This document shows, piece by piece, positions 1 to 64,000 of a DNA stretch of 64,000 bases; position 1 is the first letter of the stretch, and each line of letters begins with the position of its first letter. Both the position numbers and the translations under genes were made by a program. The notes beneath the pieces were generated by a model that was given only the letters and a program-made list of their open reading frames with translations, searched no databases and had not been told where the DNA came from. Source of the stretch: Escherichia phage AV126; sequence record OR352956.1. One strand, given 5' to 3'.

Positions 1-414
1 ACTAAGACCTTTATCAATGTGCGCACACGTTTGACCTCCATACTGACTGGAGGCAACAGCTTGAATGATTTGAGTTAGCACTGTAGTAGCTACCCCAATA
101 GATTTTGGTTTTTCTATCTGTGCGGCTCCGATCTTAAAACCATTCTCTAACATATCTTGATAATTAACAAGACAACAGTTTGTAAGAGGAGAGAGCAGAT
201 AATCCAAGTCGTGAATATGCCCAAAACCTTCTGTATGCCATTCTGACAAGTTTTTTGGCAGTATCTGTGTCATTGCCATATGTTTGCTTAAAATCCCCGC
301 CAAGAGATCCCTATGCGTGTTAACGAGGTGGGAAGGTTTGTTTGCATTCTCTCTAGTGTATGTTTCTGAAGTGCGATCTAAAAAAGAAAAAACATCTTGG
401 TACAAATCTTTCAT
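1..414 (-). CDS. nrdD: anaerobic ribonucleoside-triphosphate reductase NrdD, N-terminal fragment (gene continues beyond window start)
   Basis: Minus-strand translation from ATG at 414 gives MKDLYQD..ENANK..RDLLAGILSKH..GHIHDLDY..LTNCCLVN..MLENGFKIGAAQIEKPKSIGVATT..QYGG, colinear with the T4 NrdD N-terminus; AAGGA SD upstream. The ORF-track ORF 284..511(+) is antisense to it. Confidence 0.85.
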   Translation of the reverse strand, partial: MKDLYQDVFSFLDRTSETYTRENANKPSHLVNTHRDLLAGILSKHMAMTQILPKNLSEWHTEGFGHIHDLDYLLSPLTNCCLVNYQDMLENGFKIGAAQIEKPKSIGVATTVLTQIIQAVASSQYGGQTCAHIDKGLS

Positions 415-514
415 TATTAATCCTTATTTTGTGAGTAGAACTATTATTCTACCTCTTCCAACCGAAAAAAGCTTTGAGGAAAATCAAAAAAGGCGCAAAG
501 TGCGCCTTTAAGTT

Positions 515-1864
515 TTATCGTTTGGAGAGGAATTGTCTTCCCATGATCTTACCGTTCTTTACAGCGGTCCCATCATGTCCATTATAATCCCAAGTTCCAT
601 CGATATTACGCAAGAAGCTATCACGAACAGTGTAGGCTTTACCGTTCTCTACTTTACTTTCTTCCACAATGATCGCCATAACAAGCTTATTTTCAATTTC
701 GGTAGTAACCGATTCTTTGATACCTTCTGTAACTTCACGATCATATTGGATATAAACTCGCTCCTCAGTCACTTGCACGTCTACCACATTTTTAAATGTG
801 TAGGTCTGTTGTGTAGTGTAGAGGACACGAACGACACTCTTCTTACCTACTGGCGGCTTCTGACGACGCTTGCGGTAACGTGGAGACGGGTTAAGTTTAA
901 TATAGCCTACAATATCTGATCCATCCCCAGAGTGGCTCCAATAAAGTGTCTCTGCCAACAAACCTTTTCCTTGGTCCCCATTTCGAAAAAGAACATCAAC
1001 AGGACCATCACAAGGGCGTTTACCTCCAATGTGGGCTTGGTATTTTGCTGTTCTTGGGAGAACAAAATATTCTTCAATCTGCCATTCACTATCGTATTTC
1101 TCCCATTCAAAGTGGTTGGCTTTGCATACTTCTAAAACACCATTTTTGTAACGGACTTGAACAAAGTCCTCACAAGGTTGAATACCTGTATTAGGAATAT
1201 AGGTAGGCTCTGTGTCTTCTGGTTCAAAAGTCTCTTTTTGTTGTTCCACATCTTCCACTTTTCTTACATGTTTAGTATAAAACATATCTTTAAACTCCTG
1301 TGCTTCAACCTCGACTGCAAATTCATGTTCTCTGACAGCCGGAGGCACAAGGCTTCCACACTCAAGATGTAGAGCATCCAGACCTGCCATTTTATCGTAA
1401 AAGATAACTTTTCGATACTTCTTACCGTCTTCTGGAATAGCAGGGTCTACTCGTTTAAGACGGGAAGCATCGCTTTTAGTCCAAAAACTCTTCCCTGTTG
1501 TATTATTGAAAGTAGTAATCATTTCTCCAATTTCTTCTTCAGAAAGGTTACTAGTGTCTGTGTAAACATCTTCAATTTTTAGCATTTTAGTTTTCTTAAA
1601 AATTAAATCTAGCATTGCATCTCCTGTAAAACGTAGTTCATTATCTCCTACTGTCGGCTCTCCAGTAAATTCATCGGTCCCGACTGTGTGACAGACGTAT
1701 GGAAAATTTGTGCAACCGTGTAAAAGAGCATATTGTCCTGTAAGTTTAGGATCTGTCTCTTTAGTCCAACCATATGCAATCTCAATAGCTTTGCAAAGCT
1801 TATCGAACAAGCCCCGATTGTTTGCCGCTGTTACCAAATCTTGCTTATGTGCATATACATTCAT
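515..1864 (-). CDS. hypothetical protein (449 aa)
   Basis: Long ORF, GAGGAGG SD, ATGA start/stop overlap with upstream gene; no motif recognised. Confidence 0.6.
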   Translation of the reverse strand: MNVYAHKQDLVTAANNRGLFDKLCKAIEIAYGWTKETDPKLTGQYALLHGCTNFPYVCHTVGTDEFTGEPTVGDNELRFTGDAMLDLIFKKTKMLKIEDVYTDTSNLSEEEIGEMITTFNNTTGKSFWTKSDASRLKRVDPAIPEDGKKYRKVIFYDKMAGLDALHLECGSLVPPAVREHEFAVEVEAQEFKDMFYTKHVRKVEDVEQQKETFEPEDTEPTYIPNTGIQPCEDFVQVRYKNGVLEVCKANHFEWEKYDSEWQIEEYFVLPRTAKYQAHIGGKRPCDGPVDVLFRNGDQGKGLLAETLYWSHSGDGSDIVGYIKLNPSPRYRKRRQKPPVGKKSVVRVLYTTQQTYTFKNVVDVQVTEERVYIQYDREVTEGIKESVTTEIENKLVMAIIVEESKVENGKAYTVRDSFLRNIDGTWDYNGHDGTAVKNGKIMGRQFLSKR

Positions 1865-2415
1865 AATAACCCTCCTCGTTTTATTGCAATAGATGCCCTA
1901 GGCTCTGCGATACCAGTGGCGTATAAATATGGATGACCTTGTGGAGAAGTTCTCATCCCAAACGAACCTAATTCTAACCCATACATATCCTCCACGTCAA
2001 GACCAATATCTGTCTCTATGATTTGAGTTTGAACTTTGTAATACGTCCAAAAGAAATAGCGCATAGTTTCGGCATATTCTTTGACGGACGCTCCTGGATA
2101 AAACTCAATAATTTCCAACTTTAAGAAAATGTTAAAGTGAGCATCATCCAACTCTTCTTCTGTTCGGTAGCAAGGTGTTAGAGCCATATAAGGATGATCT
2201 GTTGAAAATTCAAACCCATCTTTCTCCATCTGGAGGAAAGACTGCTCTGCACTGGCTACGTAGAACTTACCATTAGGATGCCCCAAGGGGCGATCCTCTT
2301 TACCTTCTGGTAATGTATATGCAAGGATATCCGCATCTACAAGATAAGGGACTTCCAACATCTCCGCAAATCGCCCGTAGTAATCAATAGCTTGAGCAAT
2401 AACAGCTACGTTCAT
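1861..2415 (-). CDS. hypothetical protein (184 aa)
   Basis: ORF with AGGAGG SD, translationally coupled to neighbours. Confidence 0.6.
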   Translation of the reverse strand: MNVAVIAQAIDYYGRFAEMLEVPYLVDADILAYTLPEGKEDRPLGHPNGKFYVASAEQSFLQMEKDGFEFSTDHPYMALTPCYRTEEELDDAHFNIFLKLEIIEFYPGASVKEYAETMRYFFWTYYKVQTQIIETDIGLDVEDMYGLELGSFGMRTSPQGHPYLYATGIAEPRASIAIKRGGLL

Positions 2416-2663
2416 GATCTTCCTCCTGTGCGGAAAGCGCGTTTAGTAATGTTGGACATAATGATTAAATCTTGTAAAGTCATATCTGGGAACTGTTGTT
2501 CTAAAACTCCCTCAACAGCCCCTATAATATCTGATAATTCCACAAGTTGCATTATTTTGCAATCCTGTTCAACAGCATCAAAAAGTTCTTCTACTTCCTC
2601 TTTAATCTTTTCTATGCTGCCATAAGGTTGTTTCTTAATGTCTGTTATGTGATACCCCGCCAT
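2412..2663 (-). CDS. hypothetical protein (83 aa)
   Basis: ORF overlapping neighbours by 4 nt (ATGA coupling). Confidence 0.5.
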   Translation of the reverse strand: MAGYHITDIKKQPYGSIEKIKEEVEELFDAVEQDCKIMQLVELSDIIGAVEGVLEQQFPDMTLQDLIIMSNITKRAFRTGGRS

Positions 2664-4256
2664 TTAACGATCCTCTCTGATTTGATTAATCTTACGAGCA
2701 AGGGCAGCTATAAGCTTATCTTCTTCAGATACAGGAGCCGTGCTCTTACCTAAACGATGCATGTCTAAAATCTCTTGAACAGTCCGGTTCCATTGCAGAC
2801 ATTTAATACAACGTGTATGTGCAACATACAGAAGATTTCGTTCTGATTCTTCAAGACCTACCCACTCACCCTTCTTATCATAATTAGAAGGGAAGTCATT
2901 TGCAACAATAACCTGATCCCATTCCAAACCTTTTGATTTGTGGGCTGTAGTTAAAGTAACTTTAGCCGTTGGAGAGTTACGGTGCATACGTAAAGTGTAT
3001 GCAATATTATTAGCTTTACCAGAAACAACGATGTTTAAAAGTCGTTTTGCATCAGGATCTGATTCTGCACACTCTACAAATTCTTCCCAAGAAGTGTAAG
3101 GGAGAACTGTCTCATGCTTAACTTTGTCCAAATCACCTCTACGTAAAGCATTAACACTATCAACCATAGAAATGAAATCTTTGGTATCTACGTTAATAAT
3201 AATCTCTTCTCCGTTAGCGATTCGGTCCATAGCTTCGAGCAACAAAGTCAAATTCTTACGGAAAATAATAGTGTAAGGTTTACTATAATCTACCACATCA
3301 GAATGAAAACTTCCAGTGACAGTATCATAACCTTTGCCTACCAACGGATGCTTCAGAGGTGAGCGATCAGAAAGGATCGCATTAGCAATGTCCGCAACTT
3401 TAGGACCAAAGCGAAAACAAGCTGTCAGAGGCAACTCAACCCCATATGTAGCTGTTTGCTTCATCATGTTCTGGCTTCCACGGAACTGATAAATACTCTG
3501 AAATTCATCACCCACAACAACAATACGTTTAGCCGATTTAGCATTGCGAAGGATAGACAGGAATGCAGGGTTAACATCCTGGAATTCATCTCCAAAAATA
3601 ATATCGTATCCTAAGTCTTCTTTGCTCAATTCAAAGAGTTTCACATAGGTGTCATGAGTCATAATGGTTTCTGATTTAGGATCAATACGCTCACGCCAAA
3701 GTTGCTTCGCATATTTAACAACTTCATTAATAAGTTTTTGTTCGTTGATGTTTTTACGTTTTAAGTCTGACATGTGCACTTTAGGAAAATGTTTATGTCC
3801 GATATGTTCATCGTCAGAAAACTCATATTTAGCTAAAGTTTGTTTTACCATTAACCCGATCATTGCACGAGTCAGTAGCACTTTACCATTCTTATCGATC
3901 AAGTTCTGAATCTTGAATTTCTTGGCAATCTCACTACCAGTGCCAGCTACGTTAACATATTGACCTTCTGGACGAGATAATTTGTGTCGAAGGTTTTGTG
4001 GAAGACGCTGGTAACAGATAGAATGTAGCGTTCGGCACATAACATTGGGCGGCATTTTACGTCGAGCTTCCTCTGCCATACTTTTGTTAAATGCTAAGTA
4101 TAGAATACTATCATTTGTGCCATTAGCCAACATATACAGCGTTGACGTTTTACCTGATCCAGATTTAGCTTGAATTGTAACGAAACGATTTTCTTGATAC
4201 CCACTTTCAATAGCGTATTGTTCATCGGTAGGTGTAAAACTCAATTGTGTAGACAC
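2664..4256 (-). CDS. UvrD/Rep-like superfamily-1 DNA helicase (530 aa)
   Basis: SF1 motifs in order: AKSGSGKT (Walker A), GDEFQD (motif II), VVGDEFQSIYQFRG (III), TAHKSKGLEWD (V), YVAHTR (VI). Confidence 0.75.
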   Translation of the reverse strand: MSTQLSFTPTDEQYAIESGYQENRFVTIQAKSGSGKTSTLYMLANGTNDSILYLAFNKSMAEEARRKMPPNVMCRTLHSICYQRLPQNLRHKLSRPEGQYVNVAGTGSEIAKKFKIQNLIDKNGKVLLTRAMIGLMVKQTLAKYEFSDDEHIGHKHFPKVHMSDLKRKNINEQKLINEVVKYAKQLWRERIDPKSETIMTHDTYVKLFELSKEDLGYDIIFGDEFQDVNPAFLSILRNAKSAKRIVVVGDEFQSIYQFRGSQNMMKQTATYGVELPLTACFRFGPKVADIANAILSDRSPLKHPLVGKGYDTVTGSFHSDVVDYSKPYTIIFRKNLTLLLEAMDRIANGEEIIINVDTKDFISMVDSVNALRRGDLDKVKHETVLPYTSWEEFVECAESDPDAKRLLNIVVSGKANNIAYTLRMHRNSPTAKVTLTTAHKSKGLEWDQVIVANDFPSNYDKKGEWVGLEESERNLLYVAHTRCIKCLQWNRTVQEILDMHRLGKSTAPVSEEDKLIAALARKINQIREDR

Positions 4257-4270
4257 GTATTTCTCCTCTC

Positions 4271-4786
4271 TTAATAAAAACTCTTGACAATCCTCATCAT
4301 TTCCTTAGCTCTGCTGGCGTAAGGTTCTTTTAGATTAGGTGGCAAATGTGCATTAATGTATCCCATTTGTTTTTCCCATGTCCACTTATCTTTAAATCTT
4401 GGCATGGTGTCTCCTGCTAAACTGTTTTCTTTTCGTGTTTGAATAATCCAATTACATGGAAAATGCACACCACCTTTACGGAAGGGAATATAATGTCCCA
4501 ATGTGAATGCCTTATTGTTCTTTAAACGTCCAGCTAAATTAAGATTAACAATAAGACTACGAAACACGTAGTATTGATAAAGATTGTCAACAGTATATAC
4601 AGAGTAGTATGCTCTAAGTGCATTATCTCTACTAAGATTACCAACATCCAAACTGCACCAGTTTAAATTACTTGGATCGTAGTTGTGATTATCAATCCAT
4701 TCTTCTCTTTCCTCAAATTCTGCATTAACAGCAGACTGCCCTGCTGTAGATACAAAAAGAGAATTTGCATCAAAGAACATACTCAC
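4271..4786 (-). CDS. hypothetical protein (171 aa)
   Basis: ORF co-oriented and tightly packed. Confidence 0.55.
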   Translation of the reverse strand: MSMFFDANSLFVSTAGQSAVNAEFEEREEWIDNHNYDPSNLNWCSLDVGNLSRDNALRAYYSVYTVDNLYQYYVFRSLIVNLNLAGRLKNNKAFTLGHYIPFRKGGVHFPCNWIIQTRKENSLAGDTMPRFKDKWTWEKQMGYINAHLPPNLKEPYASRAKEMMRIVKSFY

Positions 4787-4793
4787 TCCCCCT

Positions 4794-5147
4794 TTAGTTT
4801 ACATCGTTTAGAGCATTACCAATCTTTAAGATAATAACATCGTTAAGAGCTTCTTCTCCATTAAGGCCAGAGAAAGCAGGAGTAACGAAAGTTACCATAT
4901 AATAATGGTCTTCTTGTAGGATTGCGATAACGCCGTCTAGTTTAACATCTCCTGTGAAACGAAAAACTTTCAACTTTTGTTCTAAAGGAAGATCTCCTTC
5001 AACATTTAAAACCATATCTCCGACACCAAACTTTTCTGCCCCGATGTAGATGTAAGCTTGGTCCTCTTTTTTATGATAATACAATGTTGCTTGTTTGTCT
5101 TGTAGTGTTGTGATACCAAACACATCTACATCAATAATATTTTTCAA
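4794..5147 (-). CDS. hypothetical protein (117 aa)
   Basis: ORF co-oriented and tightly packed. Confidence 0.55.
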   Translation of the reverse strand: MKNIIDVDVFGITTLQDKQATLYYHKKEDQAYIYIGAEKFGVGDMVLNVEGDLPLEQKLKVFRFTGDVKLDGVIAILQEDHYYMVTFVTPAFSGLNGEEALNDVIILKIGNALNDVN

Positions 5148-5260
5148 AAAATTCTCCTCTTATTTTGTGTTGACCTTATTTCACATTAACCTGTGGGATA
5201 CAGAGTTGCGAGATCTGTTTAGAACCTTACCAATCCCTGCATGACTACACCCTTCACTAT

Positions 5261-5623
5261 TTAACCTAAACACATACGTGCGATCAGACCCTGGATGAGT
5301 TTATCTGCTTCTTCACGATCATAGTCGGTATCTTCTATACCACCATCTTCGTCACGATAAACTTTACCTTCCAGGTACCCAGCATCGATCAAACCAATAA
5401 TCAAATCAAACTGCCAGCAAGAGTTACCGAAAGGGCGTTTTCCACTGAAACTGTCTTCTTCTTCCCAAAGTGTAGAGAGCAGTCGTCTGAAATATTCACG
5501 CACAGTAACAGTTCCAAGATCATCGTCTTCAAAAACAACATCTAAAGCATCTGGTTCAGCTTTCTCTACAACAGGCACATAACGTTGACCATTAATAACA
5601 ACATCTACAATCGTTTCTCTCAT
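5261..5623 (-). CDS. hypothetical protein (120 aa)
   Basis: ORF; 4-nt overlap with downstream gene. Confidence 0.55.
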   Translation of the reverse strand: MRETIVDVVINGQRYVPVVEKAEPDALDVVFEDDDLGTVTVREYFRRLLSTLWEEEDSFSGKRPFGNSCWQFDLIIGLIDAGYLEGKVYRDEDGGIEDTDYDREEADKLIQGLIARMCLG

Positions 5624-5982
5624 TTTTCCTCCTTCTTGTATTCTAAGAACATGTCAACTTCATAAGCTGTCCGTTCATCAAATTTGCTAGGATCTACTAA
5701 AATAAAAAGTTGTTTATTTATATCTTGAAACTCTTTTACTACAATGTAAAGGTGTTTCTTACAAGAGAAGCCTGTTGCTTGATAAGCATCACCCCAATCA
5801 TCCACACCTTTTAATGTTTCTACATACTTACATTTTATTTTATCTTTACCGTCTTGGTAAAGTGCTTCACCTCCGAACCATGTGAAGAATTTAGTGCGAT
5901 CTGCCCCAACCTTAAAGCCGTCACGAGCAAAAACACCAGCAGAGGCTAATAACAGCAAGGCAAACAGCACTTTTCTCATCAC
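5620..5982 (-). CDS. hypothetical secreted protein (120 aa)
   Basis: N-terminal signal-peptide-like MMRKVLFALLLLASAGVFA. Confidence 0.55.
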   Translation of the reverse strand: MMRKVLFALLLLASAGVFARDGFKVGADRTKFFTWFGGEALYQDGKDKIKCKYVETLKGVDDWGDAYQATGFSCKKHLYIVVKEFQDINKQLFILVDPSKFDERTAYEVDMFLEYKKEEK

Positions 5983-6287
5983 ATCTCCTCGTCGGACTTC
6001 AAGGCTTTAGAGAATACTACATTAAACATTTCACCGCAACCATTATTAACATAATACATGATGTAATTATCATCTTCGTCTACAGGCGCACGATACTCCA
6101 GTTCATAACTATACAAATTAGAATTACTTGTGCAACCTTGTGGATACCAAAAGTAAAGTTCACCACAAGATTCTACCCATTTAAGACCAGTCCGATCTTC
6201 AAATACTAATGTAGATGGATTTTCTGAATCTTTTACAGCTTCTTCGTAATACTGGTGCACCGTAACTGCTAATGATAATGTACTCAT
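5979..6287 (-). CDS. hypothetical protein (about 102 aa)
   Basis: ORF; ATG at 6287 preceded by GGAGG (ORF track starts at in-frame GTG 6290). Confidence 0.5.
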   Translation of the reverse strand: MSTLSLAVTVHQYYEEAVKDSENPSTLVFEDRTGLKWVESCGELYFWYPQGCTSNSNLYSYELEYRAPVDEDDNYIMYYVNNGCGEMFNVVFSKALKSDEEM

Positions 6288-6460
6288 CACGCCTCCAAAT
6301 AGTGTTTACAAATGACAAAACGCCATGTTTGTTTGTAGTAGTCTCTTTTTTCAAGAGCCTCTTTGTAAGAGGGTATACGTTGCGACAGAAGCGTCCATTC
6401 ACAATCTGCACCCATTCTTCCATAAAGCGCGTAACGGATGTTACTTTGTTTATCTCCCAT
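6287..6460 (-). CDS. hypothetical small protein (57 aa)
   Basis: ATG at 6460 with AAGGAGG SD 5 nt upstream; TGA overlaps next start; in a gap the ORF track leaves to an overlapping out-of-frame ORF. Confidence 0.35.
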   Translation of the reverse strand: MGDKQSNIRYALYGRMGADCEWTLLSQRIPSYKEALEKRDYYKQTWRFVICKHYLEA

Positions 6461-6503
6461 AAATGCCTCCTTAATCTTGTTTACAAGTATACCCTCTAAT
6501 TAG

Positions 6504-6701
6504 TTACACTTTTTCCCAAGTACCAAAAGCACAGGAAGGGTAGATTCCAACTTGAGGGTTTCCGTTATCATCTTTGAAAGTAAAACTGTTGTTGTCTTTA
6601 TCAAGAACTGTAGAATAAATCTTACCAACAGTAACGCAGTTGGAAGCTTGACCCAGTTCAGTGAGAGTAAGACATTTCATTTTCTGTTTCTTTGTAGCCA
6701 T
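6504..6701 (-). CDS. hypothetical protein (65 aa)
   Basis: ORF in gene-dense minus block. Confidence 0.45.
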   Translation of the reverse strand: MATKKQKMKCLTLTELGQASNCVTVGKIYSTVLDKDNNSFTFKDDNGNPQVGIYPSCAFGTWEKV

Positions 6702-6783
6702 TTATAAAATCTCCTTAGTAAGTGAATCTTTATTCTACACAAAGAGCTTTGCACATGTCAAGTAACTCTTTGTCAGATTAGTC

Positions 6784-7053
6784 TTAATGATTAGTGATGT
6801 TGATGACAATCTTAGTTTCAACCTTAGCCCAACAGTAGTCTGCTTCATTAAAACGACTAGTCACAATGTATTCTCCTGCACGAGAACCTGTTAAGCACAC
6901 TGCACCTGTATCTGTAGCTAAGTAGTAGTCCCGTTCTTGTTCACTTACTTCTGAATCGTAGTAGTAGAAAACAGACATAGGTTCAATTTCATCTAAACGA
7001 TATAATTTTGGAACAGGGGATTTCTCGATAAACTCGATAGAAGTCTTACTCAT
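6784..7053 (-). CDS. hypothetical protein (89 aa)
   Basis: ORF; 4-nt overlap with upstream gene. Confidence 0.5.
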   Translation of the reverse strand: MSKTSIEFIEKSPVPKLYRLDEIEPMSVFYYYDSEVSEQERDYYLATDTGAVCLTGSRAGEYIVTSRFNEADYCWAKVETKIVINITNH

Positions 7054-7286
7054 TTGTTTTCTCCTAGATCTAAACTAATTAAGAAGTCACGAAGGATGAT
7101 CATTTGTTCTGTAGATAATGATAATACACCTTCTCCATAAATATCACCAGACCATTCAGCAGTTAGATCTAGTGTACCAGTACCAGGAAACCAATCAACA
7201 GTGATCTGATTACCATTAGAGTCAGGTAGTATTTCACTGACTAACATAACACACTCTCCTATTATTGTTCTTGATCTTACGATCAT
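7050..7286 (-). CDS. hypothetical protein (78 aa)
   Basis: ORF preceded (minus sense) by repeat element at 7364-7422. Confidence 0.5.
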   Translation of the reverse strand: MIVRSRTIIGECVMLVSEILPDSNGNQITVDWFPGTGTLDLTAEWSGDIYGEGVLSLSTEQMIILRDFLISLDLGENK

Positions 7287-7363
7287 CTACCGATAAGAAC
7301 AAGTACTTAAATCTCTGTTCTTCGAACATCTAACGATAGAGATTAATCTATTACATAATCTAT

Positions 7364-7422
7364 ACTCGCTATCGCTCGACCCTTCGGGGTTAGGGTAGCA
7401 TATTTTTTGAAAAAAAGTCAAC
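7364..7422. repeat. ~58-bp repeated intergenic element, copy 1
   Basis: ACTCGCTATCGCTCG + UUCG-loop hairpin + TTAGGGTAGCATATTTTTTGAAAAAAAGTCAAC; second copy at 41294-41351 in same orientation; minus sense reads TTGACT-N18-TACCCT. Confidence 0.6.
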
Positions 7423-7741
7423 ACTTATTTTTGGTAAGTAGAGAAATCAATTGTTCACCTGCTTCTGGTGCATATAGTGCTTTAGTATCGAAGTCAAAGA
7501 AGTGAGTGACCCCTGTTACTTTGGATGCCTGAATAGATAATCGTGCAAGCTTAAGCAGATTATCCATTTCCGCAATCTTTGCACGAAATACTGCACGTGT
7601 AGCGTCAAAAGCTGCATGTGGCATGTATTTACGATTTAGACTACTACGTTTAAATTTACGATAATCTGCAATGATCTTGTTACGTTCTTTGTTCAAGTGC
7701 TTTACCAGTGCAGTGTATACATGTGGTTCTTTGTTAGCCAT
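7418..7741 (-). CDS. hypothetical protein (107 aa)
   Basis: ATG at 7741 with GAGGAG SD chosen over ORF-track start at 7774. Confidence 0.5.
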   Translation of the reverse strand: MANKEPHVYTALVKHLNKERNKIIADYRKFKRSSLNRKYMPHAAFDATRAVFRAKIAEMDNLLKLARLSIQASKVTGVTHFFDFDTKALYAPEAGEQLISLLTKNKC

Positions 7742-7946
7742 TGTTAATCTCCTCTTCATATGTTGGTAGTGCATGGTATGCGATCACAGGTGCCAAGTCA
7801 AAATAAAAATGACCATTGATAACAGCTATCGTGCCATTGCGTGTTTTGTTAACTTCACAGAATCCTTTCTTGCCGTTTGCCATGATTACAAGCCACTCTC
7901 CGATAGGAACATCCTCGGTACCAGATACTTTAATCCATCCACTCAC
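7734..7946 (-). CDS. hypothetical protein (70 aa)
   Basis: ORF, coupled to neighbours. Confidence 0.5.
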   Translation of the reverse strand: MSGWIKVSGTEDVPIGEWLVIMANGKKGFCEVNKTRNGTIAVINGHFYFDLAPVIAYHALPTYEEEINNG

Positions 7947-8200
7947 TTTACTTCCCCTTTGTAATCGGACACTATACCAGGTCTTACTTTTGCCTTAAGA
8001 TGTTTCAACTCTGCCATAGGAGTTGCCACTTGTATAGGGTTAACTTCAACCTCGTAGATAGTATACTCATAACCCGCATACTTCCCGATGGAATGCAGGT
8101 ATTTGATAGCATGTTCAGGTGAATCTGCTTCAACATACCCCAAATCTTTTGTAGTGCGGCCTTCACAGTCGCCTTCTGTAGTTACGTGATAAAGTGTCAT
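7943..8200 (-). CDS. hypothetical protein (85 aa)
   Basis: ORF, coupled to neighbours. Confidence 0.5.
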   Translation of the reverse strand: MTLYHVTTEGDCEGRTTKDLGYVEADSPEHAIKYLHSIGKYAGYEYTIYEVEVNPIQVATPMAELKHLKAKVRPGIVSDYKGEVK

Positions 8201-8520
8201 AAAACCTCCTTCTTGTTGGCTGCTTCAATCATAGCGTTAAGAGTCTCCATACCGCTTTCAACTGCTTGAGCAATCTCTTGGAACACAGACTTCTTAAAGA
8301 TGTATAAAGACCCTGCCTGTAAGCGTTGCACACAACATAAGATCGCTTGGTGATCCATCAGGAAGTCGCCGTAGGCTGAATCAATCTTACCTGTAATTGG
8401 GTTGTCTCGTGAGCGAGGATCGTATTCTAATGTGATATGCGTTACACCAGGTAAAGTAACAAACTGACAACGGATGTTGACACGTGGTGTAATTGACACG
8501 CTAAACAGGCTGTTTGACAT
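8197..8520 (-). CDS. hypothetical protein (107 aa)
   Basis: ATG at 8520 with GAGGAGG SD. Confidence 0.55.
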   Translation of the reverse strand: MSNSLFSVSITPRVNIRCQFVTLPGVTHITLEYDPRSRDNPITGKIDSAYGDFLMDHQAILCCVQRLQAGSLYIFKKSVFQEIAQAVESGMETLNAMIEAANKKEVL

Positions 8521-8667
8521 TTAAACCTCCTCGTAGTAAGGTAAAGCTTTAATCAATTGTTCTGAAGCGCCATTCTCTATCCATGTAGCCCCGTTGTCAA
8601 GAGAAACATACCCTTTCTTATCGATAAATTTACGGAGACAACCAGTGAACTTGTTTTTGTAGATCAT
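8521..8667 (-). CDS. hypothetical small protein (48 aa)
   Basis: ATG at 8667 overlaps TGA of upstream gene (ATGA); AAGGA SD; fills gap between annotated ORFs. Confidence 0.35.
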   Translation of the reverse strand: MIYKNKFTGCLRKFIDKKGYVSLDNGATWIENGASEQLIKALPYYEEV

Positions 8668-9107
8668 TTCTTCTTTCCTTTCTTTAATTTGTTGTGACCT
8701 TTACCCTTATAAAGCTTGTGATTACGAGCAGACGGGTTATTTTGGTTATCCAGTCGGCTAATAGGTGTCTTCCAAAGATTCCCTGCTACAAAAGAGGCTG
8801 CCACAAGTTCTTCCAGGTATACAAAATCCAAAGCAGGTATCTTTGTTTCCCTTATCTCGCGTTCTACATTAGACAACACGCCTTCTTCCTTACTGTCTTC
8901 TTTTTCAATTACAGACCAACCCTCTTCCTGCCAAGCTTCCCCTCTGAACCAAGTTTCCATGTTATAACCTTGTTCGTCGAGAATAACACCATCTCGCATC
9001 TCAAACCATTCGCCACCACAAAAATGGCGGTGCTCAACACGTCTACCTTCCTTCATTGCTTCTTTAGCTTCGGGCCAAGTCAGTTTGATGTTTTGGATGT
9101 TTTGCAT
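8664..9107 (-). CDS. hypothetical protein (147 aa), lysine-rich C-terminus
   Basis: First gene of leftward block; N-terminus LTWPEAKEAMKEGRRVEHRHF faintly resembles DUF2829-type proteins (see rejected notes). Confidence 0.5.
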   Translation of the reverse strand: MQNIQNIKLTWPEAKEAMKEGRRVEHRHFCGGEWFEMRDGVILDEQGYNMETWFRGEAWQEEGWSVIEKEDSKEEGVLSNVEREIRETKIPALDFVYLEELVAASFVAGNLWKTPISRLDNQNNPSARNHKLYKGKGHNKLKKGKKK

Positions 9108-9221
9108 TTGTTTTCTCCTTTTGTTTGGTAGGAGTTGATCTTAACAAGATTAAAAAGTATGTCAATACTTGATCTGAAATTATTTTCAGGTATCATGTAT
9201 GAACATTAACAAGAGAGGTAG

Positions 9222-9515
9222 ATGATGAACATTACTTTAGCAACTAAGAATATTTCTGAAACAATTAACGGTTTTGGTGTTATTGTAGCCTTGCACGGTA
9301 ACAACGAGAAATGGTTGGCTTCTTTTGAAGAGGATCGTCAACACAACATCATTTTAGACGCTCCTATAAAAGTTATGCATATACTTGGTGAAAACAAAGT
9401 GCTCACTTCCTCCCGTTCAAAGGAACAAATTACAAACGAATTAGTAAAACTGCTTGACAATGTTCTTAACATGTTTGATAATGCACCCATCGATACAAAA
9501 CGTGTCTTAATGTGA
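9222..9515 (+). CDS. hypothetical protein (97 aa)
   Basis: First gene of rightward block after divergent intergenic region. Confidence 0.5.
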   Translation: MMNITLATKNISETINGFGVIVALHGNNEKWLASFEEDRQHNIILDAPIKVMHILGENKVLTSSRSKEQITNELVKLLDNVLNMFDNAPIDTKRVLM

Positions 9516-9527
9516 GAGGAGAACAAA

Positions 9528-9815
9528 ATGTACTATTCACAAGACGAAGCAGCAAACATTAAACTGGCAGTGGGCGATCTTATTGTGTCACCTAACTACC
9601 ATTGGGATAACACAGACTTGGTTGAAGTAGTAACCCATGTTGGAGTTGAAGGTATTGTGCTCTACACACTAGGTGGAGGTGTTGTTGGGGAAATGGAACG
9701 TTATACAACGACCAAGAAACTGGTAAGCTCTTATCGCATGTTTTTACACCAAGGTTCTGAAGAGTATACAGCTTTCTTGTCGAAATTAGATGCAGATCGG
9801 GAGAATGCACGATGA
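9528..9815 (+). CDS. hypothetical protein (95 aa)
   Basis: ATG preceded by GAGAGGA. Confidence 0.5.
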   Translation: MYYSQDEAANIKLAVGDLIVSPNYHWDNTDLVEVVTHVGVEGIVLYTLGGGVVGEMERYTTTKKLVSSYRMFLHQGSEEYTAFLSKLDADRENAR

Positions 9816-10168
9816 AAATTGTACACGATGAAATTCAAATAGAAGAAAGTGACCTGATGGATTTGGATGCAGCTTTGGGGAAGGTAATCTATGCAGGAAT
9901 TAAAGCCTTCCGTGAGAAGGCAAACAATAGCACGTTTGTCATGATCCCCACTAAACTGATGCGTGTTTTGTATCCAAATAGAAGTGCGCCGTATACAGAT
10001 GAAGAAGAGGAGACAGGTAGAAGAGAGTGGTTAAATATTTTAGAAAAGATGGAGAATGCTTTTATTGATAGTGGTAATCCAGAAATCGTGTATGCTGAAG
10101 ATCAAAGGAAGGCACGGTTAGAGGGCCGTCTTTTATTCGCTAGTTATTTTGATAATCTTTGGAGCTAA
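9812..10168 (+). CDS. hypothetical protein (118 aa)
   Basis: ORF, 4-nt overlap with upstream. Confidence 0.5.
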   Translation: MKIVHDEIQIEESDLMDLDAALGKVIYAGIKAFREKANNSTFVMIPTKLMRVLYPNRSAPYTDEEEETGRREWLNILEKMENAFIDSGNPEIVYAEDQRKARLEGRLLFASYFDNLWS

Positions 10169-10170
10169 AT

Positions 10171-10347
10171 ATGTCTGAATTCTTCACAATGGCTTTCTTA
10201 GGGATCTATCTGATTATTAGTGCTGTTGGCTTAATCATGTCTCTAATAGAGGAAATGGGAATTAAGTGGAATTGTGCATTCGGTATAGCTCTTATGCTCA
10301 CTCCAGTTTGGATTTACATTTGCAAATCGGTTGAACTAATTGGTTAA
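10171..10347 (+). CDS. hypothetical small membrane protein (58 aa)
   Basis: ATG at 10171 after GGAGC; hydrophobic stretch FLGIYLIISAVGLIMSLI. Confidence 0.45.
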   Translation: MSEFFTMAFLGIYLIISAVGLIMSLIEEMGIKWNCAFGIALMLTPVWIYICKSVELIG

Positions 10348-10357
10348 TGGAGGTAAT

Positions 10358-10696
10358 ATGTTTAGTAAAGAAATGAGAGAGGTGATCGCTACTCTGGTAG
10401 TTGATCATGGTGTTGAAGTTGAGCGTCACGTTTGGAAAGATGAGCCTCCTTTCTTTGATTTGGCATCACGGGCTAAAAGTCACATGTATCTCCTTGAAGA
10501 TGATAAGGATTTTATTCTGCGTATGCGTTATGATCGAGAGTTTAGAATTCCTCTTGACACAGATCCTGATGATGTAGTATTGTGGTTGGCAGAGCATTTC
10601 GCATTTAACGCTCTACATGGAAGAAGTTTTGGTAATGAACGTTGGGATACCATTTGTCGTAAACATAATATTGAACCAGAATACGGGAGTATGTAA
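10358..10696 (+). CDS. hypothetical protein (112 aa)
   Basis: First ATG at 10358 after GGAGGT (ORF track starts at TTG 10340). Confidence 0.5.
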   Translation: MFSKEMREVIATLVVDHGVEVERHVWKDEPPFFDLASRAKSHMYLLEDDKDFILRMRYDREFRIPLDTDPDDVVLWLAEHFAFNALHGRSFGNERWDTICRKHNIEPEYGSM

Positions 10697-10947
10697 TGTT
10701 AAGCGTTAAGCCTAAGATGATCAGTGAAGACCAGAAAGATTTCATTTACAAGTGTGGACGAATCTGGAGAGAGTATACCAAGGGTAACGAGGTCGTGGTG
10801 GTTACTGAACACCAGATTGAAATCTCTGATCTTTTCGGTGATTATTTGCAAGTGATCAAATTAGGCATTGACAGAGGTTTGGTGCAGGTGTTAACATTAT
10901 CCCAAGTTGAAGCAGAACACTTAGACAAAATCATTGTCGAGTTCTAA
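10696..10947 (+). CDS. hypothetical protein (83 aa)
   Basis: ATG overlaps previous stop. Confidence 0.5.
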   Translation: MLSVKPKMISEDQKDFIYKCGRIWREYTKGNEVVVVTEHQIEISDLFGDYLQVIKLGIDRGLVQVLTLSQVEAEHLDKIIVEF

Positions 10948-10960
10948 GAGGAGAAAGAAT

Positions 10961-11125
10961 ATGATCTCTTTAGAATCAATAGCTTTTAAGAAGGGGTATA
11001 CCGCAGGGTTCAAGTTTGGTATGTTTAATAAAGTAAATCCATATTGTCCAATGACACACAAAAAGGAATTCGAAGAATGGGAAGATGGATTTTCTAAAGG
11101 CTATCAGGCAAAAGGTTGGTTGTAA
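10961..11125 (+). CDS. hypothetical protein (54 aa)
   Basis: ATG at 10961 after GAGGAGAAAG. Confidence 0.45.
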   Translation: MISLESIAFKKGYTAGFKFGMFNKVNPYCPMTHKKEFEEWEDGFSKGYQAKGWL

Positions 11126-11134
11126 GGAGAGAAT

Positions 11135-11299
11135 ATGATTTTAAACTTCATCATCAACTTGTGTTTGACATTGGGATTACTCTGTGCAATAGTATCCCCT
11201 CTGGTTGGTGAATATTGTTCTGAACTGGCGATGTTTATAGTTCTTGGTGCGGCTATTGCTAATATGTTTGTCGCTGCGATTTGTATGTTGTGGGAATAG
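11135..11299 (+). CDS. hypothetical small membrane protein (54 aa)
   Basis: ATG at 11135 after AAGGAGAG; hydrophobic throughout; below ORF-track length cut-off. Confidence 0.4.
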   Translation: MILNFIINLCLTLGLLCAIVSPLVGEYCSELAMFIVLGAAIANMFVAAICMLWE

Positions 11300-11310
11300 G
11301 AGGGAAGTTT

Positions 11311-11667
11311 ATGAAAAAATTAATCTTAGCCACATTGCTGGCTACCGTAAGCTTCACCACTTACGCTCAAAAATTTGTAGCAGTTAAAACGGATATTGGT
11401 AAAGATGTTGTGATCACAGGCAACAAGTTTTACTATACACCTGGGAATGGTGTTCTAGAAGAGTGCAAAGATGTTGAGGCATATACAGGAAAAGAAGATA
11501 ACACGGAACGTCCTTTTTATTCGATTATAGCTACTTGCAAAAATGAAATAGTAGCTATTAAACAATACAAAGATGCCCCTGGAGGAGAATACTTATTAGT
11601 CAAGAATATTAAGAGTGAAAAAACTGCAAAGTTTACAGTAATTATTTTAAAAGGAGAAACGTTCTAA
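11311..11667 (+). CDS. hypothetical secreted protein (118 aa)
   Basis: ATG at 11311 after GGAGGGAAG; signal-peptide-like MKKLILATLLATVSFTTYA. Confidence 0.55.
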   Translation: MKKLILATLLATVSFTTYAQKFVAVKTDIGKDVVITGNKFYYTPGNGVLEECKDVEAYTGKEDNTERPFYSIIATCKNEIVAIKQYKDAPGGEYLLVKNIKSEKTAKFTVIILKGETF

Positions 11668-12806
11668 TGAAATACACTATTTTTGGAGATGTAGCGGTTG
11701 TAAATAAGGAATATGGCGTTGAAGCTAATAAACTTCCTGCTGGAGTTTGGGTTGTCAACTGCGATCCGCACGGTAACTACTCTTTAGTGCGTGGCGAAAG
11801 TTTCTCTCTTCCGAACACTCTTTATGGGGAAACTAAAGACCGCGCCGCACATGTTATTAAAACATTTGCTCGTCGTAGTAAAGAAGGTAAAAATACTGGG
11901 GTGTTACTGACAGGGACAAAAGGCAGTGGTAAGACGATGTTAGCTAAACTGATTAGCATGTCTCTAATGTCCACAGAAGGTTTAGGTATTCCAACCATTT
12001 TGGTTACACAGCCTTACACAGATGCTGGCTTCTTAGAATTTATGAGTAAAATTACAGATCGTGCTGTTGTTTTATTTGACGAATTTGATAAAGTGTACGC
12101 TAAGAAAGAAGATCAGGAAGCACTGTTGACCTTGTTGGATGGAACAGGAAGTGGGAATAAACTTTACATCCTCACTAAAAATAGTGGTTATATCTCGGAA
12201 TATTTTGTAAACCGTCCTAGTCGTATCTACTACAGTTTCAATTACGATAAACTGTCTAGTGAAACTATGTTAGATTACTTGGATAAGAACTTGGTAAATA
12301 AAAAGCACGTAGATAACTTCCAACGTTTATGGGATGTTAGCACAGAGTTGTCTTTCGATGTTATTCAAGGCATTGTAGAAGAATTGAATTTCTATCCAAA
12401 AATGACTTTTAAAGAATGTCTTGAAATGATGGGTATTTCTTTAGGGAACGATGCTAAATGGAATGTGGCTTCTATCGTAGCTAATGGCAAAACCTTGAAG
12501 GTGAATTGGATCAATAACTGGCACGACTTCACCCCTACTAAGTTTTTGTCGGGTGCTTGTTCCCTGAACATCTATCTACAAAGTTTGAAAGATGATGAAG
12601 TGGAAGCAATGGAAACCAACAGTTATGTTATCCTGGATGAAGATGGTGATCCACATATTGATCTATGTGCAACGGCTGATGGTCTAACTTGTGATCTGAT
12701 TGAAGGTGGTAAGATTCTGGTTATGAGCACTACACCAGGAAACACTTTGCGAGTGGTGCTGGAGCCTGTAACACAACGTTCCACTACACTTGGTAGCGTG
12801 TTCTAA
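11667..12806 (+). CDS. P-loop NTPase (AAA-like ATPase, 379 aa)
   Basis: Walker A GTKGSGKTMLAK and Walker B-like VVLFDEFDK. Confidence 0.6.
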   Translation: MKYTIFGDVAVVNKEYGVEANKLPAGVWVVNCDPHGNYSLVRGESFSLPNTLYGETKDRAAHVIKTFARRSKEGKNTGVLLTGTKGSGKTMLAKLISMSLMSTEGLGIPTILVTQPYTDAGFLEFMSKITDRAVVLFDEFDKVYAKKEDQEALLTLLDGTGSGNKLYILTKNSGYISEYFVNRPSRIYYSFNYDKLSSETMLDYLDKNLVNKKHVDNFQRLWDVSTELSFDVIQGIVEELNFYPKMTFKECLEMMGISLGNDAKWNVASIVANGKTLKVNWINNWHDFTPTKFLSGACSLNIYLQSLKDDEVEAMETNSYVILDEDGDPHIDLCATADGLTCDLIEGGKILVMSTTPGNTLRVVLEPVTQRSTTLGSVF

Positions 12807-12812
12807 TAAAGA

Positions 12813-12835
12813 TGCCCCGCAAGGGGCATTTGTTA
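12813..12835 (+). terminator. terminator-like hairpin
   Basis: GATGCCCCGCAAGGGGCATTTGTT after stop of ATPase gene; weak T-tract. Confidence 0.45.
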
Positions 12836-12894
12836 TGGAGGGATTTTAGTTATTCTTTTGTTGTAGGCTCGCACTAATAGCTAAAGGGGGAGGT

Positions 12895-14355
12895 GTGCCA
12901 AAAATAGTCACTTGGGAACAATATAAAACAGATATAAAACAAGCTTATCAAGGTAAGTCTTGGACTGTTGTAGATTATATTGAGCCGTGGAACGGCAATA
13001 AAACTAAACTTAGATGCATCTGTGCTCTGCATGGAGAATGGAAAACAACAAGCATAAATACCGCTAAACTAGGGAGGGGTTGTCCAGAATGCGGTAGGGA
13101 GATTATAAGTAAAGCAGTATCTATAAACAAATCAAAAACCTGGGAGCAATATAAAGAAGAAGTGCAAACCGCTTACAATCAGGCAGGTAAGTTTTGGACT
13201 GTTACAGGATGGCACGGAGAATGGAAAGGATGGAATACTAAACTGGTTTGTTGTTGTGCTTTACATGGGGAGTGGAGGTCTACTTCTATATCTTCTGCGA
13301 AAAACGGGAGTGGATGCAGGAAGTGTATGGGAGAAGCAAACAGAGAAAGAACATCGATTGCATGGGAGAAACATAAAGAAGAAGTAGAAGAAGCTTATAA
13401 AGAAAAACCCTGGATTGTTAGAGGCTATGTGGAACCGTGGAACGGTTCCCGCACTAAGTTGATTTGTGAGTGTAAGGTTCATGGTCAATGGTGCACTACC
13501 ACTGTAAACAGTGCTAAACAAGGGACTGGATGCTACAGTTGTCAAAGAGAAATGACGAAACAAAGGAATACAATGGAGGATAAACAACATGTTGAAGATT
13601 TTATAAAAGCTTGTCCTGATAATGTAGAGCGTAAATATTATCGTAGCGATAGAGTAGATAGATTAGGTCGTCAGGTTTACTGGATTGTAGAATGTCCTAT
13701 ATGTGCAGAGGATGATTATTGTAAAGAAGGCTTATGCGATAATAAATTTGAGATGAAGATGAGTCATTTGAAAAGGGGTGGCCTTCCTTGCCGTTGTTCT
13801 AAATATTATCATTACACTCCTGAACAATGGGCCTACCGTATGACCAAAGCTTGCCAGGAACGAGGGGATCAATTTATAGGATTCATTGATAAGGTAAGCA
13901 ATAACAGCAAGTTTAAATATCTATGTAGGGAGCATGGAGAGCAAACGATCACACCTACCGATTATCTCAATGGGAAAGGTTGTCCAGGCTGTAAGAACAG
14001 AAATATGCAAGAATTTTACATCAATATTATTCTTGATGAGTACGGAGAAGACACGGGAGCTTACAAGTTGGGGATTGCAAAGGACAGTGATATCAGGATC
14101 AAAGGGCAGAATGCAAACAACAATTACTTTATGCGCCGTATAGCATTGTTCGATCTGCCGTCCTACCAAGCTTGCAGGGCGTTAGAGAGTAAGCTAAAGT
14201 CTAAGACTGATCAGATTCTACCGTCTATTGGCTGTGTAGAACGCTTGCACATGAAAGATGGTCATAGTGAAACCTTCCTGCGCGAGGATTTGGCTATCGT
14301 CTTAAGTGCTATCAACCAAGCAGGTGGAATAATGAGAGAGGAGGAAACATGTTAG
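12895..14355 (+). CDS. protein with tandem Cys/His zinc-ribbon-like repeats (486 aa)
   Basis: GTG start after AAAGGGGGAGG; three or more repeats of a ~70-aa module W..YK..AY....W.V..Y.EPWNG..TKL.C.C..HGEW.TTS.N.AK.G.GC..C. Confidence 0.55.
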   Translation: MPKIVTWEQYKTDIKQAYQGKSWTVVDYIEPWNGNKTKLRCICALHGEWKTTSINTAKLGRGCPECGREIISKAVSINKSKTWEQYKEEVQTAYNQAGKFWTVTGWHGEWKGWNTKLVCCCALHGEWRSTSISSAKNGSGCRKCMGEANRERTSIAWEKHKEEVEEAYKEKPWIVRGYVEPWNGSRTKLICECKVHGQWCTTTVNSAKQGTGCYSCQREMTKQRNTMEDKQHVEDFIKACPDNVERKYYRSDRVDRLGRQVYWIVECPICAEDDYCKEGLCDNKFEMKMSHLKRGGLPCRCSKYYHYTPEQWAYRMTKACQERGDQFIGFIDKVSNNSKFKYLCREHGEQTITPTDYLNGKGCPGCKNRNMQEFYINIILDEYGEDTGAYKLGIAKDSDIRIKGQNANNNYFMRRIALFDLPSYQACRALESKLKSKTDQILPSIGCVERLHMKDGHSETFLREDLAIVLSAINQAGGIMREEETC

Positions 14356-14714
14356 TTGACGTTCAAATTATGCGCAACGAAAGAATGGACTTCTTTGAAG
14401 CAGTAGAGAAACATCTGATCCGATGGGACTATGAATTTGTTCCTGCTGGATGTGGACCAGTAGAGCATTTAGCGGAAGACGACGATGTATACATGATCAT
14501 TCGTCAAGTGTACCAGACAGACCAGTGTGAAGAAACTCCCGAACTGATTTTGTTTGAGTGTAAAGATCTTGCAAAATATTTTGACTATGGCGGAAAAGAG
14601 GGTCATAATCTCTCCAGATACAATAAACGTCTACTTATCTTAGACTACATGCGGAACAACAAACACAAACTCATCGACGCAGACGCAGTTTATGGCTACT
14701 GGTGGATGGACTAA
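14349..14714 (+). CDS. hypothetical protein (121 aa)
   Basis: ORF with GAGGAGG SD. Confidence 0.5.
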   Translation: MLVDVQIMRNERMDFFEAVEKHLIRWDYEFVPAGCGPVEHLAEDDDVYMIIRQVYQTDQCEETPELILFECKDLAKYFDYGGKEGHNLSRYNKRLLILDYMRNNKHKLIDADAVYGYWWMD

Positions 14715-14727
14715 CAAAGGAGAAACT

Positions 14728-14907
14728 ATGGCACGTTTAGCAGATCATGAAATCTTTAAACCTATTCTGAACCACTATGATGAACTTAAAGCAGTGTTGG
14801 ATTGTTATAGAGAGGATGAAGAACGTTTGGAAGTCAATCTTAAGATAGTTCTGATGAAAGCTTTTCAAGACGGGCAAGCTAAAGTTTTAGAAGGCATGAA
14901 AAAATGA
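14728..14907 (+). CDS. hypothetical protein (59 aa)
   Basis: ATG at 14728 after AAGGAGAAA. Confidence 0.45.
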   Translation: MARLADHEIFKPILNHYDELKAVLDCYREDEERLEVNLKIVLMKAFQDGQAKVLEGMKK

Positions 14908-15446
14908 GAATAACTGATGAATATGTATTCTTCTTTTCACATAAAGATGTGTTTAGTAATTGGTATATTGCACCCTTTACAGAAACTGAACTAGGTTACA
15001 ATGAGACTTTCTGTTGTGTTGAGCAATATATGATGTGGCGTAAGGCTTTGCTGTTCAAGGATCATGCGATTGCAGCAGCTATCCTTGATCACTCAACTAT
15101 ACGTGACAACGAGAGGAAACAAGCATACTACAAACGTATGGGTCGAGCGGTATCTGGTTTTAATAATGATATGTGGGAAGAGAACCGTGAGCGTATTGTT
15201 ATGCGAGGCTTATGCTTGAAATATGTACAGAATCCAGATTTGTATGCAGACTTACACCTTTACCAATACAAAACGTTTGTTGAAGCAAGCCCCTACGATA
15301 AGGTTTACGGAATTGGAATGGGGATGTATGAACCAGGGGTGCTAAACCCTGCTACCTGGAAAGGGCAGAATCTTTTAGGCAAATATCATAATAAACTGAT
15401 CGAAATACTTTTCCCAGACAAAATACCGCAAAGACGATATTTGTGA
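14904..15446 (+). CDS. NADAR-domain protein (YbiA/DUF1768-like, 180 aa)
   Basis: FFFSHKDVFSNWY..., CVEQYMMWRKALLF, RMGRAV and C-terminal EASPYDKVYGIGMG match the NADAR pattern. Confidence 0.7.
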   Translation: MRITDEYVFFFSHKDVFSNWYIAPFTETELGYNETFCCVEQYMMWRKALLFKDHAIAAAILDHSTIRDNERKQAYYKRMGRAVSGFNNDMWEENRERIVMRGLCLKYVQNPDLYADLHLYQYKTFVEASPYDKVYGIGMGMYEPGVLNPATWKGQNLLGKYHNKLIEILFPDKIPQRRYL

Positions 15447-15501
15447 TATTTTAACTTTTTTCATTTTTAGAACAAAGGTGTCACTTTGTAGCACAGAAAT
15501 A

Positions 15502-15537
15502 AGGCTCCTACAGCACCGTAGAGAGCCTGTTATTTTG
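15502..15537 (+). terminator. rho-independent terminator candidate
   Basis: AGGCTCCTACAGCACCGTAGAGAGCCT hairpin followed by GTTATTTTG, downstream of NADAR gene. Confidence 0.55.
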
Positions 15538-15670
15538 TCCTATACAAACCCTTGTCTTTTTCAGTTTGCATCACTAGGATTCGATCTGAGTGGGTTCCTG
15601 AAGGTCTGCCAATAAGATTAAAGGTTATCTCAAATTCCCACTACCTATTATCTCAAAAATCCCTCAAATT

Positions 15671-15737
15671 ATTTAAACTTTTTAAGAATTTACAAAAGTG
15701 AAAGTTGAAAACCAAAATTTAAAGTTTAGGAAAAATT
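15671..15737. repeat. ~67-bp AT-rich direct repeat, copy 1
   Basis: ATTTAAACTTTTTAAGAATTTACAAAAGTGAAAGTTGAAAACCAAAATTTAAAGTTTAGGAAAAATT; about 80% identical to copy at 15809-15875. Confidence 0.7.
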
Positions 15738-15808
15738 ATCTTAGAATGTTAGATACAAACAAAACTCAAAAGTCAAGGAAAATTTTAAAAATTTTGCGCG
15801 CCCACAGT

Positions 15809-15875
15809 ATTTAAAGTTTTTTTGCTTTTACAAAAATGAAAGTACAAAAGCAAAATTTAAAGTTTACAAAAATTT
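15809..15875. repeat. ~67-bp AT-rich direct repeat, copy 2
   Basis: ATTTAAAGTTTTTTTGCTTTTACAAAAATGAAAGTACAAAAGCAAAATTTAAAGTTTACAAAAATTT. Confidence 0.7.
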
Positions 15876-15908
15876 ATGCAGGTGGGAATGAGAAGAGTTC
15901 TCATGTGG

Positions 15909-15935
15909 AAATGCAAATGATAATGATTCGCATTT
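15909..15935. promoter_or_regulatory. Fur-box-like palindromic operator
   Basis: AAATGCAAATGATAATGATTCGCATTT; core TGATAATgATTcgCA matches the 7-1-7 Fur consensus TGATAATnATTATCA at 12/14. Confidence 0.45.
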
Positions 15936-15951
15936 AAGTTTATAAACGAGA

Positions 15952-15993
15952 TTGATTCTTATTCAATAAGGTAAATGATAATCATTCTCATTT
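15952..15993 (+). promoter_or_regulatory. sigma70-like promoter overlapped by Fur-box-like operator
   Basis: TTGATT -35, 17-nt spacer, ATGATA/GATAAT -10 region; operator AAATGATAATCATTCTCATTT (13/14 to 7-1-7 Fur consensus) overlaps the -10. Confidence 0.5.
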
Positions 15994-16221
15994 AGAGAAT
16001 GACGCGCAGGGGCGGTGTTTGTCTCGCGCTCCCGTGTCCCCTCGCCATGTAATAAGAATAACAGATCCAACCAGGAAAGCAAGCGATTATTTTATCTTTA
16101 CATTTCTTTACAAATATATAGCGCCCAGCCTACCGGCGATCAACCTTCCAACCAGCGCCCCTGGTATGTTAGCCCCGCCTTTACGCCGTGGGGTGGCGCT
16201 TCCTCTTCTGTATGTAAAACA

Positions 16222-16262
16222 GTATAAGCCCGATCCCTGGGCTTGTCAAGATTATTTTTTGT
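16222..16262. terminator. hairpin plus T-run (possible bidirectional terminator)
   Basis: AAGCCCGATCCCTGGGCTT then GTCAAGATTATTTTTTGTTTTC; just beyond stop of minus ORF 16252..16518; minus sense also reads TTGACA-17-TATACT. Confidence 0.4.
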
Positions 16263-16518
16263 TTTCTTGCCAGGATAGGACACCTAACCAAAAATGCATA
16301 TCGCCCCGCGCCGCTGGCGGGATCTTGCTTTCCCCGCCGCCACTGCAAGCCCATAAATAACCATCAGCAAACGGATCAAAATGTTCTATCTCTTCCACTT
16401 TATGATCGCCCAGGTTGAGAACGGTTTCAACCTTTAAGCCCGTTGCGCTTGCTACCTGGTGCACCGTGCCGCCTTGCCAGCCCAATGAGTGCATAAGGTG
16501 TAATGTAGTATTTGTCAT
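16252..16518 (-). CDS. hypothetical protein (88 aa) in GC-rich island
   Basis: Only minus-strand ORF in the plus-oriented region; GC-rich codon usage unlike flanks; GGCGATACC upstream of ATG. Confidence 0.45.
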   Translation of the reverse strand: MTNTTLHLMHSLGWQGGTVHQVASATGLKVETVLNLGDHKVEEIEHFDPFADGYLWACSGGGESKIPPAARGDMHFWLGVLSWQENKK

Positions 16519-16626
16519 GGTATCGCCCTTTCTTTGATGTGCGCCCTGGTTGGCGCGGTAGAAAGATAATAGCCCTTTTCTTTATATATAGCAAGCAAAA
16601 AGAAAATAAAAAAGATTGAAAAATGG

Positions 16627-16686
16627 TTGACGTTAACCAGGCGGCGGCGTAGTATTCATCTTATAGGGCGGCAATGGTGCCGCTCA
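16627..16686 (+). promoter_or_regulatory. PeSL-like cassette 1
   Basis: TTGACG / TAGTAT / hairpin GGGCGGCAATGGTGCCGCTC; ORF at 16705. Confidence 0.55.
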
Positions 16687-16704
16687 CTATTTGGAGTTAA
16701 GATC

Positions 16705-16902
16705 ATGGCAACATTGCACATTGTGGCGAAAGCTGGACAAATCAACGTAGTGGTAAACGGTTTTACTGAGTTCAGTCACCCCCAGGATGATCATGAAACG
16801 GTTTTATCTTTCATTGATTCCCTGTTAGAAATGGGAGTCATTACAGAAGACCAGCACGCTACAAAATGCAAGCGCGTTAATCAAATTGCAGGAATAGAAT
16901 AA
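16705..16902 (+). CDS. hypothetical small protein (65 aa)
   Basis: ATG at 16705 after GGAG, directly downstream of PeSL-like cassette. Confidence 0.5.
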   Translation: MATLHIVAKAGQINVVVNGFTEFSHPQDDHETVLSFIDSLLEMGVITEDQHATKCKRVNQIAGIE

Positions 16903-16908
16903 AAACTA

Positions 16909-16968
16909 TTGACAACAAACAACAACCTGATAAGATGTATCACATAGGGCGGGAAGTGGTTTCCCGCT
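16909..16968 (+). promoter_or_regulatory. PeSL-like cassette 2
   Basis: TTGACA / TGaTAAGAT / hairpin GGGCGGGAAGTGGTTTCCCGC; ORF at 16993. Confidence 0.65.
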
Positions 16969-16992
16969 CGTAACAGAAGAGAGATTATCATC

Positions 16993-17265
16993 ATGGCATC
17001 ATATAGCGCAACAATGATCGTAGCTGGCACAACTGGTAAACCTATGAGCGGTGGCGGATCTTTCGCTAATATCAATATTGACGGGCGTTTATCCCTGGAC
17101 GCAGCGATCGCTATTGCACGGGAAACATTTAAGAAAGAATGTAATTTCAACAAGCAAGATTATCTCGGTTTCGCTATTGAAAAAACCGCGCGCTTTGTTG
17201 ATTATAAAAGCCCGAAAATGGTTGATACTACACTAAAAGCGCAAGATGTAGCGTTTTTGCTTTAA
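16993..17265 (+). CDS. hypothetical protein (90 aa)
   Basis: Downstream of PeSL-like cassette. Confidence 0.55.
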   Translation: MASYSATMIVAGTTGKPMSGGGSFANINIDGRLSLDAAIAIARETFKKECNFNKQDYLGFAIEKTARFVDYKSPKMVDTTLKAQDVAFLL

Positions 17266-17268
17266 GGC

Positions 17269-17325
17269 TTGACATTAACGAATAATTTGTTAATATGTTA
17301 CATAAAGCGGGAATAGTTCCCGCTA
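17269..17325 (+). promoter_or_regulatory. PeSL-like cassette 3
   Basis: TTGACA / TAATAT / hairpin AGCGGGAATAGTTCCCGCT; ORF at 17342. Confidence 0.65.
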
Positions 17326-17341
17326 TTTGTAAGGTGGTAGA

Positions 17342-17599
17342 ATGTTTTACATCAAATTAAAAGGTCACGTGATCGCGTTCAAAGATAACGCTTTTTACAG
17401 ATTAGCAAAATATGCGTTAATACATCCCCACTATGTTTATATAAGGGGGCGTGATGAAATAAATATCTTTGATCAAACAACATGCGAGAACATCGAGATC
17501 CGCAAGGTTGGCGTACGTGATTATCGTACATCTTTCTACCCTTGCAAGGATTCAGCAAGTCTTTTTAAAGTATGCCAATTGTTGAAAAAAGGTGGTTAA
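17342..17599 (+). CDS. hypothetical protein (85 aa)
   Basis: Downstream of PeSL-like cassette. Confidence 0.55.
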   Translation: MFYIKLKGHVIAFKDNAFYRLAKYALIHPHYVYIRGRDEINIFDQTTCENIEIRKVGVRDYRTSFYPCKDSASLFKVCQLLKKGG

Positions 17600-17600
17600 T

Positions 17601-18158
17601 ATGGGCCGCGAATATGTGATCCAGTCTTGGGTAAAACATGAAGCAGATGATCCGCGCATCATTCCCGATCATCTTATCGATGAATCCACGGGATATAGCG
17701 GTGAGCAAATAGGTAACAGATTAGCACGTAGTAACGGCAACGTAAAAGCGCGTTATGTGCGCCCTGGCTGGCTGGCAAATGGTAACGCTGATTTATCCAG
17801 TGCGGAAGATGCAAGCGACGGCGCGAAAGATAATCCTTTGTACAAAATTGATCCGGCTTTTCGTGTCCTGGATGAATACCCCAGCAAGATAGCGGCGCTT
17901 GATGAAGCATTGGAAAGTAAGCGCATCACCTGGACCGCTTACAACATGGCAAAAAACGTACTTGATGGTAAATTGATTCAAGCTGAAAGAAAATTAGCCA
18001 AAATTGCAGCCATAGCCCAGGAGGAAGACGAGGAGACAACGGAAGAGGAAGAGTACGAAGAGATCCCGCCGTTGTTGTGTATTGATGCTTTTCCTGATTA
18101 TCAGCCGACAGAGGAAGAAAAAAGGATCGCACTAGAAAACTTTGAAAATAGTCTTTGA
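17601..18158 (+). CDS. hypothetical acidic protein (185 aa)
   Basis: ATG at 17601 after AAGGTGG; its TGA stop lies inside the next TTGACA -35. Confidence 0.55.
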   Translation: MGREYVIQSWVKHEADDPRIIPDHLIDESTGYSGEQIGNRLARSNGNVKARYVRPGWLANGNADLSSAEDASDGAKDNPLYKIDPAFRVLDEYPSKIAALDEALESKRITWTAYNMAKNVLDGKLIQAERKLAKIAAIAQEEDEETTEEEEYEEIPPLLCIDAFPDYQPTEEEKRIALENFENSL

Positions 18159-18212
18159 CATATCGCCGCCACTGGCATAATATTTACCACGTAGGGCGGC
18201 AATGGTGCCGCT
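18155..18212 (+). promoter_or_regulatory. PeSL-like cassette 4
   Basis: TTGACA (contains TGA stop of upstream ORF) / TAATAT / GGGCGGCAATGGTGCCGCTC; peptide ORF at 18241. Confidence 0.65.
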
Positions 18213-18240
18213 CATAGTGAAATTATACAGGAGGTTTACA

Positions 18241-18336
18241 ATGATTAATAAAGAAAATAGCTTGACGGTTGGAACGATTAACGCTATCATTTTCGCCGTT
18301 CCATTTTGGGTTGTAGTAGCGGCTATTATTTTCTAA
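18241..18336 (+). CDS. hypothetical hydrophobic peptide (31 aa)
   Basis: ATG after AGGAGG, downstream of PeSL-like cassette; predicted single transmembrane segment. Confidence 0.35.
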   Translation: MINKENSLTVGTINAIIFAVPFWVVVAAIIF

Positions 18337-18344
18337 AAAATATT

Positions 18345-18406
18345 CTTGACAACGTTTTTTAATCTGATAAGATGTATCACATAGGGCGGCGGAATACTTC
18401 CCCGCC
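18345..18406 (+). promoter_or_regulatory. PeSL-like cassette 5
   Basis: TTGACA / TGaTAAGAT / hairpin; ORF at 18428. Confidence 0.65.
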
Positions 18407-18427
18407 AAAACAAAAAAGGGTAACACA

Positions 18428-18790
18428 ATGAGCAAGCAAATCAATACTATCATGTTTAATCTGGTATCTTTCCGCGATGATATGAAAAATTTACCACGTG
18501 AAACGGTTGATATTCATGTTTCAGCTTATCGCGCCCTTATTGATATGTTACCGCTAAAACGTGATCAACATGCCGCTAATATGATGCTTAATGCTATGCT
18601 TAAAAAGATGATTCAAACGGATCTTACTCTGGCATATGAGTATCAAGGGCGCTTATATGCTACTTACAACAAAGCGGTACCTGGTCTGGGAAGTACCGAA
18701 GAGTTGCACGGCTTAAACCTGGATCAGAACACTTGGGATAGTATGCGCCGCGTTATGGTATGGGCCGAAAGCGGTAAAATTTACGAATAA
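18428..18790 (+). CDS. hypothetical protein (120 aa)
   Basis: Downstream of PeSL-like cassette. Confidence 0.55.
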   Translation: MSKQINTIMFNLVSFRDDMKNLPRETVDIHVSAYRALIDMLPLKRDQHAANMMLNAMLKKMIQTDLTLAYEYQGRLYATYNKAVPGLGSTEELHGLNLDQNTWDSMRRVMVWAESGKIYE

Positions 18791-18796
18791 AAACGG

Positions 18797-18856
18797 TTGA
18801 CACTGTTTAAAATGCTGGTATAGTTTATCACATAGGGCGGGAAGTGGTTTCCCGCC
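18797..18856 (+). promoter_or_regulatory. PeSL-like cassette 6
   Basis: TTGACA / TATAGT / GGGCGGGAAGTGGTTTCCCGCC; ORF at 18879. Confidence 0.65.
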
Positions 18857-18878
18857 AACAATGAAAAAGGTTATCATC

Positions 18879-19244
18879 ATGGCTATTAATATTAATGTTT
18901 CCGCTTATGCTACCCTGGCTAACACGGCTAAAATTGAATTATCCAGCATTGAGGCGGTGCATATTAGCGCCCGTCGCTGGTTTCAACAGTCCTACGGTAA
19001 CACGTATTTTTCTTTAATGGTTGACGTTGAGATCGGCGGTAAACTGATCGAGGTGGTTAACGTTCCGTTTCAATATGGCTATGGTGATCATTTTGATACC
19101 GTCGCCCTGGAAGAATTTAGCAAGGTTATCAACCTTGAGGGCAAGGAATTTTCACGCGGCGCGTATCTTTCCCGTTTTTGCCGTGACAATGGGATCACTG
19201 TATACAGTCATGCAAGCGATGTTAAACGTAAAAAAGATCTATAA
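18879..19244 (+). CDS. hypothetical protein (about 121 aa)
   Basis: Downstream of PeSL-like cassette; ATG 18879 preferred over 18861. Confidence 0.5.
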   Translation: MAININVSAYATLANTAKIELSSIEAVHISARRWFQQSYGNTYFSLMVDVEIGGKLIEVVNVPFQYGYGDHFDTVALEEFSKVINLEGKEFSRGAYLSRFCRDNGITVYSHASDVKRKKDL

Positions 19245-19250
19245 AAAGCA

Positions 19251-19310
19251 TTGACAGCACGAATAAAAAGAGTAAACTGTATTACATAGAGAGCGGGAAC
19301 ACTTCCCGCC
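19251..19310 (+). promoter_or_regulatory. PeSL-like cassette 7
   Basis: TTGACA / TAAACT / GAGCGGGAACACTTCCCGCC; ORF at 19334. Confidence 0.65.
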
Positions 19311-19333
19311 TCACTGAAAAAGAGAGAAAAATC

Positions 19334-19573
19334 ATGGCTAAATCTAAAATGTACAACGGTCACAAAAACAAAACTCATTGGAATGTAAGCCTGTGGATTA
19401 ATAACGATGAGGGATTGTATCGGTTTGCATTGGGATTGATCAATGAGTGCGGTAATAAAGATCAGGCGGCTGATTTAATGTGCTACCGTTTGAAACAGGA
19501 TGGAATCACTACAACGCCAGACGGCTTTAAGTATAGTAAAACTGCAATCCGCGCCGCTATGGTTGGAATGTAA
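19334..19573 (+). CDS. hypothetical protein (79 aa)
   Basis: Downstream of PeSL-like cassette. Confidence 0.55.
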   Translation: MAKSKMYNGHKNKTHWNVSLWINNDEGLYRFALGLINECGNKDQAADLMCYRLKQDGITTTPDGFKYSKTAIRAAMVGM

Positions 19574-19582
19574 TAAAAACAG

Positions 19583-19642
19583 TTGACAACGTTTAAAATT
19601 AGTGTAAGATGTATCACATAGGGCGGGAAGTGGTTTCCCGCC
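19583..19642 (+). promoter_or_regulatory. PeSL-like cassette 8
   Basis: TTGACA / TGTAAGAT / GGGCGGGAAGTGGTTTCCCGCC; ORF at 19665. Confidence 0.65.
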
Positions 19643-19664
19643 AACAACAGAGAGATTAAAGATT

Positions 19665-19892
19665 ATGGCTATCAATATTGTTCGTGTATCCGGCACCGTT
19701 GGCAGTTCCCAGGTTGTAGCAGTTGTAACAAACAAAAAGATTAATGATGTATGTGAGATCTTGAATAAGTGGGCTATTGCTAATTTTGGGGAATATGCAA
19801 GCGTTGAGTACATCGAATCCTACCAGGTGCCGACCATCAGCCTAACCGATCTCAACGTTGATCGCCTGTTATGCCTGGATGAATTAATCTGA
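19665..19892 (+). CDS. hypothetical protein (75 aa)
   Basis: Downstream of PeSL-like cassette. Confidence 0.55.
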   Translation: MAINIVRVSGTVGSSQVVAVVTNKKINDVCEILNKWAIANFGEYASVEYIESYQVPTISLTDLNVDRLLCLDELI

Positions 19893-19901
19893 AAAAGATT
19901 G

Positions 19902-19959
19902 TTGACACGGGAAAGAAAAAGAGTAAACTGTATTACGTAGGGCGGCAATAGTGCCGCTC
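19902..19959 (+). promoter_or_regulatory. PeSL-like cassette 9
   Basis: TTGACA / TAAACT / GGGCGGCAATAGTGCCGCTC; ORF at 19983. Confidence 0.65.
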
Positions 19960-19982
19960 ACAACAGAAGAGAGATTATCACG

Positions 19983-20198
19983 ATGGCTAATATCCGTACA
20001 CTGTTAAAAAATGCAAGTCAAGTTTTATTTTCAGATGACGAGTATTTCAACAAAGACATTACAGGCGTGAAAAATTTAAAAGACGTGAAGGATGTTATCG
20101 GTATCCGTGGATCTTTACGTAAAGGTGATATATACGGTAACAAGGTGCAATATAAACTGTCAAAAGATTATGATTTTACTTTGACAATTATTTCATAA
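19983..20198 (+). CDS. hypothetical protein (71 aa)
   Basis: Downstream of PeSL-like cassette. Confidence 0.55.
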   Translation: MANIRTLLKNASQVLFSDDEYFNKDITGVKNLKDVKDVIGIRGSLRKGDIYGNKVQYKLSKDYDFTLTIIS

Positions 20199-20204
20199 AA
20201 CCGC

Positions 20205-20266
20205 TTGCAATCTTAATAAAATAAAGTAAACTGTATTACATCAAGGCGGCGGAATGGTCCACCGCC
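20205..20266 (+). promoter_or_regulatory. PeSL-like cassette 10
   Basis: TTGCAA / TAAACT / AGGCGGCGGAATGGTCCACCGCCT; ORF at 20291. Confidence 0.55.
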
Positions 20267-20290
20267 TAACAAAGAGAAGAGGAAAATATT

Positions 20291-20458
20291 ATGATCACTT
20301 TCGCTACCCGTGAAGCCGCTCGCAACGTTGCCCGTAAAGTTAACGCCGCCAACCTGGGCGCTACACTTAAAGCCCCGGTAAAAGATGCATCAGGCGCGTG
20401 GATCTTCCCTGGTCTGCGTCACGCTGATAAGCTAGGCACTTTAAGCCTTAAAAAATAA
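20291..20458 (+). CDS. hypothetical small basic protein (55 aa)
   Basis: ATG after GAGGAAAA downstream of PeSL-like cassette; shares MITFA start with next ORF. Confidence 0.4.
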   Translation: MITFATREAARNVARKVNAANLGATLKAPVKDASGAWIFPGLRHADKLGTLSLKK

Positions 20459-20461
20459 TCG

Positions 20462-20500
20462 TTGACTTTTCGTTATAGCGCCTTATAATGGGCGCTATAG
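20462..20500 (+). promoter_or_regulatory. promoter cassette 11 (variant; hairpin overlaps -10)
   Basis: TTGACT / TATAAT flanked by inverted repeat ATAGCGCC...GGCGCTAT; ORF at 20533. Confidence 0.55.
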
Positions 20501-20532
20501 AGAAGAGAAACCACTACTAACAAGGAAACATC

Positions 20533-20754
20533 ATGATCACTTTCGCTATTGTCGCCGTTGTCGCTGGTCAGGTTTACGTAAACGAGACATTTACTACAGA
20601 AGACAAGGCCGCAGGAGATATAACCGCCGTTTACAACGAGTGCAAGGCAGTAGAAAGGATGTTAGCGCCTTGTATGCTAATGAGTGAACGCCAGGACGGG
20701 ATAACAGTATTTACTAACATTGAAACAGGGTACCAAATGGTAGTAACAAAATAA
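20533..20754 (+). CDS. hypothetical protein (73 aa)
   Basis: Downstream of variant promoter cassette. Confidence 0.5.
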   Translation: MITFAIVAVVAGQVYVNETFTTEDKAAGDITAVYNECKAVERMLAPCMLMSERQDGITVFTNIETGYQMVVTK

Positions 20755-20757
20755 AGC

Positions 20758-20814
20758 TTGACACGGATTTAATTTTCAGTAAACTGTTACACGTAGGGCG
20801 GGAATAGTTCCCGC
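20758..20814 (+). promoter_or_regulatory. PeSL-like cassette 12
   Basis: TTGACA / TAAACT / GGGCGGGAATAGTTCCCGCTC; ORF at 20834. Confidence 0.65.
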
Positions 20815-20833
20815 TCAAAAAGAGAGAAAGACT

Positions 20834-21187
20834 ATGAAAGCACAAAATGCAATTAAAGAGTACATCCTTGCCGCTATCGATTTTAATGATTACGGTATTA
20901 CAACCGAAAAAGAGAAGATCGCGGAATTGATGCGCCGTTTTAATTCCGAGTACTGGTACCCTGATAACCAATCACGTTTTAATTATAGTATTGTTAAAGC
21001 ACTTGCATCATGGTTACAAGGTTTGCCATCAGATATCAATATCGCTTTCGAATATTGGGAAATTGATCGCCTGTTAACATCCTGGGGATACATTAAAGAG
21101 AATAGCCGCGATGATAAAATCCAACGAGAAAGGGAAAATTATTGGCTTTATATTGCAGGCGTGATCCTTGCTTGCTCTTATGAATGA
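20834..21187 (+). CDS. hypothetical protein (117 aa)
   Basis: Downstream of PeSL-like cassette. Confidence 0.55.
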   Translation: MKAQNAIKEYILAAIDFNDYGITTEKEKIAELMRRFNSEYWYPDNQSRFNYSIVKALASWLQGLPSDINIAFEYWEIDRLLTSWGYIKENSRDDKIQRERENYWLYIAGVILACSYE

Positions 21188-21193
21188 TAAACC

Positions 21194-21249
21194 TTGACAA
21201 TTTTACAAAACAGTTTAAATTAACAATATAGCGGCAATGGTGCCGCTCA
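21194..21249 (+). promoter_or_regulatory. PeSL-like cassette 13
   Basis: TTGACA / TTTAAAT / AGCGGCAATGGTGCCGCTC; ORF at 21267. Confidence 0.55.
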
Positions 21250-21266
21250 TATGAAGAGGAAACAAA

Positions 21267-21413
21267 ATGAATACATCTAATCGCGCAGAAAAAATTCAAT
21301 CTTCCAAGATCCGCAAGGCCTGGAACGAGGAAGTGATCCGCAAAGGCGACAAGCGTAATAAAACAAAGCGCGGGAAGAGTGACAAATATAATTGGATGGA
21401 TTTAGAGGATTAA
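21267..21413 (+). CDS. hypothetical small basic protein (48 aa)
   Basis: ATG after GAGGAAAC downstream of PeSL-like cassette; followed by terminator at 21421. Confidence 0.4.
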   Translation: MNTSNRAEKIQSSKIRKAWNEEVIRKGDKRNKTKRGKSDKYNWMDLED

Positions 21414-21420
21414 CATAACA

Positions 21421-21448
21421 AGGGCGCACCAAGCGCCCTTTCTTTTTA
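21421..21448 (+). terminator. rho-independent terminator
   Basis: AGGGCGCACCAAGCGCCCT + TTCTTTTT. Confidence 0.8.
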
Positions 21449-21468
21449 CATGTAGAGGATAAACAAAA

Positions 21469-21654
21469 ATGACTTTAAACGAGCTTAAAACAGCGTACAG
21501 CGCAACATTAAAAATAGCCGTGCGTTACCGTGACGAATACGGTTTTATTGCGCAGGGCGTGATCCTGGGCTTTTCTGACGATGGTTTGATCTATGTTGAT
21601 GCACATTATAACAAGGTTAAACCGGAAAACGTTATTAGCATAAAATATCTTTAA
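21469..21654 (+). CDS. hypothetical protein (61 aa)
   Basis: ORF after terminator; GAGGATAAACA upstream. Confidence 0.45.
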   Translation: MTLNELKTAYSATLKIAVRYRDEYGFIAQGVILGFSDDGLIYVDAHYNKVKPENVISIKYL

Positions 21655-21660
21655 AAACGG

Positions 21661-21720
21661 TTGACACCATAACCGGACCTGTTAAACTGTATTACATCAG
21701 GCGGGGAATAGTTCCCCACC
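21661..21720 (+). promoter_or_regulatory. PeSL-like cassette 14
   Basis: TTGACA / TAAACT / GGCGGGGAATAGTTCCCCACC; ORF at 21740. Confidence 0.65.
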
Positions 21721-21739
21721 ATACAAAAAGGTAAATATT

Positions 21740-21946
21740 ATGATCACCGCAAAACAAGAAAAAATCATTATCGACGTTGCAGCCGTTGCCGCTATCGCTA
21801 TTATTGGATCTTATTATGATACCCGTTTCCCGTCGGCTATGCATGAGGTCGCCGCCGTTGCATCAGTTGGCGTACTGTTTTACGTTGGTAAACGCTATTT
21901 ATCACCAATGATTAACAAGCTGACACCGTGGAAAAATAAAGGTTGA
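21740..21946 (+). CDS. hypothetical membrane protein (68 aa)
   Basis: Downstream of PeSL-like cassette; hydrophobic AAVAAIAIIGSYY. Confidence 0.5.
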   Translation: MITAKQEKIIIDVAAVAAIAIIGSYYDTRFPSAMHEVAAVASVGVLFYVGKRYLSPMINKLTPWKNKG

Positions 21947-21998
21947 TCCTGTTTTACATTGTGTTATAGTTATCGTGTAGGGCGGCAATGGTGCCGCG
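21943..21998 (+). promoter_or_regulatory. PeSL-like cassette 15
   Basis: TTGATC / TGtTATAGT / GGGCGGCAATGGTGCCGC; ORF at 22018. Confidence 0.55.
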
Positions 21999-22017
21999 CC
22001 CCTTTGAGGATGCAATC

Positions 22018-22302
22018 ATGAGTAAAGCTAACACCGTGCTAATGTTTTCCCTGATTAATGATCTCGCTTACTTGTCCAACATGACGCAGGAGGGTAACAC
22101 ATTAACGGCAACATTCACCAATAAGCTTGACCGAGTGATCATCGTCTCACTGAAAACAGTTAGTAAAGGCTTTTACTCGTTAGCTTATCATTGTATCACT
22201 GACACCGACGAGACAAGCCAGGACTATAGCGCCCCTTTCCCTGAATCAATGGCACGGGAGATCATCGCCGCCGTTGTAAATGATGGTTTGTTTACTGCAT
22301 AA
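22018..22302 (+). CDS. hypothetical protein (94 aa)
   Basis: ATG at 22018 after GAGGATG; ORF-track start at 21988 lies inside the cassette hairpin. Confidence 0.5.
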   Translation: MSKANTVLMFSLINDLAYLSNMTQEGNTLTATFTNKLDRVIIVSLKTVSKGFYSLAYHCITDTDETSQDYSAPFPESMAREIIAAVVNDGLFTA

Positions 22303-22319
22303 ATAATTTAGAAAAAGGC

Positions 22320-22376
22320 TTGCAATCATTTTGAGATAGTGTATATTTAATTCATAGGGCGGCGGGAATAGTTCCC
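22320..22376 (+). promoter_or_regulatory. PeSL-like cassette 16
   Basis: TTGCAA / TATATT / GGGCGGCGGGAATAGTTCCC; peptide ORF at 22400. Confidence 0.5.
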
Positions 22377-22399
22377 AAAGCAAACGAGAGGATTACACG

Positions 22400-22519
22400 A
22401 TGAGCAAGTACACAGTAGAATACACGGTAGAGAATCCGGCAGTATCCGAAGGTAAAAAGATGACATTTGCCATCAGTATAATCGCTTTCGTTGTCACTAT
22501 CTTATCAATCATCTTATAA
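22400..22519 (+). CDS. hypothetical hydrophobic peptide (39 aa)
   Basis: Downstream of PeSL-like cassette; C-terminal TM-like segment. Confidence 0.35.
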   Translation: MSKYTVEYTVENPAVSEGKKMTFAISIIAFVVTILSIIL

Positions 22520-22529
22520 GGTACACACC

Positions 22530-22691
22530 ATGAAAATAGCAGACATTATCAAAGAGATCGCCCTTGCCACTGGTATCGAGATCGAGGAAGTGATCGCGCT
22601 CAATCTTACAGAAAACGATTTGCGCAACTATGAAGCGGAAAGCGTGAAAGCAAGTGGCGCGGTCCTGGCATATAATCCGGCTAACAAATAG
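22530..22691 (+). CDS. hypothetical small protein (53 aa)
   Basis: First ATG of ORF-track ORF 22491..22691. Confidence 0.4.
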   Translation: MKIADIIKEIALATGIEIEEVIALNLTENDLRNYEAESVKASGAVLAYNPANK

Positions 22692-22692
22692 T

Positions 22693-22750
22693 TTGACAAG
22701 CTGAATCAACCTGATAAGATGTATGACATAGGGGCGACAAGCGCCCCGCC
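22693..22750 (+). promoter_or_regulatory. PeSL-like cassette 17
   Basis: TTGACA / TGaTAAGAT / GGGGCGACAAGCGCCCCGCC; ORF at 22772. Confidence 0.65.
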
Positions 22751-22771
22751 TAACAGAAGAGAGAAAAAATC

Positions 22772-23050
22772 ATGACCATCACCAAATTATCTACCGAAGA
22801 GATCACCAACATTCTGACTACTAATCTGCAAGATTGGAAGCGTGAAGCCGATTTGCAAGCGGTTTGCAAGCTGAATGTAGAGTTAACAGAAAGCGACATT
22901 GACGCCATTATTAACCCTGATTTCTATGATGCTATTCATGATGATTCTATTATCCTTGAAACACTATTAGATAATACTTGGATCAATCCCGATTTGGCAG
23001 CTTATGACCGTAGCGCCTTTATCACTATCCACAATATCTATAACCGTTAA
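22772..23050 (+). CDS. hypothetical protein (92 aa)
   Basis: Downstream of PeSL-like cassette. Confidence 0.55.
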   Translation: MTITKLSTEEITNILTTNLQDWKREADLQAVCKLNVELTESDIDAIINPDFYDAIHDDSIILETLLDNTWINPDLAAYDRSAFITIHNIYNR

Positions 23051-23172
23051 GGGGCGTAGCATGAATCCGAGAGATATGCAATCATGGAAAGGGTGCGACG
23101 ATCTAAGCGCCTTGCGCAATAAGTCAAGCCGTAACCTTAGACGGTTGGAAGCAAAGAAAAAGAAAAAATAGT

Positions 23173-23230
23173 TTGACAAGTCGGCTTAGTCTGGTAATAT
23201 GTATCTTGTAGGGCGGCAATGGTGCCGCTC
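23173..23230 (+). promoter_or_regulatory. PeSL-like cassette 18
   Basis: TTGACA / TGgTAATAT / GGGCGGCAATGGTGCCGCTC; ORF at 23250. Confidence 0.65.
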
Positions 23231-23249
23231 ACAAGAAGAGAGAAAAATC

Positions 23250-23534
23250 ATGGAAATCACAAAAAGCCTAACTAATTATGCAGCACGTCGCGGATTATGT
23301 TTAACCGTTGAAAACTTAGGGAAAGAAGACTTTTTGTGTTTTTGGGAGCTTGAAAATGATTGCGAGTGGATGTTTTCCTATTCTATCTGCGAAGATCAAA
23401 ACGGTTGTTTGTTAACCTGGCGCGGTAATATCTATTTACCGGAAGAAATTAAAGAAGAGTTACCAGGTACAATCATGACAGAGAGACAGCTTAAGGAAGT
23501 GATCAATTTTGTAGGGCAAAACATTAAAAAATAA
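23250..23534 (+). CDS. hypothetical protein (94 aa)
   Basis: ATG at 23250 after GAGAGAAAAA downstream of cassette. Confidence 0.5.
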   Translation: MEITKSLTNYAARRGLCLTVENLGKEDFLCFWELENDCEWMFSYSICEDQNGCLLTWRGNIYLPEEIKEELPGTIMTERQLKEVINFVGQNIKK

Positions 23535-23535
23535 T

Positions 23536-23597
23536 TTGACAGCACGCAAACAACGTAGTAAAGTTTACCACATAGGGCGGCGGAATGGTCCACCGCT
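23536..23597 (+). promoter_or_regulatory. PeSL-like cassette 19
   Basis: TTGACA / TAAAGT / GGGCGGCGGAATGGTCCACCGCTC; ORF at 23620. Confidence 0.65.
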
Positions 23598-23619
23598 CAC
23601 AACAGAAGAGAAACAAATC

Positions 23620-23790
23620 ATGATCCCGACTATGTTTTATGTATCGCGCAAAGGTCACAATATTTTTTGGTCTGAAGATTTAAATGAAGCCATGACGTTT
23701 GCCCGTGATCGTGTTGCTATCGGTGGCGTTAACATCACCGTAACCGATGAAAATGGCATTGAATACTATAACGGCGACGATGAAGAGTAA
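23620..23790 (+). CDS. hypothetical small protein (56 aa)
   Basis: ATG at 23620 downstream of cassette. Confidence 0.45.
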   Translation: MIPTMFYVSRKGHNIFWSEDLNEAMTFARDRVAIGGVNITVTDENGIEYYNGDDEE

Positions 23791-23856
23791 TTAATAAGGC
23801 GGGGAATACTTCCCGCCACGCAGTGAATTTTCCGTTTGGGAAGTAAAAAATAAATC

Positions 23857-23917
23857 TTGACGATAATTTGTTATCTGATAGAATGTATTTCGTAGGGCGG
23901 GGCAATAAGGCAACGCC
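23857..23917 (+). promoter_or_regulatory. PeSL-like cassette 20
   Basis: TTGACG / TGaTAGAAT / GGGCGGGGCAATAAGGCAACGCCC; peptide ORF at 23937. Confidence 0.55.
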
Positions 23918-23936
23918 CATTAATGAGGGTAGAATC

Positions 23937-24041
23937 ATGTTAGAGAAAATTTTCACGGTTGCAGTAGTTGGCCTGGCGTTATCGGTTGGAGTGGTTGCAA
24001 CTATGGCTAATATGATCCTATCTTCCCACGGTATCGGCTAA
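23937..24041 (+). CDS. hypothetical hydrophobic peptide (34 aa)
   Basis: Downstream of PeSL-like cassette; TM-like AVVGLALSVGVVATMANMIL. Confidence 0.35.
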   Translation: MLEKIFTVAVVGLALSVGVVATMANMILSSHGIG

Positions 24042-24051
24042 GGTGAAACAA

Positions 24052-24267
24052 ATGATCACGAATAAGACAGGTAAAACGGAATTTTTACGCGGCTTGCAAG
24101 TTGGTAAACCTGAGATCTGGCATTGTACTAAATCCGCGCATAATGAAATGAAAGATTTTACCGCTACTTTACAACGTGTTAAAATATCTATCACACAGAA
24201 AAAAGCCTTGTTAGTAGTAGAAAACGAGATCCCGCAAACTATTATTATTGTCGAGCGTACAGCATGA
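24052..24267 (+). CDS. hypothetical protein (71 aa)
   Basis: ATG 24052 after AAGGTG (ORF track starts at GTG 24043). Confidence 0.5.
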   Translation: MITNKTGKTEFLRGLQVGKPEIWHCTKSAHNEMKDFTATLQRVKISITQKKALLVVENEIPQTIIIVERTA

Positions 24268-24650
24268 AAACAGAAATCATTATTGAAATCATCAACGGTT
24301 ATAAAGAAGCCTTTATTTTTGCTGAATCAGCAAGGGATCATGAAGGTAATTTTATTGAAAACTTAGACGATTATGATTTTTCTCCTAGCGCGGACGAACG
24401 GATCGCCCAGGATGTAACAGCCTTTATTAATGCTAATCTTGCCGCTATCTCTGAGGCAATGAGCGACGGCGCAACAGCCAACCAGATCGGGAATGATTTA
24501 CATTTTACCCGTAACGGTCACGGCGTAGGCTTTTGGGATCGCCCTGAAATATACACCACTAACACGGCGAACCGCCTAACCAATGCAGCTAAGTTTATGC
24601 CGAACGTGTCGGCTTACATTGGTGAAGATAATTTGATTTATATTGAATAA
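24264..24650 (+). CDS. hypothetical protein (128 aa)
   Basis: ORF overlapping previous stop by 4 nt. Confidence 0.55.
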   Translation: MKTEIIIEIINGYKEAFIFAESARDHEGNFIENLDDYDFSPSADERIAQDVTAFINANLAAISEAMSDGATANQIGNDLHFTRNGHGVGFWDRPEIYTTNTANRLTNAAKFMPNVSAYIGEDNLIYIE

Positions 24651-24656
24651 AAAGTA

Positions 24657-24712
24657 TTGACACAGATCGCCAGTGTGCTAATATTTACCACGTAGGGCGG
24701 CAATGGTGCCGC
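24657..24712 (+). promoter_or_regulatory. PeSL-like cassette 21
   Basis: TTGACA / TGcTAATAT / GGGCGGCAATGGTGCCGCC; ORF at 24732. Confidence 0.65.
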
Positions 24713-24731
24713 CGATAATGAGGAAAGTAAA

Positions 24732-25031
24732 ATGGAAACTATCGCTATTGTTACCGTAGAAAAACTGGTTGTTGGTGATGTATTCGCGTTAATGGTGCCT
24801 AACAGCAGCAAGCTGGGCGCTTATGAAGTAATGGATCATAAAAATGAATCATTTGGCGACGGTTGCACAATGGCGGTAAAATCTTTAAAGGATGGAATCA
24901 TCCGCCAGGCTAACTGGCACAAAGGGAATCAAGTCGGTTTAATATCAGCTAATTTCTTGCCAGAAGAGCAAACGTTAGACCAACTATCAGGCGGTAAGAC
25001 GTTAGCCGAACTACTGGAAACAGCGATCTAA
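24732..25031 (+). CDS. hypothetical protein (99 aa)
   Basis: Downstream of PeSL-like cassette. Confidence 0.55.
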   Translation: METIAIVTVEKLVVGDVFALMVPNSSKLGAYEVMDHKNESFGDGCTMAVKSLKDGIIRQANWHKGNQVGLISANFLPEEQTLDQLSGGKTLAELLETAI

Positions 25032-25075
25032 TCAACAAAGGGGCGGCAACGCCCCACATCAGAAAGGAAAAGATT

Positions 25076-25312
25076 ATGAGTATTGCAACAGTATTAAACG
25101 CCGTTAAAACCGCTGAATCATCCGGCTTGCATGTTGAGCTTATAGATCAACCAGGTGGCGATCTCCTTGTCCAGGTTTACCCGCCGAAAGTAGGGGATGA
25201 TTATTATTGGGCTTATTCTGATACGTTCGAACAAGTAGACACGAAAGCGATCACGGCTTTTATTTTAAAAGCTATTGAAGAAAATAACTTTCATCATAAC
25301 ATCAATCAATAA
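25076..25312 (+). CDS. hypothetical protein (78 aa)
   Basis: ORF preceded by GC hairpin and AGGAAAAG. Confidence 0.5.
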   Translation: MSIATVLNAVKTAESSGLHVELIDQPGGDLLVQVYPPKVGDDYYWAYSDTFEQVDTKAITAFILKAIEENNFHHNINQ

Positions 25313-25366
25313 ACCATAAGCGGGGCGGTAACGCCCCATTAAACGCAATAGGAAGAGGATAGACGC

Positions 25367-25657
25367 ATGAAAAAGATGATCGCAGTAGTTGCCCTGGTTG
25401 TTGGTATTAACGCGCCTGTACTGGCTAATGAGTTGCCAGAATCCATCACGCTAACCGATATCAACGCAATAAACCGGATCGGCGTTAATTATCGCCTATG
25501 CCTTGCCGCTAAAACTTTCCAGGACGGCACGACAGAATACCACGGATTCGAGGGTATCCGCTGCGGTGAGCTTGCACGCGACCTTAAGGAAGATCCAGAC
25601 CTTGAGGCCATACCGATGACCGTAAACGGTAAAGCTTACGTAAACCGCCAACAATGA
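25367..25657 (+). CDS. hypothetical secreted protein (96 aa)
   Basis: Signal-peptide-like MKKMIAVVALVVGINAPVLA. Confidence 0.5.
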   Translation: MKKMIAVVALVVGINAPVLANELPESITLTDINAINRIGVNYRLCLAAKTFQDGTTEYHGFEGIRCGELARDLKEDPDLEAIPMTVNGKAYVNRQQ

Positions 25658-25788
25658 GAAAGATAATCATCACAATGGGGATCGTAGTAGCAACGCTGGC
25701 GCTTATCCCCTTCATGGTTGAACATGTGCTGATCAGTGTTGTCCTTGTAGTCAGTGACCTATTGGAAACGGTTGGCAACTGGTTTTAA
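25654..25788 (+). CDS. hypothetical hydrophobic peptide (44 aa)
   Basis: ATG overlapping previous stop; two TM-like segments. Confidence 0.35.
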   Translation: MRKIIITMGIVVATLALIPFMVEHVLISVVLVVSDLLETVGNWF

Positions 25789-25963
25789 GATAAATAAACA
25801 GGGCTTGTTTTTGTCCTGTTTTTTGTTATACTTATTGAACGGGCGGCACTTGGGAGCAGGTGAAGATAATCACCGGAAGATCCCGCTATATATCGATAGC
25901 TAATACCTATCAAACAACAAAACATCAAAGAGATAAACTATCAAATCTTTACAATCCTACCTA

Positions 25964-26020
25964 TTGACACCGGATCACGCTTACATTATTATTTATCACG
26001 TAGGGCGAGCAATACAGCAA
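25964..26020 (+). promoter_or_regulatory. promoter cassette 22 (degenerate hairpin)
   Basis: TTGACA / TACATT-TATTAT / GGGCGAGCAATACAGCAAGCCC; ORF at 26042. Confidence 0.5.
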
Positions 26021-26041
26021 GCCCACAAAGAGGAAAAGAAG

Positions 26042-26410
26042 ATGAGCAAATCAGCAATTAAAGCAGTTGAAAAAGCGCAAGAAGTGATCGCAACGTCAAC
26101 CACTGGCGCAAAGGTTAATCTCGTTGGTTATCTGACAGATGAAGCTATCCGTAAAAATTGGCGTAATGCTGATTTACTGGCTTGCTTATTGATTAATAGT
26201 GTCGCTAATGCTTTCCAGTGTGAAACAGCCGAGAGCCTGGAGGAAAACTTGTTTGATAATATGGATCAAGCCATTGAAACCTATATACAATCAAACCTGG
26301 ATAGCTGGAACAGTAAGACATGGCCTGACAGCTTACGCGATACAACTGATCAACTGATCCGCCTTGCCCTGATGGTTGAACGCGATAACGTTCACAACCG
26401 CACAAAGTAA
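26042..26410 (+). CDS. hypothetical protein (about 123 aa)
   Basis: First ATG after AGAGGAAAAGAAG; ORF-track TTG start at 25964 is the -35 hexamer. Confidence 0.5.
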   Translation: MSKSAIKAVEKAQEVIATSTTGAKVNLVGYLTDEAIRKNWRNADLLACLLINSVANAFQCETAESLEENLFDNMDQAIETYIQSNLDSWNSKTWPDSLRDTTDQLIRLALMVERDNVHNRTK

Positions 26411-26476
26411 GATTATACAAGGGGCGCACTAAGCGCCCTTTAACGTAAAGAAATGTAAATAATGCGCTATCCCCTA

Positions 26477-26510
26477 TTGACAGGGGATCGGCGTTATATT
26501 ATATTTAACT
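26477..26510 (+). promoter_or_regulatory. sigma70-like promoter
   Basis: TTGACA (inside palindrome CCCCTATTGACAGGGG) / TATATT; ORF at 26551. Confidence 0.5.
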
Positions 26511-26550
26511 CACTGGCAGCAAACAACGAAACGAAACAAAGGACAACACC

Positions 26551-26970
26551 ATGAACATTAAATCAAATAATCCAGCTTACTCCTTCGATAACGCTTTTTG
26601 TCACGGTAGCGCCGCCAAAGGCTTCGAAATCGATGGTAAATTGGTTATCGTGAACGTTGACGGGGAAGAGGTTGCAGTGTATCCGGTAAACGATGTTAAA
26701 AGCCGTTTACAATGCCGCATGGATGTTACCGCATATCAGCTTGATCCGGTCCGTGTAGTTGCCCTGGTATTAGAGGAAGAGATCAAAGCAATGCATCACA
26801 GTAATAAGTTTATTGGTGACGCGCAGGATAATATGAACGTTTGCCGCCATAAAGTTAATGAAGCATTGAAAGAATATGGTTTTAAGGATCTGATGATCAA
26901 ACGTGATGAAAAATTCCGCTTTCGTAATGACCTGGCAAACCGGATCTACTCAATCTATGAAGCGTTATAA
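26551..26970 (+). CDS. hypothetical protein (139 aa)
   Basis: ORF with own TTGACA promoter, followed by strong terminator. Confidence 0.55.
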   Translation: MNIKSNNPAYSFDNAFCHGSAAKGFEIDGKLVIVNVDGEEVAVYPVNDVKSRLQCRMDVTAYQLDPVRVVALVLEEEIKAMHHSNKFIGDAQDNMNVCRHKVNEALKEYGFKDLMIKRDEKFRFRNDLANRIYSIYEAL

Positions 26971-26983
26971 TCGACAACAAAAC

Positions 26984-27012
26984 AAGGGGCGCACCAAGCG
27001 CCCTTTCTTTTT
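26984..27012 (+). terminator. rho-independent terminator
   Basis: AAGGGGCGCACCAAGCGCCCTTT + CTTTTTG; ends the PeSL island. Confidence 0.8.
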
Positions 27013-27218
27013 GCCTGAACAATGTTGATAGCTTTCGCCTATGAAAAACCGACACAGAACAAAACTGAATAAATCGCGGTATCGAGCTAATCAACCATCA
27101 AACGAATAACCATACATCCCAGGGCAACAGGCTGTTAGAGAGCTATTTAGAGCGGTTAAAATCGATCTACAACCAACAACAAACCATCAAAAACACCCTT
27201 TTACCTCCTTTCTAGTGC

Positions 27219-27237
27219 AATGATAACCATTATCATC
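27219..27237. promoter_or_regulatory. Fur-box-like palindrome
   Basis: AATGATAACCATTATCATC; 13/14 match to TGATAATnATTATCA. Confidence 0.5.
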
Positions 27238-27580
27238 TACCCATGATTATCTATGCAATATAAGCGCATAATTATAATGTTGATAATAGTTCGCAACAAC
27301 TAACCAACAAACAACATAAAACAATAAGCAAACTAATCATAATCAAAGGAATAATAGCAAGATGATTGATAACGACAAACAATCAAACCATGATGAATAC
27401 TAAGCAAGATAACGATAACACGACAAAACAACCAACTAACGAACAATAACAAACGAAACCATTAAAAGATCAACTATTAGCAAAATAGTGTCTATTGCCA
27501 TAATAGTGACTGAATGAAATCATTACAAAACGAATCATTCCAAGGATCATCATTAGCACGCTACGCCGGACACGTAGCGA

Positions 27581-27708
27581 GCTAATAATAAGCCAACTAC
27601 ACCCCAACAATCATAACCATCGGTGACGGTTATTTCTTGTTACTGCGTAGCTTGCAATAATTGCAAGCGTAATGACGCTTACACTTATTGCGCTGGCTTA
27701 TTATTAGC
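27581..27708. repeat. 14-bp perfect inverted repeat pair flanking ~100 bp rich in palindromes
   Basis: GCTAATAATAAGCC at 27581-27594 and its reverse complement GGCTTATTATTAGC at 27695-27708; internal palindrome CTTGCAATAATTGCAAG (27651-27668); adjacent hairpin GCTACGCCGGACACGTAGC. Confidence 0.55.
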
Positions 27709-27990
27709 ATTATATGTAATTACCAAGATCATAACATTAGCGCAATAACAATAATCATTACAATAATTACATAAGGAAACAATTAGCATAGCAATAATTA
27801 TGGGGGCAATGGGAGGATGATTATCATCATTCCGATACATTGCACACTATGCACATAATAAGATAAAAAGCAATAATCTTGGGGGCGAAATGTTACCGCC
27901 ACAGGCGGGAATGTTGAGCATCTTCTCTTAAACGTAAATAAAATCAGAAAATTCTTGATTTATTTTAGTTTTTATGTTAATAAACGTTTA

Positions 27991-28008
27991 AATAATAATC
28001 ATTCTCAT
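27991..28008. promoter_or_regulatory. Fur-box-like site
   Basis: AATAATAATCATTCTCAT; shares the 14-mer ATAATCATTCTCAT with the site at 15973-15993. Confidence 0.45.
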
Positions 28009-28148
28009 ATAAATAATAGTCTGCTTGTCATGAGCGGGATTAGTTGACATTGTTCCGTCATATGATGAAGTTGCCAAGCCATTGATAAATAAGTGTTTGT
28101 GTGATTTATAATCAAGTGGCCCACCTTGTCGCTACGTTGGCATGAGCC

Positions 28149-28190
28149 TTGCATAAGTCATTGAATACGAATGATAATTATTCTCATTCG
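28149..28190 (+). promoter_or_regulatory. sigma70-like promoter overlapped by Fur-box-like palindrome
   Basis: TTGCAT -35, ~18-nt spacer, GATAAT -10; 21-bp near-palindrome GAATGATAATTATTCTCATTC (13/14 to 7-1-7 Fur consensus) over the -10. Confidence 0.5.
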
Positions 28191-28529
28191 CATGATATTT
28201 GGGAATTGTCGCTGCGTGGACCTGACGGCCCGAAAATTCGCGTTAAGCACTTCTTACGTATGCGCCATGATTTTTGCCATATCATATTGATTCTATTAGA
28301 TATTCTTGCCATGATTGCCATGAAACAGGGTGTCCCGAAATAATCTCTCCCCGTAGATATTTTGGGTTACTTTTTATACAAGAGTGGGGTGTCAAAAATA
28401 ATCGGTATATATGGGATAATTGATAGGAATCCCCTATGATAATTCGATTGTAATTCCCTAAGATTGATCGTATGATGTTGGTGATTGATGATTGCCATGA
28501 AAGATGGCTAACGATGAGAGGAGATTATC

Positions 28530-28898
28530 ATGCAAGAGAGTAAAAATATTCCGTTGAGCAGTGCAGCATTGATTCAATTCTACAAAGCATGGATGGCTGA
28601 TCACTACAGCATGGATCGCACGGAGAATGGACTGTGTTTATGTATTCATCATTTTGTGCGATCTCATCTTATGAAAGATGTGGAGAATCCCCGATGGTAT
28701 GCCGACATAATAGATAGCTTGTTGTTTGAGATGCGTGCTCAGTTCAAAGACGCTGGCATTGATACGTGCGCACCCTTCAACACTGGATATGCGGATTACT
28801 TGATTGAAGTGGAAGATAAAATGTGTCACCTGAATCCACTTCGCATTCAGTGGGTGAAAGATCGCATTGAAGATGCAAATAATGCTTGCATTGAATAA
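28530..28898 (+). CDS. paralogous family A protein, copy 1 (122 aa)
   Basis: GAGAGGAG SD; shares FY..W..GLC..PF..H.N..R..WVKDR pattern with ORFs at 31968, 35294, 38592, 39897. Confidence 0.6.
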   Translation: MQESKNIPLSSAALIQFYKAWMADHYSMDRTENGLCLCIHHFVRSHLMKDVENPRWYADIIDSLLFEMRAQFKDAGIDTCAPFNTGYADYLIEVEDKMCHLNPLRIQWVKDRIEDANNACIE

Positions 28899-28968
28899 AA
28901 ATGTCTGTATGATGTTTGTATAAGATATGCAATACCGCGCATAACAAACAGCTAATGAGGAGATTGGA

Positions 28969-29199
28969 ATGCATAGCATGAAACGCATGAAAATTCGTAT
29001 TGAGAATGATGGTGGTTATAAAGGATTGGCACATGCAAAATTTCCACTTGTGCTGGAAGCTACGGTGGAATACAGTGGGCTTGCTCATGTGCGATTCTCG
29101 AAGATGATGGAAGTGCAGGAATGGTTTTGGGACGAGATAGATGCACGAGAAGGAGAAGATTATGTTTTCTTTCCTCACGAATATGAAATTATCTATTAA
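28969..29199 (+). CDS. paralogous family B protein, copy 1 (76 aa)
   Basis: Shares E.W.W.E....EG.DYVFF motif with ORF 32678..32899. Confidence 0.5.
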   Translation: MHSMKRMKIRIENDGGYKGLAHAKFPLVLEATVEYSGLAHVRFSKMMEVQEWFWDEIDAREGEDYVFFPHEYEIIY

Positions 29200-29211
29200 G
29201 GGTTGTGTGCA

Positions 29212-29451
29212 ATGATCACACCACAACAGAATGAAGCAGCAATGGATCTTCTTGATAGTTTGTATTTCGATAATTGGTACTCTGAATGTGAATGGATGAA
29301 TGTGCAAACTCTGAAAGAGAAGACAAAAGCGTTGATTACAGTAGATCAATTTCTTGCAGAGACGGAAAGAATGAATTATGATATGGCATCTCGCGCACGA
29401 CGCGTTTCCATTTTCAATAAAATGTTAGCATTATGGGGAGGTAGAAAATGA
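29212..29451 (+). CDS. hypothetical protein (79 aa)
   Basis: First ATG of ORF-track ORF 29203 (TTG). Confidence 0.45.
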   Translation: MITPQQNEAAMDLLDSLYFDNWYSECEWMNVQTLKEKTKALITVDQFLAETERMNYDMASRARRVSIFNKMLALWGGRK

Positions 29452-29909
29452 GACAACCATCTATACTGGAAGCGCATGTGCAGTGTGTTGTAGATTATGT
29501 CAAAGAACACTCAAGTTTATTAAATGTAACCTGTGCAGTGCAAAATGATGTAGGTATTGTCTGTGTGCAACATATCTTATCTGAAACTCGTTATGAAGTG
29601 TTTCGTGCCACGTTGTTTGGATGTGATCGGGTGCATGTAAACTTCCTGGACTCCAATTATCGTTATGCTTTAGAAAATATTGATGACTATCTTCCTTGCT
29701 CTCCGACAGGATATGTAATGGTAACAGCAAACGAAGTAACACCGAGCAACAGTGAACGGGAAGCTTTGTTACGGAAGAAAATACGCCAACTGCAAGTGTT
29801 GAATGAAATGCAAGAAGAGATTGAAAAAGAACTAAAAGAAGATTTTGGTATACTTCCAAAAGACGCTTTGAAATGGTATGATGAACTAGGAGGAGAAAGT
29901 TATGAATAA
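29448..29909 (+). CDS. hypothetical protein (153 aa)
   Basis: GGGAGG SD. Confidence 0.55.
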   Translation: MRQPSILEAHVQCVVDYVKEHSSLLNVTCAVQNDVGIVCVQHILSETRYEVFRATLFGCDRVHVNFLDSNYRYALENIDDYLPCSPTGYVMVTANEVTPSNSEREALLRKKIRQLQVLNEMQEEIEKELKEDFGILPKDALKWYDELGGESYE

Positions 29910-30096
29910 AGGAACCACTGTATATTTAGTGACTAAGAACACCCCATGTTGGAATCAGTGCACAACGACTCCATATAAAATCTGTGCAACACTGGAACTA
30001 GCACAACGTGCAGAAGCAGAAGTTGACGCTATGCATTACAGTTATGGGGAGATCATTCCTTTCACTCTGGAACAAGAAGGAGCATACAATGTTTAA
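29902..30096 (+). CDS. hypothetical protein (64 aa)
   Basis: AGGAGGAGAAAG SD. Confidence 0.5.
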   Translation: MNKGTTVYLVTKNTPCWNQCTTTPYKICATLELAQRAEAEVDAMHYSYGEIIPFTLEQEGAYNV

Positions 30097-30547
30097 AGAA
30101 GGCCATGTCTACCGTTTCCAGGATGAGGATTATATGCGACTGTATTCTACCTTTGATAAAGGTATTGCGACTATCATTGGAGAGAATTTTTTCGAGGTGT
30201 TGAGCACTGATACGAATGGTAATATCTTGTCAATGGTTGTAATAGGTATGAGAGATGGTATTATCACTGCTGGTGATGGGGATCGTTACATAATCAATTC
30301 TGCTCATATAGATTATTTTGTTGACGGTGGTGTTCGTGGTGGTCGTGGAAAACCCCAAGAAGAACCTGTTGATACAACAAAAGAAGAGTGGTATGTTGTA
30401 ATGACTGATGACACATGTATTTCTGGATTTGAAAGTTATGAAGAAGCTTTGAAAGAAGCAGCAGAGCATAAAATGGCTAATCCTACAGAAGAGGTTGAAG
30501 TTTATAAACGTTTGGTTGTTGCTACCATCGGCGTATCTTTTGTTTAA
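30089..30547 (+). CDS. hypothetical protein (152 aa)
   Basis: ATG 30089 after GAAGGAG, overlapping previous stop. Confidence 0.5.
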   Translation: MFKEGHVYRFQDEDYMRLYSTFDKGIATIIGENFFEVLSTDTNGNILSMVVIGMRDGIITAGDGDRYIINSAHIDYFVDGGVRGGRGKPQEEPVDTTKEEWYVVMTDDTCISGFESYEEALKEAAEHKMANPTEEVEVYKRLVVATIGVSFV

Positions 30548-30559
30548 AAGGAGAATGTT

Positions 30560-30997
30560 ATGTTTAAAGTTAATGCTGTTTACTGTTTCAAAAGTAAAGC
30601 TGCATGTGAAGCTTTCTCTATGATCTCTGATGAAAATTTCAAAATGGCAGCTTTGATTGAAGGGTCTTGTTTCCGCGTCGAAGATGTTAGTGAATCAGGG
30701 TCTGTTTGCTCATTGACTTTATTGGACAGCGGGGATATTATTGAAGCTGGACAGTATCCGTTCAGAAGTTGGGAGATATTGTTAGCTCGCGGAGAGCGTA
30801 ACTTTTTTATGTGCGTGTCTGCGGGGGAAGTTGTGAAAGAAACTAAGGATGTTTCTGTTTACAATTCTGAATTTATAAGTTATAGTGAGTATCAACATCT
30901 GGAAGGCATTGTTGGTCACTTGTTATCTCTGATTGACATTGAATGTGACTTGCCTGAATCATTGAAAGAAGAGTTGAAAGCATTAGATCTGTTATAA
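30560..30997 (+). CDS. hypothetical protein (145 aa)
   Basis: AAAGGAGAA SD. Confidence 0.55.
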   Translation: MFKVNAVYCFKSKAACEAFSMISDENFKMAALIEGSCFRVEDVSESGSVCSLTLLDSGDIIEAGQYPFRSWEILLARGERNFFMCVSAGEVVKETKDVSVYNSEFISYSEYQHLEGIVGHLLSLIDIECDLPESLKEELKALDLL

Positions 30998-31024
30998 TGT
31001 TTCGCACAACGAAAGGAGAATAAG

Positions 31025-31324
31025 ATGAATCTGACCGAACAGTTACGCCGTATTGCAAAAGAAGCTTCCTTCAACTTCCCTGTTGAAGAAGTGATCGAGA
31101 CATGTTTTGCTGAAGCACGAGCGGGAAACTCTTCAAGAAATTTCACGCCATCTGATTTTGGTCTGGATAACTCCCCTACCCACCCAGGGGAGATCTACAA
31201 TCAGGTGAAGTGGATGGATGAAGCAGTAGCAATTCTTCGTGAGCGTGGGCTTATTGTTTATAAAGAAATGGATCTGAACGGGGCATACGAGTGGATCACT
31301 ATTGATTGGTCGGAGGTGAAATAA
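31025..31324 (+). CDS. hypothetical protein (99 aa)
   Basis: AAAGGAGAA SD. Confidence 0.55.
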   Translation: MNLTEQLRRIAKEASFNFPVEEVIETCFAEARAGNSSRNFTPSDFGLDNSPTHPGEIYNQVKWMDEAVAILRERGLIVYKEMDLNGAYEWITIDWSEVK

Positions 31325-31533
31325 TGGTTACTATCACATTGACAGTTACACAAGAGCAAGCAGAAGAATTACGTGATGCACTGGCATATATGGGACGCGC
31401 TTATTATATGCCTCATAAATCTCAAGATGTTTTTGCTACAGCCGTTGAGAAAGCTTTAAACAAATACCGAGAAACTCATGCCGTTCCTAAAGTATCAGCA
31501 GAAGAGTTTGGCACTTGGCACGAAGTTCACTGA
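31324..31533 (+). CDS. hypothetical protein (69 aa)
   Basis: ATG 31324 after GGAGGTG. Confidence 0.45.
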   Translation: MVTITLTVTQEQAEELRDALAYMGRAYYMPHKSQDVFATAVEKALNKYRETHAVPKVSAEEFGTWHEVH

Positions 31534-31543
31534 GGAGGTTTCG

Positions 31544-31777
31544 ATGAAAGGTAACAAGATGAAAGTTAGTCAAGTGCCGAGCGCATACACTTTGTGGCTT
31601 GCGCGAGCGTTACACCAGACGATCAAAAACCCTAAGAAGCCAATGAAGAGCGGGAAGAAGTTTATGTCTAAGGGCAAAACAACCTTTGGCTTCACTCGTA
31701 TGTCTGTTAAGATGAAAAGACTGGGATACAAGCCAAACTACGCTCGTTACCCTTCCGAATACAACTGGTTTGACTAA
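31544..31777 (+). CDS. hypothetical basic protein (77 aa)
   Basis: ATG 31544 after GAGGAGG; Lys/Arg-rich. Confidence 0.45.
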   Translation: MKGNKMKVSQVPSAYTLWLARALHQTIKNPKKPMKSGKKFMSKGKTTFGFTRMSVKMKRLGYKPNYARYPSEYNWFD

Positions 31778-31790
31778 AAGGAGAAAGATT

Positions 31791-31967
31791 ATGGCTACTT
31801 TTCAACAATTGAAAGATGTTTCACGTTTAGTAAGAAAAATCCGAGAAGCAGACGCTGCTGTGCGGAATGCACTAACACCAGCAGAGCGTGAAGATCTTGA
31901 AGAGGAGGTGAAAACAGCCGAGAATGCTTTTGCTGCGTATCTTTCAACACTGTACACAGGAGGTTAA
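31791..31967 (+). CDS. hypothetical protein (58 aa)
   Basis: ATG after AAAGGAGAAAG. Confidence 0.45.
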   Translation: MATFQQLKDVSRLVRKIREADAAVRNALTPAEREDLEEEVKTAENAFAAYLSTLYTGG

Positions 31968-32282
31968 ATGTCAGAAGAACTTAAAGAATTTTATCAGGCA
32001 TATCATAACTGGCTGTTAGCTGGTGCTCCAGATAATAATCCTTTCTGGCATGATAAAGGGTTATGTAGTTGCCTCTATCTTTGGTCTGGTGGTTATGATG
32101 ACCTAAATTATGAAATGCAAATGCAATTCCGCGAAGCAGGTTTGTCTGAAGAATACCCGTTTGATGATGGGGATTGGTTTAAATATGATTTTGCACAAAG
32201 AAACGGGCTGCTACATTTAAATGCTGCCCGTATAAAATGGGTAAAAGATCATGCTACACAGGAGGATGTGCAATGCCTATAG
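31968..32282 (+). CDS. paralogous family A protein, copy 2 (104 aa)
   Basis: AGGAGG SD; family A motif. Confidence 0.6.
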   Translation: MSEELKEFYQAYHNWLLAGAPDNNPFWHDKGLCSCLYLWSGGYDDLNYEMQMQFREAGLSEEYPFDDGDWFKYDFAQRNGLLHLNAARIKWVKDHATQEDVQCL

Positions 32283-32473
32283 TGTTTGTTTTCTTGGCAA
32301 TTGTTATGGTTGTTCTTTTCGCCGCATGGCTTTGGGATTTTGACCCAGGAGCCGCGCAGCAAAGAGCTACAGACTTGAAAGAACAATGTATTGTGCTCAA
32401 ACATGAACGAAATGCGGAGAAATTTCTTGACCTGGAGTGTGATCGCCTTGTAAGATACAAGCAAGATAAATAA
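32273..32473 (+). CDS. hypothetical membrane-anchored protein (66 aa)
   Basis: ATG 32273 after AGGAGG; N-terminal TM-like IVFVFLAIVMVVLFAAWLW. Confidence 0.45.
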   Translation: MPIVFVFLAIVMVVLFAAWLWDFDPGAAQQRATDLKEQCIVLKHERNAEKFLDLECDRLVRYKQDK

Positions 32474-32487
32474 CTTTTAGGTGCAAA

Positions 32488-32676
32488 ATGGTAATTGAGA
32501 TTAAACTTGAATATGCTGGGGCTGTTGCCTTGATCGCACAAATGCTTGGAGCAAAGATTGAAGAAGTGTATATCAACGCCTGGAGCGTAGAGATTGATGT
32601 TCCTATGGACAACATTGCTAATCGCTTGCTGGTGGCAGAGTGTGAACGCACCAACATAATCTACAAAGGAGCATAA
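32488..32676 (+). CDS. hypothetical protein (62 aa)
   Basis: ORF in co-oriented block. Confidence 0.45.
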   Translation: MVIEIKLEYAGAVALIAQMLGAKIEEVYINAWSVEIDVPMDNIANRLLVAECERTNIIYKGA

Positions 32677-32677
32677 T

Positions 32678-32899
32678 ATGAAAATTAGAGTTTGTGATGT
32701 ATTGGGTTATGTTGGTTTTGAGAATGTTCAGATTCCTTTTGTTGTTGAAGCACATCTTGTTAGTGAGGATATGACAACATTCTTTGTTACGATAGAAGAA
32801 ATGTCCAAAGTTGAGGGATGGGAGTGGTTTGAAGAAGATGTTTGGGAAGGTTGTGATTACGTATTCTTCTCTGACGAAGTGAATGTTCTTGCGGAGTAG
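32678..32899 (+). CDS. paralogous family B protein, copy 2 (73 aa)
   Basis: Family B motif. Confidence 0.5.
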   Translation: MKIRVCDVLGYVGFENVQIPFVVEAHLVSEDMTTFFVTIEEMSKVEGWEWFEEDVWEGCDYVFFSDEVNVLAE

Positions 32900-32901
32900 G
32901 T

Positions 32902-33108
32902 ATGTCTTGTTTTACAAAAGCAGTGTCCATATGTAAGAAACAGTATGAAAGTGATTACGGAATATTTAATATTCCAGTAGATCATACAGTGTATTGTTCA
33001 TGTGGTGGCAGAATGAAGAAAACAGTGATTTATGCGGATAATGGAGATGAACTTGTTCCAGTTATGGTTTGCAAAGCTTGTCATTCTGTTAAAACATTAA
33101 AAGCGTAA
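32902..33108 (+). CDS. hypothetical Cys-rich protein (68 aa)
   Basis: CxC...CxxC arrangement (CSCGG...CKAC). Confidence 0.45.
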   Translation: MSCFTKAVSICKKQYESDYGIFNIPVDHTVYCSCGGRMKKTVIYADNGDELVPVMVCKACHSVKTLKA

Positions 33109-33204
33109 GGAGTCGGGACACCCGACGATTGGAGCTAAAAATTTTGCGTACAACCCTTTCCGCCCAACAGGGGGCGCATCGGGTAAACAAAGAGGAGAGT
33201 TTAT

Positions 33205-33603
33205 ATGAAAAAGATTATCGTAGGTTTATTGTTACTCATTGCATCTCTTGGAACAGCAAATGCATCTCAAGTTTATGAGTGTGTATCAGACGTAGTTGTT
33301 AAAAATCTGAAAGGTGAAGTGATTTCTGGCCCTAAGAAAATGGCTTCTGTTGTCATTAATAAAGACAACTCCTTTATCCTTAAAAATTCGGGTGGTGCTT
33401 TGATGAGCGGTATTCTTCAAAACACAGGAGGAAAGAGTAAAGATGGAAGTTCTATGTACGGTTCACAGCAGTTTATTGGCACTACCGAAGTTGTGATGAT
33501 GCGCACAGAGTATCGAGATACTTTAGCTTGGTTTGCATTTCTAAAAAATGATAAAACAATAACGAATGTTCTTACTCTAGAAGCTGATTGTACGCAACGA
33601 TAA
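33205..33603 (+). CDS. hypothetical secreted protein (132 aa)
   Basis: Signal-peptide-like MKKIIVGLLLLIASLGTANA; GAGGAGAG SD. Confidence 0.55.
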   Translation: MKKIIVGLLLLIASLGTANASQVYECVSDVVVKNLKGEVISGPKKMASVVINKDNSFILKNSGGALMSGILQNTGGKSKDGSSMYGSQQFIGTTEVVMMRTEYRDTLAWFAFLKNDKTITNVLTLEADCTQR

Positions 33604-33612
33604 GGGGGATTT

Positions 33613-34059
33613 ATGACTAAAGTGAGGCATTACGCTGTAAACTGCAACGATGCTTGGCGTTTGTGTCCTGATGATCCTACAGAAGGGACATTTGTAAGAT
33701 ATGAGGATTATAAAGAGTTATCGGATGCTGTGATCGCATTGTTAACTGATATCCGTTCACGTTATCCAGGACAAGATTTCACTTGCCCTCACATCAAACT
33801 TCTTGCTTGTCTGGTAGAAGGTGAGAAAGAAGTGGAAGATGGCTTCAAGCGTGTAGAGTATCAAGGTGAAACTTTAGATGTTCCTGAGTTTGTTAATTAT
33901 ATTGCAACAGATTCGAGTGGCGAGCGTTATGGCTACAGCCATAAGCCAGAGATTCCTGATTGGATTCCCGCTTGGAGATATTCCGTTAGTACCGGAGACT
34001 ATATCTTCCTTGGTGTAGGTAGTAGTAAGGATTGGCGTTTCTCTTTGACAGAGGTTTAA
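33613..34059 (+). CDS. hypothetical protein (148 aa)
   Basis: AAGGGGG SD. Confidence 0.55.
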   Translation: MTKVRHYAVNCNDAWRLCPDDPTEGTFVRYEDYKELSDAVIALLTDIRSRYPGQDFTCPHIKLLACLVEGEKEVEDGFKRVEYQGETLDVPEFVNYIATDSSGERYGYSHKPEIPDWIPAWRYSVSTGDYIFLGVGSSKDWRFSLTEV

Positions 34060-34063
34060 TAAT

Positions 34064-34327
34064 ATGGAAGAAACATTACCAGCAGCATATCGTTTGAATG
34101 ATGAGCGTATTTGGGAGTGGACCGACGTTTCTTGTTTTTACCCTGAAATAGTTCAGTATTGGCGAGCGAAAGGGTGTATTGTGGTTATCAACCCTTGTGG
34201 ACCAGTGGATGAAGATTGCTTGTATCTCGATGGAAAGTGGCACAGTTATTGTCGCTGGCCTTTTGAGTGGATGTGTAAAGAAGATCTCCCAGAGGGTTGG
34301 GAGTATCCAAAAGCAAATAGGAGATAA
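34064..34327 (+). CDS. hypothetical protein (87 aa)
   Basis: ORF in co-oriented block. Confidence 0.5.
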   Translation: MEETLPAAYRLNDERIWEWTDVSCFYPEIVQYWRAKGCIVVINPCGPVDEDCLYLDGKWHSYCRWPFEWMCKEDLPEGWEYPKANRR

Positions 34328-34328
34328 T

Positions 34329-34691
34329 ATGTCTAAAGATTTTGTTGAAGTGTTTGTCAAAGATGAAGAAACTGGTTTAGGCACGGGTTTCATTTGTGAA
34401 GAAACTTTTAAACGTGAACAAGAAAAAGCTATCCTTATGCGAAACTATGATCATGCATTAGAACAATGGAAAAATGCAGAACAAAAATGCAAAAACCTTT
34501 ATGCAGAAAATAGAAAACTACAAGATCAAATGGAGTTGTTAGCTATCAGTTTACGATCTCTCATTTTGGCTGTAGAAGACGGTTTTAAAAATCCAGATGG
34601 TTTTCCTGTGAGCGATATTGAACATGATTTGTATCTTGCTCGTGGTGCTTACTTTTATGTTAAACAGAAGTCTGTAGAAGGAGAGAAGTGA
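34329..34691 (+). CDS. hypothetical protein (120 aa), coiled-coil-like
   Basis: ATG 34329 after AGGAGA (ORF-track start 34179 overlaps previous gene). Confidence 0.5.
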   Translation: MSKDFVEVFVKDEETGLGTGFICEETFKREQEKAILMRNYDHALEQWKNAEQKCKNLYAENRKLQDQMELLAISLRSLILAVEDGFKNPDGFPVSDIEHDLYLARGAYFYVKQKSVEGEK

Positions 34692-34888
34692 TGGAAGAAA
34701 AACTGGAACGTATTATCGAGTTAGCCATGTCTATTGGCTACGACGATTGTTTTCTCCAAACTATTGGAGAAACACAGAACGATTACGACTCTTGGGTGAA
34801 AGAGTTGGAAGAACTCAAAACTTCCTTGATTGCTGACTTTGCTGAAGCAGAGGATAGAGCGGATCGTTACAACTATCTGTGTCGATAA
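34691..34888 (+). CDS. hypothetical protein (65 aa)
   Basis: ATG 34691 after GGAGAGAAG. Confidence 0.45.
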   Translation: MEEKLERIIELAMSIGYDDCFLQTIGETQNDYDSWVKELEELKTSLIADFAEAEDRADRYNYLCR

Positions 34889-34949
34889 ACCTTGACATTT
34901 CTTTTATGTATGGTATACATACATTATCAACACAGATAAGGAGAGAAAA

Positions 34950-35294
34950 ATGATTAAACTTTTATGTGCAGAGTCTTCTGTCGAGTTCCTTAAAGAGGGT
35001 AAGCAGTATCTAGCTTCCCAAGTTATAGATAATCCAGGTTTGTTTTATATTACAGACGAAGAAGGGGATACCCTGTGTATCTCTTTGATTATGGATTGTG
35101 GTCGGTTTCATGTAATTGAGGATGACACTATTCGTCTCTTTGAGGTTTCCTACACAAAAGACAATGGTCCTGTCCGTAAATATCAAATTCCCGCAAAATC
35201 CGCCTTTAACGCATGTGTACGATTAGGTCAAATCTACGGGGACGATAAAGATTGTCGTGAAGACGTGTTTATCAATGTGATCGAGGTAAAATAA
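34950..35294 (+). CDS. hypothetical protein (114 aa)
   Basis: AAGGAGAGAAAA SD. Confidence 0.55.
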   Translation: MIKLLCAESSVEFLKEGKQYLASQVIDNPGLFYITDEEGDTLCISLIMDCGRFHVIEDDTIRLFEVSYTKDNGPVRKYQIPAKSAFNACVRLGQIYGDDKDCREDVFINVIEVK

Positions 35295-35620
35295 TGAAAA
35301 CAAGTAAAGATTTGATGGAGTTTTATAAAATTTATCTAGCATGGATTGATGTTGGTGCTCCTGATGGTAAACCTTTTCGGCGGGATTGTGGTTTGTGTGC
35401 CAACTTGTTCGATTATGTGCACAGAGGTAATTACAACCCCATTATAACAACCTTATCAGATGAAATGCACGCACAGTTTTACCATAAAAGGTTGAATCAA
35501 GGACTCCCTTTCAATGAGAACTACGATGCATATGTCTTAGAGTCAGATGCAGATGCCTGTCACCTGAACGTGGACAGAATTAATTGGGTAAGAGATCGTA
35601 TTGCAGAGGAGGATGAATAA
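35294..35620 (+). CDS. paralogous family A protein, copy 3 (108 aa)
   Basis: Family A motif. Confidence 0.6.
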   Translation: MKTSKDLMEFYKIYLAWIDVGAPDGKPFRRDCGLCANLFDYVHRGNYNPIITTLSDEMHAQFYHKRLNQGLPFNENYDAYVLESDADACHLNVDRINWVRDRIAEEDE

Positions 35621-35847
35621 TGTCGGATTATAACTGGTATGAACTTGAAGCTGTTTGTCAGTTTTATGATTCAATAGTTCTGCGTGATCCAATCTGTCAA
35701 GAATTGAGTCGCCGTGCAAGTGCATTGGCAATCCGTGTTAAAATAAATGGTTGGAACCCAGACTTGGAAAAAGAGTTGGAATTTCTCTTAGAAACAACAC
35801 GTGTCTTCCACAAAGTGTTCCCTGAATGGTTCGAGATGGAAGAATGA
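35620..35847 (+). CDS. hypothetical protein (75 aa)
   Basis: GAGGAGG SD. Confidence 0.5.
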   Translation: MSDYNWYELEAVCQFYDSIVLRDPICQELSRRASALAIRVKINGWNPDLEKELEFLLETTRVFHKVFPEWFEMEE

Positions 35848-36065
35848 TCATGTGGATTGTACGTCTTAAATATGATGGCCCTGATCCTTGGGTGCATAAC
35901 GTTTGCGGTTGTGATTCCGAACAAGCAGCACATAAAGCAGGAAGAGCAGTAAGTGCCTTCTATAATGACAAACCTCTTTGTTTAGAAATGGCAGGTGTGG
36001 TTTGTATGAGTATGTTCGAATACTACTCTTATGAAATCAAAGAACACCAAGGGGAATGGAAATAA
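35844..36065 (+). CDS. hypothetical protein (about 73 aa)
   Basis: ORF; start 35826/35844/35850 ambiguous. Confidence 0.45.
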   Translation: MIMWIVRLKYDGPDPWVHNVCGCDSEQAAHKAGRAVSAFYNDKPLCLEMAGVVCMSMFEYYSYEIKEHQGEWK

Positions 36066-36127
36066 ATCGTTGACAGAAGGATCTGTCTTTGTCATAATCA
36101 TCTCATCGAAACAAAGAGGAGAAAATC

Positions 36128-36541
36128 ATGAAAAAGTTTATTTGCACCCGTTCCACTAACAGTGATATCCTTGTAGGTAAGGTTATCAAAGGAGAACTCT
36201 TCCATGCAAATGGTAAGAAATATATCCTGCTGAAAGATTCTTTCAACGGGGAATATCCGCGCTGCACTTTCTTCAATTACAACACTCCATTTGCTTTAGA
36301 AGGAGATGCTTGGGAATGGGCTGAACTCAATCCTTGTTGTGAGGAAGAAGAATCTATGTTCTTAGGTTTAAACGTTTACCGTGTAGATTACACCATGTGC
36401 GGAGCGGAACATTCTGTTCGCGTAGAAGCCGAATCCAAACTACAAGCACCTTTCAAGGCGGGGTTGACTTTGGGTCATTGTTTGGCAAACATTGAAGATG
36501 TTGTGATCCAAAGAGTTGTTTTAGAGAAAGAGGCTATTTGA
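36128..36541 (+). CDS. hypothetical protein (137 aa)
   Basis: AGAGGAGAAAA SD. Confidence 0.55.
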   Translation: MKKFICTRSTNSDILVGKVIKGELFHANGKKYILLKDSFNGEYPRCTFFNYNTPFALEGDAWEWAELNPCCEEEESMFLGLNVYRVDYTMCGAEHSVRVEAESKLQAPFKAGLTLGHCLANIEDVVIQRVVLEKEAI

Positions 36542-36594
36542 TAGAAGACGGTGCAATATTTAAAATATAAAAATTAACCACAAAGGAGATAGAT

Positions 36595-36894
36595 ATGCAA
36601 GTTGAAGACCTGATCAACATTCTGAATAAAGCCAAAGAGAAAGGGGCTATTAAGGACTGGAAACGTGAAACAAGTGAAGACCTATCTCACTGTTGCCGAG
36701 AATTTTACATCGAAGGTATTGCTGACGATCATTATATTATCGAATGGTATATCAACTTAATGACTCTTAAGCACGGTTCGTTTGAGGTTTGGTTTGATGA
36801 CATTGATGTAAATGGTTTTCATCCTGGCTATAAAATTGCTATGCAGTTATCTTATCGTAGAGAAGTTGTAGCACATTTGGGTTTACATAACTAA
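36595..36894 (+). CDS. hypothetical protein (99 aa)
   Basis: AAAGGAGATAG SD. Confidence 0.55.
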   Translation: MQVEDLINILNKAKEKGAIKDWKRETSEDLSHCCREFYIEGIADDHYIIEWYINLMTLKHGSFEVWFDDIDVNGFHPGYKIAMQLSYRREVVAHLGLHN

Positions 36895-36904
36895 GGAGAA
36901 AAGA

Positions 36905-37228
36905 ATGCAAGCAGTTGTTAACGAAGCTATTATGAACTTATCCTTCTTGTTAGCTGGTTTAGGAGGTGTTCTCATAGGTTTGGCTCTTATCTGGTGTATT
37001 CGTCGATTAATCGGGTACCGACAAAAAGGTGTTTCATGTTTTGTATCTTACAATTTTACAACTGCTTACAGCAATGAGGTTGGATCTGGTAATGCTCAAG
37101 CATTTTTACCAACATATCCTCCTACAGTAGAAGATATTCGAAACTTGGAAGTAGAACTTATGGGACTAGGTGATAACTATACATCTCTAGTTATTCAAAA
37201 TATTTTTCGACTAAAACAGGAGGCGTGA
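36905..37228 (+). CDS. hypothetical membrane protein (107 aa)
   Basis: TM-like LSFLLAGLGGVLIGLALIWCI. Confidence 0.5.
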   Translation: MQAVVNEAIMNLSFLLAGLGGVLIGLALIWCIRRLIGYRQKGVSCFVSYNFTTAYSNEVGSGNAQAFLPTYPPTVEDIRNLEVELMGLGDNYTSLVIQNIFRLKQEA

Positions 37229-37441
37229 ATGAAGGTACATTACCCTCATCCCTTTGATCCTAAAAACAAAGCCGTAATTCTTCGTCAGTGGCAACGGGTT
37301 TGCCGTACTAAATGTCCAATCAATAGCCCACACAATGTAGACAAGGACTATCTTGGGACATTTATTGAATACACTTACATAGACAAAAACAAGCGTAAAC
37401 AACATGTCGAGGAATACTGCTTAAGAGTAGAATGGCTGTAA
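37229..37441 (+). CDS. hypothetical protein (70 aa)
   Basis: AGGAGG SD. Confidence 0.5.
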   Translation: MKVHYPHPFDPKNKAVILRQWQRVCRTKCPINSPHNVDKDYLGTFIEYTYIDKNKRKQHVEEYCLRVEWL

Positions 37442-37454
37442 ATAATAAATACCT

Positions 37455-37482
37455 TGACAAGTGTTTATTCGTTTTGTAAAGT
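37455..37482 (+). promoter_or_regulatory. sigma70-like promoter for serine recombinase
   Basis: TTGACA - 16 nt - TAAAGT, ~30 nt upstream of ATG 37512. Confidence 0.55.
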
Positions 37483-37511
37483 GAGAATACAGCAATGGTT
37501 TAGGAGTGGTT

Positions 37512-38183
37512 ATGAAAAAGTTTGTTGTTTACAGTCGTCTTTCTAAACAGAAAAAAGGTGAGGCACAATATGGTATGGAGAGCCAAGAGAATGATATCCG
37601 TTACTTCTTAGACTCTGTGCCTGATGCGGAAGTTATTGGTCAATTTTCTGAATACTATTCGGGTAAGGGTGATTGGAAGCAACGTAAGGAACTGGTTAAA
37701 GCGGTTGAAATGTGTAAAGCTACCGGAGCAACTTTATTGGTAGCTAAAGTTGACCGCTTGGGTCGTAACAACGCCTCCGTAGCAACTCTTCTAGAAATGA
37801 TCGATGTTAAGATAGCCATCATGCCAGACGCAGATAAAATGGTTATACAGCTTCTGTCTGTTCTGGCTGAACAAGAAGTTAGAGGTATTGCTGATCGTAT
37901 TAAAAAGGGTCTTGCTGTAGCAAAAAGCAAAGGTGTTTTATTAGGCAGTGCTAATCCTAAAACTGCCGCTGCACGTAGAAAAGGAAAAATGGAATACAAC
38001 TCTGTTAAAGCAGACGCTTTTGCAGAGACATTCCGTGAACGCTTGGAGATCCTTAGAGATTTAAATACACCTTACAAAACTATTGCTGAAAAATTCAATA
38101 GTAAGAAAATAGCAACAGCACGTGGTGGTAAATGGGATGCTAAAACTGTTTCTCGTTTGTGTGCCAGACTGAACATTAAATAG
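37512..38183 (+). CDS. serine recombinase (resolvase/invertase family, 223 aa)
   Basis: N-terminal VYSRLSKQ (YxRVS catalytic-Ser motif), VAKVDRLGRN (DRLGR motif), C-terminal HTH-like; own promoter at 37455-37482. Confidence 0.7.
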   Translation: MKKFVVYSRLSKQKKGEAQYGMESQENDIRYFLDSVPDAEVIGQFSEYYSGKGDWKQRKELVKAVEMCKATGATLLVAKVDRLGRNNASVATLLEMIDVKIAIMPDADKMVIQLLSVLAEQEVRGIADRIKKGLAVAKSKGVLLGSANPKTAAARRKGKMEYNSVKADAFAETFRERLEILRDLNTPYKTIAEKFNSKKIATARGGKWDAKTVSRLCARLNIK

Positions 38184-38191
38184 GAGAGGAT

Positions 38192-38614
38192 ATGAAACAA
38201 GAAAATGAATCTGTAGATCACTTAATCATGCTGTCAGCCCTTTTTGCCGGATGGAACGTATTTTTTGAAAATTTGTTCAATTCTGCTACAGATGGTTCCG
38301 ATTTTATGCGCCAGTTTAAACGACGAACTGTTGAGGACTATGCTTTCTATTCAGGTCGGATTGAAAAAGGTTACGAAGATACAAATACAACACTCACCAT
38401 TAAAGTTTTAGATGTGATGTTTAGTGTTATAGATGCTATCGACGAAAGTCTTCCGATCCTAGACAATTGTAATACGAAAGCCTATGTTTACAAAATAGCT
38501 CGTGCTTATGTGTCTGCAAACAGTTGTCTTCTTTCCGCCCAGATTGCCGTGAACAATCTTGCCAACTTGTTCGATGAAGGAGAAACTTTTTATGACAATC
38601 GATTTGAAGTGTAA
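38192..38614 (+). CDS. hypothetical protein (140 aa)
   Basis: AGGAGAGGA SD. Confidence 0.5.
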   Translation: MKQENESVDHLIMLSALFAGWNVFFENLFNSATDGSDFMRQFKRRTVEDYAFYSGRIEKGYEDTNTTLTIKVLDVMFSVIDAIDESLPILDNCNTKAYVYKIARAYVSANSCLLSAQIAVNNLANLFDEGETFYDNRFEV

Positions 38615-38957
38615 GAGGATTCTTTTAGATTTCTATAATAATTGGTTAGAACACCTCCGTCTCTTTCCAAGAGAAAGTGGTTACGCTGATGTTGGCTTAT
38701 GCCGAGGTCTACGTATGTATATAAGTGATGAATTTCGGGCCGAGCATTCTTTAGCATATTCTGTTTATGGTATGCAATTAGCCAGTTTTGAAAACGCTGG
38801 CTTAGATACAACTTTCCCATTTAACACAGCAAAATCTTTTGAGCAAGAGTGTAAGGAAAAACGTTGCATGTTTAATGAAAAACGTGTACAGTGGGTTAAG
38901 GATCGAGTTAAACAACTGGAACAAGAGTTGGATTTCTTCTATGATGAGGCAGAATAA
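38592..38957 (+). CDS. paralogous family A protein, copy 4 (121 aa)
   Basis: ATG 38592 after GAAGGAG; family A motif. Confidence 0.55.
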   Translation: MTIDLKCKRILLDFYNNWLEHLRLFPRESGYADVGLCRGLRMYISDEFRAEHSLAYSVYGMQLASFENAGLDTTFPFNTAKSFEQECKEKRCMFNEKRVQWVKDRVKQLEQELDFFYDEAE

Positions 38958-39229
38958 TGGATAGACAAACCTTAAAAACAATGGCAGATGCCACTAATTC
39001 CCCGTACTTTGAAAAAGTAAGTAAATTGGTAGCTCAAGCCGCAGAGGAAGGATATTATAACATAAACATCCACAACCCAAGTCTTATACTAGAAATGCCA
39101 AGTGATAAGAAGATACAAGAGAGTATCTGTGAAGGTATTGTTAGTTACTGGCGCGAGCGTGGGTGTGGTGCAAACATGGCTTTAGACAGTGCAAACATTG
39201 TAAGATATATAAATATTTCTTGGGGGTGA
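38957..39229 (+). CDS. hypothetical protein (90 aa)
   Basis: ORF, overlapping start/stop. Confidence 0.5.
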   Translation: MDRQTLKTMADATNSPYFEKVSKLVAQAAEEGYYNINIHNPSLILEMPSDKKIQESICEGIVSYWRERGCGANMALDSANIVRYINISWG

Positions 39230-39233
39230 TTTT

Positions 39234-39845
39234 ATGATTCAATGCACTCATATCCAAATTACTTGGAGAGATGAACTTTACCATTTGGGACAATTTACTG
39301 TAGGGGAAACATACCCTATCATTAAACATAATCCTAACATCGCAAACTTTGACAGGATGGTTCTTGTTGAGGACGATCTAGGTCAAACTTATTCTTTAGA
39401 TCTAAAATATCCGTTTTCTTACGGCTACGATTGGATCGTTACTTTTGAAGACGTGGAGGAAAATAAAACAATGAACGAAAAAAATTCTTGGTATTATCGT
39501 TGTGAACTGCCACCAGTAGGTGAAAAGGTTATCTTTGTCCCTGATTTGGAAAGATATTCTTGGGACAGTTCTTATTCTGTTCCTAAAGAAGGCACCGAAG
39601 TTGAAGTTATTGCACATCGCACAACTTCGCATGGTAACGATGTAGCAGTTGTTTTCTGGGATGATGAAGGCGCTGCTTGTGCAGGTGGCTTTGTTGCAGG
39701 TAATTTTGAACCCCTGCCAGATCCTTTGAAGGAGGCAATTTTAGGCGTAGCTTCTTTTGGACTCTCTTACACATCTGCACAAGAGATCGTAGAAGGTATT
39801 TTAAACGGTACCGTTCCAAACGAAATTTTTAAACAGATTAAATAA
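39234..39845 (+). CDS. hypothetical protein (203 aa)
   Basis: ORF followed by terminator-like hairpin at 39851. Confidence 0.55.
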   Translation: MIQCTHIQITWRDELYHLGQFTVGETYPIIKHNPNIANFDRMVLVEDDLGQTYSLDLKYPFSYGYDWIVTFEDVEENKTMNEKNSWYYRCELPPVGEKVIFVPDLERYSWDSSYSVPKEGTEVEVIAHRTTSHGNDVAVVFWDDEGAACAGGFVAGNFEPLPDPLKEAILGVASFGLSYTSAQEIVEGILNGTVPNEIFKQIK

Positions 39846-39850
39846 TAGTT

Positions 39851-39880
39851 GCACCCCGTTCTGCGGGGTGTTATTGTATA
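39851..39880 (+). terminator. terminator-like hairpin
   Basis: CACCCCGTTCTGCGGGGTG + TTATTGTAT. Confidence 0.55.
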
Positions 39881-39896
39881 TGTAAAGGAGGCGCTA

Positions 39897-40235
39897 ATGT
39901 ATTACACTGAAGACTACATATTGTATAACTTTTTTAAAGGTTGGTTGAAATGGGCGGAACAAGCTCCTGTCGGAGATTGTGTTTTTCCTTGGGATTCTCG
40001 TCAAGGCTTGTGTCGTTGTTTGGAAGATTGGCTTATAACCACAAACTACAATTCAGAAACTAAGAAATCTACATCAAACAGATTAAAAATGTTATTTGAA
40101 GAAGATGGTTTAGATCCAATTTATCCTTTCGGTGCTGAAAGCTTCCACAATGGTCTTTTTCTTGGCACTCAACATTATGACAAAGATCGCGTAGATTGGG
40201 TAAAAGAAAAGGTAGCACAGTATGAATGGGGCTAA
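39897..40235 (+). CDS. paralogous family A protein, copy 5 (112 aa)
   Basis: ATG 39897 after AAGGAGG; family A motif. Confidence 0.55.
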   Translation: MYYTEDYILYNFFKGWLKWAEQAPVGDCVFPWDSRQGLCRCLEDWLITTNYNSETKKSTSNRLKMLFEEDGLDPIYPFGAESFHNGLFLGTQHYDKDRVDWVKEKVAQYEWG

Positions 40236-40425
40236 GACTTATCATCGTTGGTTAGAAAGTTATATTAAGAAATGTGAACTTGGTGTTCCAGGTTATACTT
40301 ACGACACGGACGAGATTCTTGATGAGATGGAAGTTTGGTTTAAAGAGCCTCGTGAACTATTGTCAAATATTCTAATGGCTTGGGATGGTACAGCACAAAG
40401 CATCGGAGGAGGTAGAAATGAGTAA
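40222..40425 (+). CDS. hypothetical protein (67 aa)
   Basis: ORF in co-oriented block. Confidence 0.45.
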   Translation: MNGAKTYHRWLESYIKKCELGVPGYTYDTDEILDEMEVWFKEPRELLSNILMAWDGTAQSIGGGRNE

Positions 40426-40569
40426 GAAATTGTTTAATATTCGTGAGAACCGTGATGGATCGTTCTCTGTAGTTAATGAGTTTAACGTTTCGGTTGGGAC
40501 TTTTATTACTAAACGTCAAGCAGAACAAGTAAGAGATACTTTAAACAAGTAAGTTTTTAAGGGGGACTT

Positions 40570-40989
40570 ATGTTAGGTAAGATCAAAGCTTTTTTCAAAC
40601 GTATTATTGAAGGAAGTCCAACAGAAGGTGCATTAGGAAGATCTCTAACAGGAGAACCACTTTCCATAATTTCTATCAGTCGGTATGGTGGATATTCAAT
40701 TCGACAAACACCTTTAGGTATAGAAGGTAGTATGCTTTCTTGGACAATATCTCAAGTTGGTGATAACAGACTTGCAGCTATAGCGTTACTTCGTGGGGAG
40801 TATGACCACTGTTTATCAGCATCTTGTAAAAAGCACCTCATAGAGCACATTAGAGACAGAGTAGAAAGAGAAGGCGGATACTTCTTCGAAACTAAGAGAA
40901 ACGAACAAGGAACTCTTGACTTCACTAAGGTTTACTGGGACAATCATACTCGTCAAACTGTTGAACAACTTCTGGAGGAAAGATGTTAA
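40570..40989 (+). CDS. hypothetical protein (139 aa)
   Basis: AAGGGGGA SD. Confidence 0.5.
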   Translation: MLGKIKAFFKRIIEGSPTEGALGRSLTGEPLSIISISRYGGYSIRQTPLGIEGSMLSWTISQVGDNRLAAIALLRGEYDHCLSASCKKHLIEHIRDRVEREGGYFFETKRNEQGTLDFTKVYWDNHTRQTVEQLLEERC

Positions 40990-41192
40990 AAGCTTTTGCT
41001 ATATACTCTACTGTAGGATTCTTTTATTGGATTATAGTTATTGTCGGATGTTGGTTAGGTTCTTGTGTTGTGATGGGAGAATGGTTAACATACAATGTAT
41101 TCGAATGGGATGTAGTTTGTAGATCATTACTTGTTATATGGACTGCTATTGTTTGTTGGATAACTGTTAGTCTAACATTAGATCTATATTGA
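40983..41192 (+). CDS. hypothetical membrane protein (69 aa)
   Basis: Two TM-like segments. Confidence 0.45.
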   Translation: MLKAFAIYSTVGFFYWIIVIVGCWLGSCVVMGEWLTYNVFEWDVVCRSLLVIWTAIVCWITVSLTLDLY

Positions 41193-41293
41193 TTAATAGA
41201 TGGTAGATAGATGATCATAGTTTATCTACCTTCACTTACGTTTCATACCTCACTATCGTGAGTAACATGAAACATTATTATATAGAAATCTAC

Positions 41294-41351
41294 TACTCGC
41301 TATCGCTCGTAAACATATGTTTAGGGTACCATACTTTTTTGAAAAAGTCAA
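41294..41351. repeat. ~58-bp repeated intergenic element, copy 2
   Basis: ACTCGCTATCGCTCG + palindrome TAAACATATGTTTA + TTAGGGTACCATACTTTTTTGAAAAAGTCAA. Confidence 0.6.
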
Positions 41352-41485
41352 TGGTGACTCACCTATCAATTATCTGTTTAAGATAAGTCTTACCTATCAA
41401 TCTAACTCTTAACTAGTATTGCACCTATAGTAAGACTATTCCTATAGTTATTAACCCTCTTCTTCTGTAGAATGTAATTAGATCC

Positions 41486-41514
41486 TTGACAAACTCACAA
41501 AACTTGTGTTACAT
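41486..41514 (+). promoter_or_regulatory. sigma70-like promoter
   Basis: TTGACA - 17 nt - TTACAT, upstream of ORF 41553. Confidence 0.55.
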
Positions 41515-41552
41515 TGTGTCTCACAGGTGAATAATACCGAACAGGAGGAAGA

Positions 41553-41768
41553 ATGAGTTCCAATTTTCTATACAAAGCAAAAGATTCACGAGATGGAGAG
41601 AACCATTGGTGGTTGATCACAGAAGATGGTGTTATCATCCTACCGTGGGACGGAGAGACGAAAGTTCAAATATTAGAGAAAGTAAAAGGTGTTAGTTTTA
41701 ATGTTAGTCATGATATAACAACTTTCAAAGCTTTTGCTATGAATCCTAATCTTGTTGCTGAATGGTAA
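41553..41768 (+). CDS. hypothetical protein (71 aa)
   Basis: AGGAGGAAG SD; promoter at 41486-41514. Confidence 0.55.
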   Translation: MSSNFLYKAKDSRDGENHWWLITEDGVIILPWDGETKVQILEKVKGVSFNVSHDITTFKAFAMNPNLVAEW

Positions 41769-41781
41769 TCCAGGAGAAAAT

Positions 41782-42000
41782 ATGACTAAAATGTATGCAG
41801 CCGTTGATAAGCTGGATGGGTCTGATTCTGTTTTTATTTTGAATAAAATGGGTGTCTTAGTTTATGCCCGAACTTCTCAAAACATAGAACACCAAGTGGA
41901 AGCAGCACAAATTTTAGAGCAAATAACCCCTCCATACCTATACTCAAATGTTGAGCGTTTTAACGATGCACTTGGTTTGACGTTAATAGCGGAATGGTAG
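41782..42000 (+). CDS. hypothetical protein (72 aa)
   Basis: ATG 41782 after AGGAGAAAA. Confidence 0.5.
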   Translation: MTKMYAAVDKLDGSDSVFILNKMGVLVYARTSQNIEHQVEAAQILEQITPPYLYSNVERFNDALGLTLIAEW

Positions 42001-42002
42001 TA

Positions 42003-42200
42003 ATGGCGAAAATGTTGGAAATTGATAATGTCGTAACAATCACTACGTCCATACCTTGTCCTCCTATGCCTTGCCCCTATTGTGGTGGTGCAGGATATGT
42101 TATGGCGGACGTAGGTCAAATTTACGAGTGCAACCCGTGCAAAACCACAGGTTATATCCAAATAGAATCAGAGGAGAAACACTATGAGCCAAAACGCTAA
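42003..42200 (+). CDS. hypothetical Cys-rich protein (about 65 aa)
   Basis: CPPMPCPYCGG...CNPC zinc-ribbon-like. Confidence 0.45.
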   Translation: MAKMLEIDNVVTITTSIPCPPMPCPYCGGAGYVMADVGQIYECNPCKTTGYIQIESEEKHYEPKR

Positions 42201-42633
42201 AGAAAAAGAAGTAATCACGGTAATCCGTCAGATGGAAGGTGCCGAAAACAATGCTTTTGTTACTAAGATTCTTCTTAATATCTTTGAAGATGTTATTTTA
42301 AACAACCCTGGTCATAAAGATTATCAGTATGATGTTATGATGGGTGCTTTGCTTGAGATTAACAAAAACACTTTTGCTGAATATGAGCAACACATGCTTT
42401 TACCAGAGGAAGATCAGGATTATTTGTTATCTGGTGCTTTAAGTGCACAAGAAAATTTCTACCACGTTCTTAATATGGCTTATGCAGATGAACTTGCTGT
42501 TTCCCTTGAAGAGCGTATTCAAATGGTTCGTGATGTGATGAATGAACAAATCCAAGAAGTTGAAGACTTGGTAGCAGAACCTTTAGCAGAAATTCGTGCA
42601 GCTATTGAAAAACAAAAAGGAACTCAATCATGA
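42184..42633 (+). CDS. hypothetical protein (149 aa)
   Basis: ORF in co-oriented block. Confidence 0.5.
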   Translation: MSQNAKEKEVITVIRQMEGAENNAFVTKILLNIFEDVILNNPGHKDYQYDVMMGALLEINKNTFAEYEQHMLLPEEDQDYLLSGALSAQENFYHVLNMAYADELAVSLEERIQMVRDVMNEQIQEVEDLVAEPLAEIRAAIEKQKGTQS

Positions 42634-42797
42634 TGCAAGTAGGTGATGTGGTTTGCCTTAAAGGTGCAAACAAACAAATGACAGTAATAGAAAGTTATGG
42701 TGAATCTTGTAAAGTAACTTGGTTCGATGAAAACGGGGAATTGCAACACGCCATATTCGATCAAAAAGCTTTGAGGAAGGTTGAAGAAAAAGAATGA
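42630..42797 (+). CDS. hypothetical small protein (55 aa)
   Basis: ATGA overlap with both neighbours; below ORF-track cut-off. Confidence 0.4.
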   Translation: MMQVGDVVCLKGANKQMTVIESYGESCKVTWFDENGELQHAIFDQKALRKVEEKE

Positions 42798-43057
42798 GCC
42801 ATCCGTCAATATTTTTCTGTTTTGTAGATCTTGAAAACGAGTCTTTAATCGTTGATAGTGAGGGTTACTTCACTTATTGGGAATCCGAGCACGAAACTAT
42901 AAGTGTAGTGAAAGAAATTATGCAAACCAATCCAAGCCTACCAGCGCATAAGTACGGTATTGCAAAAGTGTTTGTTACTAAAACAGAGTACACAAAAGAG
43001 CGAAGCACTTTGTACCATAATATTGAAGTGATTCACTATTTCAAAGATGTTATTTAG
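42794..43057 (+). CDS. hypothetical protein (87 aa)
   Basis: ORF in co-oriented block. Confidence 0.5.
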   Translation: MSHPSIFFCFVDLENESLIVDSEGYFTYWESEHETISVVKEIMQTNPSLPAHKYGIAKVFVTKTEYTKERSTLYHNIEVIHYFKDVI

Positions 43058-43065
43058 GAGGTTAT

Positions 43066-43674
43066 ATGGAAGAGAAGATTTGGGATGGTAAAGATCCTTT
43101 AGAAGTTGGACACGTAGCGCGTGTCAAAAAATCTACTACAGGTCCTGGTTTTTCTGGTTTGTATCATATACCAGAAGAAGGTCAGCACGTTACAATTTTG
43201 GCTCGTGACAAACAAAACGGAGCAACGCCTGTGTGGATTGTTCGTTGGTATGACAAAGATCTTAACATTTGCTTGTCACCTATTATGGCTCATTTGCTGG
43301 AAGCCCCTTGCTCTGAAGAAGCTCTAATTTTTGTTTCGGCTTTTCAGAAAGCCACAGGTTTAACATTAGATGCAAAAGATGTGCAAAAAGCATTTGACAT
43401 TATTCAGGAAGACAACGATACTACATCTAACGACGAACTGGTTGAAGTTACAATCTTATCTTCAGCAGATATCCGAGAGATTGATAATTGTGATTTTCCA
43501 ATCACATTTAAAATGTCGCAGAAAGACATGCAGTCATCTGGAAGTTGTTTTGGTATACCTCGTTGGTTTTTTGATTCTATCAAAAATTCTACTACAGAGG
43601 GATCAGACTATGATCAAGATGACGTGCTTTGGTTCTTAAAAAACCGAGAGATTGTTCTCTCACCACTTAAATAA
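43066..43674 (+). CDS. hypothetical protein (202 aa)
   Basis: AGGAGG SD. Confidence 0.55.
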   Translation: MEEKIWDGKDPLEVGHVARVKKSTTGPGFSGLYHIPEEGQHVTILARDKQNGATPVWIVRWYDKDLNICLSPIMAHLLEAPCSEEALIFVSAFQKATGLTLDAKDVQKAFDIIQEDNDTTSNDELVEVTILSSADIREIDNCDFPITFKMSQKDMQSSGSCFGIPRWFFDSIKNSTTEGSDYDQDDVLWFLKNREIVLSPLK

Positions 43675-43837
43675 GGAGAAATAATGGTTTCATTTATCGT
43701 AGGTGTAGTTGTAGGCTATCTTATTAACAAATATCAAGACGTTATCACGGCAAAAGTAAAAGACATTTTAGACTCATCTAAATAATCTATCAAAGCTGCA
43801 TCTTCAATAGGTGCAGCCTTTTAAAAGGAGATATGGC

Positions 43838-44011
43838 ATGACTAAACGCACTGATTTTAAATGTATGCATTGTGGGAAATCTTTTGGGGATCATCAAGCT
43901 CGCACATTCAACTGTCCACGTAAAGGTCGCGGAAATTTTAAAGGTTTTAATCCCGCACATGTTTATTCTCCAGATTACGATAAGCCAGAAGAAGAAAAAT
44001 TTGTTATTTAA
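43838..44011 (+). CDS. hypothetical basic Cys-containing protein (57 aa)
   Basis: ATG 43838 after AAAGGAG; CMHCG....CPRKG. Confidence 0.4.
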   Translation: MTKRTDFKCMHCGKSFGDHQARTFNCPRKGRGNFKGFNPAHVYSPDYDKPEEEKFVI

Positions 44012-44023
44012 TAAGGAGGTCAT

Positions 44024-44305
44024 ATGGAACTCGTTCAAGAATTGTATAATGCTTTAGGAGCAAAAGGAAAGGATTGGCCCGAACATGCGCTTATCGCTAT
44101 AAGAGACTCCGATGGTGAGATTAAGTTCTCTAGTGTAAGTAAAGAACACATCGTAGAAAATGAGTTTGGTATTTACATGCGTGGAACTTATTGCTTATTC
44201 AACACCAGAATGGTAGAAGCCCCTGTTATTGAGTGTGGAACAAAAGATTGCCCCACAATCGTAACAAAATCTGAATATGAGAAGTTTTTCTACGCTAAAG
44301 CTTGA
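44024..44305 (+). CDS. hypothetical protein (93 aa)
   Basis: AAGGAGG SD; followed by terminator at 44350. Confidence 0.55.
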   Translation: MELVQELYNALGAKGKDWPEHALIAIRDSDGEIKFSSVSKEHIVENEFGIYMRGTYCLFNTRMVEAPVIECGTKDCPTIVTKSEYEKFFYAKA

Positions 44306-44349
44306 CACAGAAACAATACTATAGGATAGTGATTCTATCGTAGCAATAG

Positions 44350-44372
44350 AACCCGCTTCGGCGGGTTTTTTC
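44350..44372 (+). terminator. rho-independent terminator
   Basis: AACCCGCTTCGGCGGGTT + TTTTT. Confidence 0.85.
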
Positions 44373-44396
44373 ATATCTGTAGCAATAGGAGGTCGT

Positions 44397-44627
44397 GTGT
44401 TAAATAAAATCGAAGAAGGTTGTATGGCATTTTTGGTAGATAACCCGTTTCCGTTTATGGTTAAGATCCATGTAGGAGAGTATTTAGGTAATGACGAATG
44501 GGATTGTAGTATCAATAGCGAAATGCACTACTACCAACCAACAATACTTAAGACGGATCAAATGGCGCGTATCACAGTAGAGGATGAATTGATCATTGAG
44601 TTATACGAGAGAGCACTGCACAAGTAA
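44397..44627 (+). CDS. hypothetical protein (76 aa)
   Basis: GTG start after AGGAGG (or ATG 44424); last plus-strand gene before convergent terminator. Confidence 0.45.
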   Translation: MLNKIEEGCMAFLVDNPFPFMVKIHVGEYLGNDEWDCSINSEMHYYQPTILKTDQMARITVEDELIIELYERALHK

Positions 44628-44670
44628 GCTAGAACCCACCTAAATCGAACAGAGACGCTCTAAAATAGAA

Positions 44671-44698
44671 AAGGCACCCACTTGGGTGCCTTTGTTTT
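44671..44698. terminator. bidirectional rho-independent terminator at convergence point
   Basis: AAGGCACCCACTTGGGTGCCTT flanked by A-run upstream and T-run downstream; between last plus gene and last minus gene. Confidence 0.75.
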
Positions 44699-44969
44699 AT
44701 TCTTCGTTAGATTGCGTTTCAGATGCGTTAAATTCGGTTTCAGTACAACTTGCTAGGTAACTTATATTTTGCATCACTACAACTACAGGTGTTTGAAGTT
44801 TATCTTCTAGCCCCGCAGCCACTTGAGCCAAGGCATTATCAATATTTGATTTCCTAACACCTGTTCCATGTCCTGTTGCCAAGTAAAGATTACCTTCCCC
44901 TTTTTGTGTAGCATTAGCAAAGTAGTAAACGTAATGTGCAAGGTAGTAATCACGGATTTCTTCAGTCAT
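44697..44969 (-). CDS. hypothetical protein (90 aa)
   Basis: Last gene of leftward block; AGGAGAA SD. Confidence 0.5.
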   Translation of the reverse strand: MTEEIRDYYLAHYVYYFANATQKGEGNLYLATGHGTGVRKSNIDNALAQVAAGLEDKLQTPVVVVMQNISYLASCTETEFNASETQSNEE

Positions 44970-44986
44970 TTTATTCTCCTGATAAG

Positions 44987-45006
44987 AAAGGGGCCGAAGC
45001 CCCTTG
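44987..45006 (-). terminator. intercistronic GC hairpin with UUCG loop (minus strand)
   Basis: Minus sense AAGGGGCUUCGGCCCCUUU after Sir2 stop, then SD and ATG of next gene. Confidence 0.45.
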
Positions 45007-45012
45007 AGTGGT

Positions 45013-45813
45013 TTATTTGTTTAAATGGTCTTCAACCATTTTGATAAAGCCTTCATCACTGAAGACTGTTCCTGCTTTCTCTCGGTAGACAAGCACTCCA
45101 CGTTCTTCGTAGAGAGTTTGTTCTACAAAATTCAAACCTGGGTTAACTACTACCATCTTAACCCCAATATTCAGGGCAGGGAAGAGTTCCCAGTTGAAGT
45201 TGATTACTTGGTTAGAGCAGCCTACAACGATAACCATATCTTGTGATGTTAGTTGATCCAGTTTGTGATACATGTCTGTGTAGAGTGGTGCATTCTCACC
45301 AAAAAACACCACATTAGGCTTCACATATTTGTAATCGTCTACATCAATAGCTGCGTAACCCACATCTTTGATAATTTTGTTATCAACAACAACTTCTGGC
45401 AAGAAGCCATGAACGTGCAATATTTCTTCTCTATCGATTCCAGCGCGTTCTAATAGATCGTCAACGTTAGTAGTAATGTTAATAATCCTTTCTGCACCGT
45501 ATTTTTCGAACCATTCTCCAATCTGAAGATGTGCTGGATTCGGGTCAACTTTCTCTAATTCCACGCGACGTTTATTGTAGAAGTCGTGAGTTTTACGGTA
45601 GAGGTTATATCCTTCCACATCTAAGCCACCCATAGCATCAGGAATACCCTGTTCTTGCTGATAACCGTCACGGAAGTTGAAAATGTCACAGACTTCTGTT
45701 AAATCGTATTCATCCCATAATGCCTTTCCAGAATCTGTTTCTGTGCGAAATGTTTGGATTCCGCTGTCAGCACTTAGTCCCGCACCACTAATAAAATATA
45801 CACGTCTTGGCAT
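45013..45813 (-). CDS. Sir2-family NAD-dependent protein (sirtuin-like, 266 aa)
   Basis: GAGLSADSGIQTFR (Rossmann NAD motif), TTNVDDLLERAG...HVHG (catalytic His), PNVVFFGE, IVVGCSNQV; no CxxC zinc-ribbon pairs. Confidence 0.75.
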   Translation of the reverse strand: MPRRVYFISGAGLSADSGIQTFRTETDSGKALWDEYDLTEVCDIFNFRDGYQQEQGIPDAMGGLDVEGYNLYRKTHDFYNKRRVELEKVDPNPAHLQIGEWFEKYGAERIINITTNVDDLLERAGIDREEILHVHGFLPEVVVDNKIIKDVGYAAIDVDDYKYVKPNVVFFGENAPLYTDMYHKLDQLTSQDMVIVVGCSNQVINFNWELFPALNIGVKMVVVNPGLNFVEQTLYEERGVLVYREKAGTVFSDEGFIKMVEDHLNK

Positions 45814-46286
45814 TATTCGTCCTCCTCAAATGGATCATAAGAATCATATTCGTAAGTATCATCTTCTGAAAATTCTACTTCGAAATAAATATCAAACTCT
45901 GCAAACAGACGTAGGATGTTAGACATGCTATAATAATTATCGTAGGCAGATTCAGCTTCATAGTAAACATAAAGCAAATGGTTAGCCTTATCATCTTCCA
46001 AATATTTCCCGTCTGCATACGCATAGTCTGCATATGCTTTACCTGCATCTTCTACAAGAGAACGATCAAGCAGAGTAGGAAATGGTTTCTCTTTTTCTTT
46101 TAGTTTGCTCACCAACCAATGTGCAATATCATTCCATTCTGCATCCATACCACTAAAGCAACTTGCTTCTTCTCCAAAAGAAGCTTCTCCTAAATCGCCA
46201 CTAATACGAACAACATTAGATGAATTATAGCCACACGTTTCACAATCAGAGTAACTATTATGCACATTGACATTTACTTGAAACAT
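45813..46286 (-). CDS. hypothetical acidic protein (157 aa)
   Basis: ORF; start overlaps Sir2 stop. Confidence 0.5.
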   Translation of the reverse strand: MFQVNVNVHNSYSDCETCGYNSSNVVRISGDLGEASFGEEASCFSGMDAEWNDIAHWLVSKLKEKEKPFPTLLDRSLVEDAGKAYADYAYADGKYLEDDKANHLLYVYYEAESAYDNYYSMSNILRLFAEFDIYFEVEFSEDDTYEYDSYDPFEEDE

Positions 46287-46344
46287 ATTCCCTCCTATAA
46301 AAGAAAAGCCCCCTGAAACAGGAGGCTTTGTTCAGATGTTGGCA

Positions 46345-46998
46345 CTATACCAGACTTTGTAGGTATTTGTCAAGGGCTTCTTGATCACCTTGGCAAACAT
46401 AGCAACGGAAGTCTTGAGCCGAAGGTTGTTTATTTTCATCCCAATCCCAATAAACGTTACCTTTATAACGTGAACCAGGGAACTCAAAAGAGGCTGTATG
46501 TGTAATGTACCCTGGGCCACCAGTGAAATCACAGAATGAAAATTGAGGGTATGCCGCCTTTACTGCCTCAATAAACCAAGCTTTACGATCTAAGGCTTCA
46601 TTGATGCTATATGCATGTCTCTCCATTTCTTCCCAAGTTTTCCAGACGCTTCTCTCATCAGGAGAGAAGACAAGCCATTCTGGAAGGTAGAGAGTGTCAT
46701 AGTAATCATCATATTCGATCTCGGATGCGCACGAAGCTGACTCCTCCAACTTTGAGTAGTCAAAAGCGGAATATACCCACCAACCATCTTCCAGCAAGGC
46801 TTTGATAGGGACAAAACCTTTATCTGCATATTGATCAAATTGTTTGACACGGTGGCTTGTGCAGTCTTCAAACTCACATTCTAAACGATATGCACCTTTT
46901 CGACGAGCCTCAAGACCGTGTGTACTGAAAATAACAACACTTCCTTCACCATCATTACGATCTACTTGATAAGCAACTACTGGTTTTGAATTTGACAT
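46345..46998 (-). CDS. hypothetical protein (217 aa)
   Basis: ORF in co-oriented block. Confidence 0.5.
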   Translation of the reverse strand: MSNSKPVVAYQVDRNDGEGSVVIFSTHGLEARRKGAYRLECEFEDCTSHRVKQFDQYADKGFVPIKALLEDGWWVYSAFDYSKLEESASCASEIEYDDYYDTLYLPEWLVFSPDERSVWKTWEEMERHAYSINEALDRKAWFIEAVKAAYPQFSFCDFTGGPGYITHTASFEFPGSRYKGNVYWDWDENKQPSAQDFRCYVCQGDQEALDKYLQSLV

Positions 46999-47681
46999 TA
47001 TTTCTCCTTATCTAGAAGATTGTTAGACAAAAACACTGCACGAGCAAAACCACGTGCGGTTAGTGATCTAAGTTGTTTTGTTTTTGCACTGGCTCCGCCT
47101 AAGCTTTTCCAACCCCAGAAGCAGCCTATATGATCTACTGGTTTCTTCACTGGTTGAACAAAACCATTGCCGTGCCAAATACAAGTTTTCTTTGTATACC
47201 CATCACGGGTAGGCATTTTAGGATGAAAGCTTCCTTCCTCTTCAAACAAATACCCACCATACTCATAAGGATCAAAGTAAAAATCGGGTTTACGCCATAA
47301 GGTTGAAAGTTTACCTACTGGGTTTTCAATCATCCAAGGAACATTATATTTGTTACCCAAAGCTTCCACTACACGAATATTAGCTAAAGCTTCGTCTAAT
47401 TCCTCTGTGCTGCGTTCGTGTTTGCTACCACTACCTGCTAACATAGTGCAAGGTGGAAATCCAAAAATAATATCGGGTTTAGGTATTCCATGATCTTCAG
47501 GGTTGAATGTAGAATCTATCCAAGCATTCACATAGGTTATGTTTGGGTGTTCCATCCTAACCTCGTATTTACCGTGGTCCCCTTCATCAGCGTTTACACA
47601 AAAACACTTGTGACCTGCTTCGGCATAACGTAACACCATGATCCCAGATCCGTCAAACATAGACAAAACTGTTTTACTCAT
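46998..47681 (-). CDS. C5-methyltransferase-fold protein (about 227 aa)
   Basis: ATG 47681 after GGAGGGG; FDGSG (motif I-like), GFPPCT (motif IV-like Pro-Cys), ENPVGK (ENV-like); no obvious target-recognition domain. Confidence 0.45.
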   Translation of the reverse strand: MSKTVLSMFDGSGIMVLRYAEAGHKCFCVNADEGDHGKYEVRMEHPNITYVNAWIDSTFNPEDHGIPKPDIIFGFPPCTMLAGSGSKHERSTEELDEALANIRVVEALGNKYNVPWMIENPVGKLSTLWRKPDFYFDPYEYGGYLFEEEGSFHPKMPTRDGYTKKTCIWHGNGFVQPVKKPVDHIGCFWGWKSLGGASAKTKQLRSLTARGFARAVFLSNNLLDKEK

Positions 47682-48087
47682 TACCCCTCCATTCAAGACA
47701 AGCCATAACTTTACGCCAATCACTTTCTGTAAGAAAAATCTCGTTTGCTTTCTTCCACAAATCTAGATCGTGAAGGGTTGGAATACGATATGTTAGTTCA
47801 CAGAATCTATGTTCTTCTTCTGTAATATAACCAAAATGCAAAGCCACATCGTGAAACCAACACCAACCATGCATCTCTCGAACAACATGATCATGTTGAG
47901 ACATTGTTTTATGACGTAAACCTAACCAACAAGGAACAGATACTTTAGTAGTCTTTAATCTGTGATCAACAGTATTAGAGTATTCAATAATAGCTATCAA
48001 TTTCAATCGTGCTTTTTCTAAATCCTCATGCGGCACTTTGAAATAACTTTCTGAAAGATATCCACACATATTAATAACCTCCTTCAA
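47674..48087 (-). CDS. hypothetical protein (137 aa)
   Basis: ORF overlapping neighbours. Confidence 0.5.
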   Translation of the reverse strand: MKEVINMCGYLSESYFKVPHEDLEKARLKLIAIIEYSNTVDHRLKTTKVSVPCWLGLRHKTMSQHDHVVREMHGWCWFHDVALHFGYITEEEHRFCELTYRIPTLHDLDLWKKANEIFLTESDWRKVMACLEWRGNE

Positions 48088-49012
48088 AAGGCTTAACTAC
48101 ATGTTGATTAGCTTTAAAACGTTCAACATAGTCGTTTTCACCCATGTTTTCATATAGCTTAGTAACAACATAAAAGTTCTCCCAAGCATATTCCCTAAAC
48201 CAACCACTAGTGATAGATGTGCAAACTTTAGATAAAGCCATCATAAAACTTTGCTTAGGGGTTGGACCTCCGATCTCTTCACCGAAAGGAATTTGTGAAC
48301 GTTCCAAAGCCAAAACACACGCTTCTTCATAAACACCTAACAGGCGCACATGTTTTGGTTGAGCAAAAAACTTTTCTTTGCTGGTCATAACTTCACTTCC
48401 ATCTTTCATATAAGATTTATATGCTGGAGCATCCATTACTGCGATTGCTTCATGAATAGAGTCATGATCATAAACATACGGAACCTCATCACCTTTAAAG
48501 AAGTCTTTACTTCTCACGTTTAAGTTTGGATGAGAGTAAGTATATGTTTCTTTCTCACGCAACTCATAAATACTCTTAAGATTTTCTGGGATCTTTGCGC
48601 CTAGTGATCGCATGAAATGAATATCTTTCATAGTTTTAAAGAAGTAAGGACTATCCTTTTTAAAACGATGACTCATTTTAAGAAGGTAGAGCACATCTAA
48701 AGGAGCAACAACGTGTCCAGCGTAAGTTCGACGAATATCATCACAGTCTTCACAATAACTAATCAAAGCTTCTGTGCTATTTCCTTGAGAAGCAATATCG
48801 TATTCCAAATGTGCACCCGCTATCATTTTGACATGGCCCTTGTTCCCTTTACGCTCTACAAGTTCAACAAACTCATCTTGAGAGAACATTTTTGATAATT
48901 CTTCCCACTCTTGTTCTGTACAGAGATAATCTAAATCTACACAAGGGCGATACAAGTCTTTTCCCATGTCCATAGCATGAATTTGTAATGCACGGCTACC
49001 AATTAACACCAT
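48071..49012 (-). CDS. hypothetical protein (313 aa)
   Basis: ORF with upstream promoter (TTGACA-17-TAAACT) at 49043-49071; weak nucleotidyltransferase-like GS...DLD pattern. Confidence 0.5.
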   Translation of the reverse strand: MVLIGSRALQIHAMDMGKDLYRPCVDLDYLCTEQEWEELSKMFSQDEFVELVERKGNKGHVKMIAGAHLEYDIASQGNSTEALISYCEDCDDIRRTYAGHVVAPLDVLYLLKMSHRFKKDSPYFFKTMKDIHFMRSLGAKIPENLKSIYELREKETYTYSHPNLNVRSKDFFKGDEVPYVYDHDSIHEAIAVMDAPAYKSYMKDGSEVMTSKEKFFAQPKHVRLLGVYEEACVLALERSQIPFGEEIGGPTPKQSFMMALSKVCTSITSGWFREYAWENFYVVTKLYENMGENDYVERFKANQHVVKPFEGGY

Positions 49013-49042
49013 AATATTTCTCCTCTATTGGTTGATAGGTTA

Positions 49043-49071
49043 AGTTTATCAAGCTTCCAGATTTCTGTCAA
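49043..49071 (-). promoter_or_regulatory. sigma70-like promoter (minus strand)
   Basis: Minus sense TTGACA - 17 nt - TAAACT, directly after terminator 49072-49095 and upstream of ORF 48071..49012. Confidence 0.55.
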
Positions 49072-49095
49072 TAAAAAACCCGCCGAAGCGGGTTA
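49072..49095 (-). terminator. rho-independent terminator (minus strand)
   Basis: Minus sense AACCCGCTTCGGCGGGTT + TTTTTT immediately after stop of ORF 49103..49375. Confidence 0.85.
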
Positions 49096-49102
49096 TTATT
49101 TA

Positions 49103-49375
49103 CTAACACATTGAGGAAGAAGAGATCCAAACACCTCTTGTGGTTAAACCATTTTCATCCAACTCTACACCATAATCTTCACAAATGAAATCAATATAGT
49201 GATCTGCGGCTGGCGTTCCTGTAGGGTAATAAGTTTCTCCGTTGCCGTAGTCACCTATCCAAGCTTGTTCCTGAAACTGTTCACAAAGTTCTTCGATTTC
49301 CTTACGAAACTTTCTTTGTGCTTGTTCCATCTCTTTAACTTTCTTTTTTATCAGCAGTTCGCCTTCAGACTCCAC
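49103..49375 (-). CDS. small acidic protein, W-x-SSS-C family copy 1 (90 aa)
   Basis: C-terminal ...GVWISSSSMC; followed by strong terminator. Confidence 0.5.
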   Translation of the reverse strand: MESEGELLIKKKVKEMEQAQRKFRKEIEELCEQFQEQAWIGDYGNGETYYPTGTPAADHYIDFICEDYGVELDENGLTTRGVWISSSSMC

Positions 49376-49384
49376 AATCTCTCC

Positions 49385-49603
49385 TTAACAGCTACTACTG
49401 TGCCAAACGCCTTGAGAATTAACGACGAAACCATCATCACCTTCACCATAACAAGAAGAGGATTGCCAATCTTCAAAACAGATTGCGTTATCTTCTAAAC
49501 TAAGACCAAAACCAGCATCTTCAGCTTCTTTTGTAAGTTCGTCCACTAAAGCCATAATAGCTTGGGCTTTTTCAGTTAATTCTTCAACATTACGATCACT
49601 CAT
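49385..49603 (-). CDS. small acidic protein, W-x-SSS-C family copy 2 (about 72 aa)
   Basis: ATG 49603 after GGAGG; internal EDWQSSSC and C-terminal GVWHSSSC. Confidence 0.5.
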   Translation of the reverse strand: MSDRNVEELTEKAQAIMALVDELTKEAEDAGFGLSLEDNAICFEDWQSSSCYGEGDDGFVVNSQGVWHSSSC

Positions 49604-49917
49604 TAGTATTTCTCCTCCGGTTGGAAAACTGAACGACAAGCCCACATACTAGCTTCTTTTAAATGTTTAATAGCACAACGGATTTGATCAATACGCTCGT
49701 ATGCAACATCTAATTCTTTTTCTGTGCCGTCAAAAGACCCATGATATGCTTCACAATACTCTTCCTCTAAAGCTTTGAAGATTAAACCTAAACGCTCTTC
49801 TGCATCTTTAATAGCGTTAACCTTGCCAATCTTATCGTCGGTATGCGCCTTATAACCTTTGATATCTTCGATTCCCACTTTACCTCCTATTAACAACTTA
49901 AAGAAGATGGATGCCAA
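49603..49917 (-). CDS. hypothetical protein (104 aa)
   Basis: ORF; TAATG overlap with downstream. Confidence 0.5.
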   Translation of the reverse strand: MASIFFKLLIGGKVGIEDIKGYKAHTDDKIGKVNAIKDAEERLGLIFKALEEEYCEAYHGSFDGTEKELDVAYERIDQIRCAIKHLKEASMWACRSVFQPEEKY

Positions 49918-50087
49918 TTTGTCCCAGTATTCTCATTTTCATCTTCTGGATCATAATAACCACCCATCCCATATTCAGGGGAGAAATGGAAACCTTCTCC
50001 AGTCTCGTCTGCTAACTGCTCTGCTTCCGCTAAAGCATCATAAGCTGCTTTTACGGCTTCTTCTACTGTTTTAAACTTGGTCGTCAT
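49890..50087 (-). CDS. small acidic protein, W-x-SS-C family copy 3 (65 aa)
   Basis: C-terminal ...TNWHPSSLSC. Confidence 0.45.
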   Translation of the reverse strand: MTTKFKTVEEAVKAAYDALAEAEQLADETGEGFHFSPEYGMGGYYDPEDENENTGTNWHPSSLSC

Positions 50088-50361
50088 AAAATTTCTCCTC
50101 TCCTAAAGACATGGTGACATGAAATGCACGATATGTAAATTCGTTGTCCGTTGTATTTGAATAAAACTCAAATTGAACAACACCGTCTTGAGAAGACAAA
50201 TACATGCCAATTTGAACTGTACCTTCTGGTACTAGGTAAGCATACTCTGGGCGTAGTGTTACATTGTAAAAATAAAGTTCACCAACACCCATTTCATCCC
50301 AAGCTTCCCAAGCGGTAACGAAGTTACTTTCAAAACTTGTTACTGATCCGAACTCTGCCAT
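50071..50361 (-). CDS. hypothetical protein (96 aa)
   Basis: ORF in co-oriented block. Confidence 0.5.
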   Translation of the reverse strand: MAEFGSVTSFESNFVTAWEAWDEMGVGELYFYNVTLRPEYAYLVPEGTVQIGMYLSSQDGVVQFEFYSNTTDNEFTYRAFHVTMSLGEEKFYDDQV

Positions 50362-50852
50362 AAAACCTCCTCAATTTTGTAGTTTGACTCCATCTCCAAC
50401 ACATTTCCACGAACGTCTCTCCGAAGAAAGGCATAAGCTTTATTAGGTATTGTAGACTCATATTTAACCATATCTGGCACAGCAAAAGATACTACTACTC
50501 CTTCTGGGCTTCTGTCAAGAGCCTTATTAATATTTCTAAGGATATCGTTAGCCAAGATTTCTGCCAATTCTCCAAGAACAGTTTCGGTTATATCTTTATA
50601 CCCCATTAAATATTTGTTAATATCTTTCATCTCTGCATTGTTCAGAGTATAGTCTAAAGGATAGAAATTCAAAGCGGAGTCACTTTTATGTGTCCACATG
50701 AAATGTACCCGATCCGAGCAGAATCGTAACCCTCTACGAAGAATGTCTTCTACAACAGGGAGAATTTCTTTTGTCACATCATTAACCATGTTGTAATCTA
50801 AGATTTCTGCCAAGTTTGTTCTTTGTTCACCACGTTTACGTTTAGGAATCAC
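50340..50852 (-). CDS. hypothetical protein (170 aa)
   Basis: ORF in co-oriented block. Confidence 0.5.
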   Translation of the reverse strand: MIPKRKRGEQRTNLAEILDYNMVNDVTKEILPVVEDILRRGLRFCSDRVHFMWTHKSDSALNFYPLDYTLNNAEMKDINKYLMGYKDITETVLGELAEILANDILRNINKALDRSPEGVVVSFAVPDMVKYESTIPNKAYAFLRRDVRGNVLEMESNYKIEEVLWQSSDQ

Positions 50853-51423
50853 TTGTTATTGCCCTCATTACCAAAGGTCGTAGAAAATCATAAATCTCTT
50901 GTTTTGTTTTCCCACGAATGTTTAAACAAGGAACATTATTTGCTTTAGCTATCTTCCAAGCCGTAGCTGTTCCGCCTTTTGCATCTCCGTGTTTATCAGT
51001 ATCGGCACAAGCCAACAAGAAACATGATGGAGCAGGATTCTCCAAATCTTTACCTAACACCTGATGCACATTACGTTGGTGCAATTTTCTAGCGCCCTGC
51101 TTAAGCTTTTCATAAGCTGGGTGAACATCTTTGATCCATTGCACAGAGATAGCATAGTTCATTGTATCTGGTTTTGCAAGAACAATAACATCACCTGGAA
51201 TCTGATTACCTTTGAAATTTTCCCAAGGTACATAAATCTCCTTGTTAGTAGGATTTTCAGACTCTTGGACACCTGTTTCAAAAGCAGAATCACTACCCTC
51301 TGCCTTCCCAGACCTTAATTTAAACCCAAGGTTTGAAAGCCATTTCCCTATGCCTACCATCAAAGCCCACTCTTCTTCAGATATGTCTCTACTTCCAACT
51401 CCCGTATAGAACAGTTCTGCCAT
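50842..51423 (-). CDS. SLOG/DprA-like Rossmann-fold protein (about 193 aa)
   Basis: ATG 51423 after GAGGTGAT; TGVGSRDIS...RSGKAEGSDSAFETG resembles GxGSR / SGGAxGxD motifs of DprA/LOG-like folds. Confidence 0.45.
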   Translation of the reverse strand: MAELFYTGVGSRDISEEEWALMVGIGKWLSNLGFKLRSGKAEGSDSAFETGVQESENPTNKEIYVPWENFKGNQIPGDVIVLAKPDTMNYAISVQWIKDVHPAYEKLKQGARKLHQRNVHQVLGKDLENPAPSCFLLACADTDKHGDAKGGTATAWKIAKANNVPCLNIRGKTKQEIYDFLRPLVMRAITSDS

Positions 51424-51430
51424 AATCACC

Positions 51431-51739
51431 TCAACAAGTAATTTCAAAAGGTGTATAGGGTTCCGTATTTCTCATGATCCAAGGACTGCTAGGATTGCTC
51501 GGATCATAAGGACCAAAAGGTTTTATGGTAGGTTGTGTCTCTTTCTTCTGAATCTCTTCAAAAATACGACGAAGTTCAGAATATTCTTGATCCACCATAA
51601 GATTCGGTGCATCTGATTCTACAGCTTGCAGGTTATCTTCCTTAAAAATAATCTCTCGAACAAGATTAACATCTTCTGTTTCTAAGATAACTTCTTTACG
51701 GATATTACCTACACTTTGAATAATTGTAATCTTATACAT
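51431..51739 (-). CDS. hypothetical protein (102 aa)
   Basis: ORF; ATGA-type coupling. Confidence 0.5.
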   Translation of the reverse strand: MYKITIIQSVGNIRKEVILETEDVNLVREIIFKEDNLQAVESDAPNLMVDQEYSELRRIFEEIQKKETQPTIKPFGPYDPSNPSSPWIMRNTEPYTPFEITC

Positions 51740-52482
51740 TAATCCTCCTCAAGAGTTGAATAAAATTGAAGACCACCGTCCATATCGAAATAAGCAAATG
51801 TTAAGTTATTATTGAACACAGATCCAGTATCCATATAAACACGATTCGCATTGATAATAGGTGTTTTTACATAAGAGTGTCCATGAAACACATAGTCCAC
51901 ACCCATCACAACAGGAAGTTTCATTCCCTCTTTAGCACAGTCCACCATATCTCTGTCCCACATAAGTGCTTCAGCAAAACGGTTTTCCTGTGTTTTTGTC
52001 ATCTTCAAAGTGTATTCTGGAATATCTGTTACAGGGAGATATTCCAAAGAAGATGGATACCCACCATGAATAAACGCAAGTTTCATGCCTCTGTAGTTAA
52101 CAATGAGAACAACAGGTAAATCTTCTGTCATCATTGCTAAGGCTGTAGCTCCTTCTTCACCACATTCTTCAAGGACTGTATATCCTCCATTTTGATACCA
52201 ACACTCGAAGTAGCTACGATCTCCTTCCAGCATACCTTTAATCATCATGTCTTCATGATTTCCACGAATAGCATAGCGGTTGTGTTTACGAGTAAATTCT
52301 AAAACACAACGAAAGTTTTGCTTTCCACGGTCAGTAAGATCTCCTAAAGATACAACTACATCTGTATCTCGGATACCTAACTTTGCCTTTCCTTTTTCAT
52401 ACAAATTATAACAACCGTGTAGATCTCCAATTATAAAAAGATCTTGATCGCTTTTAACAGTAATTTCTCTATGTATGATCAC
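51739..52482 (-). CDS. Ser/Thr protein phosphatase (calcineurin-like metallophosphoesterase, 247 aa)
   Basis: IIGDLHGC, GDLTDRG, RGNHE metallophosphatase motifs. Confidence 0.8.
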   Translation of the reverse strand: MIIHREITVKSDQDLFIIGDLHGCYNLYEKGKAKLGIRDTDVVVSLGDLTDRGKQNFRCVLEFTRKHNRYAIRGNHEDMMIKGMLEGDRSYFECWYQNGGYTVLEECGEEGATALAMMTEDLPVVLIVNYRGMKLAFIHGGYPSSLEYLPVTDIPEYTLKMTKTQENRFAEALMWDRDMVDCAKEGMKLPVVMGVDYVFHGHSYVKTPIINANRVYMDTGSVFNNNLTFAYFDMDGGLQFYSTLEED

Positions 52483-52808
52483 TTATCCTCCTCAAAATCT
52501 AAGAAAATAAAAATATTCACCTTTCCTTCAATCTCTTGTTCTAAAACAAGATCGGCAAATTCTGCATAAGCTTTCTCTTCAACTTTTTCAATATGCTCTG
52601 CGGCATCTTTAAAAGGTGTATCCCCATCCACCTTTACTAATAAGAAAAGAGATCGCATTTCGACGCTTTTACTGTTACGAGGAAGGAAATCTACAGCTTC
52701 AACAATTCTCCAACCCAAATAGCCAGGAGTTTTATGAATCTCCCCTAAATGCTTTTCTAAGATTTTACGACCCTCGTCGATAAGGGCTTGTTCTGTAGTA
52801 ATTTCCAT
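52479..52808 (-). CDS. hypothetical protein (109 aa)
   Basis: ORF; GAGGAGG SD. Confidence 0.5.
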   Translation of the reverse strand: MEITTEQALIDEGRKILEKHLGEIHKTPGYLGWRIVEAVDFLPRNSKSVEMRSLFLLVKVDGDTPFKDAAEHIEKVEEKAYAEFADLVLEQEIEGKVNIFIFLDFEEDK

Positions 52809-52818
52809 TCCTTCCTCC

Positions 52819-53409
52819 TCAAATTATTAACGAAACCGCATGACTAAATTTTGGTTCAGATATAACCTCTGCTACAGTCACATATGTATCGTGCAGCCAA
52901 AAAGATTCTACTCTACAAACACAAATACCGTTGATAATGAAATCTACACAGGCTTTATTATTTTCGCACACTTGTTGACTATAAACAACCCCTAAAGAGT
53001 CATAAAGTGATCTAACTGTTGCTACCATTTCATCTGTTTCATCTTCGTGCGAAACAAAGAAAACGAATACAGACAAGTTGTTAGCGAAAGTACTGCTATT
53101 CTCTACTTCAACCGACTTACAAGGTAAAAAGGAGTAATATTTACCGTTAGGTATCAATTTCGCCTCAACCTGGTTAAGTATGCTTTGAGATGGTTTTGTT
53201 ACATAAAAAAGATTTTCTGTTGGGTTTTCAACATTACTCCTTACTATGCAACGAGTGGGGTTCGAAGGATCAAAAACATGATCAAAATCGACACACACAG
53301 GTAGGTTAACAACTTTAAACTTTTTGCTAAGAATGCTTACTGCTGTAAAAATCAAACCAGCATTTATTTTGCCAGTGAAAGTTGAACGCATAACTACTCC
53401 TCGGATCAT
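52819..53409 (-). CDS. hypothetical protein (196 aa)
   Basis: ORF in co-oriented block. Confidence 0.5.
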   Translation of the reverse strand: MIRGVVMRSTFTGKINAGLIFTAVSILSKKFKVVNLPVCVDFDHVFDPSNPTRCIVRSNVENPTENLFYVTKPSQSILNQVEAKLIPNGKYYSFLPCKSVEVENSSTFANNLSVFVFFVSHEDETDEMVATVRSLYDSLGVVYSQQVCENNKACVDFIINGICVCRVESFWLHDTYVTVAEVISEPKFSHAVSLII

Positions 53410-53600
53410 TCTACCAAAGAGAATTCCGCCTCTTCCAGGTAGATTACAGACCTTGTTGCATGATATTTAACGCTCCAGAAATTACCTTCGCGCCGTAAAA
53501 GTATCTCATTCACATCAAGATTGCTTAGAAAAACCATATAACTTAAAGCTTGTTGACGCGTTGAGAATTGTTTCTCTAAAAGTTCTTCTCCGCTCTGCAT
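53406..53600 (-). CDS. hypothetical protein (64 aa)
   Basis: ORF; AGGAGGGA SD. Confidence 0.45.
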   Translation of the reverse strand: MQSGEELLEKQFSTRQQALSYMVFLSNLDVNEILLRREGNFWSVKYHATRSVIYLEEAEFSLVE

Positions 53601-53646
53601 AATCCCTCCTTAAAAATACTCCCTCCGAGAAGGGAGTATAAGTATA

Positions 53647-53850
53647 TCACGTAGTTGTTATGTTGCCTTCTTGGATACTAGAATCCACTTCTGCAAACAT
53701 ATCTTCTGCACTGTAATTATTTCCAGTCCAGCGTGATAAAAGGATAGCACCAATCTCTTTTGCATGAGATTCAGACTCCGCATAAACGTTAGTCCCAGTG
53801 TCACCTTTCTTCTTTTCATGTGCATAAATGCAGTAATAATTGTAAGCCAT
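53647..53850 (-). CDS. hypothetical protein (67 aa)
   Basis: ORF in co-oriented block. Confidence 0.45.
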   Translation of the reverse strand: MAYNYYCIYAHEKKKGDTGTNVYAESESHAKEIGAILLSRWTGNNYSAEDMFAEVDSSIQEGNITTT

Positions 53851-54086
53851 TAGTCTTCCCAGTCATTGTCCTCGGTAGAGTGAACCAAAGCTCGCACGAT
53901 ACCACCGTAATCTACTGCCTGATTTGCAGCATGTTCGGCATAAACTTCAATGGCTTTTTTGAAGAAAAGAGCAGTAGCTGCTTCAATATTATCCATTTCG
54001 CCGTCTACATCAGTAGAAAGTGAAAGGTTGAGGCTTTCATCTACTTCATCAAAATCAATAGCCACTGTCATAATTAGTTTACCCAT
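53850..54086 (-). CDS. hypothetical acidic protein (78 aa)
   Basis: ORF; AAGGAGTG SD. Confidence 0.5.
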   Translation of the reverse strand: MGKLIMTVAIDFDEVDESLNLSLSTDVDGEMDNIEAATALFFKKAIEVYAEHAANQAVDYGGIVRALVHSTEDNDWED

Positions 54087-54098
54087 AGTTCACACTCC

Positions 54099-54608
54099 TT
54101 AAACAAAATAAAATGGTTGAGAGAGGCCCAAACGATTCTTTGGGTCGTATACATACCAAGCGTATGCTGTCTTATCTGTTCCACCTGCAACAAACGAAGG
54201 CCGTTCTGAAAGAACTATAAGGTTTGTCGGTGGATTCTTTTGATGGAACTCTCGTCGTTTCTTTGACTCCAAGAAGCCCAACCGAAGAAGATAAATACAA
54301 ACATCCGCCTCTTTTAAGCTCTTTTCCAAGAACTCCATTGCTAACTTAAATGGAGGGTTTGTGATTATAATGTCGGGACGATTTTCCCACTCGTGACTAA
54401 AATAATCCTTACCTTCTTCAAGTTCACAATATTCTGAACCTTCAGGAAAATGGCGATAAATCGCTTCAGCTTCACCTCTGCAAGGTTCTGCAAAAACCCA
54501 ACCTTCTTCCTTTAGATTTTTGAAATCTATAACACTAAACAAACTGTTGATTGCTTTTTGCGGTGTCGGATAATAATCGCTCGTTGGGCGATCATAATCT
54601 AATGCCAT
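54099..54608 (-). CDS. small methyltransferase-like protein with NPPF motif (169 aa)
   Basis: DIIITNPPF matches motif IV (N/D-PP-F/Y) of amino-methyltransferases; short. Confidence 0.45.
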   Translation of the reverse strand: MALDYDRPTSDYYPTPQKAINSLFSVIDFKNLKEEGWVFAEPCRGEAEAIYRHFPEGSEYCELEEGKDYFSHEWENRPDIIITNPPFKLAMEFLEKSLKEADVCIYLLRLGFLESKKRREFHQKNPPTNLIVLSERPSFVAGGTDKTAYAWYVYDPKNRLGLSQPFYFV

Positions 54609-55026
54609 CTAAAATCTCCTCTTTTGTAATATTATCCAACTCTTTAAAGGATGAAATCTCGTTTAATAATCCTATTTGATCAGCCTCTAGAGGATAAGTG
54701 TTTTTATCTGTTTTTCTAGACAGAATATCTTCAACAAACTTATCAATAGCCAAAGAAGAATCATAAAATTTTAAAAGTTGGTAATCCATAGGAGATATTT
54801 TGTCATCTCTTAGAAATATTTCTAACATGTTTTCAGGAGTATCGTGGTTTAGTTTATGTTCACCAAAAATATTAACTTCGTAAACATCTTTGCCAAACCA
54901 ACGTTTTTTCTTTTCAACAGTATAGGTTTTTGCCACCAGACCATCTAAACAGTTTCTTGCCCTCTTACATGTTTGACGGTAAGAGTGGATAGCGCCTTCA
55001 ACAAACTTAGCAGGAACTTGTAACAT
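54592..55026 (-). CDS. hypothetical protein (144 aa)
   Basis: ORF preceded by hairpin and AGGAGA SD. Confidence 0.5.
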   Translation of the reverse strand: MLQVPAKFVEGAIHSYRQTCKRARNCLDGLVAKTYTVEKKKRWFGKDVYEVNIFGEHKLNHDTPENMLEIFLRDDKISPMDYQLLKFYDSSLAIDKFVEDILSRKTDKNTYPLEADQIGLLNEISSFKELDNITKEEILDGIRL

Positions 55027-55046
55027 TATTAATCTCCTATGTTTAA

Positions 55047-55068
55047 GAAATGCCCCCGAAGGGGCAGT
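55047..55068 (-). terminator. intercistronic GC hairpin with UUCG loop (minus strand)
   Basis: Minus sense CUGCCCCUUCGGGGGCAUUUCUU between HslV-like gene and next ORF. Confidence 0.4.
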
Positions 55069-55071
55069 TTG

Positions 55072-55764
55072 TTAAATAGCGGTTCCTTCGAAATCCGCCA
55101 CATTTACGAGATTAATATTTTCAGATTTAGAAGTCAAGTTGTTTTCTGCAACAGATTTTTCTTCAGTATCCGCCTCGTTACCTGCCACGTTACGAGGTTC
55201 TTCTTCACCGTAGGGATTACCGAATTTCAAAAGATTGATCAATTCTTCTTTGGAGAAGTTTTCTAAATCATCGTCTGTTAATTCAATAATCTCATCTTGT
55301 TCTTCAACAAATGTTTCACCACCAGAAAAAGCATCTCGCTTTTTAGCTACTTCCATAGCCTGTTCTGGTGTTGCCCCTGCATCAAGAGCAGCTAAAGCAA
55401 AGTCTGACCCGCTTCCTACCGCATAATATTCTTCATCAATCGGATATGCACGTGTTGGGTTGTTACCTTCGTGCAGGAAAATACGTCCGTCAGGATGAAC
55501 AACAAGTGCAATAAACTCTTCATCTTCTTTATCTGGATCAGAGTGAATCATCAAACCAGGGACAGCATCACGTGCTGCTTCGCACTGTAGGTTTTGTTCA
55601 AACCATTGAAAGAAAGAAAGCACGGAGGTCAGACGACCAGCACCACCTACAAGGTAATCTCCAATTTTTCGGACCTTTTTGAAATTAATAGAATCTACAC
55701 GTCCGCCAAAAGTTACCTTACCATCACTCAAAATCTTATTCTTGGTTGCAATAATTGTCGTCAC
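55072..55764 (-). CDS. HslV-like Ntn-hydrolase peptidase with acidic C-terminal extension (230 aa)
   Basis: MTTIIATKN (Thr after Met as in HslV TTIVSV), KKVRKIGDYLVGGAG, YYAVGSGSDFALAAL align with E. coli HslV blocks; ~60-aa Glu/Asp-rich tail. Confidence 0.65.
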   Translation of the reverse strand: MTTIIATKNKILSDGKVTFGGRVDSINFKKVRKIGDYLVGGAGRLTSVLSFFQWFEQNLQCEAARDAVPGLMIHSDPDKEDEEFIALVVHPDGRIFLHEGNNPTRAYPIDEEYYAVGSGSDFALAALDAGATPEQAMEVAKKRDAFSGGETFVEEQDEIIELTDDDLENFSKEELINLLKFGNPYGEEEPRNVAGNEADTEEKSVAENNLTSKSENINLVNVADFEGTAI

Positions 55765-56267
55765 TATTCTTCCTCCTCTGTTAATGTTTTAAGAACCGCT
55801 TTCCCGCCATTCACATATTTGCAGATGTATTCTATCGCACGTAGTGTCTCTTTGTCAACAAAAATTTGATCAGACGTTGCGAGCGGGTTATTAAGAAGAT
55901 CACTGCAATCACGAACAAGCAGTGCTTTCTTATTAAACAAATTACTTAAGAACAGTAACTTCGCCTCTTCTTCTGTTATGTGCAGAAGGCTAGGATCGGA
56001 GCCAGCTATTCCTATTATACAATCAAACAAGCTTTCTTTACTATCAGAAAGTTCTTGAAAATGGTTTAAAAGCCAATCTTCTCCTAGACACCAACATTTA
56101 AACATTTCCAGTTTATCTCGGAGGGTCATATTCTCTAAAGTAAGAGCAATCTCTTTTTCAATATGGTTTACACAAATTTGACGAAATTCGTTAGGTTTTA
56201 CGAGTCCCGTTTGATAGCACTCATCTATACCGCTTCTTCCGATAGCTATTGTTGCTACACCCATCAA
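55764..56267 (-). CDS. hypothetical protein (167 aa)
   Basis: ORF; AGGAGGATTG SD. Confidence 0.5.
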   Translation of the reverse strand: MMGVATIAIGRSGIDECYQTGLVKPNEFRQICVNHIEKEIALTLENMTLRDKLEMFKCWCLGEDWLLNHFQELSDSKESLFDCIIGIAGSDPSLLHITEEEAKLLFLSNLFNKKALLVRDCSDLLNNPLATSDQIFVDKETLRAIEYICKYVNGGKAVLKTLTEEEE

Positions 56268-56299
56268 TCCTCCTTATAAATGGCTTCCCTGCCACGTTA

Positions 56300-57058
56300 T
56301 TAAATAAACACTTCAGTAATCAGTTTAGACAAACGTCCACGTTTATTATCGTCCGTTGTCAGTTCAACATATCCAATAAAATCTACAATTGGCTCACGAA
56401 CACCTTCTTCATTTTCTGGATATAAAAGTTCCAAAATTTGATGCAGACCATTGCTACGTTTTTTAATTGCATATGTCTGGCGAACATCACCTAATACAAT
56501 AACATGCGTATTAATACCTGCACGTTCAATAAGAAGTTTAAGTGTTTCTGTTGACATAAGTTGTGCTTCGTCAATAATGACAATTGTATTATCCAGGGTA
56601 GCTCCCAACAAATAGTTAGGAATATTCAATTCGATCTTACCTGATCCAATATCGTTTTCCAATTTGTTGGCTGTCATGAATTGCTGGAAAATACGTTTTG
56701 TAGATTCATAGTGTGCTGCTAGTTTATCTGTTTTATCCCCAGACAAGAAACCAATCTGGTCATCTCCGACTTCAGTAGGGTTTTTGATAAAAAGTAGTTT
56801 ACGGAAGTCTCCTGAACGAAGCATCTGCAAAGCTTTCCATAAAGCAACAGAGGTTTTACCAGTCCCTGCCGGAGCATTTACAACAGTCAGATCATTCCAA
56901 ATCATGCTTTGAACAATCTTATTTTGGTCCCCTTCAGGCATAAATTCATCTAAACGGTAATCGTCATTACCTACCGCTTTTGCTGCATAACGGCTTTCAA
57001 TCTTTGCTGAATTAGCCAGTTTCTGCCGTTGTGTTTTAGCTGCGGTTTTATTTCCCAT
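56300..57058 (-). CDS. phoH: PhoH-like ATPase (about 252 aa)
   Basis: ATG 57058 after AAGGAG; VNAPAGTGKTSVAL (Walker A), VIIDEAQLMS (Walker B). Confidence 0.8.
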   Translation of the reverse strand: MGNKTAAKTQRQKLANSAKIESRYAAKAVGNDDYRLDEFMPEGDQNKIVQSMIWNDLTVVNAPAGTGKTSVALWKALQMLRSGDFRKLLFIKNPTEVGDDQIGFLSGDKTDKLAAHYESTKRIFQQFMTANKLENDIGSGKIELNIPNYLLGATLDNTIVIIDEAQLMSTETLKLLIERAGINTHVIVLGDVRQTYAIKKRSNGLHQILELLYPENEEGVREPIVDFIGYVELTTDDNKRGRLSKLITEVFI

Positions 57059-57065
57059 AGTAGCA

Positions 57066-57090
57066 CTCCTTTTAGAAGGGGCCGAAGCCC
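57066..57090 (-). terminator. intercistronic GC hairpin with UUCG loop (minus strand)
   Basis: Minus sense AAAGGGGCUUCGGCCCCUUCU between lysozyme stop and phoH SD. Confidence 0.4.
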
Positions 57091-57095
57091 CTTTA

Positions 57096-57596
57096 TTAGT
57101 TGTAAGCATCTAAAGTTCCAGAAGTCAGAACTTTAATTACTCGTTCAGCACGGTTTGGCGTCTGGCTATACCATCGGCTTTTACGCATGTTTTTACCTGC
57201 TTGAGTATAATATGCATTGCTGATTAAAGTCAAGCTATTTTGAAACCCTTCAGCACCTTTTAACCCCAACTGGAAAACCATGTTGATTATTCCCAATTTA
57301 CGAGTATCACTCACCTTATCATAGATTGGTGATAAGATAGCACTGTTTTTTATGTCTCTCTTCACTTTTGCAACATCGTCAGCAAAGATTTGACGGGCTT
57401 CTTTTTCTGTGATAACTCCATTGGTCTTACGACCAAGGAGATTATCTAAGATTTGAATAGCCTTTGCTTTATCTTTTATTTTAGTCAGAAGGTGTCCTAT
57501 GCCGACTGTCCAATAACCAAGATGGTCTTGATAAACAGTAAGCTTCAGTCCTTCATCGACTCGTAGCATATCAAACTCATCTACTACTTTAGCCAT
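57096..57596 (-). CDS. e: T4-type lysozyme (endolysin, 166 aa)
   Basis: Colinear with T4 lysozyme: ...RVDEGLKLTVYQDHLGYWTVGIGHLLTK...GVITEKEA...INMVFQLG...SRWYSQTPNRAERVIKVL..GTLDAYN. Confidence 0.9.
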   Translation of the reverse strand: MAKVVDEFDMLRVDEGLKLTVYQDHLGYWTVGIGHLLTKIKDKAKAIQILDNLLGRKTNGVITEKEARQIFADDVAKVKRDIKNSAILSPIYDKVSDTRKLGIINMVFQLGLKGAEGFQNSLTLISNAYYTQAGKNMRKSRWYSQTPNRAERVIKVLTSGTLDAYN

Positions 57597-57603
57597 TTAC
57601 TTC

Positions 57604-57753
57604 CTATTCGTCGTCTCCTACTCCGTGATCCAACTCGTTAAACAATAGATGTTCTGGAGAAGTTTCACGTTTTGGTTTCGTTTTCTTTATGTTGGACTTC
57701 AGCTCATTTGCCAAAGCACGAGAAAAGATCTTACGTTTCTGTTTACTTTTCAT
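57604..57753 (-). CDS. hypothetical small basic protein (49 aa)
   Basis: ATG 57753 after GGAG; fills gap between glutaredoxin and lysozyme; below ORF-track cut-off. Confidence 0.35.
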   Translation of the reverse strand: MKSKQKRKIFSRALANELKSNIKKTKPKRETSPEHLLFNELDHGVGDDE

Positions 57754-57758
57754 AATTG

Positions 57759-58019
57759 TTACTCCGCAATTTGAGCCATGAGATCACGCAGTTCGGTAAA
57801 ACCGCCTACGTATGTTACCTCCCCGTTCACTTCAGACAGAATTTGTGGAAATGTGCGTGGAGGAACTCCGGTAAGATCAACAACTGTTTTAGTCATTGAT
57901 TCTAAATCGTAGTCTTGGTCAAGACTTAAATATTCAAACTGTTTATTGCGCATGGTTAATAGTTGTTTTGACATTTCACAAAATTGACAGTTAGGTTTAC
58001 CAAAAATTACAAATTCCAT
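57759..58019 (-). CDS. glutaredoxin-like thioredoxin (NrdC/NrdH-like, 86 aa)
   Basis: N-terminal active site GKPNCQFC (CxxC) in glutaredoxin-fold-sized protein; GGAG SD. Confidence 0.7.
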   Translation of the reverse strand: MEFVIFGKPNCQFCEMSKQLLTMRNKQFEYLSLDQDYDLESMTKTVVDLTGVPPRTFPQILSEVNGEVTYVGGFTELRDLMAQIAE

Positions 58020-58861
58020 TACCTCTCCTTATTAAGTAATACTGCTAAAGACTGTTCAATACCTTTATTTAAATCTGATTTTGTAAGATAGTGACTGGTT
58101 ACTAGTTGTGACTTCACCGGACGTGCTGCTGGAGCATTATAGGTTGAAGCTGATACCGCCGATATCTTAACAGGTTCTGGCATCTGTGTCAAGATCTTTT
58201 CCGCAAACTCCGCCCAAGAAATAAGATGGCTTCCTGCAAAATGGTAAGTCTTAACAGATCTTGACCAACCTGTTTTTAATACTTCAAAAATAGCTTCTGC
58301 TAAATCTGGGGCATATGTTGGACAAGAGAACTGATCAGCAACAATAATAAAATCACGTTGTCCATCATTATAGCGAGACAACATGGTTTTTAGAAAGTTA
58401 TTTCCAAATTCGCTATATACCGAGGCTGTTCGAATAATATATGCATTTGGGTTAACTCCTCGCACCATTTTTTCACCAAGTTCTTTCGTATACCCATAAT
58501 TGTTTATTGGGTTAGGTGTAGTATCTTCAAAAATAGGATGAGAATAATTAAAAATATAGTCTGTAGAAATATGCACAAAATCAATTTTAAGTTTGCTGCA
58601 CACTGCCGCAATATTTGCAGGTCCATACGCATTAACAGCCAAAGCAGTAGCAAATTCATGTTCTGCTTTATCTACCGCCGTATAAGCGGCGCAATTAATA
58701 ACACCATCTACATAATCTTCAACAATAGCGTTTCGCACAGCTTCAAAATTTGTAATATCTACACGTTCTTTAGGATAAATTAAAGATACATTTGCAGGGG
58801 CAACTTTACGTAAAGCTTGTCCCAGTTGTCCATTACCACCCAATACCAAATATGTTAGCAT
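58019..58861 (-). CDS. rmlD: dTDP-4-dehydrorhamnose reductase (RmlD, 280 aa)
   Basis: N-terminal Rossmann LVLGGNGQLGQAL; size and operon position after rmlC. Confidence 0.75.
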   Translation of the reverse strand: MLTYLVLGGNGQLGQALRKVAPANVSLIYPKERVDITNFEAVRNAIVEDYVDGVINCAAYTAVDKAEHEFATALAVNAYGPANIAAVCSKLKIDFVHISTDYIFNYSHPIFEDTTPNPINNYGYTKELGEKMVRGVNPNAYIIRTASVYSEFGNNFLKTMLSRYNDGQRDFIIVADQFSCPTYAPDLAEAIFEVLKTGWSRSVKTYHFAGSHLISWAEFAEKILTQMPEPVKISAVSASTYNAPAARPVKSQLVTSHYLTKSDLNKGIEQSLAVLLNKER

Positions 58862-59421
58862 ACACCCTCGCTACGTAACTGTTGAAAAGATTTAGCCATT
58901 GCATCTTTTGTTGATAGGATAGGTTTAAAACCTTCATCAAAAATCATATCGAAGCCCCAATCGATCCCTATATCAGGATCATCCCAACGTAAACTTTGTT
59001 CACTAGAAGAGTCGTATGGAGTTGTGCATTTGTATTCAAAGATAGCATCCATACTCAAAACTATAAAACCATGTGCCAAACCAGGTGGAAGCCAAAACTG
59101 CGTATGGTGTCGTGCACGAAGAACAACACCGTCCCAAGCACCGTAAGTAGGACTATCTTTACGTAAGTCTACAGCGAAATCCAATACTTCACCACTTACA
59201 CAACGAACAAGCTTACCTTGCGGATTATTTGTTTGAAAGTGCATTCCTCGCAAAACACCGAAGTTTGATTTAGACATGTTATCTTGAACGAAAGTTTGTC
59301 TACCAATAATATCTTCGTATTTTTGTTCATTATATGTTTCTAAAAAGAAACCACGGTCATCTTTATAAACGTCTGGTTTGATAATTACCGCACCTTCAAT
59401 TTTTGTCTTTTCTACTTTCAT
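58855..59421 (-). CDS. rmlC: dTDP-4-dehydrorhamnose 3,5-epimerase (RmlC, about 188 aa)
   Basis: ATG 59421 after GGAGAGAAA; cupin-type RmlC sequence (GVLRGMHFQ...); ORF-track 5' extension overlaps rmlA. Confidence 0.75.
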
Positions 59422-60296
59422 TTTCTCTCCGCTAATTTGAGTAGGTATTGCCCGTACTCTGTTTTCTTCAGTGAGTTTCCATGATATACCAAAGTCTCTA
59501 AAGAAATCCACCCTTTTTTGAAAGCAATTTCTTCCAGGCACGCAATCTTCAACCCTTGACGGTTCTCAATAGTCTGCACGAATTGACCAGCTTCCATCAG
59601 ACTGGCGTGTGTTCCTGTGTCAAGCCAAGTAAATCCTCGTCCGAGAACTTCCACTTGTAACTTCCTGTCTTCGAGGTAGCTGCGATTGATATCTGTGATC
59701 TCCAGTTCTCCCCGCGCGGAAGGGGTTACTTCTAATGCACGTTCAACAACAGAGTTATCATAGAAATACAAACCTGTGACAGCATAATCTGATTTAGGAT
59801 TTTCAGGTTTCTCTTCAATAGAAATAGCTTGACGATTACTCCCAAATTCAACCACACCGAATCGTTCAGGATCTTTCACCAAATACCCGAAGATACAAGC
59901 TCCGCCACAAACATCTACCATCTCACTGGCGTTAATCAGTAGTTTACCAAAGCTTTGTCCGAAGAATAGGTTGTCACCTAAAATAAGAGCAACAGAGTCT
60001 TCTCCGATAAAATCTTTACCGATGATGAAAGCGTCCGCAAGACCTCGTGGCTCGGATTGGATTGCGTAAGTGAGTTTTATCCCAAACATAGACCCATCTC
60101 CGAGAAGATACTCAAAGTCTTCCTGATCGCCTGGTGTGGTGATGATTAAGATATCCTTAATGTCAGCCAACATCAATACCGATAAAGGGTAGTAGATCAT
60201 GGGTTTGTCATACACAGGGAGCAATTGCTTGCTCACACTGCGTGTTACCGGATGAAGGCGGGTTCCACTTCCTCCCGCCAAAATAATACCTTTCAT
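59418..60296 (-). CDS. rmlA: glucose-1-phosphate thymidylyltransferase (RmlA, about 292 aa)
   Basis: ATG 60296 after GGAG; [18 protein letters not shown]...VEFGSN...VTGLYFYD typical of RmlA. Confidence 0.85.
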
Positions 60297-60304
60297 AGCC
60301 CTCC

Positions 60305-61297
60305 TTAAATCTTCCCACTCCACCATTGAGGGTTGTTTAAGTACCATTCAATCGTTGAGTAGAGATCTTGTTCAAATGTAGAGTTTGCACTCCAACCCAG
60401 TTCAGACTCTATTTTAGAAGGATTGATTTCATAACGCAAGTCATGTCCTTTACGATCTTCAACAAAAGTTATCAAGTTGGAAGAAGGGTAGGTTCCTGCT
60501 TCTGGATGTACAGCATCCATGTAGTCACAAACCATATAGATGATCTCCATATTGGTTTTGGGATTACGTGTTCCAACATTATACGTTTGACCTGGTTCTC
60601 CACCTGTTGCCACTTGAAGAATAGCTCGCGCATGATCCTCAACAAAAAGCCAGTCTCGCACCTGATCGCCTTTACCATACACCGGAATCTCTTTATTCGT
60701 CAAGATACTTGTGATGATTTTTGGGATCAGCTTTTCTGGATGTTGATAAGGTCCAAAGTTATTGGAGCAGTTGGTTATCACAACAGGTAAACCGTAGGTA
60801 CGGTACCAAGCTTTCACAAGATGGTCAGATGCTGCCTTAGACGCACTGTACGGGCTTGAAGGGGCATAAGCTGTCTCTTCGGTAAAGGGAACGCCAGAGT
60901 CTGCCATATCGCCGTACACTTCGTCTGTGGAGACGTGTACGAACATCTTCAGTTTATTTTTTGGGAGGAGCCTTGCAGCTTCCAATAAATTGTATGTGCC
61001 AATAATATTGGAGTCGATGAAAACTCGTGGATTCTTGATAGAATTATCCACATGACTCTCTGCCGCTAAGTGAATGATGAAATCGGGATTGCACTCTACT
61101 ACTAAACTTTTGACCTGGGTTTCGTTTGCCAAATCTGTTATGCTTAGTTTAACGTGAGTGATATCGCCTACATTCTCAATATCTGCTGCATAGCCCATCT
61201 TATCAACGACAAAAACTTCGTTATTGGGATCTTGACAAAGAGAGCGCACCACGGCACTCCCAATAAAACCAAGACCACCTGTTACCAGATAGCGCAT
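60305..61297 (-). CDS. rmlB: dTDP-glucose 4,6-dehydratase (RmlB, 330 aa)
   Basis: [16 protein letters not shown], ...HLAAESHVD..., YSASKAA (YxxxK) SDR motifs. Confidence 0.85.
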
Positions 61298-61306
61298 CAG
61301 TTCTCC

Positions 61307-61633
61307 TTACCAGACATGTTGAGAAATAATAGTTTCCGTTTTAATGTTATATTTTTCAAGTAGCTTTGCATAGGCTTCTTTTGCATTCTCATTCAATTGC
61401 TCAAGATCTACAGCTATGCTTCCTTCTCCGCCTTCTAAATCAAGGCCATATATGCAATAAGACTCATCCGCATCGTAGAAAGGAGAGATGCGGCTTAAGT
61501 CAAGACCTTCTTGTAAGAACCAGTTAAAATCTCCGTCAAATTCTTCTTCAATTCTAGGATCTTCTCCTACAGCCTCTTCCCACTTATTAAAAGGTGCACC
61601 CTGTAACATACGCCATTCGATATCAATACCCAT
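61307..61633 (-). CDS. hypothetical acidic protein (108 aa)
   Basis: ORF in co-oriented block. Confidence 0.5.
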   Translation of the reverse strand: MGIDIEWRMLQGAPFNKWEEAVGEDPRIEEEFDGDFNWFLQEGLDLSRISPFYDADESYCIYGLDLEGGEGSIAVDLEQLNENAKEAYAKLLEKYNIKTETIISQHVW

Positions 61634-61928
61634 TTTTCATCTCCTCCTCTTCTTGAGCAGCTTTAATAATTGCTTCATAAATATCGTAAGCAATGCCTCC
61701 ACAACATCTAGCTTCGAAAGCTATTGCTTCTGCAATGTGATCTGTTAATTCTCGTGGAATGCGAACATACTCTTTTTCACTCTCCATCTTCTACCTCCAA
61801 CCCTTCTTTTTCAAAGACTACTACTCGTCCCTCACCATGACAATTCAGGCAAGGAAATGTTACCATAATTTCCACTTCCATCTGTCCCGTCCCACCGCAC
61901 ACAGGACAAAAAATAAGTTTTTCAGCCA

Positions 61929-62138
61929 CTATTCCTCCTTAATTATTTCAAATTTGGCAACACCATTTACAATAATATGACCACAAGACATAACTCCTAG
62001 CCAAGGATCGCCGTTTTTCTTCAGGCGTTTACCGAATACATCACAAAAACCATTCTTCATTTCAGAGGCTTCATAAGAAGCCCCTTTATCAAAAACGTCT
62101 TTGAATGTGTCGATTATACCAACACATTTCAAAATCAT
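61929..62138 (-). CDS. hypothetical protein (69 aa)
   Basis: ORF; start overlaps nrdB stop. Confidence 0.45.
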   Translation of the reverse strand: MILKCVGIIDTFKDVFDKGASYEASEMKNGFCDVFGKRLKKNGDPWLGVMSCGHIIVNGVAKFEIIKEE

Positions 62139-63223
62139 TCGAAGTCAAGCTCCTCATCATCAGAGAGATCTTTGTTAGCTGAATTCAATTTGTAATTAGT
62201 TAACTGAATCTCTTGGGCTGCTGACTGAATCAAATCAGGATTCAACCATTTTTCCATCCAAGCTAAAGGACTGTGTTTAGGTGCTTTAAACTTGGCTTTC
62301 ATTTTCAATCGACGATAAATAGGAGCAGCATTGAAATAAACCCACTGTTTAGACAATTCGGCGTTAAGACCTACAATAAAACGACCTTCACTAAACAGGT
62401 AGTCACACCACTGTTCCTCTTGTTCAACAACAGTGTCGAGGATCAAAGTCAACTCTTCAATATTGTCTTCGTAAATTTTACGCCAAATTGGGTCATGCAT
62501 CAATGCATCAATTACAGCATAATCCATCTTAACATGCAAGATTTCATCTAGCATAATTTTCTGGATCAGTTTACAAGCTCCAACAAACAGTTGTTGTTCT
62601 GCCATAGCAAAAGTAGCAGAGAAGGAAGATATAAACTGGATACCTTCTAACCCAATCAGGGCTACCATCCCTTTAAGAATCAGCAATCGAAGTTCATCGT
62701 TAGCTTCAATCAATCCTAGAGCATACTTATGACCAGCTTCTTCCAACTGACCCATGATATCAGCAATGATACCCATACGATTGAAAATTTTATCATTAAC
62801 CATAATCTGATTGATGACTTCAATTGGATCTGGAGTACATTGACGGATTATTTCAGAATACGTTAACGCATGGAGAACTTCCATTTCACTCTGCTTCATC
62901 ATCATAGCACAGGCTTCATTGTTACTCAAGAATGGAGAGAACAAAGTGATGATTGATTTTGCAAGAGAATCATTTTCCCATTGGAACGATAAGTTTTTAA
63001 TCATAACATCATAGTTGTTTTTAGAACAAGCTACGAAATCTTTACGTGTCTGATCTAGATTAACTTCGTTTTCATCCCAATCTTGTGCTTTTTGAAGTTT
63101 GTAGAGTTTGTGCATTTCTGGATAAGTTACGTTAACAGAATCAAAGATCCCTAATTGCTCCCCCAAAAATACTGGATATTTTCCTGTTTTGTAAACTTCA
63201 TTGTGTAAATTAATTGCTGCCAT
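62135..63223 (-). CDS. nrdB: ribonucleotide reductase small subunit (NrdB, 362 aa)
   Basis: Ferritin-like diiron protein; C-terminal ...WMEKWLNPDLIQSAAQEIQLTNY resembles T4 NrdB C-terminus; adjacent to nrdA. Confidence 0.85.
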   Translation of the reverse strand: MAAINLHNEVYKTGKYPVFLGEQLGIFDSVNVTYPEMHKLYKLQKAQDWDENEVNLDQTRKDFVACSKNNYDVMIKNLSFQWENDSLAKSIITLFSPFLSNNEACAMMMKQSEMEVLHALTYSEIIRQCTPDPIEVINQIMVNDKIFNRMGIIADIMGQLEEAGHKYALGLIEANDELRLLILKGMVALIGLEGIQFISSFSATFAMAEQQLFVGACKLIQKIMLDEILHVKMDYAVIDALMHDPIWRKIYEDNIEELTLILDTVVEQEEQWCDYLFSEGRFIVGLNAELSKQWVYFNAAPIYRRLKMKAKFKAPKHSPLAWMEKWLNPDLIQSAAQEIQLTNYKLNSANKDLSDDEELDFE

Positions 63224-63240
63224 TTAAAATTCTCCTCAAT

Positions 63241-63262
63241 AAAAGGGGGCCGAAGCCCCTTT
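63241..63262 (-). terminator. intercistronic GC hairpin with UUCG loop (minus strand)
   Basis: Minus sense AAAGGGGCUUCGGCCCCCUUUUAUU between homing-endonuclease-like ORF and nrdB SD. Confidence 0.45.
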
Positions 63263-63266
63263 ATAT

Positions 63267-63923
63267 TTAGCCTCGAAATACTGTTTTTGTTTCCGCCAGG
63301 TGCCAATAGAAATCAGCTTTGTTTACAAGAGTGTTGTACACCTCTGGATAAAAATGTTCTTCCTCTTTGTAACGATCTGCTGTTTCCCTGATTGACTTAG
63401 CTTTATCCTTTAGCCAAGCGAAGTGTGCCTCTTCCTCTGTAGAGAAGTAGCCTAAATGCTTTCCTTTACTCCCAGAAGCTTTGGCATAAATCTTACCATC
63501 TTTCCTAACATGTGCTCCTAGTAAGTATTTTCTTTCATACCTCTTAGCATAACTTAAGAGTGTATTTATATAAGGAGGAACAAACCTACAATATTCAGGA
63601 CAATAAACAGTATTTCCTTCAAGAACAAGATCTTTATCTAAAACAAAGCCTTCCACATTGTGTTCTTGATACTAGTTATCAAAGTTTGAAAAGGTGAACC
63701 AAGCATCACACACAGTAACATCTTTATAACCTGGTCTAATGTTTTCCATACGATATGCACGATTAAACATGCCTTTCCAAGCTGCATAGGAAGGGTCTAT
63801 GAATGTATTAACCCTTTTCCCATTGATAACACCACCTTCCCACAATCTACGTTCAACATCCACAATCAAGGGGATTTCTCCCCTCTCTGTGAGAACGGTA
63901 ACTTTACGTTTACCCTTCTTCAT
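63267..63923 (-). mobile_element. homing-endonuclease-like ORF (AP2-domain family) interrupted by an in-frame TAG at 63672-63674; possible pseudogene
   Basis: ORF-track ORFs 63672..63923 and 63267..63656 are in the same frame 5 codons apart; upstream part W.GMFNRAY...YKDVTVCDAWFTFSNF and downstream GKIYAKASGSKGKHLGYFSTEEEAHFAW (AP2-like); sits between nrdA and nrdB as T4 mobE does. Confidence 0.5.
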
Positions 63924-63934
63924 CTGTTCTCCTA

Positions 63935-64000
63935 CTACATTTTACAGGCACTACACCCTTCGTCTTCAGAATCTTCTTGTGCTAAAGAATCTGCTGATTT
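63935..64000 (-). CDS. nrdA: ribonucleotide reductase large subunit NrdA, C-terminal fragment (gene starts beyond window end)
   Basis: Minus-strand translation of the last ~65 nt ends ...EDSEDEGCSACKM-stop, the conserved Cys-pair tail of class Ia NrdA; coordinates uncertain by 1 nt. Confidence 0.7.
   Translation of the reverse strand, partial: KSADSLAQEDSEDEGCSACKM

Follow-up and report, generated by a model that had tools for sequence, protein, structure and literature searches.

The window, by which we mean the whole 64,000-nt stretch of DNA analysed, derives from a Phapecoctavirus-like coliphage of the Stephanstirmvirinae, and its best match is phage nieznany, with 98.6% identity over the 24 kb compared. 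The locus studied here occupies the minus strand, where a gene for a putative homing endonuclease is placed between nrdA and nrdB (Table 1), as the earlier note had read it. The nrdA 3' end, with the product tail ...GCSACKM*, flanks this gene on the side opposite nrdB, and the endonuclease ATG lies 11 nt past the nrdA stop. The gene has an AGGAG Shine-Dalgarno sequence, and the annotation of phage phi92 has the same ribosome-binding site for its orthologue. A promoter scan returned no minus-strand site between nrdA and the endonuclease gene, which makes co-transcription with nrdA likely; on the nrdA transcript, ribosomes probably load at the gene's own AGGAG. The terminator-like hairpin downstream also occurs in empty-site genomes and is therefore assigned to the nrdA-nrdB spacer. 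Further along the same strand, the window encodes a glutaredoxin/NrdH-like ORF (57759-58019) and a full dTDP-rhamnose pathway set of rmlD-, rmlC-, rmlA- and rmlB-like ORFs (58019-61297); the same genes are annotated in relatives.

Table 1. Features of the nrdA-nrdB region of the window, in the order of transcription except for predicted domains and the candidate restart codon, which lie within the endonuclease gene.
Feature	Coordinates	Strand	Remarks
nrdA 3' end, running off the window	63935..64000	-	encodes ...EDSEDEGCSACKM
nrdA stop TAG	63935-63937	-	second TAG immediately after, 63932-63934
Shine-Dalgarno sequence AGGAG	63929..63933	-	5 nt 5' of the endonuclease ATG
Endonuclease codons 1-83	63675..63923	-	ATG at 63923; ends at the premature stop
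Premature amber TAG, codon 84	63672..63674	-	changed base 63673
Endonuclease codons 85-218 and TAA stop (63267-63269)	63267..63671	-	untranslated barring suppression of the TAG or a restart; otherwise undamaged
Predicted nuclease domain, residues 44-123	63555..63794	-	helices, then beta-beta-alpha core
AP2/ERF-type DNA-binding domain (predicted), residues 133-186	63366..63527	-	three-stranded sheet and helix
GTG, codon 90, sole candidate restart codon	63654..63656	-	15 nt past the TAG
Intrinsic-terminator-like hairpin GGGGCTTCGGCCCC and T-rich tail	63236..63259	-	GC-rich; 3' of the endonuclease stop, ahead of the nrdB ribosome-binding site
nrdB (ribonucleotide reductase small subunit), downstream neighbour	62135..63223	-	history follows the phage phylogeny, unlike that of the endonuclease gene

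The earlier note had described two ORFs in the same frame, separated by an in-frame TAG, and this layout holds: an 83-codon ORF runs into the TAG, which is followed by the codons for YQEHN and by a GTG-started ORF (63656..63267), all in a single frame. Joining the two gives 218 codons, in agreement with the protein of ~218 aa that had been proposed. The profile of phrog_953 ('HNH endonuclease') matches residues 36-207 of the joined protein (E 4.6e-54), and this one match crosses the stop. The joined frame is also 99.5% identical to intact orthologues, and the two ORFs are therefore a single interrupted gene and not a chance juxtaposition. An extra A near position 63900, which had been suspected from a 1-nt inconsistency between the displayed letters and the ORF translation, is not present. 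Positions 63891-63908 read GAGAACGGTAACTTTACG, with GGTAAC at 63897-63902, the window is exactly 64,000 nt long, and 63672..63923 translates to ..KVTV.. as expected; the discrepancy was thus a slip of reading or counting and not a feature of the sequence.

Intact versions of the gene, which the earlier note had suggested looking for in related phages, were found in each of the 12 full-length orthologues that were read or are annotated (210-219 aa). Codon 84 was read in 11 of these (phi92, nieznany, VEcB, ESCO5, iGC_PHA_EC001, AV125, ETEC-TG, G1, ECML-183-2, DIJ07P2 and MirsaeidiM_Esher1), all of them intact and 218-219 aa long, and is TGG (Trp) in every one, against TAG in the window; the remaining orthologue, from EF1-1, is an intact 210-aa version taken from annotation. 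The orthologues phi92 gp074 (YP_009012405), nieznany gp034, VEcB gp069 and ESCO5 gp093 occupy the same site, go by the name 'HNH endonuclease', have 218-219 aa and share 84-99.5% protein identity with the window protein; all are intact, and W84* is confined to the window copy. The nearest copy, that of iGC_PHA_EC001, differs from the window by 1 nt in the 657-nt gene, and the two are 100% identical over 63267-63671. On the plus strand, position 63673 is T in the window and C in every relative read. Trp84 is invariant in an alignment of 120 family sequences. The TAG comes ahead of the predicted catalytic core (residues 94-123) as well as the AP2 domain, and the 83 codons in front of it encode an N-terminal beta-hairpin along with the opening helices of the predicted nuclease domain. 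The exact sequence of the 83-aa truncated product is not on record elsewhere, and no paralogue of the endonuclease gene was found inside the window. What lies at the locus is thus a known gene ('HNH endonuclease' in RefSeq relatives) of a known family, described in 2023, with a private nonsense mutation.

The family in question is IPA-HNH, published by Barth, Dunham & Seed in 2023 (PMC10448857), to which the endonuclease belongs. Its members combine a divergent HNH-like domain, unseen by the Pfam HNH_3 model, with a C-terminal AP2 domain; they are abundant in ICP1, Barbaviruses and Flaumdraviruses, often beside DNA polymerase and ribonucleotide reductase genes (PMC10448857). The window protein matches ICP1 genomes in tblastn, and in BLASTP it aligns with the 272-aa ICP1_2006_D ORF directly 3' of DNA polymerase over 164 residues (32% identity, E 1e-22), the common core being LDKDI..GN.VYCPEYCR.VP..IN. 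From its position, this ORF appears to be gp59. The IPA-HNH genes of ICP1 (gp59, gp209 and the split gp115/116) have the same domain order and are likewise free-standing beside ribonucleotide reductase or DNA polymerase genes. The ICP1 broken copy gp115/116 has a frameshift between the two domains, whereas the window gene has a nonsense codon inside the nuclease domain, and the phage lineage of the window gene, the Stephanstirmvirinae coliphages, is unlike ICP1. This lineage is absent from the supplementary tables of PMC10448857, searched with five names and accessions of phages; phi92, phAPEC8, ESCO5 and rV5 are not listed there. Nieznany has two further phrog_953 paralogues, gp206 and gp006 (18947-19525 and 1590-2261 in their locus sequences), one of them directly 3' of DNA polymerase I, as in ICP1; both lie outside the part covered by the window.

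A profile search puts the size of the family at 38,098 cluster representatives at E<=0.001, of which 5,752 are retained at E<=1e-30. Among phage genomes, 1,506 records have it, notably those of Vibrio, Pseudomonas and Rheinheimera phages. The sequence block singled out earlier as typical of homing-endonuclease-like proteins (YKDVTVC..W..F.NF) proves to be the signature of the family, with the consensus TYKDVTVCEEWHNFQNF in the 120-sequence alignment. Searches of Pfam and NCBIfam with the joined protein and with both halves gave nothing meaningful; matches of the window protein to DUF4170 and ATP-grasp were below threshold and were discarded. The AP2-type domain proposed in the earlier note was recovered at the level of the family. 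Pfam AP2 (PF00847) is matched by 65 of the 120 members, and the family profile aligns with the AP2 domain of AtERF1 (hhalign probability 90.6%, E 1.3e-6), although the AP2 match of the window protein by itself is under the Pfam threshold. Plant AP2/ERF structures are the top, if weak, PDB sequence matches, and an AlphaFold model (pLDDT 87) has a three-stranded sheet and a helix at the AP2 position. Many family members have an N-terminal DUF723 or DUF4379 (treble-clef) module replacing the short beta-hairpin of the window protein. The nuclease-like domain has no Pfam or NCBIfam model, despite the 38,098 representatives.

The predicted nuclease domain is unusual in its residues. The 25 Pfam families that the 120 members match most often include no HNH model, and no invariant or near-invariant histidine occurs among the columns of the 120 sequences; the position of the HNH general base, at the end of the first strand, reads L-D-K-D in the family. 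The related architecture of the HNH_3-AP2 homing endonucleases (Magnani et al. 2004; His-Me finger group 2, I-HmuI type) also joins a nuclease to AP2 in free-standing phage genes, but there the nuclease is a canonical, Pfam-detectable HNH_3 domain with histidine, found in none of the 120 members of the window family. Whole-protein fold searches were uninformative. The best structural match of the predicted nuclease fold is the restriction enzyme PacI (a 73-residue match). Weak matches of the trimmed domain profile to deoxycytidine kinase and ferritin among PDB sequences (E about 0.01-1) were judged spurious. The invariant residues of the core are D96-K97-D98, Y107, C112 and N120, with Tyr107 in the loop between two strands and Asn120 in the helix. 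PacI, an active enzyme, is the recognised exception to the histidine rule in His-Me finger nucleases; it binds its metal via one Asp and one Asn, and a Tyr of its omega loop serves as general base or nucleophile (PMC5714182, PMC4081073). The invariant Asp96/Asp98, Tyr107 and Asn120 would match this chemistry, from which we infer a PacI-like active site for the family. A specific version, in which the domain would be a histidine-less PacI-type His-Me finger with Asp96/Asp98 and Asn120 holding the metal and Tyr107 acting as general base or nucleophile, is offered tentatively, as a possibility somewhat short of an even chance. If true, this would be the first homing-endonuclease family with PacI-type chemistry. 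The PacI-like, histidine-less reading of the nuclease domain is the one mildly novel by-product and the one part that might interest specialists. PacI itself (PDB 3m7k/3ldy; His-Me finger group 20) has no sequence similarity to the window family and carries two Cys4 zinc sites; it lacks the AP2 domain of the window family.

We know of no biochemical demonstration of DNA cutting by any member of the family, and the missing catalytic histidine, together with the lack of an HNH model among the Pfam families that the 120 members match most often, would also suit a DNA-binding regulator, with a dead HNH fold and an AP2 domain as in CapR/AP2 repressors, whose presence or absence would reflect ordinary recombination. 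The annotators of phi92 named the orthologue a 'potential transcription factor', and AP2-containing phage proteins can be pure repressors (bioRxiv 10.64898/2026.02.23.707548). The intact alleles are under strong purifying selection (dN/dS 0.03-0.10), a value compatible with a domesticated gene as well. Nevertheless, the best structural match is to an enzyme that is active though histidine-less, and the family keeps Asp96/98, the loop Tyr107 and the helix Asn120 invariant. Several paralogues per genome beside essential replication genes are a classic signature of homing endonucleases, and so is the transfer between genera of the sharply bounded island described below. A regulator without nuclease activity is thus judged quite unlikely, and the family is presumed to have nuclease activity.

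Related records fall into those with a contiguous empty nrdA-nrdB junction (about 37) and those with the full gene (about 21), counts that include duplicate GenBank/RefSeq entries. The flanks of the empty-site genomes (SKA64 and about 36 other records) are 99-100% identical to those of carriers, save for the last ~28 nt of nrdA, which specify ...EDSDGGCEACKM in empty-site genomes versus ...EDSEDEGCSACKM in carriers. This variant of the nrdA end travels with the endonuclease gene. The nrdA end of carrier genomes has the tandem TAG TAG, and that of empty-site genomes has TGA and a second in-frame TGA. Between genera, the endonuclease gene is 96-97% identical, against 74-80% for nrdB; taken with the nrdA end, it makes a single island of 96-98% identity. 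Comparison of the window or nieznany with the Justusliebigvirus VEcB gives 94-100% identity over the gene plus the ~75-nt nrdA end, and 65-80% beyond; the island of high identity stretches from the endonuclease stop to a point ~75 nt inside nrdA. The synonymous divergence between the window and VEcB is correspondingly low for the endonuclease gene (dS 0.13) and high for nrdB (dS 2.3). Relative to ESCO5 the contrast is reversed, with a dS of 1.18 for the endonuclease gene and 0.06 for nrdB, indicating a second, divergent allele at the same site in near-identical phages. The gene of vB_Ec-G1 (2091-2747 of its locus sequence) is a chimera of the two alleles, the N-terminal part being 99.6% identical to the window allele while its C-terminal end, like the spacer, agrees with the ESCO5 allele, which points to recombination between the alleles within the gene.

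The gene is also found in stages of loss. In ZCKP1 a deletion has spared no more than ~34 nt at the start of the gene and ~150 nt at its end, and in DE16 only 21 nt are left, fused with the terminator at a TAAAG microhomology; DE16 retains the 'occupied-type' nrdA end. Judged by these comparative patterns, the gene behaves as an element that is, or was until recently, mobile.

Against this background, we consider it very probable that the window carries one free-standing IPA-HNH/AP2 homing-endonuclease gene, very recently inactivated by a single G-to-A change (W84*). A G-to-A transition at window base 63673 would have turned the Trp84 codon TGG into TAG, translation would halt ahead of the nuclease core and the AP2 domain, and the outcome would be a newly dead copy of the endonuclease, W84* being the first step in the cycle through which such genes usually invade, decay and are lost. 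Alternatively, the phage itself would have an intact gene with TGG that appears interrupted through a sequencing or assembly error, or through a minority variant in the consensus. The difference is a single-base substitution with no decay downstream, as the identity to iGC_PHA_EC001 over the rest of the gene attests, and would fit such an origin. The TAG allele was found nowhere else, but here the collections are uninformative: scans of IMG/VR and metagenome contigs for a 26-nt pattern around codon 84 found neither the TAG nor the TGG version, and they are hence silent on how common the TAG allele is. On the other hand, the same 2 kb has about a dozen other differences from iGC_PHA_EC001 (99.4% identity), so that real point differences are common at the locus. 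The change is not within a homopolymer, substitution errors are rare in finished phage consensus sequences, and decay of this endonuclease gene is documented in sister phages. An erroneous base is therefore held to be unlikely, the call at 63673 appears to mirror the real phage, and very recent inactivation is favoured because it fits both the decay in relatives and the dozen or so other point differences.

The earlier note had offered decay and readthrough side by side. The pseudogene reading stands, with a decay that is one base old, whereas readthrough finds no support. The two halves are intact and in frame, as they would be if the TAG were read through by a programmed mechanism, by a phage-encoded suppressor or in a supE laboratory host, so that full-length endonuclease was still made; a supE K-12 strain inserts Gln at amber codons, and growth on such a strain would put Gln at codon 84. 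However, the stop is conserved in no relative read, all 11 orthologues having TGG, and neither Gln nor Tyr would restore the invariant Trp. Neither the window nor the closest complete genome was found to encode a tRNA with a CUA anticodon: the 64-kb window encodes no tRNA at all, the phage's own tRNA cluster lying outside it, and none of the 10 tRNAs of nieznany has this anticodon. Other genes of the window, nrdA with its tandem TAG TAG among them, end at TAG as an ordinary stop, and the base after the TAG of codon 84 is U; UAG followed by U terminates strongly in E. coli. With the stop private, an invariant Trp replaced, TAG in normal use as a stop and the CUA tRNA lacking, readthrough is considered highly improbable.

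Even less credence is given to a gene in two pieces, in which the 83-aa N-terminal fragment and a GTG-restarted C-terminal fragment, or the latter alone, would keep the function. The GTG is close behind the stop, the fragment started there would keep the beta-beta-alpha core and the AP2 domain, and a comparable member of the family is split by a frameshift in ICP1 (gp115/gp116), although that pair is considered inactivated by its authors. The GTG has no Shine-Dalgarno sequence 5' of it (the upstream sequence is TAGTATCAAGAACACAAT), and the arrangement is seen in no relative read. The split also falls inside the predicted nuclease domain, half of which would be missing from the restart product, and helices 44-88 belong to the 73-residue PacI match. 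Inactivation by W84* is thus retained, and the stop is an ordinary stage in the life cycle of a homing element and not a recoding signal.

The comparative patterns suggest a model for the homing of the intact element. The gene is inserted between the nrdA stop and the spacer terminator 5' of nrdB, and the intact 218-aa protein would combine a histidine-less, PacI-like beta-beta-alpha-metal nuclease with an AP2 domain providing sequence specificity. In a mixed infection, the protein would cut genomes with an 'empty' nrdA 3' end, and repair from the carrier genome would bring in the gene and, with it, about 75 nt of nrdA end sequence. The coding changes in the ~28 nt of the copied end mark off the occupied from the empty allele and presumably protect it. 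That the empty allele is cut, and where, is deduced from the comparative patterns and put forward as a likely explanation for them.

The T4 phage offers a parallel to this locus, as the earlier note had pointed out. The T4 gene order is nrdA-mobE-nrdB.1-nrdB, and mobE thus fills the same niche as a free-standing gene between nrdA and nrdB. It is promoterless and co-transcribed with nrdA (Wilson & Edgell 2009, PMC2790892), and the expression logic is apparently the same as that of the window gene. The parallel in position holds but does not extend to homology: hhalign gave a probability of 0.1% for the family profile against MobE, and a relationship between the two was rejected for want of detectable similarity, leaving the likeness to T4 purely positional. 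MobE, at 141 aa, is of the canonical HNH_3 type and has no AP2 domain, whereas the window family has AP2 and no Pfam-visible HNH; and MobE nicks nrdB, whereas the flank transferred together with the window gene is on the nrdA side. The presence of unrelated proteins at one position suggests independent colonisation of this niche by different endonuclease families.

For annotation, the locus is best given as a single pseudogene (HNH/AP2 homing endonuclease, W84*), not as two hypothetical proteins or a recoding event. Across sister phages the element can be followed through intact, point-inactivated and internally deleted stages to a 21-nt stump and an empty site, a series to which the window adds one. 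The comparison delimits the mobile unit cleanly: it consists of the gene and the final ~75 nt of nrdA, and would be easily tested in crosses. The W84* allele, isogenic in the endonuclease gene with iGC_PHA_EC001, would be a natural null control for such homing crosses.

A second element that is present in some genomes and absent from others resides in the same spacer. A 112-aa ORF (phrog_17458, of unknown function) lies between the terminator hairpin and nrdB, whose start it overlaps by 14 nt, and genomes that have it may carry or lack the endonuclease gene. It was found in ESCO5 (1711-2049 of the locus sequence), G1, ZCKP1, phAPEC8, UP17 and dw-ec, and is absent from the window, where it would fall between 63223 and 63246. 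Three records attributed to phages of other hosts, MG065650.1 (Campylobacter phage B15), OP562383.1 (Acinetobacter phage ABPW7) and MH252123.1 (Klebsiella phage ZCKP1), have a locus 99-100% identical to that of E. coli Phapecoctaviruses; their host labels look doubtful, or else the host range is unusually broad.
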